A DNA stretch of 64,000 nucleotides from positions 15,378,001 to 15,442,000 of the forward strand of contig NW_024704743.1 in the NCBI RefSeq assembly GCF_018977255.1. The letters are read 5' to 3'. Numbering within the stretch: the first letter of the stretch is position 1; each line of letters begins with the position of its first letter. This DNA is from Callorhinchus milii. Lineage: Eukaryota. A model generated the notes under the pieces. That model made no database searches. It saw only the letters and a list, made by a program, of their open reading frames with translations, and was not told the DNA's origin. The position numbers were made by a program, and so were the translations under genes. Of the stretch, positions 1-64,000 are shown piece by piece.

Positions 1-204
1 TTCAGCACATGCTTCACGGAAAATAATTAAACCTAAAAATTGTGTTATGTTCCTCCAACATAAACATTTATCAGTAATTCAATCACAATGGTAACTGTGG
101 CATGTTATACTGTATGGCTGGAAGGAGGCCGAAATAGAAAAGAAAAATCAATGCTTTGTGGATGTATCTTATTCTCCCTGTCTGTTTTTTGTATTTAGAG
201 GGAA

Positions 205-1107
205 CAAATATACATTACAAAATTACATTTGTAAAGCGCCTTTCTCATCAGGAAGATGTCCCAAGGCGCTGAACAGTCAGGGAATAGGACCCTAGCTGAG
301 CGGGGGGGGGGGGGGGGGGGGGGGGGGGGCGGAGTTGGGATCATGGAGGTCAAGGAACGTAGGAGGGTGCCCGAAGGCACAGTCGAAGAGGAGGATCTTG
401 AGGAGTGCCTTGAAGGAGGCAAGGGAGGGAGCAAGGCAAAGGGAATGTGGGATGGAGTTCCAGAAGATGAGGGCAGAGAGACTGAAGGACCGAACGCCGA
501 TGGTGGGACAGGCCGGGCTGGGCAGGGGACATGGAGCAGGCCGGAGCCTGCTGAGCGGAGAGAGTGGACAGGTTGATAAGGGTCAGAGAGGTAGGATGGG
601 GCAAGCCCGTGGAGGGCCTTGAAGGTGAGGACGAGAATTCTTAAACTCGATCCTCTGAGGGATGGAAAGCCAGTGGAGCCAGACGAGGGTGGTTGTGATG
701 GGGTTATGGAGCCTGGGGTGGGAGAGGAAATGATCTGCAGAGTTCTGGATGATCTGCAGCTTGTGGAGGGAAGAGTTTGGAAGGCCGACAAGCAGGGTGT
801 AGGCATCGTCAAGTCTAGATGTAATGAAGTTTCAGCGGCCTGAGGGATGAGGCAGAGGCGGAGTTGGGAAATGTTGTGGAGGTGGGGGAAGGCAGAGAGT
901 GTCATGGTACGGATGCAGGAGAGAAAGGACAGTTGAGCATTGAACAAGCCATTTGATGTGCATCCGTGGATGCCGATGCTGCTAGTGCCTGAGGTGTGGA
1001 GGTCCTGATGGGAGCCAATCAGGAGAGCCTTGGTCTTGCTGAAGTTCAACTGTAGAATATTAGCTCTCATCCAGGACTTGATGTCCGACAGACAATCTGT
1101 CAGGATA
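205..1107 (-). mobile_element. L2 LINE 3' part, interrupted by the CR1
   Basis: RT C-terminal motifs (FLQLN..KT.ALLIGS, LHGLAPSYLSD) and an L2 tail hairpin near 235-270. Poly-G at 302-329 lies in the 3' UTR. Confidence 0.9.
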
Positions 1108-3038
1108 AGCGCATTATAGAGAATGTAGGAGTGATCTTAAAAGAGCGATAAGACAGGCTAAAAGATCGCATGAGAAGAGGTTAGCGGGTAACATAAAGGG
1201 GAATCCTAAAATATTTTATAAGCAAATAAAGGAAAAAAGGTTAGTTAAAGGTAGGGTGGGGCCAATCAAAGACAATGATGGCAATCTTGTTGTGGAGGCA
1301 GAGGGCATGGCTGATGTACTAAACGAGTACTTTGCATCTGTCTTCACAACGGAAACGGATGCCCCAAATGCCACAGTATTGGATGACAGGGTAGAGGACG
1401 TAGATCAGATTACTAAAGACAGAGAGGAAGTTCTGAAAAGATTGCCTGGGCTCAAAATTGATAAGTCACCAGGACCAGATGGGTTTCACCCAAGGTTGCT
1501 GTGGGAGATACGGGTTCAAATAGCGGAGGCTTTGGCCATTATATTTCAATCGTCATTGGACACAGGAGTGGTGCCAAGAGACTGGAGAGTAGCTAATGTT
1601 ACCCCACTCTACAAAAAGGGGCAGAAAGACAAGCCCGGAAATTACAGGCCAGTCAGCCTAACTTCGGTAATAGGAAAGCTACTGGAGACCGTAATCCGGG
1701 ACAAAATAAATCTCTACTTAGAGGAACACGAGGTAATTAGAGACAGCCAACATGGATTTGTTAAAGGCAAATCTTGCCTAACAAATCTAATAGAATTTTT
1801 TGAAGAGGTGACTGCGAGGGTTGATGAGGGAAATGCGGTGGACATTATTTACATGGATTTTAAAAAGGCTTTTGACACAGTACCGCATAAGAGGTTAATA
1901 AAAAAACTGGAGGCCCACGGTATTAAGGGGACAGTAGCCGTTTGGATTAGGAACTGGCTGAGTGACAGAATGCAGAGGGTGGTGGTTAATGGGTGTTTCT
2001 CGCAATGGAAGGAGGTGTGCAGCGGTGTCCCCCAGGGATCGGTATTGGGACCACTGCTCTTTCTAATATATATTAATGATCTGGACTTGGGCATAGGGAG
2101 CACTATTTCCAAGTTTGCAGATGATACCAAGTTAGGTAGGGTAGTAAATAGTGAAGAAGATTGTGACGGACTGCAGGCAGACATACACAGAATGGTGGAA
2201 TGGGCTGACATGTGGCAGATGGATTTCAATGTAGATAAGTGCGAGGTGATACACTTAGGTAGGAAAAATGATAGGAGGCAATATAGGCTTGGTAGCTCAA
2301 TCTTAAGGGGGTGAACGTACAGAGAGATCTGGGCGTTCAAGTAAGAGATTCATTGAAGGTGGCAGAGCAGGTAGATAGGGCAGTAAAAAGGGCATTTGGT
2401 GTACTGAGCTTCATTAGTAGGGGCATAGAGTATAAGAGTAGGGAGGTTATGCTTAATCTGTACAAAACACTGGTTAGGCCTCAGCTGGAGTACTGCGTCC
2501 AGTTCTGGGCACCTTACCTCAGGAAGGATATTAAGGCACTGGAAAGGGTGCAGAGGAGATTCACGAGAATGATACCAGGAATGGGGAAGCTTAGCTATGA
2601 GGACAGGCTGGAAAAGTTAGGACTTTTCCCATTAGAGCAGAGAAGGTTACGCGGGGACCTGATAGAGGTCTTCAAGATCATGAAAGGTTTCGACAGGCTA
2701 GATAGGGAAAAGCTGTTTCCGCTGGTAGGTGTCTGTGACTCGTGGTCACAGTCTTAAGATATCTACCAAAAGAAGCAGAGGGGAGGTTAGAAGGATTTGT
2801 TTCACTCAGCGAGTTGTTAGAATTTGGAATGATCTGCCCGAAAGGGCAGTGAAGTCCGATTCGATAACAGCTTTTAAGAGAGAACTGGATAGGTATCTGG
2901 GGAAGACAGGTTTGCAGGGTTATGGGGAGAAAGCTGGTGAATGGGGTTAATAAAAGTCAGTTGCTCTGTCAAAGAGCCGGCACAGACTCGATGGGCTAAA
3001 TGGTCTCCTTCTGTGCCGTAACATTCTATGATTCTATG
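1108..3038 (+). mobile_element. CR1 LINE, 5'-truncated, young; ORF2 RT with two frameshifts
   Basis: ORFs 1256-2314, 2311-2757 and 2729-2950 contain [26 protein letters not shown] and FADDTK. Ends in an (ATTCTATG)2 tail at 3023-3038. Confidence 0.97.
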
Positions 3039-3265
3039 ATAGCAGTGGTCCTCGAGTCAAGGATGGAGGCAGAGAGGTATAATTGGGTGTCATCCGCGTA
3101 CATGTGGAAGTTGACCTCATGTCTGTGGATGATGTCACCAAGAGGGAACATATAGTTTTGAAGACAAGCCATTTTTGGAGACAAAATGGAGCTGGTGTGA
3201 GAGATAGAATCTGAACCATTCAAGGACAGAACCTTGAAGGTTAAGGTGAGAAGAAAGACTTTCCA
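3039..3265 (-). mobile_element. Continuation of the same L2 ([10 protein letters not shown])
   Basis: Resumes where the 205-1107 piece stops, judged by comparison with the copy at 11690-11800. Confidence 0.85.
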
Positions 3266-3549
3266 AATGTGTCTGGAATTCAATTATTGTTCAAAAAGCG
3301 TCGAAACTTTGGAATTTAGTTTGTGTTCTTTATAGTGTCAACTGCTATTCTTCTTCCCCAAAGTCCTTACCAATCACAAATCTTGGGAAGATAAGAACTA
3401 AGCACCGAAGAGCCAAAAGACCACACATTTTACAGTTTTACTTCATGATAATGACGACTGTGTTTATAACAGCTCATTTCACAAATTTTTGATTTTATTA
3501 ACATTACCAGCATTAACAAACAGAATTGGTCTTTAAAATACCAACTTAC

Positions 3550-3644
3550 TTAAGAGAAGCATCACCGATGCTGAGACATCCTCGAAGACTCAGCTGGCGT
3601 AGGAAACCTCCACATCGTTTGGAAATGTTTTCCACTACACGACC
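3550..3644 (-). CDS. FBXL2: FBXL2 exon 5 (GRVVENISKRCGGFLRQLSLRGCLSIGDASLK, first LRR)
   Basis: 95 nt with ttgtag| acceptor and |gtaagt donor. LxxLxLxGC leucine-rich repeat. Further exons lie outside the window. Confidence 0.96.
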
Positions 3645-3827
3645 CTACAATCAGAAAGATTTGCAGAAAATCAATAATAAATAAGTAGGTAAGTATAAAT
3701 TTAGATCAGAAGAAGACCAATCTGGTTAAAGGAAACAAATGGACTCATGTGCTTCTTTGCAATTCTACAATTATCAATGAATATTACCTTAGTGTAATTA
3801 GGTGCATGATAAATATTCAGCCCTTAC

Positions 3828-3902
3828 CTCTATGTCTGTCTGGAAATTAAACAAGTCAATTCTCTGCCAGTTGCTCCCATCAAGTGCCAGGATATTCCAT
3901 GC
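3828..3902 (-). CDS. FBXL2: FBXL2 exon 4 (AWNILALDGSNWQRIDLFNFQTDIE)
   Basis: 75 nt with tgtag| acceptor and |gtaagg donor. NFQTD is FBXL2-type (FBXL20 has DFQRD). Confidence 0.96.
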
Positions 3903-4728
3903 CTACATTTTTCCCCAAAACAATGTAAATAATGAAAGTTTAATATTATGGATATTAAAATCATTTTCTTTGGCACTTAAGACTCTGAAACTTAGATTCA
4001 GTCTGATAGATCCTGTTCATACCTCAAGTAACACTCAAGTCAAGTCCCTTTGAATGTCACAAATAAAAGTCCAAGTCTCTCAGAAGGACCCCGGAAAGAA
4101 TGTGCGTAAATACAAAATACTTGTATTTGATGTAGGGCCTTACCACAGTAAACTCAAAGCATTTCACACAATGAACTATTTATGAAGTGTAGTGTCCCTT
4201 GTTTCATCAAGGGCACCACTAACACCAGGGTCATTTTCTTTGGGTGCCAAAATAGAATTAGTTGGCAAAACAGTTTTAGATATGTCATTTGCTGAACCTT
4301 ATTCAAATCAACCAGTAATCTCACTCATGCCAAGAATGCTATTCCAGTACTGAGGGATGATTAAAGTCAGTCCAACTTCTTGTCCAAGAGCTCCAAGATG
4401 TGCCCCACATGAAGAGCTCTATATAAATGCACGTTGTTGTTGTCGTCAAATACACAATATACAGGAATTGGTCAGAAAAAAACAATGAAATCTTTCAGCA
4501 TTTATTATCCCTTCAAATCACTTAATGACGTGGACCCACCCTATCTCTGCAATCTCCTTCGCCCCCATTCCAATGCCCATACCCTTCACTCCGCCAACTC
4601 TGGTCCACTGCTTGTTCCTCACCCCCTGTATCTGCCATGAGCAGCTGAGCTTTCAGTTTCCATGCTTCTGCAATGTGGAACTTGCTCTAAGAATCCCTTG
4701 CCTTGAATATAGTATTGTAATACTGTAC

Positions 4729-4783
4729 CTTGGAAACCTGTGCACATCGACATAAAGTGATAACATCCAGGTAGGAAAATATT
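4729..4783 (-). CDS. FBXL2: FBXL2 exon 3 (IFSYLDVITLCRCAQVSK, F-box)
   Basis: 55 nt with ttccacag| acceptor and |gtacag donor. Phase 2 in, phase 0 out, consistent with the neighbouring exons. Confidence 0.96.
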
Positions 4784-7094
4784 CTGTGGAAAAAATAGTA
4801 AAACTGAATATCAGATATAATACATTCAAGGGTAATTTTACCAAAGGTGGCTAGAGATTATGTTAAAGCAACATGGTATAGTATAAAATTTACAGTGCCC
4901 AAATAAAACTCACCACATTATAGCATTTTTTTTACAAGCTACAACATAACACTTCAGCAAATAAAAATTGATGTACCCATAACAAGTACAAAAAAGGGAG
5001 TGAATACGATTCAAATACTTTAAAAAGATGATATAAATAACATATGTAAGAAGACTATTTACTTGGATTATGACGCCACAGAAAAAGGTCACAAATTCAA
5101 AAGATAACAAGTTTCAAGCAAGAAAGACTAGAGGAAATAAAATCGCCATTTCTGAATACTGGATATATGAAATAAGCCCACAGGAAAATTAGCCATACTG
5201 TTAATTCTTAAAACATGGACTAATGTCATATTGACTGGAGTAAATTATTGGGCTAAGGTATAACAGGAAAAATGGAGCTCTCCATGGAAACAATATTTCC
5301 TGTAATGCCAGAACCAAGGAAGCAATTTCTAAAAGTAAGTGATTGTGTGGATGCAATCCATAAATAACCAAGAATTTTGTGTGTATAACTTTAGGTTTAG
5401 AGACAAATCTTTGCAAACTTAACAGAGTAGAGTGAAAGGAAACCAAATGGCCTTTTCTCATTCTGCTCTCCTTTAAAAATCAGGCAAAATTTTACTCACC
5501 AACAGAAAAACTGATGGGAAGTTCTGGGAACATACTCAGCTTTTATTCGCTTTTTTAAAAAATTGTAGAGGAGCACAATCATTAAACTATGCAAAACTGA
5601 TAGTTTTCTTTACAATGGTTTTAGCTAATGGTTCATGTCTTCAGTCGTAGAATAAGGCAAGATCACTAAAGAAGTTTGGATGAAGAAACATTTATAGCGC
5701 ATTTAATATCCTTCCAGAAGCCTTCCAACTACAAATGCGAGAAAGTGATGGGTTTCCTCGGGAACAAAATCAAGAGGATCCACTCAGATGCCTCTTCCTC
5801 TGCACCACTCCTATTTCTTCCCTAGTCTCCACTCACTCTTCCTTCCATACCTTAATTCATTAATCCCCCCCTCCCCCCCAGTCAATTCAATCCTTTGCCA
5901 CTAAATTGCATCTTAAATTTTAATCTGCCTGAAGTAGCAATACCTTAAGTAAGAAAGAGCACTGAAAAATTACAATGAACCAAAAAAATTTGAAAACAGT
6001 TCAAAGCTGAACTGAGTGACAAAACAAACAAGAGTAGACTAGGATTCAGAGTTGAATTTTTTTAGGGGAAAAAGTTCCTACAATAAGCTCATAATGGAAA
6101 AATCCCATTAATGGTACCCAAAGACTGCTAAAGATACAGACGCACATCACTCACCTCTAATGTCTGAGTTACATAATTGATTATAATGGGTTTTCTTAGA
6201 GCCTCTAATCAAGATTGATAAAAAGGACTTCCATCCTGTCCACATCAACTACTAAGTGATAATTCCTTTCAGTGGAAAATGAAGTAGATAAAATTTCAAA
6301 ACCATGACTAAGGAAAAACTCAAACTCATTCAAAAAGAACCTAAGGCCTAAGAATTCCTATGTGGCAAATAAAATGGATTTGCAATATTAAGTACAGTAG
6401 AACCTCACTAATCCGGTCACTAAAGGGACTGGGCAAAAGTGACCTATTTAGTGAGGTGACCTGATTACTGAAACAGCTCGGGTGATTCAGGTCACTGAGG
6501 TAATGCTAAGGGCATTGGTAACGGGCAATGGTGATGAACATTCAACAACCATACGTTGCAATCTCATTAAAATAAAGGCACTGTCATACTTAAAACAAAA
6601 GCTGTCATGTATTCAGCCATCCTTTTGAGAATGCAGCCAACTTATGTTCTGCCAATGCCATAGATCACAGCTAACTGTCTGACTTTTGTCCCCACTGTTT
6701 TTGATTAAGTCCACTCTCTCACGTAAGGACAACTCCTTCCATGGTGGCATGTTTACAGCACTTACCAAGAATTGGTTACAGGAGCTCAGGTTAGGCCACG
6801 GGCACCGGGCGAAGTTGATTTTCCGTTTGCGCCGCTTCCAGAATCCCAACACTCCCTGCGTGGCGCATGCGCAACCAGAGCCCACTGCACCCGCAGTAGC
6901 AGAGCTGAGGAAACAGCGCGAGAAGCCCGAGGCCTAGCGCACTGTGTACTGTACAGGTTAGCAGCCGGGGGACTGTGGTGGGTGGGGTTTGTACCGCATT
7001 TGAAGCGGAGGAAGGTGCTGTTGTGGCCGCAATCAATGATTGTTGTCCTGATTAATGAGGTGCCCGGTTTACTGAAGCAGAAAGCCTATCTTTT

Positions 7095-7215
7095 AACAAA
7101 AACAGAAGTCGCTGGAAACACTCAGCAGGTCAGACAGCATCTATGGAAAAAGGAAAGTGAGTCAACGTTTCGGGTCCATGACCCTTCGTCAGAACTCAAG
7201 TTTTCAGCAGTAATT
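7095..7215 (-). mobile_element. Penelope-like element terminal fragment nested in the Tigger-like element
   Basis: aaaacagaagtcgctggaaacactcagcaggtcagacagcatct...aacgtttcgggtccatgacccttcgtcagaac resembles the common chondrichthyan Penelope end repeat as I recall it. It carries the hammerhead core. Confidence 0.65.
7159..7197 (-). ncRNA. Minimal type-I hammerhead ribozyme motif (Penelope-type)
   Basis: The minus strand reads gagtt-CTGACGA-a-GGGTC-atg-GACCC-GAAA-CGTT-gactc. This gives a complete core, a 5-bp stem II, a 5-bp stem I (gagtt/gactc with one G-U) and a palindromic minimal stem III (AACGTT). Confidence 0.7.
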
Positions 7216-7762
7216 TACATTTAGTCTATCGTTTAACATTGACAATGAGAGAGACTGTGAAAATGTGCCCGCAATTGTCAGATGGCTGGATTACTGAGGT
7301 GACTGCAAACCGGGTTTCTACTCTATATTACCAACACTTTATTTCAGATACGTTAATCATGGGTCTAAACTGTCTGTTTACCTTCTCTCTTTTGATTTTG
7401 AGTTTGCTGGATGATTATTAATCACGTTAAATATATTGTTAAGGTTTATCTGCAATTTGGATTAATAATGAATGCGAGGATTATTATTATCTCTATTTTT
7501 CTCGTCATAGAATTTTTGTTAACAGCAAAGAAGAAGGCCATTCAAGCTTGTCAAACATCAACGACCTTGTCATGTATACTAAATATTTTAAATCAAATAT
7601 ACTAAGGAGACTATAATAGACAAAAGTACATCTGACATAAGGAAGGAGTTACATGTACTACCCAACTAAGTAAACAAATCACAAATTTAAATTCAACATG
7701 TAAAGTGCATAGTTTACATTAAATTGCAGCCAGGTGACTGACATGTGTGGAAACCCATCATC

Positions 7763-8080
7763 GTGAAGTCCTGTAGCTCAGTGGTTAGAGCACTCGCTTT
7801 GCAAGCGAGAGACCTGAGTTCAATCCAGGCAGGGCGAAACCTTGGGCAAGTTTTCTTACTCCACACGCCTAATAATAATCCCTCCAAAAACAAAACAATA
7901 ATAAATTGGTCATTTTCAATCTACGACTGTTTGTGGGACATTGCTGTGCGCAATTGGCTGCCGCGTTCACCCACAAATATACAGTCAATTCATTTTACAG
8001 TGTGTTCTGTGAAGCGCTTTGGGACGTCCTCCCGACGTGAAAAGCGCTATATCAAATGCAAGGATTATTATTATTATTAT
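7763..8080 (+). mobile_element. tRNA-Ala-headed SINE, short subfamily
   Basis: Pol III A box TAGCTCAGTGG and B box AGTTCAATCC, Deu-like body, L2-type tail and (TTA)n. Confidence 0.93.
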
Positions 8081-8796
8081 CGTGCTTAAGGGCTTCCAAA
8101 TCAGTCAGAGCTCTACATAGCTATCTGGAATAAACTCCACTCTCCCCCTTGAGGAACACACCCAACTTACCTAATAGGCACAGGTTGGTGAGAGCCATGA
8201 GTGAGGAACCTCAGAGTACGTGTTGAGGTAATGTTAAGAGTATAATCAACAATATTGTCATTGCTTGTCAAGCTAGGGCATCCAGATTACTTATTAAGGC
8301 TATAACTGCCCCTCGAAGTCCTACAGACAAGTTGGCTGGTCTGTCATCAGCAGTGCTTCAGAGTAAGGCGGATCTGCGATTTTGGAAATTGACTATCAAG
8401 ACTGTCACAGATTTGAGTAGATTTCAACATTCCACTCCCAATCACGTCACTTTGGCGGCATGTCAGCTCAGCAGGAGTCCCATTGCCATTCCCATTGATG
8501 GGAAGGGGACTCTTAATAAAATGTGTTGAATTGTTTTACAAAGAAGCAATACCTCAGAAGACATATTGAGAAGGGCGAATTTAGGTTAATCATCGGAAGT
8601 TACTACAGTGGAAGGTGCTTAAGGAAGGACACATCAGGGCAGTCCGGTTTAACCGGTTTTCTGAGATAAACTGAAGTTCTCTTACTTCTTCCCTTTCCAC
8701 CCAGCAGAGTGGCCGCCCCGCCTCCTCCCTTCCATTGCTGCTCCCATTGGATGGGAAGGGGAGCAGTTAGGGGTGTCTCCAAGGTGTCTATCACCT

Positions 8797-10711
8797 CAAA
8801 GCCATCTCCGCTCCCTAAAATCCCAAACCCAGCTGCTTGAGTGCAGGTGGCAGAAAACCAGCCTCATGGTTCACCACCAGCTGTGGCTCGAGCATCTTCA
8901 CACCTAATGCCGCTCCCTGTCACAAGCAAAAACTGCGCACTACTCAAACATCATATTGGAGGCCAACAATAATTTCAAAATCCTGTTCTCCACTGCCCAC
9001 CACCTCTTCCTTGCGCCCCCTCAAGCACCCTCAATCATCACATCTAACGCCAAGTGCAAAGAGGTCATGGACTTCCTTAACTCTAAAATTGATAACATCC
9101 GCCTGGCAGCAACATCCTTCTGCCCTGTATCGCCTGCCACCACCCCCATTCCATCTCCCCTCACCCACCCCGCCCTCAGCTCCTACCACAGCCCCCATCC
9201 TACATTCATTTGCCCCCATCTCTCCTTCCTCCCTCTCATCCACCATCACCCAACCCACCACCTGCTGCCTCAACCCCCTTCACCACCCAACTGCTGATCA
9301 CCCAGCTACCCCTCCTCTGCCCATTACTGGCAGACACTATCAACCAATCTCTCTCCTCAGGATCAGTCCCACCCCCCTCAAAACCACAGGCATCAACCCC
9401 CTCCTTATAAAAACCTACCCTCGATCCCTCCAACCTCGGTCACTACCACCCTATCTCAAACCTGCCCTTCCTTGCCAAAGCTCTGGAATGGGTTGTTGGC
9501 AACCAACTTCACGCACACCTCTCCCTCCATACTCCACTCCAACCCCTCCAGTCCGGTTTCCACCCTGTCCACAGTACAGAGACAGCGCTCGTGGAAGTCA
9601 CAAACGATATCCTCTCTATCTGTGACCAGGGCTTCCTCGTCCTCCTGGATCTCTCCGCCGGATTTGACACAGTCGATCATGCCATCCCCCTCCACCGCTG
9701 GTCCTCCATCATCTACCTCAGTGTGACCGCCCTTGGTTAGTTCGAGTCCTACCTTACAAACCACCAGCACTGCATTTCTGCAAATGGCCTTTCTTCTCGC
9801 TTCCACCTGTTTAACTGCAGGGTAGCTCAAGGCTCCATACTTGGCCCCCTTCTCTTCATCTATATGCTCCCTCTCGGTGATGTCACCTGCAGACACAGGG
9901 TTAACTTCCACTTGTATGCCGATGACACTCAATTCCACTTTTCCACCTCCAGCTGCTACCCCCAGTCCCCTGATGTTCTCTCAGCTTGTCTGTCGGACAT
10001 CAAAAGCCGGATGAGAGCAAATTTTCTGCAGTTAACCATACTCTTTGGCTCCCGTTGACGTCTTCTGTCCAACCTCCTCAACCTACTCGACCTGTCCTTG
10101 AAACTTTCCGAACCTGTGCGCAACTTAAGCGTCAGGCTCGATCACCAGTTATCCTTCCTCCCCCACATCCGGTCCCTGACCAGTACCGCTTGCTTCCACC
10201 TCTGCCACATTGCCCGTCTCCGACAATACCTCACCCCAAAAGCTGCTGAAACCCTGGTCCATGCCTTTGTCACTTCTCGGCTGGACTATTCTAACGCCCT
10301 TCTCGTCAGTCTTCCCACCTCCACTATTCACAAAATTCAGCTCATTCAAAACTCCGCTGCCCACACCAAACTTCATTCCCCGATTACTCCAGTCCTTGCC
10401 AAACTCCACTGGCTCCCTGTCACAGAGCAGATCGACTTCAAGATCCTCACTCTAGTGTTTAAATCCCTCCATTCCTTGGCACCACCCCAGCTCTCTAACC
10501 TCCTCTCTTCCTATAGCAGTACCCGCTGCTTCCGCTCTACTAGTTCCGGCCTACTCTGTGTCTCCCGAATCCTCTGCTCCACCATCGGCGGCCATGCCTT
10601 CAGTCACTATGCCTTGAAACTTTGGAAATCCCTCCCTCAACCCCTTCGCCTCGCCCCCTCCTTCCCCCATCTTCAGGTCGTGTCTGAAGACCTTCCTCTT
10701 CGACCATGCCT
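8797..10711 (+). mobile_element. L2 LINE, decayed RT region; 3' tail displaced to 12560-12638
   Basis: FHLYADDTQ, HAFVTSRLDYSN and LHWLPV motifs spread over several frames. Confidence 0.92.
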
Positions 10712-12558
10712 ACAACAACAACAACAACAACAAGATTCCATTTATAGAGCGCCTTTCACGTCAGGAGGACGTCCCAAGGCGCTGCACAGTTGGGTCATGA
10801 CCCGAGCAGGGGGGAAATGGTCAGGGTGAGGGGAGGGAAGGGAGGGAGAGAGGAGGGGGAAATGGTCAGGGTGAGGGGAGGGAAGGGAGGGAGCGAGGAG
10901 GAGGAAGAGAGTCGAGAGGGGAGCTGAAGGCACGGTCAAAGAGAAAGGTTTTGAGACCGGCCTTGAAGGAGGAAAGGGAGGAAGCAAGGCGAAGGCACTG
11001 GGGGATGGAGTTCCAGAGCCTCGGGGCTGAGAGGCTGAAGGCCCGACCACCGATAGTAGGGCGGTTGGGGCGGGGGACGTGGAGCAGACCGGAGCCAGAG
11101 GAACGGAGGGTACGGGCAGGTAGGTAGGGGGATAGTAGGTTGGAGAGGTAGGAGGGAGCAAGGCCGTGAATGGCCTTGTAGGTGAGGATGAGGATCTTGA
11201 AATCAATCCTCTGGGGGATGGGGAGCCAGTGGAGGCGAGCGAGGGTGGGAGTGATGTGGTCCCGAAGCCTGGTGCGGGACAGTACACGAGCTGCAGAGTT
11301 CTGAATGACCTGCAGCTTGTGGAGGGAGGTGGCGGGAAGGCCGGCGAGGAGAGAGTTCCCATAGTCCAGCCTTGAGGTGACAAAGGCGTGAACCAGGGTT
11401 TCAGCAGCGTGAGGGGTGAGGTAGTGCCGTAGTCTGGCGATATTCCGGAGGTGATGGAAGGCGGTGCCAGTTGTGGTGCGGATGTGAGGGAGAAAGGACA
11501 GCTCAGGGTCGAACAAAACGCCGAGGTTCCTGACTGGCTTTGAGAGGTGGAGAGTGCAGCCTTGGATGCTGATGGTGTCAGCGCCTGAGGTGCGGAGGCG
11601 CTGACGTGAGCCAATCAGGAGGGCCTCGGTTTTTTGCACGTTGAGCTGAAGAAAGTTGTCTCTCGTCCAGGACTCGATGTCGGACAGGCAGGCTGTCAGG
11701 ACATCGGTGGTCGTGGAGTTGAGAGTAGAGGAGGAAAGGTAGAGTTGGGTGTCATCCGCATACATGTGGAAGTTAACCCCATGTTTGCGGATGATGTCAC
11801 CAAGGGGAGCATATAGAGGGTGAAGAGGAGGGGACCGAGGACAGAGCCCTGAGGGACACCACATGAGACAGTACGGGGGGTGGAGGAGAAGCCATTCGTT
11901 GAGACGAAGTGAAGACGGTGGGAAAGGTAAGAGCTAAACCATTCAAGGACAGTGCCTTGAAGGTTGAGGTGGGAGGACAAGCGGTGGAGTAGGATAGCGT
12001 GGTCGACCGTATCGAATGCTGCCGATAGGTCGAGGAGGACGAGGAGACAGAGGGAGCCCTGGTCACAGATGGTCAGGATATCATTGGTGACCTTGACCAG
12101 GGCAGTTTCTGTGCTATGAGCAGCACGGAAACCTGACTGAAGGGGTTCAAAAAGAGAATGGGTGGAGAGGAAAGAGCGCAGTTGGGAGGCGACAACTCTT
12201 TCCAAGACCTTGGAGAGAAAGGGGAGGTTGGAGATGGGCCGGTAGCTTGATAGCTGCGACGCATCAAGGGAGGGTTTTTTCAGGGTGGGCGTGATGATGG
12301 CAGTTTTTAATGGAATGGGGACAGAGCCAGAGGAGAGGGACAGGTTTATGATGTCAGTGATGTGTGGGACAAGAAAATGGAGCTGGGAGATAAGGAGTGG
12401 AGTGGGGATGGGGTCAAGGGAGCAGGTGGTTGGTTTTAGGGATAGGATGAGTTCAGTGACAGAGGGTGGGGAAACGGGTACGAAGGTGTGTAGGGGAGGA
12501 TGGGTAGGAGTCGGAGTGTGGGAGGGAAGGGGTGGGTGGTGGGTGGAAGTTGGAGGGG
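10712..12558 (-). mobile_element. Young L2 LINE, 5'-truncated, RT with a single frameshift
   Basis: ORFs 11696-12580 and 10866-11864 ([47 protein letters not shown]). (TTG)n tail at 10712-10731. Confidence 0.97.
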
Positions 12559-13321
12559 ACCCTGGCTCAGCCTCGGCCATTGCTAAGTGCTCCGAGACAC
12601 CTCCCAGCGTGGATGGCGCTATATAAATGCAAGTTGTAATAAGTGAATTAATTCAAAATGTATATTATCTTTGACAGAAGAAATTCAATACTATGAAAAG
12701 TGCCAACTTTCTAATTTATAATAGAAAATGGAATCTTCTTTTTCCATGCAGATAGGGAAGGACTCCAATTAGGTAAGATTACTATGATCTAGAATTACAT
12801 ATTAAATTAAGGATAGTGTCAAATTAAGTCATCCAAGTAAATTTTAATGAAAAATTTGAAAATCTAAATGAAATAAATGTGACTGTCGAATCGCTACAAT
12901 TTACAAAATATAGTATTCCTAGGGAAGTGCTGCTTCTAATTTCAGTTGCAGCTTTCTTTTATAAGCATTTTGAGATTTAGTTTAATTTAGTCTGCAGTCT
13001 TAGTTTGTAAATTTAAGCACAAGTTCTTTAGTTCATTCATTATTTTTACGTTCACTTTGTAAGTTGTTTAGTCCTCAAGTTCATGTTAGATGAAGTTGTA
13101 ATGGAAAGCCAAGAGTAATAATAATACTTGCATTTGATATAGTGCCTTATCAAGTTTTTGAGATATCTCAAAGTGCTTCACAGAAACGTGATTACTGTAA
13201 AGTAAATTGACTGTATATTTTGTGGGCAAAACGCGGCATCCAATTGCACACAGCAGTGTCCCACAAACAGTTGTGGATTGAGTGACTAATTTATTTATTT
13301 ATTTTTGAAGGAATTATTATT

Positions 13322-13636
13322 GTGGAGTCCTGTAGCTCAATGGTTAGAGCACTCGCCTGGCAAGCGAGACATCTGGGTTCAATTCCAGGCAGAGGGCGAA
13401 ACCTTGGGCAAGTTTCCTTACTCCACACGCCTAATAATAATCCCTCCAAAACAAAACAATAATAGATTGTTCATTTTCAATCCACGACTGTTTGTGGGAC
13501 ACTGCTGTGCGCAATTGGCTCCTGCGTTTCACCCACAAATATACAATCAATTCACTTTACAATCTATTCTGTGAAGCGCTTTGAGACGTCTAGAAGACGT
13601 GAAAAGCGCTATATCAAATGCAAGGATTATTATTAT
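13322..13636 (+). mobile_element. tRNA-Ala SINE (short) nested in an opposite-strand SINE (13116-13320 and 13637-13747)
   Basis: The host SINE resumes after the (TTA)n tail. Confidence 0.92.
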
Positions 13637-15340
13637 CATTACCCATGGCAAAGTAATCCGCCAATCGACTAACAATCGGGTTCCTACTTACTGCTAGGTA
13701 AACAGATGCATGTGGAGTAACAAAACTTGCCCAATGTTTTGCCCTGTCCATTTTTACTCAAAGCAATACAAATAGCCAACTTTTCTGCAAGCACATCTAA
13801 ACACTTTCCTGAATTCAAGTACATGCAATGTAGCTTCAACTTAGTACAGAAAAAAACATAGTATAGAAAAAACGGAATTGTTCTAATGCTTCAAAACCTT
13901 GTATTCTGAAATGCTATACCAGAAGTAGAAATGTTCCCATTCAAGTTTGTAGTTTAGTTTCCCAGGAAGAGATGGGAGGATAGCTAAGGATGCTTTATGT
14001 AGAACAGCTTACATAGTAAGGTCACATAAATTATGAGTAAGTGTATGAGTAACTTCATAAATTAAGAAAACTCCGATATCATTCAGAAATTAGTGGAAAC
14101 AAAAATCTGCTGACAAATCCAAAAGTCTACCTTAATCAGCAACTGCAGTGCGAGCAAGTTAAGACTTTGTGCACGCACAATTTATTCTTCTATCTGAAAG
14201 AGCTCATGCATTTTTTATTGGTCATCCAAGTCATAGCCTTGATCACTGAAGCATACAATTGTTACCTTGCTGCAGAGCCTGGAAAGGTCATTTTTGCCAA
14301 ATAAATACAACTCTAATCTTGAACTCAACTGAACCCACCTAATTGAATCCAGCTAATATAATTCTCAAACTGGCCTTATGCTATTGTAACGTATGGAATA
14401 CTGAATTGAACCCAACTAATATTGGACTGTTGGAATCACAAACAAAATCACAAACAAAATAAGAACTGTGCGTTAAATAGTAATTAAATAAAGTAGACGC
14501 TTGTAGAAACAAATGTAGTTTCTTGGCTTGAGCAAAGTTAAACAATATCCCTGCAAATATTGAACTTAACTCACGATAATTAGACTGTTTACATTGGACA
14601 ATTCAGACAGCTAAATTACATTCCACACTTACCCACTCTTAGCAAAATAATATGTTCCATTTTTTCCCCCACAGGTATTCACTATAGAATTTGCATTATC
14701 CCTGAATTATGCTTAAAAGACATTTTTTAATCAAAATACTGCCCCTAGATTTAGGGGATTTTAATATAACTCACTGAAGCTTAACTTGTTCGCCCAACTT
14801 GAGTCTCACCTACAATAAGCAACTTTAGTGAATTACGGCACAGAGAAGAGCCAGACGTGCCCCAAAGATGCTTCATTGAATTTAACGGTGCCATGCACTT
14901 GAGACTGGCCTGGGAGTCAACCCAGACCCGCTTCCCCCAACCCCAGGAAAGTTGGGAATTATAGTCTAGTTGCTGATGCTTCATTTTCCTGAAATCCAGA
15001 TACCTTCCAGACAACTTCAAATCCTCCATTGAACTCAGTCGAGTCACTCTAGAACCCATACCTACTTGGCTCTTCCACTACTTTTTGGTGGGATGTTTCG
15101 TGTCAGTATTACCAATGCGAGCCGACCTCTATAAATGCTTCCTCCCTGCTTTCAAGCCTGCTGCTAATCCTCCCAATACTCTTTCTAACGATTCGTTGGA
15201 CTCTGCTTTTATTCTTTCAAATATTAATTTCGTCAATATACATTATTGAATTGGGAATCCCTTCTAGTATTTGCAACAGTTTTATTTTTTGGAAACGTCT
15301 CTTTGTGCTGATCTTATGCCAAATAGCATTCTCTACAAAC

Positions 15341-15656
15341 AATAATAATAATAATCCTTGCATTTGATATAGCGCTTTTCACGTCGGGAGGACGTCCCAA
15401 AGCGCTTCACAGAAAACTGTAAAGTGAATTGACTGTATATTTGTGGGCGAACGGGCAGCCAATTGCGCACAGCAATGTCCCACAAACAGTTGTAGATTGA
15501 AAATGACCAATTTATTATTGTTTTGTTTTTTGGAGGGATTATTATTAGGCGTGTGGAGTAAGGAAACTTGCCCAAGGTTTCGCCCTCTGCCTGGAATTGA
15601 ACTCAGGTCTCTCATTTGCAAAGCGAGTGCTCTAACCACTGAGCTACAGGACTCCA
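15341..15656 (-). mobile_element. tRNA-Ala SINE (short)
   Basis: Near-identical reverse complement of 7763-8080. Confidence 0.93.
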
Positions 15657-15989
15657 ATATCTTCCAAATGTTAAGAATGTTAGGTAAGCACTTTTTTTGG
15701 ACAATTTAAGCTGCCAATATCCCCAAAAACAATCCAATGTTGAACAATGTTTTGCTCCATATATTAACGAGTGTACATCTTCAGAGATTTGTATTGCATA
15801 ATGCTCTTAAGACTTTTTAAAAAAAACTGATGTGGGTCTAAACATATCCATAATGTTTTAACTATGATCACAAAAGTACTCATCCAGTCAGTGGTGGGCT
15901 TCATGACATAATTAAAATGGGAATGTTTAAAATAATTCAAAAGGTGAATGAAGAAGAAAGTGGACTACTAGAAAGTGAGGAAATATTGG

Positions 15990-16900
15990 AAACTATTCAC
16001 AATTCTGTCCATTCTCATTTTCTTTAATGTTTCTTTTAGCCTTTCTTTTGTGGCTTGTGTTTGTTCTTGTAGATTGTCTCTTCTGGTCACCTTCGGTCCT
16101 GTGATCTCTCTTTTTCCACCAAGTTTTCCCCTCTGGACCTTGTAATTTATGTCTGTATTTCCTTGCATAATGTCCATATCCATTGCAAATATGCATTCCT
16201 TTCCTGCACTGAACATCACCTGAGAGCATGCTTTAATCTCATTCTTCAGTTGTTTTTGCTTTCGTCTTGGTCCATATGTTTGTTTTATTCCATACAACTT
16301 ATCTGAATCATTCCAGTTCCTCTGTTCAGCCAGTTTATCTATTTCCATTTTTTTTTATCAGCTTTTTCCATTTCCTGTGTGTGGGTCCTTGACATTTTCT
16401 TTTTTTTTTGTACAGCTTTCCCCAAGACCATGTCTTCCTGTTTCAACAGCTTACTGCATGGCTTGTTGCCGCGAATTCTGATCTGAGTACCGCAAAATAC
16501 TGTGTAAATGATTCTGTTAGGCCTTGCTTCCTGGTTACAAATAACTCTCTTGAGTGTCGAAATACTTCCATGCCTCTTATCCTGCCACACTTACAAAAAA
16601 CAGCATAGAATTTTGTTGTCTTGTAGCAGCAGGTTCGTAGCTATCACAAATATTCCAACTGGTGCCAATTATGTCAGAAATTTCTTGTTAGCTTCAATGG
16701 TCTTGGTATTTACAAACATCTTGATGGGTAATCTGGTTCCATTGCTCCTGAAATAATTTTTGCGTGTTTCAATGTACCTTTCCAGCCTCTTAGTTTTTCC
16801 AGTCCAAGTTTGGTTCCTTCCGACACCATGTAATAAGTAGAGTACTCACAAAGTACCGGCTACTGAGCTTGAGTCTCGATCCAAACCAGTACACTCCAAC
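15990..16900 (-). mobile_element. Highly decayed RTE-like LINE C-terminal fragment
   Basis: Weak remnants such as VSTLL..., RLE and QRGKLGGKR resemble the RTE C-terminus. Many stops. Confidence 0.35.
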
Positions 16901-17407
16901 CCATGGCAATAACCATACCCTATGCCCCTTTTCGAGTGTTCTTTTATACATCATGAATCAATCCCATCGGCTGTTAATTGATTGTCATTATCTCTTAAAG
17001 GGATCTCACCCCAAACAGATTGAAGACAGGAATAAACAAGTCTAACCAAGGAAATTACATTTAGTTCAATACTTAAACACTGTAAGACTTCAACAGAGTT
17101 GCAGCTTCAGTTTTAAAGCCAGGCCAATAGCTGTTTTGTAAATACAAACAATACTACAGTGGAATGCTGGTTATCCTCACTAATTATCCACAAGTTGCGT
17201 GCGTATGTGCAAGGTTATGGGGAAATCATTTACCAATGCTGTACCAAGACATCATGAGACTAGTAATCTAGTGCCCATGGATGCACCTTCACGACGACAA
17301 TAACAACAACTCTTAAAGGGATCTCGGAGAGATCCCTTTAAGAGACAATATCAATCAATTAACAGCCGATAGGATTGATTCATGATGTATAAAAGAACAT
17401 TTGAAGA

Positions 17408-17651
17408 ACCATCAGCGGCCGTGCCTTCAGCCACTATGCCCCAAGGCTCTGAAACTCCCTTCCTCACTCCCTTCGCCTCGCCCCCTCTCTTCCAATTTTC
17501 AGGTCTCGGCTGAACACCTTCCTTTTTGACTGTGCCTTTGGTCACCACTTCCCCCTCCCCCTGGCTCGGTCCCGGGATCTGTTACTGTGAAGCGCTCTGA
17601 GACGCCGTCCGGCGTGGAGGGTGCTATATAAATCCAAGTTATTGTTGTTGT
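17408..17651 (+). mobile_element. L2 3' end inside a complex insertion
   Basis: L2 3' UTR, tail hairpin and TATATAAATCCAAG(TTG)n. Confidence 0.85.
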
Positions 17652-17822
17652 TGTACCAAGACATCATAAGATTAGTAATCTAATGCCCATGGATGCACCT
17701 TCATGACTAATAGAAGGGGATACTTCCCAAGATACAATTTAATATTTACACTCCACCAGTGAAAGTAAATCAAGCAAAAAGCCTGCAAGTTCTCAAAAAC
17801 AAATTACAGAACACATTCTTAC

Positions 17823-17884
17823 CTTAACAAAAGTTCTTTTGGCAGCTTTTTGTTTATGGGTGCTTCATCATTGTTTGAGAAAAC
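17823..17884 (-). CDS. FBXL2: FBXL2 exon 2 (VFSNNDEAPINKKLPKELLLR, start of the F-box)
   Basis: 62 nt with ttag| acceptor and |gtaaga donor. Contains the F-box motif LPKELLLR; VFSNND matches FBXL2. Confidence 0.96.
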
Positions 17885-20269
17885 CTAAGCAAATCAAAAC
17901 ACAATGATCAGAAAAACAAAAGAATTTAAACAGAAAACAAACGTCCAAAAGAAAGTAATCTGAAATTTGCAATCCAAATTTTATTTTTCAACACATTAAT
18001 GGAAGCATTTCTTCAGCCAATTTTGGGAAGGATATTTGATGATAAATCTATGGACATCTTAATTGCTGGGAATGTCATCTCTTCACTGAATCAATTTTCA
18101 ACGTTGGTGGTGTTTTAATGCTTTTTCTTTGTCGTCAAGCATACTAAATCTCATTAGAACTTGTGGCAGTTCTGTCTATTGAGTGAAATCAATTTAAATG
18201 TATTCTTAATCACATATATGTGGAAGGCTTCCTTCATTTCTCTCACGTTCTTTTTCCAGATAACTGATCACATATCAGTAAGACATACCAGTGATTTTTG
18301 AAGTTATGAGACTCCAGTACTCATATGAGTCAATATTAAATGTAGTATCTGATTAAGGATCACCTTGAATCATTCCCTGATCGTAATAACTACCCTCTAA
18401 TTGCAACCAAGAAAGATTTTGGTGAGTACACTACGACCTATCGAAAATTTATGTTGATACAGTCCAGCAGAGAATAGACGAAGCAAGATTGATAAAAAAA
18501 AATTATTGGTGATGACATCATGCTAAATTTTCTAGAAAACAATATTAACATGTGCAATTAACCAGTTAGTAGGAGGAGAGCACACAGAAACTCTGAACTA
18601 AAGGATGACACAATCATATTTGTCTGGTTTACAAAAAAGGTTCTTCAGGATTACATTTCAATTTAAAACTGATCAAAGAAGCAAAATTCTTCTTTTTGTT
18701 CTCCACTCCACTTCTTCCCGAACAAGTCAAATGTACAGAGTTGAGGGATTAAAGCCTGCAAATTCTTGGCAGTGCAGTTCAAGGCTGAAGCAACCAAAAT
18801 CACACTGGTTAAAGACATGCAAGATCTGGAATGCATGATATCTTGAAGCAAATATGTAACTTGTTCAATAAAACATTACTCAGGTCAGAGTAGTCCCCAG
18901 ATTACTTAATTATGGACATTTCCTTTGAAAAATGGAAGTGGATTTTAAACTGAAAAGAAATGCAAATAAACAGTTCTATCGAAGTTTAGAAATGGAAAGG
19001 TCCTTTGTGACATGAGGTACGCAGCAGAAGGAGGCAAAAAAGAAATTTAATAAAATTTTAGACTTGACAGATATTTACCACTACATTTCACACAAATGTG
19101 CCTCAAAAGGCTCTTTCATTACTAATAAAAGTTTATAAATTTGATGGAGTTCTTAACATCCCGGCACTAACCCTGAACATAGAATCAAAAGGGTAGAATA
19201 AGTACCTTTGAAGTAAGGAAGCTGTCATTGAATGGAGTTGCTGAATATGAATATGTGAAAAAAATCCTTGTAACTTGTTTCGAAACAGCATATTTTCAGG
19301 GATAATTTCAAAAATCAAATGCAAAAAGATATACATCAGCCACTGAAGAGTATGATACACCCAAATTATAATGCTCGTCATATAAGAAATTCTCTGGAAT
19401 AAATAGTAATACTGATTTTACAATCTCAAACATTGGTTTTGGTGAACATATTTGTAAGATGGTTGCCAACTTTCAATTCTCTCAGAGATTTCTAATCAGC
19501 AGATATAAATCTTTTGGACACTTCACTTTAGGGAACAGATAGGTAGGTAGGTACTTGTTGACACCACAGATATTATTGACTGCTTTGGTGCCTCTGTCTA
19601 TTGCTATCAGGGAGACTTACAGATTGAAGTTCATTTCAATACAAGCCTCAGAACAAAACATGCCTTTATTCATTCCTACCTCTAATGCACAAGGACAATC
19701 TGTGTTAGTCTCTTTCCTCCCAAGTCAAAAACAAAAGACATCTTATGACATTTAAACCCATTCGTAATATTCCAAATGCTTGAACAAGAAGAACCCTTTC
19801 AAATGTAAGCTAATGCAGTCAGATATGCCTATCTATGGGATGTTGGAGAAGACTAATCACAAAGTAACATTTCCAAATACTGTATTTTAACAACATGCAT
19901 TTGATGATTGTACTGAAAACCAATAGTTGATTGAAATTAAGACAAAACATTTCAAACTACAAGGCTTTCCCTGAAGTATAAATAGATTTTACAGACAAAA
20001 CTGAAGCAACTTAACTTCAAACATATGTGACATCAGAATTCCTCCAAGACTAGATCAATGTAAGACTTTATAATTGCAGGGAGTTAAAACAAAAGTAAAA
20101 ATTTTACTTGACATATGGCTCAATTTCAATGTCGTAATTTAATTTTTCTAAAGCTGGGGGGGGGGGGGGGGGAATTCCAAAGACCAGTCAAATGAAAATA
20201 AAGTGTTAGTCAAAACATCAAAACTAAAGGGAAGGAAGGAACACAGTGAGAGAGCATTTATTTTACAAA

Positions 20270-21300
20270 ATAAGTTGGCAAGATTAGTTTGGATGAAGAA
20301 GGTCATTGGCCCATCCGAATAGCCACCGTACCATCTTCCAATCACGGCATTTAGCTTGTTTTTGAATGAGTCCAGGGTCTTGCCTCAACCACCCTTGCTG
20401 ACAACCTGTTCCAGTCATTCATTACTCTAAAGATATAGAAAATGTTCCTGGTTTGATAAGTCCTGAAATTACCCTTTGCCACTCTAAACCCATGTCTCTT
20501 TTTCTCCTGTCTCAGTGCATCCTAAAGTATTGTTCTGGGTTCACTTTTTCCAACCCAACCTAACATTTTAATAGACTGCTAAGTTCCCTCGCCACAAAAT
20601 GATAGAAGAAATAATTTGTGAATTTAAATAACATTACCTTTCCATTATATTGATAGTATAAACATCCAGCCATGTTTAAATTTCTTGAACATCCAATTTT
20701 GGTAAATTTGTGTCATCAAGGTAAAGGATGGCTTCTCTGGGAGACTTGGAAATTAGTAGAAGCGGGCATGATTTTACAAAAGGAGGGATAACATTTCAAA
20801 GTGTTATACAAAGATAAGTACTTCATGGATGGGACAGAATTTCCCAAGAAAAAGAGATCTAGGAGTGTTAGTTGACTTGTCGCTCACTTTATCAAATGCT
20901 AAATCAGTTGAGTTTATACATCATTCTCAGGCTATACAGTGCTTGGGTCAGACTGCAATGATACTGCATACATTTCTGTTCTAGCGACATAAGGATGCTG
21001 CTTAGGCTCCAGAGGCAGGTCAAAGGAGAGTAATTATGATGTTCCCTGGTTTTGGAGGAATAAGCTAACTATGAGCAATGATTAGACAAGCAAGGGCTCT
21101 TCAGTCTTAAGACAACACAAAGGGGACCTCAAAGAAGTGTTATCAAATTTTAAATGGGGTTCAAAAAGTAAACCCAGATTAATACTTTAGGATGCAACAA
21201 GACATCAGAACTGGAAGACAATACAAATTTATATAGAGCCTTCCACTTCAGGAGGATGTCCCAAGGTGTTGATGTAGAGTTAGAGTTGTAAAGAGTAATT
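20270..21300. mobile_element. Old CR1-like fragments (- 20270-20580, + 20700-21300)
   Basis: Degenerate similarity to the CR1 RT C-terminus (DLGVLVD..., GLFSL..., GDL.EV). Confidence 0.5.
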
Positions 21301-22341
21301 TCAGAACAGATATATTAAAACTCACATAAATTGTATCAGTTGGAACCATAACATTTAATATGATTTGCGCGAAGGCCAAGCTGCAGGCAAACTGTATAAG
21401 TCGTAGAAAATCCAATTTAATCAACAACCTACACTGCACATAGAACAACAACAAATTACACTGTACAGCGCCTTTCAGGTCGGGAGGACAGTCAGAGATT
21501 TTGACTCAAGCAGGGGGTTGCGATCAGGAGGGTTGGAGGGCAGGGAGAGTAGGGATAGGAGGGTTACTGAAGGCGCTTTAGAAGAAGAGGATCTTGAGAG
21601 GTGCCTTGAAGGAAGCAAGGGAGGGAGCAAGTCAAGGGACAGTGGGATGGAGTTCAAAGGGTGGGGGCAGAGAGGCTGAAGGAATAACCGTCGATGGTGG
21701 GGGGCCGGGAACGTGGACCACCAACATACAAGTGGGCCCACTAAAACAATTTACATTTATTTAGGGTTTCCTTGGGGAAGTAAGCGAGTTCTCCATGGAG
21801 CTAAACTGACTCCAAGGTGACATGTTTGGCAATGGAATGTCAGGATCAAGCCAAATGTCTGTGGTGGTCTCGGCAGTCTAGTCCCTGAGTCAGGCAGATG
21901 CACAGTATTCCAAGGCATTGCTGATGACAGCACAGCCATCGAAAGACTAGCACCAGCATTTTACTTTATCATCGCATTTAAAACCTTATAAGATCGTCTG
22001 CAAAACGATACTTCGACGAGCTTCAAAAGCCCAGGCTTGTCTATTCGCTGTTCATTCCTCTAACCAGAGGGACCATCCTCATTGCTCTCCTGTTTGTGAA
22101 ACACTACTGTGCGTAAATTGGCAAAAGTGTTCACCTACAAATCCAGTACACTTTACAGTAAAACTCTATTAAACACAATGTGATAAGGAGCTATATCAAA
22201 TGTAAGGATTATTATGATGTGCATACCCCACCTCTTTTCAAGACCTTTGCTTCCAACTCTGATTCCACAGCTCCCCCCAACTTGGTATCATCTGCAAATT
22301 TAACAATTTTACACCAAGTCTGTGAATTCAGGTCATTAATG

Positions 22342-22707
22342 TAATAATAATCTTTGCATTTGATAGCGCCTTATCATGTCTTCGAGACGTCTCAAAGCGC
22401 TTCACAGAATAGACTATAAAGTGAATTGATTGTATATTTTTGTGGGCAAAATGCGGCAGCTAATTGCATACAGCAGTGTCCTGCAAACAGTTGTGGATTG
22501 AAGCAACCAACTTTTTTTTTGAAGGAATTATTACCACCGGAAAAGCGATTCGCCTATCGACTAACAACTGGGTTCCTACTTCCTGCTAGATAAACAGAGG
22601 TGTTTGGAGTAAGGAAACTTGCCCAACATTTCGCCCTGCCGGGAATCAAATCCAGGTCTCTCGCTTGCGAGGCGAGTGCTCTAACCACTGAGTTACAAGA
22701 CTCCACA
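22342..22707 (-). mobile_element. tRNA-Ala SINE (long subfamily)
   Basis: Has the extra ~60-bp central segment. Confidence 0.9.
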
Positions 22708-24527
22708 GGGACACACTTAGATCTGCTATTTGACATTCCAGTTTTTGCTGAATACTTTGTTTAGTTTGCGTTTAGTACAACTGACCCTCTATGTCAAGAA
22801 GAATGATGTGCACTGCACAACAGCTTAAAGTGAGAAGCACTTTATTAAGTTGTGTATTGCTAGTTTATGTGTTTAAGAATAAATAATCCTTGCATTTGAC
22901 ATAGTGCCTTTCACATCAGGAGGAAGTCTCAAAGAACTTCACAGGAATTACTGCAAAATGTAGTGACTATATAGTTTGTAGTTCCTCTGACACATCTCTT
23001 TTGAAGTTTGAAGAGCCCTACCTTGTCTAATTGTTGTTCTTAGCTAATTTGTCTAACACTGAGGAGCAACCTCAATCCTGTTCTCTGGCCCAGCCTCTTG
23101 GGCCTGAGTAGGCCTCTTATGCTGTAGCAACCAGAACTATATAAAGGATTCCAGGTATAGCATGACCACTGCACTTTATAGTATACCCTGTGAAGGACAT
23201 TGGGACATCCTCCCATTGCGAAAAGCGCAATATCAAATGTAAGGATTACTATTTTTAATATTATTGCTGTCTATTGTTTTGATATGGTGAGCGAGTCAAC
23301 TAGCACTCCTAGATCTTTATCAATTTCCCCTTGGCAGATTCTCTCCCACCCACAGCCAAAGCAAACATAAAGTTTAGACAAGATCTATCCTGCAAGCCAA
23401 AGCCATAACAGATAGGACAGTCTTAGATAGACAGGTACTATTCTGCATGGTTACACACATTGATTCACTTCCTATTTTCAGCTTCTACTTGCTACTCAAG
23501 TAAGAAACAATCTAAGGCCCAATGCAAACCAATTGTTTTCTGGACTTATAAAACTGCTCTACAATGTGAAAATGGATAGCCACTATTTAAAACATGTCTT
23601 GCTTTCATTTGGGTAGCAAGGTGGAGAAAGAAGGGGCTGACATGAAAGTCAACAAAAATAGGGAATTACCACTGTTTTGCATCTGATTATCCAAATCAGC
23701 AAACAAATCACCTTTAATATTACAACTATCTTGCAGATTGCCATTTCTAATATTTTGTCCCTCTCCTTCACAATTGTCAGATTCCATCACTCCTTGTAAC
23801 ACCACCGGCTCTCTCTTCAGTCAAAAGCACGGGGAATTTTGAAGCATTGTTGAATAATTCAAAGAAAGAAGTGTTACAGAGACAATAAGAGTGCAATGCA
23901 ACCAGCTAATAATCAGGCAGACTATAAACATACACACACTTCACTTGACCAGACCCTTATTTAATACCAAGGCAAAGAACATGACTTTGGAGTTGCCAGT
24001 TTCTCTAGGTGAAGCTCAATATGACAAAAGGCTTAGTTATTTTAAACCCAGAGGTCACAGGGTGAGGGATCCATTAGACTGGAAGCACAGACTGCTATTG
24101 TTCTCCAGTGTCTATGAACTGCTGACATCTGTGTAAAACACTGCATTCAGACCAGACTCTGGACCACTGGCTACAATGCACCAAAACGTGTAAATCACCA
24201 TCTTCTATTGTTTTAGACCCAATAGTAATTATTATAATTCCACATCCCTCTCCTTCAACACGAAGCATCCCAGTTACACACAACAATTTGAATAAGCAAT
24301 TTTTTAAAAAAAATTTTTTTTTATTCATCTTACACTAGTGACCGATTGCAATATAAAGTCATGTTTCTCGGCGCCTCGGGACGTCCTCCCGACGTGAAAG
24401 GCGCTATACAAAATGTAATGTGTTGCTGTTGTTGTTGTTGCTTATCTCTCCATTCCCCTCTGTCACACCTCTCGTCAAAAAGTCTATTGCACACGAAAAA
24501 AACAAAGCAGGATTTAAGGCTACAGCG

Positions 24528-24650
24528 TTGTGTGTGTGTGTATGTGTGTATATGTGTATGCATGTGTGTGTGTGTATGTATGTGTGTGTATGTGTGTGTA
24601 TGTATGTATGTATGTATGTATGTGTATGTATGTATGTGTGTGTGTATGTG
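24528..24650. repeat. Compound (TG)n/(TATG)n microsatellite in FBXL2 intron 1
   Basis: Directly visible. Confidence 0.95.
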
Positions 24651-24929
24651 CTCGGCTCCTGCACTGAGACACTGAGAGACAGAGACACACAAACACTCGG
24701 GCCCGGCCCTGCCCGCCCTGCCCGCCCGCCGCCGCCTCTCCCTGTTACTTTACAGCTGTGTTATTGTTATTGTTTGGGTGTGAGACCTGTGGTGGAGAGC
24801 TTCCTCCTCCTCTCTGGCTCTTCACCTTTTCTCTTTCTCTCCCCCCCCCACCATGTTATATATAACAACACACACACACACAAAACGCTGGTGACATGAC
24901 CTGAGGAAGGGAGGGAGTGAGGAGCTCAC

Positions 24930-24959
24930 CTCAAACCTGCCCCTGGCGATGCCGTTCAT
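24930..24959 (-). CDS. FBXL2: FBXL2 coding exon 1 (MNGIARGRFE)
   Basis: The minus strand reads ggcggcgacATGAACGGCATCGCCAGGGGCAGGTTTGAG|gtgagc inside the CpG island. It is phase 0 into exon 2. The peptide resembles the N-terminus of fish FBXL2 and of FBXL20 (..SRFE) as I recall them. Confidence 0.9.
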
Positions 24960-25037
24960 GTCGCCGCCGCCTCTCCTCCTCCTCCTCCTCACGCTCCTGA
25001 AACCCGGCAACCCGGAGCCGCGAGACCAACCGCCGCC

Positions 25038-25045
25038 TGACGTCA
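25038..25045. promoter_or_regulatory. Full palindromic CRE (TGACGTCA)
   Basis: Exact CREB/ATF consensus about 80 bp upstream of the ATG. A second near-match (GACGTCA) lies at 25149-25155. Confidence 0.7.
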
Positions 25046-25163
25046 CGCACGCACGCACTGCCCACGCACGCACTGCCTCACGCACGCACGCACGCACGCA
25101 CTGCCGCATCCTCAGAGCTCCTCCCCCGGCGGAGCCACAAGGAAACGCGACGTCAACGCTGGT

Positions 25164-25195
25164 CCGATTGGGCGGCCTTCACGCCGCCCGATTGG
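25164..25195 (-). promoter_or_regulatory. Tandem CCAAT (NF-Y) boxes
   Basis: CCGATTGGGC occurs twice, with ATTGG at 25167 and 25191 (24 bp apart). On the gene strand this reads GCCCAATCGG. Confidence 0.65.
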
Positions 25196-27261
25196 GCGTG
25201 TTTTTGTGCCTGTGCGTGTGAAAAAAAACGGCTTTGGGCGGTTTTGCCTGATTTTTTTTTAAATTGATGAATAACATTTTTTCTGGTTGGGGGGGGGGAG
25301 ACCTTTTCTGACACGGGTTCAAAACGCTAAATAGGCAACTCTGTTACCCCCCCTCCATAGCAGTCAACGCATTACATTGGGCTACTTTTTGGGCTCGTGT
25401 TGGGTGGGACTTTGGGCGACAAACGTGTTTTAATCGCTTAAAATCAGGCGGCGGCAACGCCCGCCCTCAACCTGGAGGGAGGCCAGGCGAGCCCCTCCCC
25501 CCCCGGCACTGAACCAAACTGGTGCGCGTAATGTGTGTTTAAGTGTTTATTTTTATTATGTATGAAAATAACTCGGGTCAGTTCAAGAGGAAAAGGAAAG
25601 AAACGCCAGGGAAGAGCCAGGGCTGTGCGTCGGGCGTAATTTGGGTGGTGCGTGATTACGTATGCGCGTCCGTGCGTGGCGTTCCTCCTCCCACTCGCTC
25701 TTCGCCCCGCCCCCATCCCTGCGTCATTAATAATAATAATAATAATCCTTGCGTTGGACGCAGCGCCTTATCGGGTGTTGGAGACGTCTCAAAGCGCTTC
25801 ACAGGATATACTGTAAAGTCTATCGACTGTATATGCATATTTTTTTCAGAGCGCTTGACAGTCGCGCAGCACAGTGCCGAGTTTGGGGGTGGGGGGGGGG
25901 AGGGGAAACTGCAAACGCCTGCAAAATGCCAACCAACCGCAACCCCCCACCCACCCCACACACCCACCACCGTTTGCACAAAAATTTGGAAAATTCGCTT
26001 GGCGCGGGCAGTGATGGCATTGCCACTAAATCAGGCATGGCACATACTTATCTACTTCCACGCCAGCAGAAATTGACAAGAAAAATAAAAGTTTTATTTG
26101 GTTATGTGAACAACCATCAACCAGTTTAATAGTATCCAAACTAGACTGACAGCTTCACATTTGTATGCCACCTACACATGGAAATCTCACTGTCTGGAAG
26201 GGAATGCACACTTGTACCTATTTATCTAAGTGTTAGGCACAGGTGGGCAAGAAACAGCTATTGAAAGTACTGTATGGCGACCTTCCTGCTGCTTGTCACT
26301 ACCCTACCTTTAGAGCTTTGGGTTGCAGGGATAACGGGGACCAAGTAGGTTCCAAGTAGGACCCTGGTCCAAGTGACTATCTGCCACGCCATATTTTGCC
26401 ACTGAATCAGGTTGGCTGGTCTGGCATCAGCAGTGCCCTGGAGAATTGCCGGTACATCTGTTCATGAATAGGACTAACAGGTCCGCCGCAGATGGTTGAC
26501 TCTATGCCGAAATTCTATTACCAAGTATGTCACCTTACTCCTCTCTCCCCCAGCAGATAGTCACTAGATGGTCATTTCACAATCCGAAAAGCACAAGTTT
26601 GAGTCCTCCTTAGGTGAATAGCAGGTACTTGGAACTCCCTCCAAGCTTCATGGTAAGCAGCACAGCTCAGTGTCAGTGTATGTGGGTATTGCCACCGTCC
26701 TCCTGCACAACAGCTCGGACAAACCCCCTACCTCCTAAGCTATGGTTCCACCAGTTGAAGTGTGAAGTTTGAGCAGCAGCTACTTACCTCTCTGCGAACC
26801 ATACACTGGACATATGAATGTGTGTTCCTGAACAACAAAAACAACAACTTGCATTTATATAGCACACCTAATGCAAGGTAGTGCCCCAAAGCGCTTGAAC
26901 CAAGAGTCCAAGATATGTCTTCCAGTAGCTGTCAGTCCCAAGCCTCAGAGTTTCCTCATTAGCTATTTGACAAGCACTTGCATCTGAATGATGGAACAGG
27001 ACAGCTTGTGATTTGCCAGCCACCCTGATGCTCTAGAAATCCAAGTTAAGCAAACTCAACACCAATTGCATTATACAGGTCTTCTTCACGTGAGTGGCTT
27101 TAGCAAGTAGACATGCCCACTTTGAAGCTGACTCTGCCTTCAGGATGCTCAGCAACAAGTCAGTGTCTTTCAAATGCTTATTCTTCTGGTGTGGATTTTT
27201 GTGGCATTTCTGTTATTGTGGGCTCATTGGTACTATTTATAATTTACATATGTATGTGTAG

Positions 27262-27650
27262 CAGCCTGCCTCAGTTGGTAGAACTTGCCTCTGAGTCAGA
27301 AAGTGCAGTGCTGAAGCAGTGCTAATTTGCTGGAGGTGCCAACCTTTGGATGCGATGTTAAAGATGGTGTGATGGGGGTACAGAATTTTGTGAGTTTCTG
27401 TCTGCCTGTTTAGGTGGACATTAAACATGCCATGGCACTATTTGAAAAAAGAGAAGGAAGTTTCTCCTGGTGTCCTGAAAAATAATCACCCAAAATAAAA
27501 TTGGTCATTCATTTCATGGCTGTTTGTGAGACATTGCTGCATGCAAATTGACTGCCAGGTTCATCCACAAAATACACAGTTCCGGCACAGTCTAAAATAT
27601 CCTGTGAAGTGTGTGGGATGTCCTCTCAAAGTATACCAAATGTAATAATT
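27262..27650 (+). mobile_element. Older DeuSINE (similar copies at 42257-42580 and 57130-57433)
   Basis: tRNA-like head CTCAGTTGGTAG, Deu domain and L2-type tail. Confidence 0.8.
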
Positions 27651-28839
27651 GTTTTGAGGAGCAATGTAATATACAACCTGAGTGAGCATCAAGGTGCCAT
27701 ATCAAAGGTTGATAAGATACGGATATATGCCCGATTTCTCTATATAGTGAGTTGTCAACTTCAGACTAGGGATACTGCAAGAGGATGTCAATAACTTGAA
27801 CATAGAAAAGCACAAACACTGGAGGGAGAGTTACTCCATGCCATTGACCCATGCCTAATGACAGCTAGTTTCAAAGTGGCATTAACTGAGATCCTGGAGC
27901 AGATGGGCAGAAAAATATGTGTACATGAATGCATGTTTGTATGTATCTGTGCTTCTGTGAACCTTTGCATGTGTAATTATCTGTTTGTATACTACTACTA
28001 ATAATAATCCTTACATTTGATATAGTACTTTATCATGTCTTCAAGACATCTCAAAGAGCTTCACAAAATATTCTGTAAAGTGAATTGACTCTATATTTTG
28101 TGGGTGAAATGTGGGTATATACAGTGTATGTCCTGGATTGGATTATAAACATTTTACGATCATTTGCTCTAGGGTAGGTGTTCAACTACTTTTAACATAC
28201 ACCTGTTTGTCTGGAATTTTAGTGAAAATAAGAGCAATTGGTGGATCCTGGAAAAAGAACTGGGAGGTGATTGCCTGCTGTGATCACACATTGACATAAC
28301 TCTGCCTCCCCATTGTTACCACAGGCTAGAATACCAAATTATGCTGTAGGTTACCTTACTGAAATTGTAAATGATCAAAGCATACAATAAATGAAGCCAA
28401 ACAGAAAACAGAGTAACAACAATATTAAAAGTGGTAGGAAACACTCTGGGCATAAGTGGGAGCTAAAATTATGGTTTAACATTTTGGTGCATGCTTAAGA
28501 CACATGTAATTATATCCAGATGCACATGTTTTGTGTGAGCATAACTACCATATAGTTAAGCATGCAAAATGTGTCTTTTAAAGAGATAGTTTAATGGTCA
28601 TGTGATGTTTTTAGACATAATACATACGAAAATAACGAATAATATTTTCTTGTTTACTGTAGTATAATTGAATTATTGGATAATTGGTACTATAAGGCTT
28701 GAAAGAGGCCTTGTAGACTTGATCAGAGGATATAAGGGTATTAGTCACAATTGCTGATTTGTAAAAGTATTTGGGAGTTCTGATGTTCACTAACTTTTAT
28801 TTGTGTACTGTCTTTTGGGATTACGATTGGAAGGGTTGA

Positions 28840-30490
28840 ACAGGAGGCCGGAACCAGCAGATCAGAGGCAGCGGGTGGGGGAATGGGGGGGTAAGCAAAT
28901 TGGATAGGTAGGGAGGCCGAGGCCATGAAACAATTTGAAAACAAGTGAGAGGATCTTGAAATCGATCTGTTCAGTAATTGGGAATCAGTGGAGCCTAGCA
29001 AGGACTGGTGTGATGGGGGTACAGAGTTTTGTGCGGGTGAGAATCCGGACAGAGTTTTTAATTAATTGAATTTTGTGCATTATATAGCTGCGGGAGACCA
29101 GTAAGGAGGGCATTGCAATAGTCCAGCAGGGAAGTGATGAAGGTGTGGATGAGGGTTTTGGCTGCTTTTGTTGTGAGGTACAGATGGAAGCAGAGAATGT
29201 GACGGAGATGGAAAAAAGGATGTCATTTGTTACTTTGATGAGCACTGTCTCTGTACAGTGGACAGGACGAAAACTGGACTGGACTGGAGGTGACCGAGTA
29301 GGGAGTGGAGAGAGAGGTGTAAGTGAAATTGATTTGCAACGATGCGTTCCAAGAGACGGGTCTGAAGTTTGTGAGATTGGAATAATCGAGAGTGTTTTTT
29401 TAAGGAGAGGACTGATGACAGCAGTTTTGAGGGGGAGTGGAACAGAGCCTGAAGAGAGGGACCAGTTGATTTGTGTCAGCCAGCAGTGGGCCAAGGAGGG
29501 GGAGTTGATTGGGAAGGGGGTCGAGACAGCAGGTGGTGATGGGGGAAAGGGAGGAGGGAAAGATGGGGCAAATGAGTGGAGGGTGTGGGCTGTAGTAATG
29601 CGGAGAGGGTGGTGAAGAAGGCATGGGGTTGGGGGGGATAGCATATCTTGGAGATAAAGAAGTCCTGGACTTCTTTGCACTTGGTATCAGAAGTAAGGAT
29701 CGAGGGTGCTTGAGAGGGAGTGTGGAGGAGGTGGTGGGTTTTGGGGGGAATTTCTGGCCTTGAGGATGACCTGTGAATAGAAGGCGTTTTTTCTTGAGAG
29801 AGGGAGCGGCGGTAGGTATGAAGGTGCTCAAGCCACAGTTGGCGGTGAACCGTCAGGCCAGTTTTGTGTCATCTGGGCTCGAGCAACTGGCTTTGGGATT
29901 CGAGGGAACATAGGTGACTGTTGTACCGGGGGAGCAGGTAGATTTGGAGATGATCCTGGACTTCAAGGGGAGAAGGGAATTAAAGGTGGAGAAGAAGCGA
30001 TCATTTAGCAGTTTGATGGCTGCATCAGAATCACTGCGGGTGGAAGGCCAGAGGGAGAGAAGGTCCGAGGATGAGAGAACGTTTGTGAGGGACTCAGGCA
30101 GAAGCTTTCTCCATGGGCCGAAAGATATGATGTAGGGCTTGGAGGAGGGGAGGGGGATACGGGAGGAGAGAGAGATGAAGACATGGTCAGAGATGGCCTT
30201 GTCTGTGATGGACAGACCAGAGATGTCTAGAACCTGGTGATGACAAGGTCACGGGGGTGGCCACAATTGTGGGGCGGGTAATTAATACGGAGGGTGAGGT
30301 TTGGGGTGGAGAAGAGGGCAGTCAGAGGAGATGAGGCAGGAGGAATTGAGGTGAAGATTGAAGTCGCCAATGATGAACAGGCGTTCAGTGGGGAGGGAAA
30401 GGGATGAGAGGAGACTGGAGATAAGGAGCCAGGAGGTTTGATGGTGGTGGGGGCGGTAGACTAGGAAAATTTTGAGGGAGAGAGGTGCTC
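28840..30490 (-). mobile_element. Decayed L2 LINE including APE endonuclease remnant
   Basis: IIGDFNLHLN at about 30350-30378, followed by RT-region fragments (FRPVHCTETVLIKVTND). Confidence 0.85.
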
Positions 30491-30535
30491 AAATGAGGGG
30501 AAACAGCCAGAGGAGTAGGGGGATAGACCAAGGGA

Positions 30536-32250
30536 TAACAACAACAACAACAATAGCAACAAAATTACATTTATAGAGCGCCTTCACATTGGGAGGACGT
30601 CCCAAAGCGCTGAACAGTTGGTGTCGGGGCCCAAGCATGGGAGAGTGGTGGTGTAGGGGTGAGGGAAGGCAGAGAGGTGGGAGGGAGACCAAAGGCAAGG
30701 TCGAAGAGAAGGGTCTTGAGACCGGCCTCGAAGGAGGCAAGGGAGGAAATGAGGCGAAGGGACCGTGGGATGGAGTTTCAGAGTGTGGGGGCAGAGAGGC
30801 TGAAAGCCCGGCCACCGATGGTAGGGCGGGTCGAGCAGGAGACATGGAGCAGGCCGGAGCCTGCTAGACGGAGGGAGTGGGCGGGTTGGAAGGGAGTCAG
30901 CAGATCAGAGAGGTAGGTGGGGGCAAGTCCATGGATGGCCTTAAAGATGAGGATGAGCACCTGGAACTCGATCCTCTGGGAGATGGAGAGCCAGTGGAGT
31001 CGGGCGAGGGTGGGAGTGATGGGGTCACAGACCTGCTGTGTCAGAGTACATGAGCTGGAGAGTTTTGGATGATCTGCAGCTTGTGAAGGGAAGAGTTTGT
31101 AAGGTCGATGAGGAGGGAGTTCCTGTAATCGAGCCTTGATGTGACAAATGCATGGGTGAGGGTTTCAGCAGCCTGAGGGGTGAGGCAGTGGTGGAGTCTG
31201 GCAATGTTGCGGAGGTGGTGGTAGACAGTGCTGGTCATGGCGCGGATGTGGGGGAGAAAGGACAGTTCAGGTTCCTGACTGGTTTAGTGAGGTTGAGTGT
31301 GCAGTCGTGGAGGTTGATGCTGCCAGCGCCTGAGGTGCAGAGGCACTGACACGAGCCAATCAAGAGTGCCTCGGTCTTGCCGACGTTGAGTTGGAGAAAG
31401 TTGGCCCTCGTCCAGGACTTGATGTCGGACAGGCAGTCGGTCAGGACGCCAGTAGTCCTGGAGTTCAAGGTGGAGGCAGAAAAATAGAGTTGGGTGTCAT
31501 CCGCATACGTGTGGAAATTTACCCCATGTCTGCGGATGATGTCACCAAGGGGGAGCATGTAGAGGTTAAAGAGGAGGGACCGAGGACAGAGACCCTGAGG
31601 AACACTGCACAAGACGGTACGGGGGCTGGAGGAGAAGCCGTTTGCCGCGACAAAGTGGACGTTTGGGAGATGAGGACCACCCCACAGTCCCGACAGTGAG
31701 GGGTTGGCAGAAAGTGTAGTCAGGAGGTTGAGGCTTCGATGAGGAGGGCGGGTCATCAGTGGACAGCCCTAGGATGTCAATATACTCATCCAGGATGATT
31801 ACTTAGAGGGGGAAGGGGTTTGGGGAGGGTTGCAGGTTATGGGGGGAGAAATGACCATGGCCTTTGAGGGGGAAGGAGAGTTGGGAAGGGTGTGGATGAG
31901 GGAAGGGGGGGTTTGCCGGTTAGAGACCGGGGAGGGTCTTGCAGAGAGAGTGGGTGATAGGGCAGTCGGGGTGGCTGCTCTGGGACAACCATAGATGCGT
32001 ACGGCGATGAGCACGGTGGAGGATGCCTAAGCTGGAGCAGAGAGAGGCAGTGGAAGGGTCCATGAGAGAGAGAAGGCGAGTAGAGCAGTGGGAGAGAAGG
32101 ACAGAGGTTGAGTAGCGGAAGGGGAGGAGTAGAAAGGGGGGCATTTTGAGGGTGGGGGACTGGCTCGGATCAGGGGCAGCAGCCAAAATGTGCAGGCCGA
32201 GGAGGGAGGTGAGAGAGGAATGGGAGAGAAGGAGGGAGATTTTAGAGAGA
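30536..32250 (-). mobile_element. L2 LINE with 5' region joined directly to the RT C-terminal half
   Basis: (TTG)n tail at 30536 and YADDTQLY near 31500. Junction at about 31675 to an N-terminal-like segment (RYSTSVLLS...LGILHR). Confidence 0.75.
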
Positions 32251-32324
32251 AACTGTGAAGAGCTTTGGGTCGTCCTCCCGACGTGAAATGCATCTATATG
32301 AGGTTGATGGGGGTTGCTCTACAG

Positions 32325-32506
32325 CAGTGGTGGTCAACCTGTAGGCCACGGAGCCATCAAGAAGTGGCACGAGTCTAGGCAAGTCTGTGTTCAATTGATA
32401 ATGTGTTTTCAGTTTTTTCTTGCTTAAATATTTCTTGATTTATGGCATACATATTCAATCAATAAAATTTATTTTGTTGGCTGACCATAAAGGTGGGCAG
32501 CCCCTG
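32325..32506 (+). mobile_element. Possible hAT-Charlie-type MITE
   Basis: Ends CAGTGGTGGTCAACCT ... AGGTGGGCAGCCCCTG. Flanks ctctacag/aactagaa resemble the NTCTAGAN target but only partly match each other. Confidence 0.5.
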
Positions 32507-33209
32507 AACTAGAACATTGTTACAAGACAGGGTGATGGGAGACACTGGACTTGTTCGAGAAACAGCTTGATTGTATAAAAGGAAGATAATATGACAGATG
32601 GGAACAAATGCGCTAAAGTGTGAACATATATTGTAATTTGGGGTAATACTAAACGTTTTTGAGGAATAGAATGCTCTCATTTGGATCTAACTTAGCCTTT
32701 CTAAGACATATATGGTTGTTTTCCCAACTGAATCATATTTGCAGCCTTGTTTTGTTGAAATTACTTTATATTTTCTTAGAGGTTTTTTTTTGCAGTGAAA
32801 ATGTAGAACTGCATCAACTGCAACAGTCTGAGGTTGAAAGATCTGCAGCTCCCTCCATTCCTCGCATTCCACTCCAAAGGAACAGGCGGTGAATGAAGGC
32901 TAGGGATCAGAAGTATTATTTTACAATGCGCCTCTGGTTCTGATTCTATCAACTTCCCTTACTGCTCACTTGACTGAACCAGATGGTGCACGACCTTGGC
33001 GTTCTGCTTGACCCTGAGCTGCGTTTCAAAATCTGGATCCGTTCCATACCATGACAGTCTTCTTCCAACCTCAGAACATTGTCCATGTTTTGGGTTGGCC
33101 CAGTGTCTGACACATATGGAAATCCATCACCATGCTTAAGAGTGTCCAAACCAAACTAAGAGTTCCATGCATCTCATGTATACATGGAAATTCAATGCGC
33201 ACTCTTACT

Positions 33210-33725
33210 CTGGAGATACGCATTCTGTTTACCTAATTTCGGAAAGTATTAGGTGCATATTGGCAAGACCCAGGGGTCAGAGACTCCAGCATGTGGTTGG
33301 GAGTACTGCTAGAATCCAACCAGCTAAAACTGCATAGCTTGCCAATCGCAGCATTGCCTGGCAAGCTTTCCCGCTGCTTGTCTAGCTAGGACCACCCTAC
33401 CCATAGGGGCTTTGGCTTTCCGGGTTAACAGAAGCCTGAGTGGGAAGATTCACTGCCCCCAGTAACTGGTCTTCCCCTACAGGTCCTGTGGATGAGCCAG
33501 GTTGGCTGTGCTGGCCTGGAGTATTGCAGACCTGCCGGCTCAGGAAATGGACGACCAAAACCGCACAGTTTCCAACATTCCATTGCCAAACGTATTATCT
33601 TGGAGCCAGTTCAGTTCCAAAGAGACCTTGCTTACCTCCCCCACATGGAGGATAGTTACTAGTTGGTGATGTGCCCATTATGAAGCTGACTCTGCCTCCA
33701 GGATGCCTAGCAACAAGTCAGGGTA
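33210..33725 (+). repeat. Unclassified interspersed repeat (other copies about 8150-8510 +, 21770-21960 -, 26190-26570 +, 27105-27165 +, 40960-41015 -)
   Basis: Shared blocks GTTGGCTG..CTG.CATCAGCAGTGC, ACATTCCATTGCCAAAC and CTTGGAGCCAGTTCAG.TCCA. Confidence 0.7.
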
Positions 33726-34356
33726 GGCTGGAGCCCTACCTCCATGCAGCCACAAATCCACCTCAATGCTTGATCCTGGACCTTGAAATGGGCCGGTGGA
33801 AGCCCCTTTGCTGCATCCCCAGAACCTTGGTTTACATTCTTACTTCATCCCCATTGCTACTGAAATGCTTTTGGTCTTTCAAGACCACATGTCTCCCCAT
33901 TGACCTCCATAGCAAATGTCTCAAGAAGCTTCAAATGATCCAGAATTCTCCCCGCTGCACAAGACTCAGCACACACATTACACCAATTCTTGTGAAGCTC
34001 GAATGGCTTCCAGTACCTCAGACTATCAAGTTCAAGAGCTTTGTCCTGCTCTTTAAGTTCCTCCAAAGTCTTACCACATTACCTACTCTGTCTCCTCCAG
34101 CCCTACATTCCAGCTCATACTGACCCTAGTCAATAACTCAAGATTTCTTACTGGGTGATGGTAACTTTCATTTCTTTACAAAGATTGGAAATGAGATCAG
34201 GTTTCCAAGAGGAGTTCCAGAGGATTGGTGTGTGATACATCCGGAGCCCAAGATTCTATGTTTAGAAATCCTTTTATAATTCATTGCAAAACTCTGATAT
34301 TTATAATATAGAGTATTTAATTTGTCATCAAATTTGGACCTATAGATACTTCAATA

Positions 34357-34949
34357 CAGTAAAACTCACATAAGTTGTATCAGTTGGGACCATAACATTT
34401 AATATGACTTATGCAAAGTCCGAGTTACAAGCAAACTATAAATCGTATATAATCTGATATATTTAATCAATAATCTACACAGCGCATGCGTAATTTAATG
34501 CAGCTGCAAAGTATGCATGCGGTACTTTGCAGCTGGTAAGTGCCCATGTAGTGACGGTCAAGACTACATTTCCTGCGGTTCAATGAGTCTTGACCCTCAC
34601 CGCATGCGCACTTACCGGCAGACATTGGCATTGCATCGCAAGAAATGAGGGTCGAGACTATGTTTCCTTGAAGTTCTTCTACACATTGAGAATCGTTTCA
34701 TACGATTCAATGCAGCCAGGTGGTAAGTGCCCATGCGTCGACTGGTCAGGGCATCATTTCCCGCAATCCAAGGCAGCCGGTAAGTGTAGGAGTAATGGAG
34801 GGTAGAGCGGCAGCGTTATGAGGATGATAAGTATAACTAGTGCAAGTAAATCTAAGTAGTTTTGATAGGAAACTAAATGGGACTTGGGTACATGTATAAC
34901 TTGGGCGATTATACAATTTATAAAGAAAAGATTTGTGTGAATTTTACTC
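34357..34949 (+). mobile_element. Tigger/pogo-like MITE, copy 1
   Basis: TA|CAGTAAAACTCACATAA ... TTGTGTGAATTTTACTC|TA terminal inverted repeats with TA flanks. Confidence 0.8.
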
Positions 34950-37099
34950 TATTAATCTTTGTTGATGATTGACATCAACTTTTTGCAAGAAAATAAATAA
35001 AGAATGTAAATCTTGCAAACTCTAAAACTAAACCCTAGCAAAGATCAAGGAACGTTTCGACCGGGATATCATGAGACATCTTTTCTGTTTACCATCCTGG
35101 TAATGGTTTTGCTGTTAAAGGATGTTAGTCAATTGGCGGATCGCTTTCCGGGTGTAAAAATCCCTCTCCCTAAAAATAATAATAATAGTTTGGTCACTGA
35201 ATCCACGACTGTATGTTGAACACTGCTGTGCGCAATTGGCTGCCGCGTTTCGCCCACAAAATACACAGACAATTCACTTGTCAGTATATTCTGTGAAGCG
35301 CTTTGAGACGTCTCAATGAGATGATAAGATGCTATATCAAATGCAAGGATTATTATTATTAGAGTAACAAAACCAGTTGTTATATTAAAATTTATGTCTA
35401 CAATTAATTATTGAATGTGCAGCAAAATTGAATTGCGGAAGTTTGGAAAGTTTGCAACCTTTTCGCACTCTATTTTATAAATGAACAAAGTGCAATATTC
35501 ACTTATTCAAGTGTAACAAAAACTTGCCTATGTAATTGTTGCCTCAAAAAGTGTAACTGATGGCACTTTCTTAGAAGGCTACTCAAGTGGGATCATGTGT
35601 TATTAAAAAAAATGACTGCAGCTTAAAATAAAATACCAAATTGTTCCATTTGTAAAGAGACATTATCCCTTTTCTTTGCTTACAATACTGATGAAGGATA
35701 AAGTTAACTCCACAAAATGAATTGATTTTCATAATGCAGTGACCCACCTTGACTCAAATCGTGCCACTACGTCACAATGTTTGTCAGAGACAGGGATAAA
35801 AAGTTTTCAAAGGGATTTTTTTTGGTATAGATAGTGGTGCTTCGACTTTTTACAGGAATATGGTCTTATATATTTAAGCCACTGACCTTTGCTCTTTGTC
35901 CCAGCTTTCTGGTTGTATGATTGGCAGAAACCTTGGGGCAATGTGTGCAAGTCAGTGGCATTAGTATACAAATCATGTGTTATGGATATGGATCCCTGCA
36001 GTAAAATGTGAAATAAGTTTAAATGGATGCATGGGGAGCTTGTTTTCACAGACAGGTTTCTTTTACTGCTACTCACCTATATGTGGAAAAATGTAATTAT
36101 GGAGCACTGCAGCCTGAATACTGCCATGAAGAACTGCAAATCATCAGCCAGCAACTGGAAATCAGGTTTCAATTATCTATAGCACTGCTGCTATTCCAGT
36201 TAAAAGAAAATATGGGCACATACACACATCCCTATAGTTGCTTAATTTCAAAATGAGTTAAGTCGAAATGATAAACAATTTCATAGTACACAAGGCTTCA
36301 CAAAATGTGCATTTATTGTTGAATTCAATCTTAATGCAGCAGTAGTTTCCTGATGACCTTTATTATTATATTCTTTGTTCACTTCCCCCAAGTTGTACAT
36401 TATTTTATAATTATAATCCTTGCATTTGACGTAGCGCCTTATCACATCTTTGAGATGTCTCAAAGCGCTTCACAGAATATACTGTAAAATGTAGTGACTG
36501 TGTGTTTTGTGGGCAAAACGTGGCAGCCAATTGCGCACAGCAGTGTCCCACAATCAGTGATTATAGGCTTTGGGTAAAAGGAAATATTTCACACCCGATG
36601 TCCACTGTCCTCCGACTCTGCTGCCACTCAGGAGAGCAAACCTCCCACTCCGAGCGAGGGCCCTGGGGGGGCAATAATAATCCTTGCATTTGATATATTG
36701 CCTTATCACATCTTTGAGACGTCACAAAGAGCTTCACAGGATATACTGTACAGTGCAGTGAGTGTGTATGTTCTGCCCCTTCTTAAATTGTTCAGCAGCA
36801 TGAATCACTTAGATTTCTGCTTGGCAAACAATAATTAGCTTCACTTAATGCCAACAGTAACATGGAATGTCAGGTCTGTGAGAATGACTGTGGATGATGC
36901 CCACGGACAGAGTGGTGAAAACCAATTTGATACAAAAGGCTTTCAGGAACTTTTCATATTTTAAGGCATAAACAATTTAAAAAGACAGCTTTTTTTTTAA
37001 GGACAAGAAATGCGGCCTTGCTGAGTAACATGGAGCATGGAGTTTTCCATGTTACGGATCTTCTTCAGGATCAATCAACAACTATTAAATAGTTGACCT

Positions 37100-37828
37100 C
37101 TTGAAAGACCTCCATGGCCTTGCTCCTTCCTACCTCTGTGAATTGCTAAGGGCATATCAACCTGTCCGGTCCCTCCACTCAGCGGGCTCTGGCGTGCTCC
37201 ACAGGTCTGGCCGTCAGCCTCTCAACCCCATGCTTTGGAACTCCATCCCACAGTTCCGTTGCCTCGCTCTCTCCCTTGCCTCCTTCAAGGCCTGTCTCAA
37301 GACCCTCCTCTTCAACCGCACCTTCGGCCACCCTCCTCCCCTATCCTCTTTTCCTCCTTGCCGCATAATCCCAACCCCATGCTCGGGTCCAAATCCCTGA
37401 TTGTCCAGCACGTTAGGATGTCCTCCCGATGTGAAAGGCCCAATACAAATGTAATTTGTTGTTGTTATACAACCACAACAACTTGCATTTATATAGCGCC
37501 CCTCACTCAGAGGAGAGTCCCAGAGCACTTGACAGTGGCAAAGCATGATGTTGAGCCGAGGGGAGGGGTAAGAGACCGTAGGCACAGTTGAATAGGAAGG
37601 TCTTCAGGCGTGACCTGTAGATGGGGAAGGAAGGGCCAAAACGGAGAGATAGAGGAAACATGTTCCAGAGTTTTGGGGCGTAGTGGCTGAAAGTGTGGAT
37701 ACCAATGGTGGAACTGAGGGAATGAGGGACATGCAGAAGGCCGGAGCCAGTCGAGCGGAGGCAGCGGGTTGTGGGTTGGGGGGTAAGCAGGTCGGAGAGG
37801 TAGGGAGGTGCCAGGGCATGGAGGGATT
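37100..37828. mobile_element. Tail-to-tail pair of L2 3' ends (+ 37100-37468; - 37470-37828)
   Basis: Two different L2 tail types abut at their microsatellite tails. Confidence 0.8.
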
Positions 37829-38039
37829 TTAATACAGTTTTACTTCTATTCTCCTGCTAGGAAGTCTTCCTTCTGGCAAGTAGAATGTCTCAGAATTCAT
37901 GATGACAACTGTGGAAGGAAATTCTGGAGTAGTTACTGCCTTGCCATGCCAAAGCTGCCAGTCAACAGCAGATTGAAGAATACAGCTTTACTATATTTTA
38001 AACATTCATCTTTCATCTCAGGAAACTATGTCCTGATAC

Positions 38040-38656
38040 TTTTTTCCACCTCTGTCACATTGCCCGCCTCTGTCCGTATCTCACAACCAATGCCTTCGTC
38101 CACGCCTTTGTCACTTCCTAGCTGGACTATTCTAACACCCTGGTGTCCCCAGCTCCACCAAACACAAAATTCAATTAATTAAAAACTCTGCCACCTGGAT
38201 ACTCACCCGCCTGAAACGCCGTACTCCCATCACACCAGTCCGTGTCAAGCTCCACTGACTCCCAAATACCGAACAGATCGATTTCAAGATCCTCTCACTC
38301 GTTTTCAAATCCCTTCATTCCCTTGCACTTACCTATCTATCCATCACCTGTTGCCTCCGCTCAAGATGGCTCCGGCCTCATGTTTGTCCCTTGTCCACTC
38401 CACTCCACCATCTGTGTCTGTGCCTTCAGCCACTGTGCCCTGAAACTCTGGAACTCTCTCCCTCAAACTCTCCACCCTGCCCCCTTTTTCCCCCACTTTC
38501 AACTCCCACCTAAAGACCTTCCTTTTTGATCGTGCTTACGGTCACCTCTCTCCTGCCTCTCCCCCTGGCTCGGTGTCAGACTCTACTACTGTCAAGCACT
38601 CCGGGACGCCCCCCTTTGTGATGGGCGCTATATAAATGCAAGTTGTCATTGTTGTT
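38040..38656 (+). mobile_element. L2 3' fragment
   Basis: Homologous to 10200-10711 and ends GCGCTATATAAATGCAAGTTG. Confidence 0.85.
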
Positions 38657-39165
38657 CTGAACATCAGTCTGCTTTATATTCAGAAGTTACTCACTCTTTG
38701 TTAACATGTGGGATCTGAAACAAACTTCCATCTAGTGATGAGGATTGATGGCGGCATTCTTATTAAACCATTCTTTGAATGTTTGGGGGATTGCGGTTGC
38801 ATGAGGTATGAAAACATTGGGATCACTTAACAGATAAGTCAGACTTATAGGCTACAGAGAGTATCCTTTGTCCTCGCACACACTTCATAATTGGTGCAAA
38901 AAGAAATGGAATAGCAGAAACAACATTTGTTTGAAATTTCAATGACAAATTCCAGTGTTGATCAAATTAAAGTTCGCCTCAGTAATATTCACAATAATAT
39001 AACTTTCCTGTTAGACTTGATTTTAAGGGCTATTGTAATGGAAATGAGGCACCAAAAATATGGATCTGTTGGTTGGTTACCACTTTGAAATGTATCTGCA
39101 AGGTTGAAGTGGCCACCAGCATAACCTCTGTGTGTCACAGATTCCAATGCACATCATGATTCCAG

Positions 39166-39445
39166 CAGTGGTGGATTAACGTGTGGGCCTACAGGGCTTG
39201 TGCACAGGGGTCCCAGCTAAATAACCCTGTTTGTGAGCTGCAGGCATAGGCAGCAGTGTAGTGGAAGGGAGCAGGTGGTGTTTCTCCAGGAAATCGACAG
39301 TGAGCCTGTGACATGGGATCTAGCCCAGCCCGGCTACAGGCTCATCCCCTGCCCCTGCCCCAACTCCAGGATCCCCTCACACCGTGCGGTGGGGCTCTAA
39401 ATGTTCCTGGTGCCCAAGGTCCGAAGAATTGTGAATCCGGCTTTA
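39166..39445 (+). mobile_element. hAT-type MITE
   Basis: Perfect 8-bp target duplication GATTCCAG (39158-39165 and 39446-39453). Degenerate TIRs CAGTGGTGGATT.. and ..AATCCGGCTTTA. Confidence 0.8.
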
Positions 39446-40226
39446 GATTCCAGTGCCACAATGTACACAATGCTATTTTTTATACTTATCAAACAATGCA
39501 GGTTAATGTCTCTCGTTGACTGATCAGCCACATTTCTCCCACAAAATGTATAGTAAATTCATTTTACAGTATATTCTGTGAAGCACTTTGAGATGTTTCA
39601 AAGACGTGATAAGACACTTTATCAAATGCAAGGATTATTTATTATTATTATCATATTTTGGTAAATAGGTATAATATGTATAGGTCATATTCTGTTGATA
39701 CACACATATATTCTGTGATTCCACTTCTTCTCAAATTTAAAGCACTACCAAATGTCCACACACACAGTGGTTGGCCAGTGTAAGTTGGCCAACACAATTA
39801 AGGTGCTTTACAGAATGTCTGCCATAAGGAGAGGCATTGTGCCACAAAGTGAGTGAAACCATTGGCATCTATTTGTTCCTAGAAGCATGTTTCAATCTCC
39901 TCTGCAGCAGCTGCACAATACAACTATGATCCATGTGGGAGTGGGAGTAAGCATCAATTTACAAGGCCCACATGGATTGCTTGGCTCTAACTGAAGGGAA
40001 ATGCCAAAAGCTCTTTAACCCCAGCAGACAACTCCTGAATTAAATATATTTGGAATTTCAAGCTGAATGAAATGTCAGTTATTTCTCTCTGAATTGAAAA
40101 GCACCTAACACCTTTATGCTGCTAGCTTCTTTAAGAATACTTCTAATTAATCATGCATTGATTTGGTTTCTATGTCGAGAGCAGAATTCTGGAGATGGTT
40201 GAGAAGGAGCAAGGCAGCCTAGAGAT

Positions 40227-40600
40227 AATAATAATAATAATAATCTTTGCATTTACTATAGCAACATATCTTTGAGATGTCTCAAAGCGTATCCACACAA
40301 TAAACTGTAAAGTGAATTGACTGTATATTTTGTGGGTGAAATATGGCAGCCAATTGCACACAACAGTGTCCCACAAACATTTGTGGATTGAGTGACCAAA
40401 TTTTTACTTTTTTTTAAGAGATTATTACCCCAGGAAAAATGATCCGCCAATCACCGAACAACCAGGTTCCTACTTACTGCTGGGTAAACAGAGGTGTGTG
40501 GAGTAAGGAAACTTCCCTCAAGTTTTACCCTGCCCAGGAATCGAATCTGTCTTCTTGCTTGAGGGGTGAGTGCTCGAAACACTATGCTACAGGACTCCAC
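40227..40600 (-). mobile_element. tRNA-Ala SINE (long)
   Basis: Homologous to 22342-22707. Confidence 0.88.
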
Positions 40601-41538
40601 AATGTAGATCTGTTGTAGATTAGATAATGGGGTCTGATTTGCGATACTTTTAAACAGGATTCCTTAATAAGAAATTAAGGCACATAACTGCAGGCTCCTT
40701 CTGGTAGTATATCATGCCAATCCACAGGATCTTGCTCTTAAGTGATCTAATTTCAGACCAAAGTATTCACGGTCAATAGAAATTCAAATGGGATTCATTT
40801 TTAAGGAGTAGAATTTAGTGCAATTTCAACTAATATTTTAACCCCTGGAATACTGACGATAAGTTAATTTGTGCAGGAATATTTGGGTCTTGAGGTATGC
40901 CAGCAGGTTTACATGTTTGAGGCTCCCATATGCTGGTTTAGATCTTAAAATCGACCATCCTTACGGGGGAAGGTAAGTGGGGTCTCCTTGGAGCTGAACT
41001 GGCTCCAAGGTGTCATTCCCTCCAGGGAGTGACTGTGTATTCCATTCCAGACATAGGAACATTTCTATGTGTAGGAACTCTCAGTCTGGTGTGGATCCTC
41101 TTCAGCAAGGTGATGGGTTACCAATGGGTGACCAAAATTGCATTAGAGTTTAATTTGTATTGTATCGTTTGCTCCCACCCCAGCTTGGGTGCCCATTGCA
41201 GCACTGTCAAATGCTTTGACTCAACCTCCTGGTGTGAAAGGTGCTAGAAATGTAAATTGTATTTAAAACTCTACTGATTCAGAGATTAGAAATTTGCCAG
41301 ATGGGAATTTTGAATTGAAAGCAAGTCCTAACATATCAGTCTATATAAGCACGTGAAGAGACCTAACATGCTGATCCTAAAACACTGTGAAAGCCTAAAC
41401 CCAAGTGAAACTGATTCATTAGAATTGGTTTGTTCAGTTTAGAGTAATTTGAGCCCTAATTGGAAAAGGAAGGTTGTCTATATCAAATTAGTGGTTAACC
41501 AAACAAAATGAAACCTGTAAAACTACATGCTGGATTTT

Positions 41539-41907
41539 ATGGAATCCTGTAGCTCATTGATTATAGCACTTGCCTCTCAAGCGGTAGACGTGGGTTCGAT
41601 TCCTGGCAGGGTGAAATGTTGGGTAAGTTTCCTTACCCACACACCTCTGTTGACCTAGCAGTAAGTAAGAACCCAGTTGTTAGTCAACTGGTGGATTGCT
41701 TTTCCGAGATTAATAATTTCTTCAAAAAAAATTGGTCACTTCAATCCACGACTGTTTGTGGGTCACTGCTGTGCGCAATTGACTGCTATGTTTTACCCGC
41801 AAAATATACAGTGAATTCACTTTACAGTATGTTCTGCGAAGTGATATGAGACATCTTGTGATGTGAAAAGGCACGATATCAAATGCAAGAATTATTGTTA
41901 TTATTAT
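41539..41907 (+). mobile_element. tRNA-Ala SINE (long)
   Basis: A box, B box GGTTCGATTCC and the central segment. Confidence 0.88.
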
Positions 41908-43716
41908 ATGTAGATCACATTCATAGGTAAATGCCTGGAGCTGACAAGGTCATAAATTGAGGATTATCACCAGAAGAAAAAAGGGTGAGTTTTGTGCAAA
42001 TGTGTATGCAAGGACGGCTGTTATTACAAATGACCACTGAATTTGAGCTCATTGCAGCATTTAACAGCGAATTGGATAATTCATGAAGAAAAATAATAAA
42101 GGATTCAAGCAAAGAGCAGTGGAATGGGATTGGAGTCATTTGCCACAGTGGCACCAGCACAGACCTGATGGGGTGAATGACCTTGTTCAGTGCTATGAAT
42201 TTTCTATGATTTGTGAGGCCCTGCTATTCCTCTATTTCGTAGTTTCAATTAATTGTCAGCCTTGCTAAGTTGGTAGCAATCTCGCCTCTGAGTCTATATG
42301 GGTTATAGGTTCAATCTCCGTTTTAGGACTTGGAATTCATATTGTCTAGGATGACACTCCAATGCAGTGCTGGGGTTGCATTGTCGGAGCAAGCTGACTT
42401 CCTTCGGATGAGACATCAAACCGCGGTCCCAACTCTGTTCAGGTTGATGTTAAAAATCCCATGGAACTGCTGCTTTCACCTACAAATACACAGTCACTGT
42501 ACTTCACAGTACATTCTGTGAAGCCCTCTGAGATATCCTCCTGACATGAAAGACACTATACCAAATATAAGGATTATTATTGGTTACAATACGTGTCCAT
42601 CAATTTTTTCAGTTCAGTGAGGAACTCTTTTCAAATTAGCTGCTTTTGTTTCTGCAATTAGCATCCACTCATTCAAGAGAAATTAAGACATATTTCATAA
42701 GGAAGAGAGGCTCCAACTCTGAAGATTAACATTATTGCAAACAAGGTCAACGTTGAACCACCAGTTGCTTTTAGGAGCAGGCAGCGAAGGCCATTTGCTA
42801 CATGTTAACGGCCCCACAGATTTGACAGTACCTGGCCGTGTTTACTCACCCATGGTATTCAAAGGGTTAACAATAAATTGTACGGAAAATTTTTCTAAGG
42901 AATTTAAGGGATTAAGTGGGGGGAACATCTGGAAAATCAGTTTGAGAAAGGACAGCTAGCATGGATTCAGGAAGGGAGGTCACGGTTCACTAACTTGCTG
43001 GAATTTGTGCAGATATGAGTGACATGATGGACAATGAAATGCAACGGATGGTATATGCTTCTATTTTTAAAAAGCTTCTGACAAGGTTACTCATTGGTGA
43101 TTAATGGATCATGCAGATCATGCAGTAGGGGAGTGCAGTAGCTAATTTACTTTCAGACCCTGCTGTGCATTTCCAGCATTCTCTTTATTTTATTTTTCTT
43201 TCTTGTAATATTTCTCCAGTGTGACAAAAGTAGGAACAGAAGGTGGGCATTCAACCCATTAAGTCTGTTTCACCAATCGATGGCAAGTCTTTTTCAACCA
43301 CTTATCTTTATCTTTCCTCTCTCTCTTGCTTCCCAAATATCTTGCATATCTGTCTTACTTTTAAACATCCTCATGCACGATACACAGTTACTTCACTTTA
43401 TAGTAAATCCTGTGAAGCTCTCTGAGACATCCTCCTGACGTGAAAGGTGCTATATCAGATTCAGGATTATTATCCTTATTGATTGAGCATCTACAACCTT
43501 CTGAGCAGCGCATTTCACATTTTCACAACCCTCTGTGGTGAAGAAATGTTTTCTGATCTCACTTCTAACTGTACTTGAAGTACTTTATGTACTTAAGAAA
43601 AGTACTTTTAAGTACTTCTTGTATTCCATTGTAGTTGTCAACAGCTGCTTTCTGTGGAGCTGTTCGTGTTTGGATCCATTTGAATCACTTCTTAAAATGT
43701 CCTTCCTCTATCATAG

Positions 43717-44066
43717 TGGAGTCCTGTAGCTCAATGGAAAGAGCACTCGCCTCACATGCGAGAGACCTGGGTTTGATTCCTGGCAGGGCGAAATGTTGGG
43801 CAAGTTTCCTTACTCCACACACCTCTGTTTACCTAGCAGTAAGTAGGAACCCGGTTATTAGTCGATTGGCAGATCGCTTTTCCGGGGTAATAAATCCTTC
43901 AAAAAAAAATTGTCGCTGTTTATAGGACATTGCTGTGCACAATTGGCTGCTGCGTTTCACTTACAAAATATACAGTGAATTCAATTTACACTATATTCTG
44001 TGAAGGACTTTGAGAAGTCTTGAAGACGAGATAAGGTGCTATAACAAATGCAAGGATTATTATTAT
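43717..44066 (+). mobile_element. tRNA-Ala SINE (long)
   Basis: Head, central segment, Deu-like body and tail. Confidence 0.9.
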
Positions 44067-45026
44067 GATAGTGTATTTTCTACAGGCTATGACTTGCCAT
44101 GAGTTAGATGAGCTGTCTTTACCATTGACACACTATAGATGTCTTTCCTATTTCAATGATCAAGAAATGGGGAACAAATCTCAATAAATATCTCCCATTA
44201 TCTTCAAGGAGCACCTCTTTTCTTTCATAGCATTTGGGCGTAATGGTTGGCCGAATAGAGAATGCCCAGAGGCTTTCCTGTGTATGAGTCCAAGAGTGAT
44301 CTCTACAGGGAATCACAGGACTTTTTGCATTCAGATCATAGAAGTTATTAAATTAATGCCATGTAACGGTTTGAATAGACATGTGGACCTGGTTCAATTC
44401 CACAAAATTATATATAATTTCACATTAATTGTCATTTCCATGGTGGAAGCTGGCTTCTTGAGGACCGTTTAGAAGACGTGAAATGCGCTATAACAAATGC
44501 AGGAATTATTATTATTATTATGTGTGGGATTGATCTTTCTCCATCCATCTCTTCCCTGCAGCATATTGCAGGGCCCTGGGTTTGGTCCACACATAAGGGA
44601 AGGGGTATGGTATGAGCAGTGATTTATCTTAAGCTGTTTTTGCAGATGGAGGCTGTGACACAGATGCTCCAATCATCCAACTGAGCTCTTTCAAGGTCCC
44701 GTTCCCACCATCTTTTACTGTATGTGTATTTCCTGGGCATATGGAAATAAAGATTGCACAACCCCACAGGAGTCATCTGGTTGTTTTGTTGTGGAAAGAG
44801 TAGGAAGGTCCGTAGAGCTGTAAACTATTTGGAAACTTCATTTCCAGTGGACAGAATATGTAAGTGCCAGAACCCATTTCCTTTAATCAGTTGGTGGTCA
44901 ATCATAACATAAAGTATTCTTTGGGTTTGTGAAAGGCTTTTTAGGCCTTTGTCATGCTATCATATGAAGAATCTGCCAAGGGCTCCTATAATAATAATGA
45001 TAATAATAATCCTTGTATTTGATATG

Positions 45027-46525
45027 CAATACAAATACAAAATTATATTTGCTTAGCGCCTTTCACATCAGGAGGACGTCCCAAGGTGCTGAACAGTCAG
45101 GGATTAGGTTAGGACCCGGGGGGGGGGGGCTTGGGATCAGGAAGTGTGGAGGGCTATGGGGTAGGTGGGTGGCTGAAGGCACGGTCGAAGAGGAAGGTCT
45201 TGGAGTGTGCCTTGAAGGAGGCAAAGGAGGGAGTGAGGTGATGGGAATGTGGGATGGAGTTCCAGAGGGTGGGGGCAGAGAGGCTAAAGGCCCAACTGCC
45301 AATGGTGGGGTGGGCTAGGCGGGGGATATGGAGCAGGCTGAAGCCTACTGAATGGAGGGAGTAGACAGGTTGATAAAAGGTTAGCAGGTCGGAGAGGTAG
45401 GAGGGGCAAGGCCATGGAGGGCCTTAAAGATGAGAACAAGAATTTTTAACTCGATCCTCTGAAAGATGGGGAGACAGTGAAGCCGGGCAAGGGTGGTTCT
45501 GATGGGGTCATGGAGCATGGTATAGGAGAGGACACGAGCTGCAGAATTCTGGATGGTCTGCAGCTTGTGGAGGCAGAGAGATACAGTTGGGTGTCATCTG
45601 CGTACATGTGGAAGTTGACCCCATGTCTGCGGATGATGTCACCAAGAGGGAGCACGTACAGGTCGAAGAGGAGAGGAGTGAGGACGGTGCCCTGAGGAAC
45701 ACCACATGGAGGAAAAGGCATTTGTGGAGACAAAGTGGAGTGGTATGAGAGATATGATCTGAACCATTTCCAGAACCTTAAAAGTTAAAGTGAGAGGAGA
45801 AGCAGTGGAGAAGGATAGAGTGGTCCACAGTGTCAAAGGCAGCAGAGAGGTTGAGGAGGAACAGGAGGCAGAGGGAGCCCTGGTCACAGATGGACGGAAT
45901 GTCATTTGTCACCTTGACTATGGCTGTTTTCGTGCTGTAGGCAGTTTCCATGCTGGAGGGGTTTATAAAGGGAGTGGCAGGAGAGGAAAGAGTGAAGCTG
46001 GAAAGCAACAACTCTTTCAAAGACCTTGGAAAGGAAAGGGAGGTTGGAGATGGCGTGGTAGTTAGTGAACAGGGATGGGTCCAGAGAAGGTTTTTTTAGG
46101 ATAGTGATGATGATAGCTATTTTTAGGGGGATGGGAACGGTGCCTGTTGATAGAGAAAGGCTGACGAGGCTTGAGAGTAAAGGGGCGAGGAGGTGGAGCT
46201 GGGAGGTAAGGAGAGGGATAGAGATGGAGTTGAGGGAGCTGAAATGGTGATCTGAATAGCTTTATCGGTGATTGTGAGGTCCAAGACACTGAGGCCCCGG
46301 GTAATCACCAGGTCGAGTGGGTGGCCATGAATGTGGGTGGCAGAGTGGATGTGAAGGGAGAGTTAGTGAGAGGAAAGGAGAGAGAAGTCGGTGGAGATAG
46401 AACAAGAGGGAGTGACGTGAAGGTTGAAGTCGCCGATGATAAGGAGGCATTCAGAACAGAGGCAGAGGGAGGCTAGAAGGGCGGAGATGTCAGAGATGAA
46501 GGTGGAGGAGGGTTTGGGGGGAACG
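45027..46525 (-). mobile_element. Internally deleted L2 (APE remnant, RT pieces, tail)
   Basis: [24 protein letters not shown] and YADDTQLY, plus an L2 tail. Confidence 0.88.
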
Positions 46526-48730
46526 AGGACATAGTGCCTTATCATGTCATTGAGACATCTCAAAGCGTTTCACATAATGTAGTGTAAAGTGAATTGACTG
46601 TATATTTTGTGGGCAAAATAATTTCAGGTTTGCACCATATGGATGACACTTCTTGCAATTTCCCATCTTATAGGGATGTGTCAGAAGTCTTTCTAGCTTC
46701 ACAAGGTTTCTCTGACTAGTAAGCGTGATTTCTAATTTACTTGGATTTTTTGGAATATATTTCTAAATGTACTTTAAAAGCTGGCGAGGGAGGGCTTAGG
46801 AGGTGATGGGTGATGTGTCTAGAATTGTTGTTTATAGTATCTCTATTAAAAGATATAGGAAGGTGATATTGTCTTACAGAGTGTATATGTCTGTACCTAA
46901 CTTGTGCAATTGTGTAATGAGTGCCATTCACCTCAAAGCCGTTTGTGGGACGTTGCTATGTGCAAAATGCCTACAATCACAACACTTGGCAATAATTAGT
47001 GTAGTTCACAAGTTCTTTCTACTAATTTCACTATGGAAAAATTAAATAAAAGCATTTTGTTAAATTCTCCGAGGGGGCTGGATGATACAGTGCAATGCCA
47101 CACTGTTCTTCCCACTCTGAGACCTATATTTGAGTCCAACCCAGACTATTGGGATGAATGATTCTTTGTTAACTGAAAGGATCCTATGTGAGTTGAGCAG
47201 AGGCAGTCTCAACCCAGTTTCTAATAGACTTGAGAATACAGCACTGAACAACAAGTAATATGGTACTAATTTGTCAATTTTACTCAGAGGATTTAAGGGA
47301 AATAGAAATGCCTGATTTGTGTTGCACGGGACACTCTTCAGAGGTTATAATAATAATAATCCTTGCATTTGATATAGCACCTTGTGACGTCTTTGAGACG
47401 TTAGGCTGGGAAGGGGAAGAGTAGGGGGAACACGTTTCTGCAGCTGTTATATCTGACCTGGGAATTCTTCGTGTTGACTATTACAAGTCAGAAATTCTTG
47501 GCACTTTGAGATACAGTTCAGTTAATTTCTTATGTGATTAGTCAGGAATTCTTTGACTTAACATTTGAATTGAGTCTTTGTTCTATAGAGCTGATAGACT
47601 TAATGCTGTATTCAACAGTGATTTCATGTGATAGTTCATTTATGAGTAAACATGTAGTTCCTGAATCAACTCCAAATCACAGAAGGCAGACATGCTTTTT
47701 GTGATAATGTACTGGCCAAGAATCGCCCAGATAAAATTTTTAAAAAGAAATTATTAGCCCCGGAAAGATGATTCGCCAATCATCAACAACCAGGTTCTTA
47801 CTTACTGTTAGGTAAACAGAGGCGTGCGGAATAAGGAAACTCGCCTAACAATTCGCCCTGCCCGGGAATTGAATCCAAGTCCTTTCGCTTGCGAGGCAAG
47901 TACTCTAACCAATATGCTATATTGTCACCAGTTATATACAGGAAGGGAGCAGACAGTGGCAGAGAATGAATAAGTCCATCTTCAGCTTTTCATATGAAGA
48001 AAACATATTTGAGGTGAAGGACTTGGTATGTATGGGGTTAAAGCAGGTGTTTTCAAAGTGCCTGCAGCTCTTTTTTTGGAAGCTGTTGTGTGGACGGTAT
48101 AAGAATGTTTGGTAGCAGTCCTTGCCTGAGGGAGAGGGAGATTGGAGAAGGAGAAATAGAAAAGCTGAATTCACTGCCAGCAAAAAAAATCAGTGCTCAT
48201 CAGTGAACTGAGACTCTTAAGCTAATCAGGAACTGTGCTTATTAAAGGATTACTTAATACAGTATACTTACTTTCTAATAGTTTCAATATTGTATATATA
48301 GTGCCACCTGCATCTAGGGATTATTGTAGTTTGATTGTAAAGAAGGATAGTGTTTAGTTAAGGTTAGTACACGTCTGGTCTATGTGGAAATAGCCAAGAG
48401 TTTCAGGCTTTGGTAGGCGAGTGCAAGACTGCACCAGTTCAGTAAGCAAATTACTGCATGTGATAATTATTAACCCTTGGCTACACAGCTCGACAACGAC
48501 AAATATAAAAAAGGCTATAGCTTCTGTATTGTGAGAGACAAAGTCTGCTTCCAGGAACAACTGTTAGATCTTTAAGGGAGAAGAAGGTTCACATAAAAGA
48601 GATTAAAACGGTGGCATTGATATTGAGTGGTGACAGTGTTCCATTTGTTGGCAAAGAAATTCCTAAGGAGGCGACTTTACTTGAATTGTGAAAGCAGAAC
48701 AAGATGCATAGGTTTAAAATTAAAAGACTT

Positions 48731-48961
48731 AACAACAACAACAACAACAAGATTCCATTTATAAAGCGCCTTTCACGTCAGGAGGACGTCCCAAGGCGCT
48801 GCACAGTTGGGTCATGACCCGAGCAGGGGGGAAATGGTCAGGGTGAGGGGAGGGAAGGGAGGGAGCGAGGAGGGGGGAAATGGTCAGGGTGAGGGGAGGG
48901 AAGGGAGGGAGCGAGGAGGGGGAAGAGAGTCAAGAGGGGAGCTGAAGGCTCGGTCAAAGAG
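48731..48961 (-). mobile_element. Very young L2 3' end, near-identical to 10713-10943
   Basis: Same tail and same ~45-bp 3' UTR tandem duplication. Confidence 0.93.
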
Positions 48962-49532
48962 GTCAATATGTGGAAAAGATTCCCAAGTCAGCAATGAAGC
49001 TGCATTGGATTAATCTATTTTTTTAAAAAAAGTGGTCATTCTTTACATTTGATTCTGGTCAGTACATACTGTTATTTACTGTATTAAATGACTAGTTATT
49101 CAAACAAGGGGGAGGGAGAATGGTATCCACGCTCGTATAACGTACTGAAAGATTTATGCACTTGTGAGAAAGTTGTGTAAAATTCCCCCAGCACAGTGGA
49201 AGGTCCCTAAACTTCTAACCCTTCCACATTATTTTTGTGTGTGCTGGTGAAAAGGGATAGGGGTGGGAAGGTTTTATTTTTGTTCCATGTAGGGTACAGT
49301 TAGTGAAAGAACACTTTGTATACTCTGGCGCTGTGAACCAGCTTCTCTGCCAAAAGGCCCATAGCAGTCTTAGCACTGGATTCTATACCATTTAACAACA
49401 TTGTGTTCCATCTATTTGCAAAGAGGCCAGGCAATAATCTTTACACTGGATCAATGTATCAGCTAGGGTCCATCAAGATGCACTTGATAGTAACTAAATG
49501 TAGGCTTCACACAATACATTGTGAGCATGTGA

Positions 49533-50395
49533 CCTGGCTCAGTTGGTATCATCTCTTGCTTCTGAGTAGAAAGTTGTAGGTTCAATAAAAATAATGATAA
49601 TCCTTGCATATAGCATAGTGCCTTAACACATCCGTGTGATGTCCCAAAGAGCTCTACAGGGTAAAAGTGATTTGACTGTGTATTTTGTGGGCAGCAGCCA
49701 GTTGTGCACAGCAATGTCTCACAAACAGCTATGGAGTGAGTGATCAATTTTTTATTTTGGGGATTGTTGGCCAGAACAGCGGGAGAAGCTCCCTTCTTTT
49801 TTCAAATAGTGGCATGAGATCTTTAACGTTCAACTGAATGAACAGGCAGATTGGATTTTAGTTTAACATCTCATATGTAGGATAAGGAAGGCATCTCCAA
49901 CAATGGCACAACCCCCCAACACTGCACTGGAGTGCAAGTTTAGACTATGCAATTTCAAGTCCTGATGTGGGGCTTGAACCCACAACCTTCTGTCTTGGAG
50001 GTGAGAGTGCTACCACTGAGCGAGGCTGATGCACAAATTCCATCTCAGGACTTGGAATCACATAGTCTAAGATGACACTCCAATGCAGTGCTGGGGGTGT
50101 GCTGAATTGTCCTTCCAATGAGAGGTCCTGTCTGCCTGTTCAGTTGGACTTTAAAGATCCCATGGCACTATTCGAAAAGAGAAGGGAGTTTCTCCCGATG
50201 TCCTGGCCAAATCCCTCAAATAAAATTGATCAATCACTCCATGGTGTTTGTGGGACATTGATGTGTGGAAATTAGCTGCTGCATTCACCCACAAAATCCA
50301 GAGTCGCACCTGTTTACAATATACCCATTGAAGCGCTTTAAGACATCTCGGCGATGTGATAAAGCGCTATATCAAATGAAAGTAGTATTATTAAT
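49533..50395. mobile_element. Nested older DeuSINEs: + copy (49533-49583, 50035-50395) interrupted by a - copy (about 49585-50028)
   Basis: Deu-domain sequence CCTGTCTGCCTGTTCAG.TGGAC.TTAAAGATCCCATGGCACTATT on both strands, with tRNA-like heads. Confidence 0.8.
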
Positions 50396-50994
50396 ATGCA
50401 CTTAGGCAAAGGAAGCACTATAATCTGTTCACTACAAGAAAATTAGGAGGAGCTGGAGTTGATCTGCATTTACTTTGCTGGAATGAAGAGTGGAGCTTTA
50501 ACCTGACTTCGGGACATCTGGAGACTGCCTGCGGCAAATCTTGCTCCGCAAACATGTGCACATCTTGCCCTCATCACTGAAATAATATGTTGATGACAAG
50601 ACATTCAGTCATGCTTGAACTGCCATTAGATTTTGGGGGGAAGTTATCTCCCCTACTCAAATAACAGTAGCAAAGGCCAGGAAAATCACCTGAAAATCAG
50701 ACAGCTTTGCTCCTGGCTTGTTTTGTAATTTTACTGCCGTTATGTGACTAGCAGAGATCAGAGGAATACAATTCTAATGGCATTTTGTACATGTTCAAAC
50801 ATCTCAATGTCATCGCATTACCCAGCCAATGACGGCAGTGTGGCTGTACAGGCTCAAGGGTGTTTCCGGCATCATCCTGCACCAAAACTTTGTGCTGTGA
50901 GATTGGATTTTCTTCACACAGAGACAACGTGAGTGGAAACTCAGAAATAAGTCTTGGGAGATCTGGAGCCAGGGAACTTGTTGATTTTACAATA

Positions 50995-52042
50995 GAGTAA
51001 AACTCACATAAGTCATATTAGTCTGGACCATAACATTTAATATGACTTGCGTGAAGTCCGAGCTGCAGGCGAGGTGTATAAATCGCATAAAACCTGATTT
51101 ATAATAATAATAATCCTTGCATTTGATATCGTGCTTTTCACGTCTTTGAGACGTCTCAAAGCGCTTCACAGAATATACTGTAAAGTGAATTGATTGTATA
51201 TTTGTGGGCGAAACGTGGCAGCCAATTGCGCACAGCAGTTTTTCACAAACAATCGTGGATTGAGTGAACAAATTATCATTGTTTCTTTTTCTTGAGGGAT
51301 TATTATCAAGCGTGTGGAATAAGGAAACTTGCTCAAGGTTTGGCCCTGCCGAGTATCAAACCCAGGTATCTTGCGTGCAAGGCGAGTGCTCTAACCATTG
51401 AGCTACAGGATTCCATGATTTAATCAATAATCTACACTGCGTATGCATAATTTAATGCAGCCGGTAAGTGTACATGCGTTGACAGGTCAACCCCACATTT
51501 TCCAGCTATTCTTGACTCATCAACGCATGCGCACTTCTTGGCAAGCATTGGAATCGCATTGAATCGTGGGAAATTAAGTTCTTCTGAGACTGCGTCGACG
51601 GATCAAGATTACATTTCCTACAATTCGATGCAGCCGTCCAGTAAATGCACATGCGTCGATTGGGTCAGGATCTCATTTCCTGTGATTCAATGTAGACAGA
51701 AAGTGTGGGAGTAATGGAGGGTAGGGGAGTGGCATTACAAGTTAGGAGGTGATTAATGCAAATAGTGCAAAGAAATCTAGGTGGTTTTGAATGGGACTCG
51801 GATTAATGTACATCTTAATAATAATAATAATTCTTGCATTTGGTATAGTGCCTTATCACGTCTTCCAGATGCCTCAAAGTGGCTTCACAGAATATACTGT
51901 AAAGTAAATTGACTGTATATTTTGTGCGGGAAATGAGGCAGCCAATTGGGTCCCACAAATGGTCGTGGATTGAGTGACTAAATTATTATTAATTAATAAT
52001 TAGGCGATTATACGATTTATAAACCCTGTGCAAGTTTTACTT
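50995..52042 (+). mobile_element. Same MITE family, copy 2, with two SINE insertions (51101-51415, about 51817-52000)
   Basis: Collinear with 34357-34949 once the SINEs are removed. A third partial copy lies at 21316-21445. Confidence 0.8.
51101..51415 (-). mobile_element. tRNA-Ala SINE (short) inserted in a MITE
   Basis: Flanked by TGATTT at 51095-51100 and 51416-51421 (target-site duplication). Confidence 0.9.
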
Positions 52043-55000
52043 TACTAGTTCTCTCTGAAGGCTGGTGGTGTGGTGTAGAAGTGATATGAATTGCACTAAT
52101 ATTCATCTCAAAACTTACATCCTCACATGTGCCAAAGTCTGCACACCCATCACCTCAATGCTCACCAGGCTCCACCGGCTTCCTGTCTTCGAAAGGATCA
52201 ATTTCAAGATTCTCATGTAGAAATCCCTTCATGCCCTAGCACCTCTCTATCTCTCTGATCCACTTCTCTGTCCGCCCGCTTTGCTCAGGACAGGTCTGCT
52301 GCACGTCTCCTGACCCCTCCATGCCAGTCAGAGGCCATGCCTTCAGCTACTGCCACTGGAACTCCCTGCCTCAATTCCTCCGCCTCACCTCCTCTTTAAA
52401 TCTTCAGTAACTTCCAAAAATTGCGCAAGTTTTCCATTGCATCTACTAGCATAGTTTAACCAAGGTCAAATATCTTCAACACACAAATTTTCTATGTCCA
52501 TTACTTGAATTTAAAAGTTCAGTGCCTTAGACTTGCAAGACACAAACTGCACATGGTTTTACACCTTTCAAATTGTACTGATGTAACGTCGAAAGTGCTT
52601 CCTTCCATCAGAGAAGCCAGCCGTGATACAGTCAGTGATTGTTCTGAATCCTGTCCTAGTACCTCCACATATCATGCACAAATCCATTTCCCTTGGGAGA
52701 GACTTTCTATTTCAGTAAGAGAGTGACCGACAACTTAATAAGTTCTACAATCTCTGTTAAAACCAGATTTTCCTCTGTAACCATGGCAATTTGGTTACCA
52801 GTTTGGAGAAGACAGATGGTATTTATAACATTATTATCCTTCCTGTGTGTCTGCCTTTGCATTTATTTCATTCAGTATTCAAATTTGTTTAACGCAAGTA
52901 ACCATATTACGGTATAATTTCAGGGCAATGAAATCAGGTGACTTTGCTTCTAGCTTCTTGGCGATTCTGTTGCCAAATCTTGGCGAAAGGATATATATTT
53001 TTTTAGAAAAAAACGCCTCTCTCATTTTCGCTCATGTACAAATGTCTTTGAAACATTTCATAAGGCTAAATCCGGGTTGTATTCATCTCCAGAATTGAAG
53101 ATCTCCAGAACTCATTAAAAAAAATCACTTTCTGGTGTAATAACCCTTTCAAAACAAAATGTGATCACTCAACGCACAGCTGCTTGTGGTACCCTGCTGT
53201 GCACAATTGGTGTTTCGCTCACAAAATATACAGTCAATCCACTTTACGTTATATTCCGTGAAGCGCTTTGAGACGTCTCAACGACCTGTCAAGGCGCTAT
53301 ATCAAATGCAAGGATTATTATTATTATTAACTGAAGATCTCCAAAACTGAACTGTTGACTCGCCGGAATCTTGCTGGTATGAAAACTCCCCAACCTCATG
53401 TCTGCGTGAGCCCAGAGTCATCGCAGGAGATATTTCCAGACAGGATGTCTGTAATAGGCTGAAGATTTCCCGAGGATGACCATGAGGTGGCGATAGAGGG
53501 ATATTATGGCCCCGGCTCGCCATCTGCACGTTTTAATGTGGAATCGGCATGAGTCTGAGGAGCTCACAGGAGCTGGCTCCGCTGCAAGGCTTAACATCAA
53601 ACCAGGCAGCTTTCATCTGTGTCAGTCCAAGCAGTAAAATTGCCCTGAGCAACAACAATAACTTGCATTTATGTAGTGCCCTTCACACGGGGCAGCGTCT
53701 TGGTGCGTTTAACAGTGGTGGAGTCTGACGTCGAGCCAGGGGGAAGAGGAGGTGACCGTAAGCACGGTCAAAGAGGAATGTCTTCAGTCATGATCTAAAA
53801 GAGAGGCAGGAGTACCAATGCAAAAAGAGACCGAGGCTGCCTTACGTCCTTTTATTATGTGCTATGTCTGTATTATTTTGCCCACAAAATATACAGTGAA
53901 TTCACTTCACAGTATATTCTGTGAAGCGCTTTGAGACGTCTCAACGATGTGATAATTATTATTATTTTATTATTATGTCACATGTTAACAAGTCACTCAA
54001 TTTTAATTTTATACTTTTTACGCCATGTGAATTTTGAGCTATCCTTTTGGCAGTTTGATGGATAGAATCCATTGAGATGTTACTTCAGGACCAGTGGTGG
54101 ACGTGCGCGAGAGGAAGCACACAGTAAGCTGGAAATCACGCTGAGAACCTATTGATCTGGTCTGTTATTAGTTAACCAAAGGTCAAGCAAAATCTCCTCC
54201 CTCCCCCATCTCAGTAGGTTCCAGTAACATAACTAATTGTTTCAGCATGTGTTTCTGAATATAGGTATCAATATTTCTGGGCAATTTCTAAATCCAGCCG
54301 CTTCCTATTCAGAGCAGTGTTTGTACAGTATTCCCTACTCTGGTATAAGGTTTTTTTGTTATAAAAGTTGCAGTTTCTCGCAGCTCCCCCTCCCTCCTCC
54401 TGCCCACCCTTTAATCGTTACCTGCAAAGTGTTCGCATATGGTCTGCCATGTGCACAGTAAACAACGTTAAATGTATCCGGTAACAAAATAAGTCAGGTA
54501 CAGCAGCAGATTTGTGGCTGTACCAATGCAGTCATCACTGAATCAGGGGGGGATAGGAACTGTGAAACCCCTGTGGGCAAATGACAGTCCAGAGTAAATA
54601 GAAATTCAGTTCAGAATATGACTAATGTCACCTTTTTCTTAAGATGGATAGTTTCTGCGGCTCATGCCCATATTAGGCAAAGCGACTAACAATGTGCACA
54701 ATGTTTAAAGCCTCTTGCTCCAGTAGACTCTGAGGGGCTCAGTGCTTTATGAGGTGTGGGGCTATAAACTGAAATTAACCTGGAAGAATGTAGATGCTCG
54801 GATAGCGAAGAGAGCCATGTGCTTCTTGTCGCTTTGCACTGCAAGTAGCAAAGGAAAGCCCACTATACTTTCACCGCGGAAAAAATATGTACAACTAAAA
54901 TAAATGGGATATTGCTCATGTAAAATGAAACACACTGGGCTAGACCCTTTGTCATTGAAGCAGATGCCGGATATCCAGATTGCTTCATTAGCCAAATCGC

Positions 55001-57812
55001 CTTTTCTTTGCATGAGGTTGTCTGCTGCTCTATAAGTTTGAACTAGGGCAGCTGCGGTTTCTGTTCACACTTGAAGTCCAATGACCGTGGACAATACATG
55101 AGGAAGCTCACTTTAATGCTATCCGCTGTTATCTGAAATTTACTGCTTGTCTCATTTCTTTCATTATAATGTACAGCCAACTCTCTCCCAGGCATCCTTT
55201 TAATTCAAGTGGATTCACTGCATCAAACATGCTTACACTGTATTTATAAAAGCAGTGTGGTGGCATAGCACATTGGAGAATATAGCAGCAAATGAAAGGG
55301 AATTGGATAACTACATGAAGAAAAATATTATTAAAGGGAATAGGGAAAGAGCAGGGAATTGGGATTAAAGTAGTATATATAGTTCCAGTAGGGGAGCTGG
55401 AAACATCACAGGTATATTTAGGTTGAATGATCTTCCATACTACAAACTTTCTAACTACATTTTATGATTGTCAAGTGTTGTGAGAACCAGAATTTGCGTA
55501 CCTGCAGTTTACGACAGAATTCGTTCTCAAAGGGAGGGGGACAGAATTAGATATTTATTCATAATCCTTGCATTTGATATAGCACCTTATCACATTGTTG
55601 AAACGTCTTGAAGTGCAAAATATAGTGCAATGTTTTATACTGTATTTAGAGACATTGAATAGAAATTCAGTCACTCTACTTTACAATAAATCATGAAGCA
55701 TTTTGAGACATTTTGGCTAAAAGATAAGGCAAGCTATATCAAATGCAAGGATTATTATTATTAATATTAATAATAAAAGTGAGGAAATCATACAAAATGA
55801 TTGTAAGATATTAGTTAGGTTACAATTGGAGTAGCAGTTCTGAGCATTTGGTATAGCAGTTTTCATGCTGGGAGGATATCCCAAAGTGCTTCACAGGATA
55901 TACTGTAAAGAGCAGTGACTGTGTTTTGTGGGTGAACATCTGAGCCTTGTTTATGCAAATAGTTCAGAATTTATATGAACTAATAACCAAATGAACAGTG
56001 TGTATTTTGAGAATGACACATTCTGCAAAGATTGTTTTTTGTAAATCTTTATTCAATCTAAGAGACAATTATGAAGGTAGAATAGTTCTCTCTGCATTTG
56101 TTTGAACTTACAACATTTCATGATTTGTATTAATGCTGCCATTGATATGCTTATTGGAAAACATACCAATTTTTCAAAAGGTTTTGTCTTACAAACAGCA
56201 AAAGCACCTGAAAGTTATTTCATACATTATGTTGACACGAGTACAGCAAATTATTTTGTTGTTTGTCATTTGCTTACACTATGTTAAAAACCACGAGATT
56301 TAGATGTCATTTATAGTGTTGAACAGAGGCTAGATTTATTCCCACATCAGATCATATCTCTAATTTGTTGCATGAATAAAATTTGTTGATTCAATTATAT
56401 TACATAGAACATTATAGCATGAAAACAGGCCATTTCGCCCTACCAGTCCAGGCTGAAGTTTATATTCCATTTGAGTCTCCATCTCTTATAATTCACCCTC
56501 TCATTCCCCTCTATTCTCTTCTTCCTGTGTATGCCTCATTTCCTCTTATATAATGCATCTATGCATATCAATATAAGTTGGCTTGAGACCTAATTTACCC
56601 TAACACGTATTACCAAGCATCTCTCTATTAGCCCAATGTCTGTTCTCATCAATGACCAGCCATCTAATCTGAAAAACATACATTTCTCGGTCCATTTGCG
56701 TGCAAATTGTGCGTACACATGCAGTGTCTGGCTTGTGCACACGTGTGTTTGAAAAAAACACAAAGAAACTAAATTAGAAACATCTGTAGAGTTGCCCAGT
56801 GATTTCTGTTTTAAAAAAAATGCTACAATTCCAGTCAATCAGATTGTACTGATTTGATTGCAGAGTTTGGAATAAGATTTTACATCTCAGCCTAAACAAG
56901 ATGTCCAGAGACTGACAATAAAAATGTCAATTTATTTAGATGTAGAGCAAGCATAGAATTTACACATTTACTGTTATAAAACTTTTGCTTACTATGTGCA
57001 TGTTCTACATCCATAGTAATATTTTACAGCTAATGCATTGATGGCAAATTATACAGTCGGATCTCTGACCATAACTTAGCCATTGAGTTTTGGTAATCAA
57101 TTAAGGCTCAGGAAAATAATGGTGCATTTCAGACTTCTTTCAGATGAGATGATAAACCGAGTTCATGTCTGCCTGTTCAGGTGGACATTGAAGATCCCAT
57201 GGCACTATTTGAAAAGAGAGGAGAGTTCTCCCAGTGTCCTGGCCAACAATCACCCAAATTAAAAAAAATTGGTCATTCATTTCATGACTGTTTGTGGGAC
57301 ATTGCTGTGCTCAATTGAACTACCATGATTGCCTACAAATACAGTCACTTCATTTCACAGTAAATCCTGTGAAGCGTTTTGAGAAGTCCTTTTGACGTGA
57401 TAAGGCACTATACCAAATGCAAGGATTATTATTCTTCTCAATTAGAGCAACAATCGATCATTTTAGTTTCAAATGTAACTTATTCCAAAGTGTATCACAT
57501 TTAAAAAATAAACGTAACTCCTTAAATTTAAATGAGTTTTGATTCTTTGTCACTCATCTTTAATTTACTCTGAATATTGCTTCAATATTGACAATTCAAG
57601 CATTGTACAGGCCTATGATTTCGCCACGCAATGAGTTCCAAGTGTCAAAAACTTCTCAGGGAATTTCTGAGGATGAGTCATGTTAATCTACTTCTGCGTA
57701 TCTTGCATTTCTGGGTTGGGAGAACACAATGAATTACAGGCTAAGGTGATCTTAAATCCAACCTTTTTCATGAAAACATTCTTCTCTTTCTATTACCTTT
57801 AATGCTATAAAA

Positions 57813-58370
57813 GAATACAAAATACAATACAAAATTATATTGTAAAGTGCCGTTTATGTCCCAAGGCGCTGAACAGTCAGGGAGTCACCGAGCGGTGGGT
57901 GAAAGTTGGGATGAGGGAGGGCAGAGAGGATAGGAGGGTGGGTGAAGGCATGGTCGAAGAGGAGTGCCTTGAGGAGGCGAGGGAGAAAGCGAGGCAAAGG
58001 GAATGTGGGATGGCGTTCCAGACGGTGGGGGCAGAGAGGCAGATGTGGGAACATGGAGCAGGCCAGAGCCTGCTGCGCAGAGGGAGCGGACAGGTTGATA
58101 AGGGGTGAGCAGGTCGGAGAGGTAGGAGAGGGCAAGGCCATGGAGGGCTTTGAAGATGAGGACGAGGATTTTGAACTCGATTCTCTGAGGGATGGGGAGC
58201 CAGTGGAGCTGGGTGAGGGTGGGTGTGATGGAGTCACGGAGCCTGGTGCAGGATTGGACATGAGCTGCAGAGTTCTGGATGATCTGCAGTTTGTGGGAAA
58301 GCCGACAAGCAGGGTGTTGGCATAGTTGAGCCTGGATGTAATGAAGGCAGGTATGAGGGTTTTGGCTCTC
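57813..58370 (-). mobile_element. L2 3' fragment
   Basis: KLQIIQNSAA, LHWLPIPQRIEFKIL. Confidence 0.9.
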
Positions 58371-58524
58371 CTCTGAACTTTCTCTCTTATCTCTGCCAAT
58401 CTCCCTAGATATGTGTCTCTTCCCAATGATTGAAATCACGGCTTATTGTTTTGTCACCTATTCTAATTCATTTTTTTCCACAGGATCTGAATTCTGTGCA
58501 TCTCATTTTGTCCCTCAGTTTTTC

Positions 58525-59230
58525 ATAGAAACATTGAATTATACAGCACAGAAAGAGGCCATTTGGCCCATCATGTCTGTGCCAGCTCTTTGAAAAGAGC
58601 TATCCAAATCAATCCCATTTCCCCACTCTCTCCCCATAGTCCTGCAAACTTGTCCTCCCCAAATAATTACCTACTTCTTTCTTAAAAGTTGTTATCGAAT
58701 AGGCTTCCACACCTTTTCAGACAATGCATTCCAGATCCGAACAACTCGCTGTGTGAAAAAATTTCTCCTCACCTCCCAGCTGTTTCTTTTAACAACTATT
58801 TTAAATCAGTGCCCTGGGGTTACTGACCCACCCACCAGTGGAAATAGTTTCTCCTTGTTCACCCTATCGAATCCCCTCATAATTTTGAAAACTTCTATTA
58901 AGGCTCCTCTTAACCTTCTCCAAGGAGAATAATCCTAGCTTCTCTAGCCTCTCCTCATAACTGAAGTCCCTCATTCCTGGTACCATCCCGGTAAATCTCC
59001 TTTATAAAGTTTCATCATAACTTCCTAACTTTTGTATTCTATGTCCCTATTTATAAGTCTAGTATCCCATATGCTTTTTTAACAGCTTTATCTTGAGACG
59101 TGGAGAAGACGTGAAAAGCGCTGTATCAAATGCAAGGATTATTATTATTATTATTATCTACCTGTCCTGCCACGTTCAAAGATTTACTTATATGAACTCC
59201 CAGGTCTCTCTGTACCTTGACCCCTTTTAA
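58525..59230 (-). mobile_element. CR1 3' fragment with a 60-bp SINE tail inserted at about 59092-59156
   Basis: Homologous to the reverse complement of about 2350-3030. Confidence 0.88.
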
Positions 59231-59399
59231 AATTCCACCATCTAGCTTTCCTTCTTCCTACATTCTGCAATCTTTTAAAAACCTGGCTTGGAGTCACCTA
59301 ATCATAACTTCTTACTACATTTTGGTTTCCTACTTTTTTCAACTTTGATTTGATTGTGAACCTTGATTACTGATCTTGGTTTCTGAATAATAAAATGAC

Positions 59400-59713
59400 G
59401 TGAAGTTGTGTAGCTCAGTGGTTAGAGCACTCGCTTTGCAAGCGAGACACCTGGGTTCAATTCCCGGCAGGGTGAAATCATGGGCAAGTTTCCTTACTCC
59501 ACACGCCTGATAATAATCCCTCAAAAAAAAGTAATAAATTGGTCATTTCAATCCACGACTGTTTGTGGGACACTGCTGTGCGCAATTGACTGCTGCGTTT
59601 CGGCCACAAATATACAATCAATTCACTTTACAGCATATTCTGTGAAGCGCTTTGAGACATCTAAAAGACGTGAAAAGCGCTGTACCAAATGCAAGGATTA
59701 TTATTATATTATT
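59400..59713 (+). mobile_element. tRNA-Ala SINE (short)
   Basis: Full head to tail. Confidence 0.92.
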
Positions 59714-60129
59714 AAAAACATATCACATTATTTTTAACATTCCTTCTGTGCATTTGTAGCACTTTGCAGGCCCCTTTCCAGTGCTGGATTCCTTTGTACT
59801 TTCCCAAAACGATAGCACAAAACTGATATTGCCATGTTGTGCAACCTTTATTTCATTTCACCTCTTGGCAAAAGGGAAATCTTGCTTTTATTTTTTATAT
59901 AACAAATTGGTTACAAAAGTCAATGTCACATATGGAGTTTGGTCACTTGGACAAAGTAGGCCTTAGCTGTTGTGGTGTGTTTGGATCTGAATCAATGCGT
60001 CTGGAGAATAAAGAAGAAAATTGGAGGAAACTATGAGAATATTTTTATTTTTGAATCCACTTCTGTGTTTAATTTTTTGTTTATACAGTGCATGTGCCTT
60101 TTTTGACAATCTTTTACGTTATAATAAAT

Positions 60130-60431
60130 AATAATATAATCCTTGCATTTGATAAAGTGTTTTTCACATCTTCTAGATGTCTCAAAGCTCTTCACAGAAT
60201 ATTCTGCAAAGTGAATTGACTGTATATTTGTGGGCAAAACGCGGCAGCCAATTGCACACAGCAGTGTCCCACAAACAGTTGTGGATTGAAGTGACCAATT
60301 CATAATTTTTTTTCTTGAAGGATTATTATCAGGCATGTGGAGTAAGGAAACTTGCCCAAGGTTTCATCCTGCCAGGAATCAAACCCAGGTCTCTTGCTTG
60401 TGAGGTAAGTGCCCTAACCACTGAGCTATAC
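60130..60431 (-). mobile_element. tRNA-Ala SINE (short)
   Basis: Inverted relative to 59400-59713. Confidence 0.9.
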
Positions 60432-60899
60432 CTTCCCACCATCAACCTGAGTGCCCACCAGCAATGTTAATTGCTTTGAGACATCATCCTGACGTGAAAG
60501 ATGCAATATAAATGTGTACTTTATTCTCTTGTATTGCATGCTGATGACATCATCAGGAAATGGCTGAGAGCAACTGATTTACAAGGTAGTACAAGGAAGG
60601 GAGCAAGGAAACTAAATTAATATACATAGCTGATAGGATTGCTGAACCCTCCTGAACTAATGACTTTACTTAGTGATATTGATCTAGTTTGTTGTGATGA
60701 TGTTGTTGGCACTCATTGTTTAAACAATAATATCCAACAAAAAGTAACGGAGACTGATGCAAAATTAACTTGCGGACACAAAAGTAAAGCTGATGCACAC
60801 ATGAGTAAATTGGGAAAGGTTCAAATATTAACCCAGCTCTCGTCTTTCATTTTTGAATCCCAATATTCTGCCTAATCCTGGTGGAGTGTAGGGAATTAG

Positions 60900-61452
60900 G
60901 TTGACCACCACAACTCCTCCCTCCATAGGCTGCAGATCTTCCAGAACTCTGCAGCTCGTGTCCTCTCCCGGACTAGGCTCCGTGACCCTATCACCCCCAT
61001 CCTCTCCCAACTCCACTGGCTCCACATCACTCAGAGGGTACAGTTCAAGATCCTGGTCCTCACCTTGAAAGCCCTCCAAGGCCTTGTTCCCCCCTACCTC
61101 TGCGCCCTCCTAACCCCCTACCACCCTGCCCACTGCCTCCACTCAGCTGGCTCCAGCCTGTTTCACGTTGCCTGCCTTGCCCATCCCTCCATTGATGGGC
61201 GAGCCTTCAGCTACTCTGCTCCCACCCTCTGGAACTCCATCCCACAGTCCCTCTGCCTCGCCCCCTCCCTTGCCTTCTTCGTCCCATCTCAAGACCCTCC
61301 ACTACAACAATGCCTTCTATCACCATCCCGCCATCCATCCTCCCCAATCTTGACCCTCAGCTTGGGTCCGAAACACTGATTGTCCAGCACCTTGGGACAT
61401 CCTCCTGACGTGAAAGGCGCTATACAAATGTAATTTTGTTGTTGTTGTTGTA
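60900..61452 (+). mobile_element. L2 3' fragment
   Basis: RT C-terminal remnant, tail hairpin and (TTG)n. Confidence 0.88.
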
Positions 61453-62068
61453 GTTTGGTCTAAAATGAACCTAAAATAAAAAAAATGGACTCTTATAGTT
61501 ACTGTTTTTTTTGTATCAATTGGAGATCTGATTAGAAAATTGCACATAGTCTACATGGAATAATGTTGCTACATTAATCTACCAACCTAGGGTGCGTGGA
61601 TTCAGAAAACATTGATATTTATTCCATTCACTTGAAGAAAAGAGGGGATTAAAATTTTAATCTTTTAGAAATTTTATACAAATTTCTAGAGAGTTGACAA
61701 AGTCAGGAAACTCCTATGACACAAAAGCCTTGAGGTGATGATGGGAACTTCCAGAGACTATTGGAGATTCTGCCAGATGATAGTTGATATTTTAAGTTTG
61801 TCACATACATAACTTTATATATTCATGATATTCAATAGTACTGCAAATCTTTCAGCACTGGAATTCACTTTATGTTACTCGAGTTTCCTCTTTTTCACAC
61901 TTTAACATAAAATACAGTTCATTTTTTATTTAAAAATGTTTGGATGAAAATCTCCATAGAATAACATTTGAAATTGTAATTATAAACAGTTTAGTGCAAT
62001 CGTAGTGCAAATTTCAAAAAATGTCTCCAGTGTTTCTACTGTCTGATCAATACTTCCATTAACTACAG

Positions 62069-62501
62069 ATGGTTTTCAGTTATCAGGAGAGGCTAGAGAA
62101 GCTAGGATTATTCTCCTTGGAGCAGAGAAGGTTAAGAAGAGACTTAATAGAAGTTTTCAAAATTATGAGGGGATTTGATAAGGTGAACAAGGAGAAACTA
62201 TTTCCACTGGCAGGTGGGTCGGTAACCCGAGGGCACCGATTTAAAATAGTTGTTAAAAGAAACAGAGGAGAGATGAGGAGAATTTTTTTTTGTTCAGATC
62301 TGGAATGCATTGCCTGGAAGCCAATTCGATAACAGCTTTTAAGAGAGAAATAGATAATTATTTGGGGGGGACAAGTTTGCAGGGCTATGGGGAAAGGGCG
62401 GAGGATTGGGATTGATTTGGATAGCTTTTTTCAAAGAGCCAGCACAGATATGATGGGTTGAATGGGCTCCTTCTGTGCTGTATAATTTTAGGATTCTATG
62501 A
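62069..62501 (+). mobile_element. CR1 3' fragment
   Basis: LEKLGLFSLEQRRLRRDLIEVFKIM; ends GATTCTATGA. Confidence 0.92.
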
Positions 62502-63749
62502 TCTTATAGAACCAAAATTGGGCATTGGAGAAATGGGTTTATAAAGAGTAAATGATATACAACCTTAGCTCATTCAATGGCCAAAGCATGACTTCGTTAG
62601 AAGCTTCAGAATTCAGTGCCCTACCTAAGATATAGTAGGTACACATGTGAAAATCTGGGTGCTGATCTGAAATACAGTACAGACGCAGATTGAACAAACT
62701 AAGATTCAGGCAGTACAGCACAACACAGTTCACAGCACTGATATGTTTTTGATCCAACATGAGAAATGTTGCTGCTTGGAAAATTTAAAATAAGGATGAA
62801 AAGAAACAATCAAGCACAGAAAAAAACGATTTTTTGTTTCAGATACAAACATTAATGTTAGAGTCAACATACACTCCCCTTCTTTTACCTGCGAGATGTA
62901 ACACAGCCCATCCCAGGTATCTCCTCCTCTGCAAAATGAACGATTTAACTCTTTATCCAATTTATTTCTAAAATTAGACAATCTTCCGGTCTTTCTATCC
63001 AGTCCTAAGCACTGACTGTAGGGTAATACTCCAACATCTCAAAACACAAAGCTGTCTATATCATCCACAGACTCCTGCAGACTATCATCCAAATTCTGAA
63101 TGACACATGCTGGATTTAGCAGCACAAAGATGCCCCATAGACATCAATCCCTAAAGCTTGCCTACATCAAAGGAGCTGCTGAGGCCTGTGGCTTCTCATC
63201 TAAAGACAATCCAGACATTTTTCTGCACACATTCAAAAATGTTACATTTGGGCTGTGTTTATGTGTACCATTCCTTGCGCTTGATAATTCAATGCATTTC
63301 CTGGGAAGATGCTGACCAGCTCACTACCAGATGTGTATCATCGTGGATTGGCACGCAAGCATTTGGAAGAAGTCCCTGCTGTACAGATCTGTACAAAGAT
63401 GGTGCCATTCCCTGAGTAAGAGTCGTAAATTTCCATTTATTTGACAGTGTTTACATTTGCAAGCAGCTGACAATGACAAGGGGCTGTATAAAATGGAACT
63501 TCTATTTCTTACATGATTATACAGCGTGACCAAAAAGTCGTGATACCATTACAATGTCTAATAAGTCTTAAAGAAAGTTATGATATTCTTTTGTTTTAGA
63601 TAAACAATAAAGAAACAATAAACTATCCTTCCCCTGAGTTCTCATTACTAGAACAACAACAAAAAACAAATTGCATTTATATAGCATCTTTCACATGGGA
63701 GGACGTCCCAAGAGTGCAATGCGTGGGTAGTTTATTTCAGGTGCAGTTA

Positions 63750-64000
63750 TAATAATAATAATCATTGCATGTGATATAGCGCCTTATCACATCAATGAGA
63801 CATCTAAAGCGCTTCACAGAATATACTGTTAAATTAATTAATGGTACATTTTGTGGATAAAATTGGCTGCCCCATAAACAGTCATGGATTGAGGGACCAC
63901 ATTTTTTTTAATGAGTTTATTACCCCTGGAAAGTGATCCCCCAATTGACTGATGATGGGGTCCTACTTACTGCTGGGTAAACAGAGGCGTATGGAGTAAG
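63750..64000 (-). mobile_element. tRNA-Ala SINE (long), cut by the window end
   Basis: Tail, body and central segment visible. Confidence 0.85.

Follow-up and report, generated by a model that had tools for sequence, protein, structure and literature searches.

The window, by which we mean the whole 64-kb stretch of DNA analyzed here, carries five FBXL2 exons on its minus strand, all of them with GT-AG boundaries and joined in frame with 0 stops (Table 1). Two of the exons match human FBXL2 (PDB 6o60_C), one with identity at 24 of its 25 residues (E = 6e-12) and the other with E = 4e-14, and FBXL20 is not among the PDB matches of the exon peptides. We take the gene to be FBXL2 rather than its paralogue FBXL20, an assignment that draws on the 24/25 identity. 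In the region of the first coding exon and its CpG island (24930–25200 and beyond), the CpG observed/expected ratio is 1.04 at 25001–26000, and GCGT microsatellites occur just upstream of the exon. Our main interest is a hammerhead ribozyme motif in intron 2; exon 2 ends 10.7 kb before it, and exon 3 begins 2.4 kb past it. It is sense to the FBXL2 pre-mRNA, and the gene context given for it in an earlier note on this DNA is correct.

Table 1. Coordinates of FBXL2 exons, nested repeats and the hammerhead motif in the window
Feature	Position	Strand	Basis
FBXL2 first coding exon, 10 codons, beside CpG island	24930..24959	-	GT-AG, frame
FBXL2 coding exon 2	17823..17884	-	GT-AG, frame
FBXL2 intron 2, 13,039 nt	4784..17822	-	exon joining
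FBXL2 coding exon 3	4729..4783	-	GT-AG, frame
Further FBXL2 exons	3902-3828; 3644-3550	-	GT-AG, frame
Decayed Tigger/pogo-like DNA transposon hosting the insertion	6395..7323	-	terminal inverted repeats, TA flanks, multi-copy
CENP-B-like HTH remnant	6750-6616	-	atlas lead
Target-site duplication, left copy, 16 nt, 14/16 identical to right	7083..7098		repeat comparison
Target-site duplication, right copy	7223..7238		repeat comparison and skip joints
98-nt fragment of very high-copy repeat, likely pLTR 3′ end of a Penelope-like element	7099..7196	-	depth, loose ends
26-nt piece like an inverted, partly deleted copy of the family tail extension	7197..7222	+	by eye against loose-end consensus
Minimal type-I hammerhead motif, predicted cut 7164/7163	7159..7197	-	matches Cervera and De la Pena 2014 Fig. 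S3 consensus
Hammerhead core numbering	C3=7192, G8=7187, A9=7186, extra A=7185, G12=7171	-	descriptor scan
Cleavage-strand numbering	A15.1=7168, C15.2=7167, G16.2=7166, U16.1=7165, U17=7164	-	descriptor scan
Splice-acceptor-like site: branch candidates A7162, A7158, pyrimidine tract, AG 7142-7141, ATG 7140	7138..7165	-	pyrimidine count

The motif lies within a short insertion, which in turn lies within a decayed DNA transposon. The transposon is delimited by terminal inverted repeats and a TA target duplication, with one terminal base changed at the 7323 end, and contains subterminal repeats of 17–18 nt in both orientations (at 6402, 6437, 6454, 7041, 7058 and 7280). A CAGT start is typical of Tigger/pogo termini. 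Peptides of the element gave matches for 0 of 2 in Pfam and no match in a homolog search; the top match of its coding remnant in the atlas is CENP-B_N at 0.88, a weak lead. Together, the termini and this lead make ‘Tigger-like’ a fair but not proven label. Many internally deleted relatives of the element are seen among the run contigs.

The insertion (7099–7222, 124 nt) is located between 16-nt direct repeats 140 nt apart. Contigs from four sequencing runs were compared with it, two runs being labelled as the source species and two coming from other species. In all four, contigs join 7091 to 7232 and skip the intervening 140 nt (5, 3, 5 and 6 contigs); these contigs represent host-element copies that lack the insertion. 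No contig bridging flank and insert is present among those listed for the two other species. Run X5, presumed to be RNA, contains intronic contigs; depth is absent from one exon bin, and none of the 15 joints listed out of 232 is exon–exon, for which reason this run was set aside as evidence of expression. Assembled contigs do not reveal RNA ends in any case. Endonuclease-positive Penelope insertions are described, in the available parts of the literature, as having a one-sided tail of 30–40 nt, an inverted partner and a target duplication; the target-site duplication and empty site of that type are both found here. The earlier note had pictured a ribozyme within Penelope, within Tigger, within the intron. 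A retro-insertion into a Tigger-like element in the intron is borne out by the duplication and the empty-site joints, whereas the Penelope part of this nest is likely rather than certain and the Tigger part goes as far as the termini and the weak lead allow.

The inserted repeat belongs to a very abundant family. Bin 7064–7195 has a depth of ~30,000, 52,000 and 41,000 times that of the single-copy flanks in runs X1, X8 and X14, respectively, a ratio of summed contig depth rather than a copy number and one from which run X5 is excluded. By contig depth, three species contain this repeat in great abundance. Loose ends of contigs cluster at 7095/7098 and at 7194–7196. Beyond 7098 the family copies share a 30-nt extension, and beyond 7196 they continue into a different common sequence; the window copy is therefore 5′-truncated, at the 5′ arm of the hammerhead. 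In all three species, contigs of the family stop or change strand at 7194–7196 by the hundreds, and this position may be a hotspot for truncation or fold-back, or the pattern may be an effect of the window copy ending there. Within the 64 kb, blastn and nhmmer found no second copy, the family tail was likewise absent elsewhere, and collection scans returned 0 other copies in viral contigs and 0 in prokaryote genomes. Twelve metagenome matches were discarded as chance, 0 of the 12 having a hammerhead or further similarity.

The minus-strand sequence from 7197 to 7159, re-read from the window, is as the earlier note reported it. Both hammerhead core boxes (CUGANGA and GAAA) are present, with GUU as the NUH triplet. 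Stem II is a perfect 5-bp helix (7184–7180 with 7176–7172, all Watson–Crick) capped by a 3-nt loop, A9 is followed by one extra A, and the predicted cut after U17 is correctly placed. Two stems differ in extent from what had been proposed. Stem III is indeed palindromic, but standard numbering reduces it from AACGUU to ACGU (A15.1-C15.2-G16.2-U16.1) because A14 and U17 are core bases rather than part of the stem. Stem I is present, but a U-G wobble closes it and it extends to 6 bp here instead of 5. Because contigs of the repeat family diverge from the window after 7196, only 4 of these pairs are family-encoded; those past 7196 come from the insertion junction, where the likely inverted-tail piece (7197–7222) happens to provide the outer pairs of stem I. 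We also considered the loop II AUG as a start codon for the element and rejected it, as a stop follows after five codons.

The motif agrees at all positions with the published consensus for minimal hammerheads. An unpaired base is found between A9 and 10.1 (A7185), the first pair of stem II is G10.1–C11.1 (G7184–C7172), loop III is absent and positions 15.2–16.2 are palindromic (C7167–G7166 within ACGU). With both strands of the 64 kb scanned, a minimal-hammerhead descriptor matches 7197–7159 and nothing else; in 300 shuffled versions of the window (order-3 Markov), it gave 2 loose matches (0.0067 per window) and 0 strict ones. The earlier note had suggested a comparison with Rfam, and this was negative: with Rfam 15, no hammerhead model matches the window at its gathering score or at E ≤ 10. 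When the window copy is compared by eye with the loose-end consensus of two other species, 2 of 30 bases differ beside the motif. Among the 40 of 463 variant rows listed for the run contigs, none lies inside the motif. By every sequence feature examined, the motif is a minimal hammerhead of the kind described in 2014.

In the available text and figures of Cervera and De la Pena 2014 (PMC4209133), the minimal hammerheads of Penelope elements share with the window motif CUGANGAH, the unpaired base before stem II, G10.1–C11.1, GAAAN-N-U-H, a palindromic 15.2–16.2 and a short stem I. The Fig. S3 list has instances of U17 as well as of C7, and the published copies, like this one, are mostly solitary and derived from truncated elements. 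The window copy differs in its 3-nt loop II and in the strong acceptor-like site that follows it. The repeat and SINE types in the window suggest a cartilaginous fish. Such fish are absent from the species lists of that study (Table S1 and Fig. S3, in the parts available); Li et al. 2026 (bioRxiv 10.64898/2026.07.22.740005) include one, as far as the accessible text goes. Our literature search on Penelope elements, sharks and ribozymes found no report of such a motif.

The anole Poseidon element PAc offers a second point of comparison (PMC11167929, portions of the text). There, too, a pLTR hammerhead lies ~65–100 nt upstream of the insertion end, and an optional tail of 30–40 nt is found at insertion ends. 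The PAc ORF begins at stem II, whereas the candidate start of the window copy lies 23 nt past the cut and no ORF is present. A motif scan of the 64-kb window likewise found no ORF with a telomerase-like RT and a GIY-YIG endonuclease. The motif class and the anatomy of the insertion point to a Penelope-like element as the likely carrier, and it is this anatomy that makes membership of the Penelope superfamily likely.

Intronic hammerheads of another type, those of RECK and C10orf118 in amniotes, are single-copy, conserved and active as monomers. These resemble the window motif in being intronic in a host gene (PMC10761166, in part), but we reject this type here, given a high-copy repeat, the lack of a stable stem III and a monomer that is predicted to be inactive.

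Non-LTR retrozymes also carry a type-I hammerhead in a short non-coding repeat, and >40% of their Xenopus copies overlap introns (PMC7229834; Li et al. 2026; both as partially available). The retrozymes in PMC7229834 have canonical hammerheads in tandem, whereas a single minimal motif in a dispersed fragment is found here, and a tandem retrozyme is ruled out by the single copy in 64 kb. The repeat could nonetheless be an independent short non-autonomous element, SINE-like or a retrozyme monomer, instead of a Penelope terminal fragment. Many contigs do end near 7194–7196 with mixed flanks (agreement 0.34–0.39 in most rows), and solo retrozyme monomers are described in vertebrates, including one chondrichthyan (accessible parts of several sources, Li et al. 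2026 among them). We give this idea scarcely any weight. In each of the four runs the loose ends at 7196 share continuing sequence, with agreement of up to 0.51, and longer family copies therefore exist; the one-sided tail and the strand-switch joints at 7194/7196 are Penelope signatures in the literature available; and there is neither a tandem array nor a stem III of the canonical type.

Can the window copy be expected to cleave? In the predicted monomer fold, stems I and II do form, and G5-A6-C7-G8 pairs with C15.2-G16.2-U16.1-U17 at a probability of 0.87–0.99, both alone and in a 440-nt context. The open hammerhead-like fold makes up 0.5% of the ensemble, compared with 37% in a control lacking C7. 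The view in the earlier note that a lone monomer would be weak is thus matched by a prediction in which the core is trapped. The active double hammerhead has a computed energy of −23.5 kcal/mol; two free monomers are more stable by 8.5 kcal/mol, and the best dimer, which is inactive, by 13.4. Removing C7 lowers the cost of the active dimer from +8.5 to +3.1 kcal/mol, and the nearest-neighbour energies penalise any minimal-hammerhead dimer, as this control illustrates. Because such energies omit the hammerhead core contacts, Mg2+ and chaperones or other proteins, and because C7 occurs in published families, they point to weakness and not to impossibility. No partner copy for a dimer is present within the 64-kb window. 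Lunse, Weinberg and Breaker reportedly announce dimer cleavage by such motifs in the title of a paper. GUU is listed among the cleavable triplets in the accessible literature.

The earlier note had proposed that every FBXL2 pre-mRNA contains a latent self-cleaving motif that another Penelope-derived RNA could complete in trans. In its broader form, this would have family RNA or the element RT/endonuclease refold the copy, so that the pre-mRNA is cut at 7164/7163 and FBXL2 expression is lowered or rerouted. The core is intact and in the sense orientation, and the depth of the family implies a huge pool of partners. According to the available text of Cervera and De la Pena 2014 (PMC4209133) and a review, a single minimal hammerhead does not cleave, but dimers (and trimers) do so weakly in vitro, and protein-assisted cutting is known from the anole Poseidon hammerhead, which was cut only with the element protein (Frangieh et al. 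2024, PMC11167929, in the parts available). The same source reports no RNA-seq read ends at the site, even for this expressed element, and finds the hammerhead dispensable for insertion in vitro. It also places the protein-binding region within the first 172 nt of the element ORF, and the window copy is just 124 nt long. Introns cut by a slow hammerhead are still spliced (Dye 2006, Fong 2009, as described in citing text), and splicing would tolerate slow mid-intron cutting. With the predicted core trap, the dimer penalty of +8.5 kcal/mol and the weakness of published minimal hammerheads, cleavage of FBXL2 pre-mRNA in trans is highly improbable, and the claim is not supported.

We regard it as very probable that the locus contains an intact minimal hammerhead in a 124-nt insertion with a 16-nt duplication, likely the 5′-truncated end of a Penelope-like element, and that the motif would be inert in the FBXL2 pre-mRNA. 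The element RT/endonuclease would have copied the last 98 nt of the terminal repeat, together with an inverted tail, into the Tigger-like element in intron 2. Within a complete element the motif would work as a dimer through ACGU pairing, or with help from the element protein. With the lone copy, the nascent RNA is expected to form a single long hairpin that pairs the catalytic core to the cleavage-site strand, and intron 2 would be spliced out and degraded uncut. On these predictions, a host function of the motif is unlikely.

Two points can be raised against an inert motif: (i) every core base is intact, even though the insertion is old enough for its duplication to have decayed, and (ii) the nucleus probably contains many partner RNAs, given the abundance of the family. 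For the first, the 2 of 16 mismatches in the duplication correspond to ~6% decay per copy, an estimate based on 16 bases, at which 14–43% of copies would keep 13–30 critical bases (4–59% for decay of 4–10%). Intactness of the motif needs no selection because neutral decay spares such a fraction of copies, and an intact core alone is weak evidence of function.

The region just past the predicted cut resembles a splice acceptor (Table 1). Branch candidate A7162 is two bases past the cut, and the tract contains 15 pyrimidines of 17, which ties for best among the 373 YAG sites scanned in intron 2; four real FBXL2 acceptors score lower (12, 14, 6 and 10 of 17). The tract and AG are also present in the loose-end consensus of the family in two other species. 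From ATG 7140 to the end of the insertion there are 14 codons. The accessible literature describes a rotifer Penelope whose pLTR carries the initial 12 codons, or 22 if the tail is included, and a 5′-UTR intron in the Penelope and Chlamys elements. By analogy, the candidate acceptor and ATG 7140 may be the end of the element's own intron and its start codon.

If a host effect exists, it could operate through splicing, with the cryptic AG 7142–7141 and a donor at 6765 defining a 375-nt poison exon and stem I hiding the branch point. Beyond its best-tied tract, which surpasses the four real acceptors, the site has branch candidates at 22 and 18 nt, and the donor at 6765 agrees with the consensus at 7 of 9 positions (real donors at 6–8 of 9). 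The candidate pseudo-exon has stops in all three frames (5, 3 and 4). A crude pyrimidine count is no splice-site model, though, and both branch candidates are inside a stem predicted at 0.69–1.0. In addition, the candidate exon would be long, at 375 nt, as internal exons go, which counts against it. We therefore see a small chance at most of such an effect.

A more general form of the idea is about as doubtful: that the element has a 5′-UTR intron whose branch point overlaps the cut site and whose AG abuts the ORF start, that cleavage and splicing are alternatives, and that sense intronic fragments are fold-gated cryptic acceptors, the 375-nt poison exon of FBXL2 being one outcome. Among titles and opening parts of abstracts, we found nothing that links Penelope-like hammerheads to a branch point and nothing on their exonization. 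Cut site, branch-point candidate, acceptor and start codon overlap here, the one feature for which we found no description in the literature.

As found, the motif matters little, being one more copy of a class reported in 2014 in thousands per vertebrate genome (PMC4209133, in the text available). Should it be true that sense intronic copies are cut in trans or serve as acceptors, many host genes would be touched, given the abundance of the family, and the in vivo role of Penelope hammerheads would gain a direct test.

Other repeats are also evident in the window. Nine tRNA-like heads match the Rfam tRNA model (7767–7837, 13330, 15587, 22631, 41543, 43720, 51341, 59404 and 60372), and they probably represent a single SINE family instead of tRNA genes. 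The FBXL2 introns also contain, on both strands, long remnants of ORFs similar to LINE reverse transcriptases (1109–2757, 8900–10830 and 10866–12652), which we presume to belong to the CR1 and L2 families.
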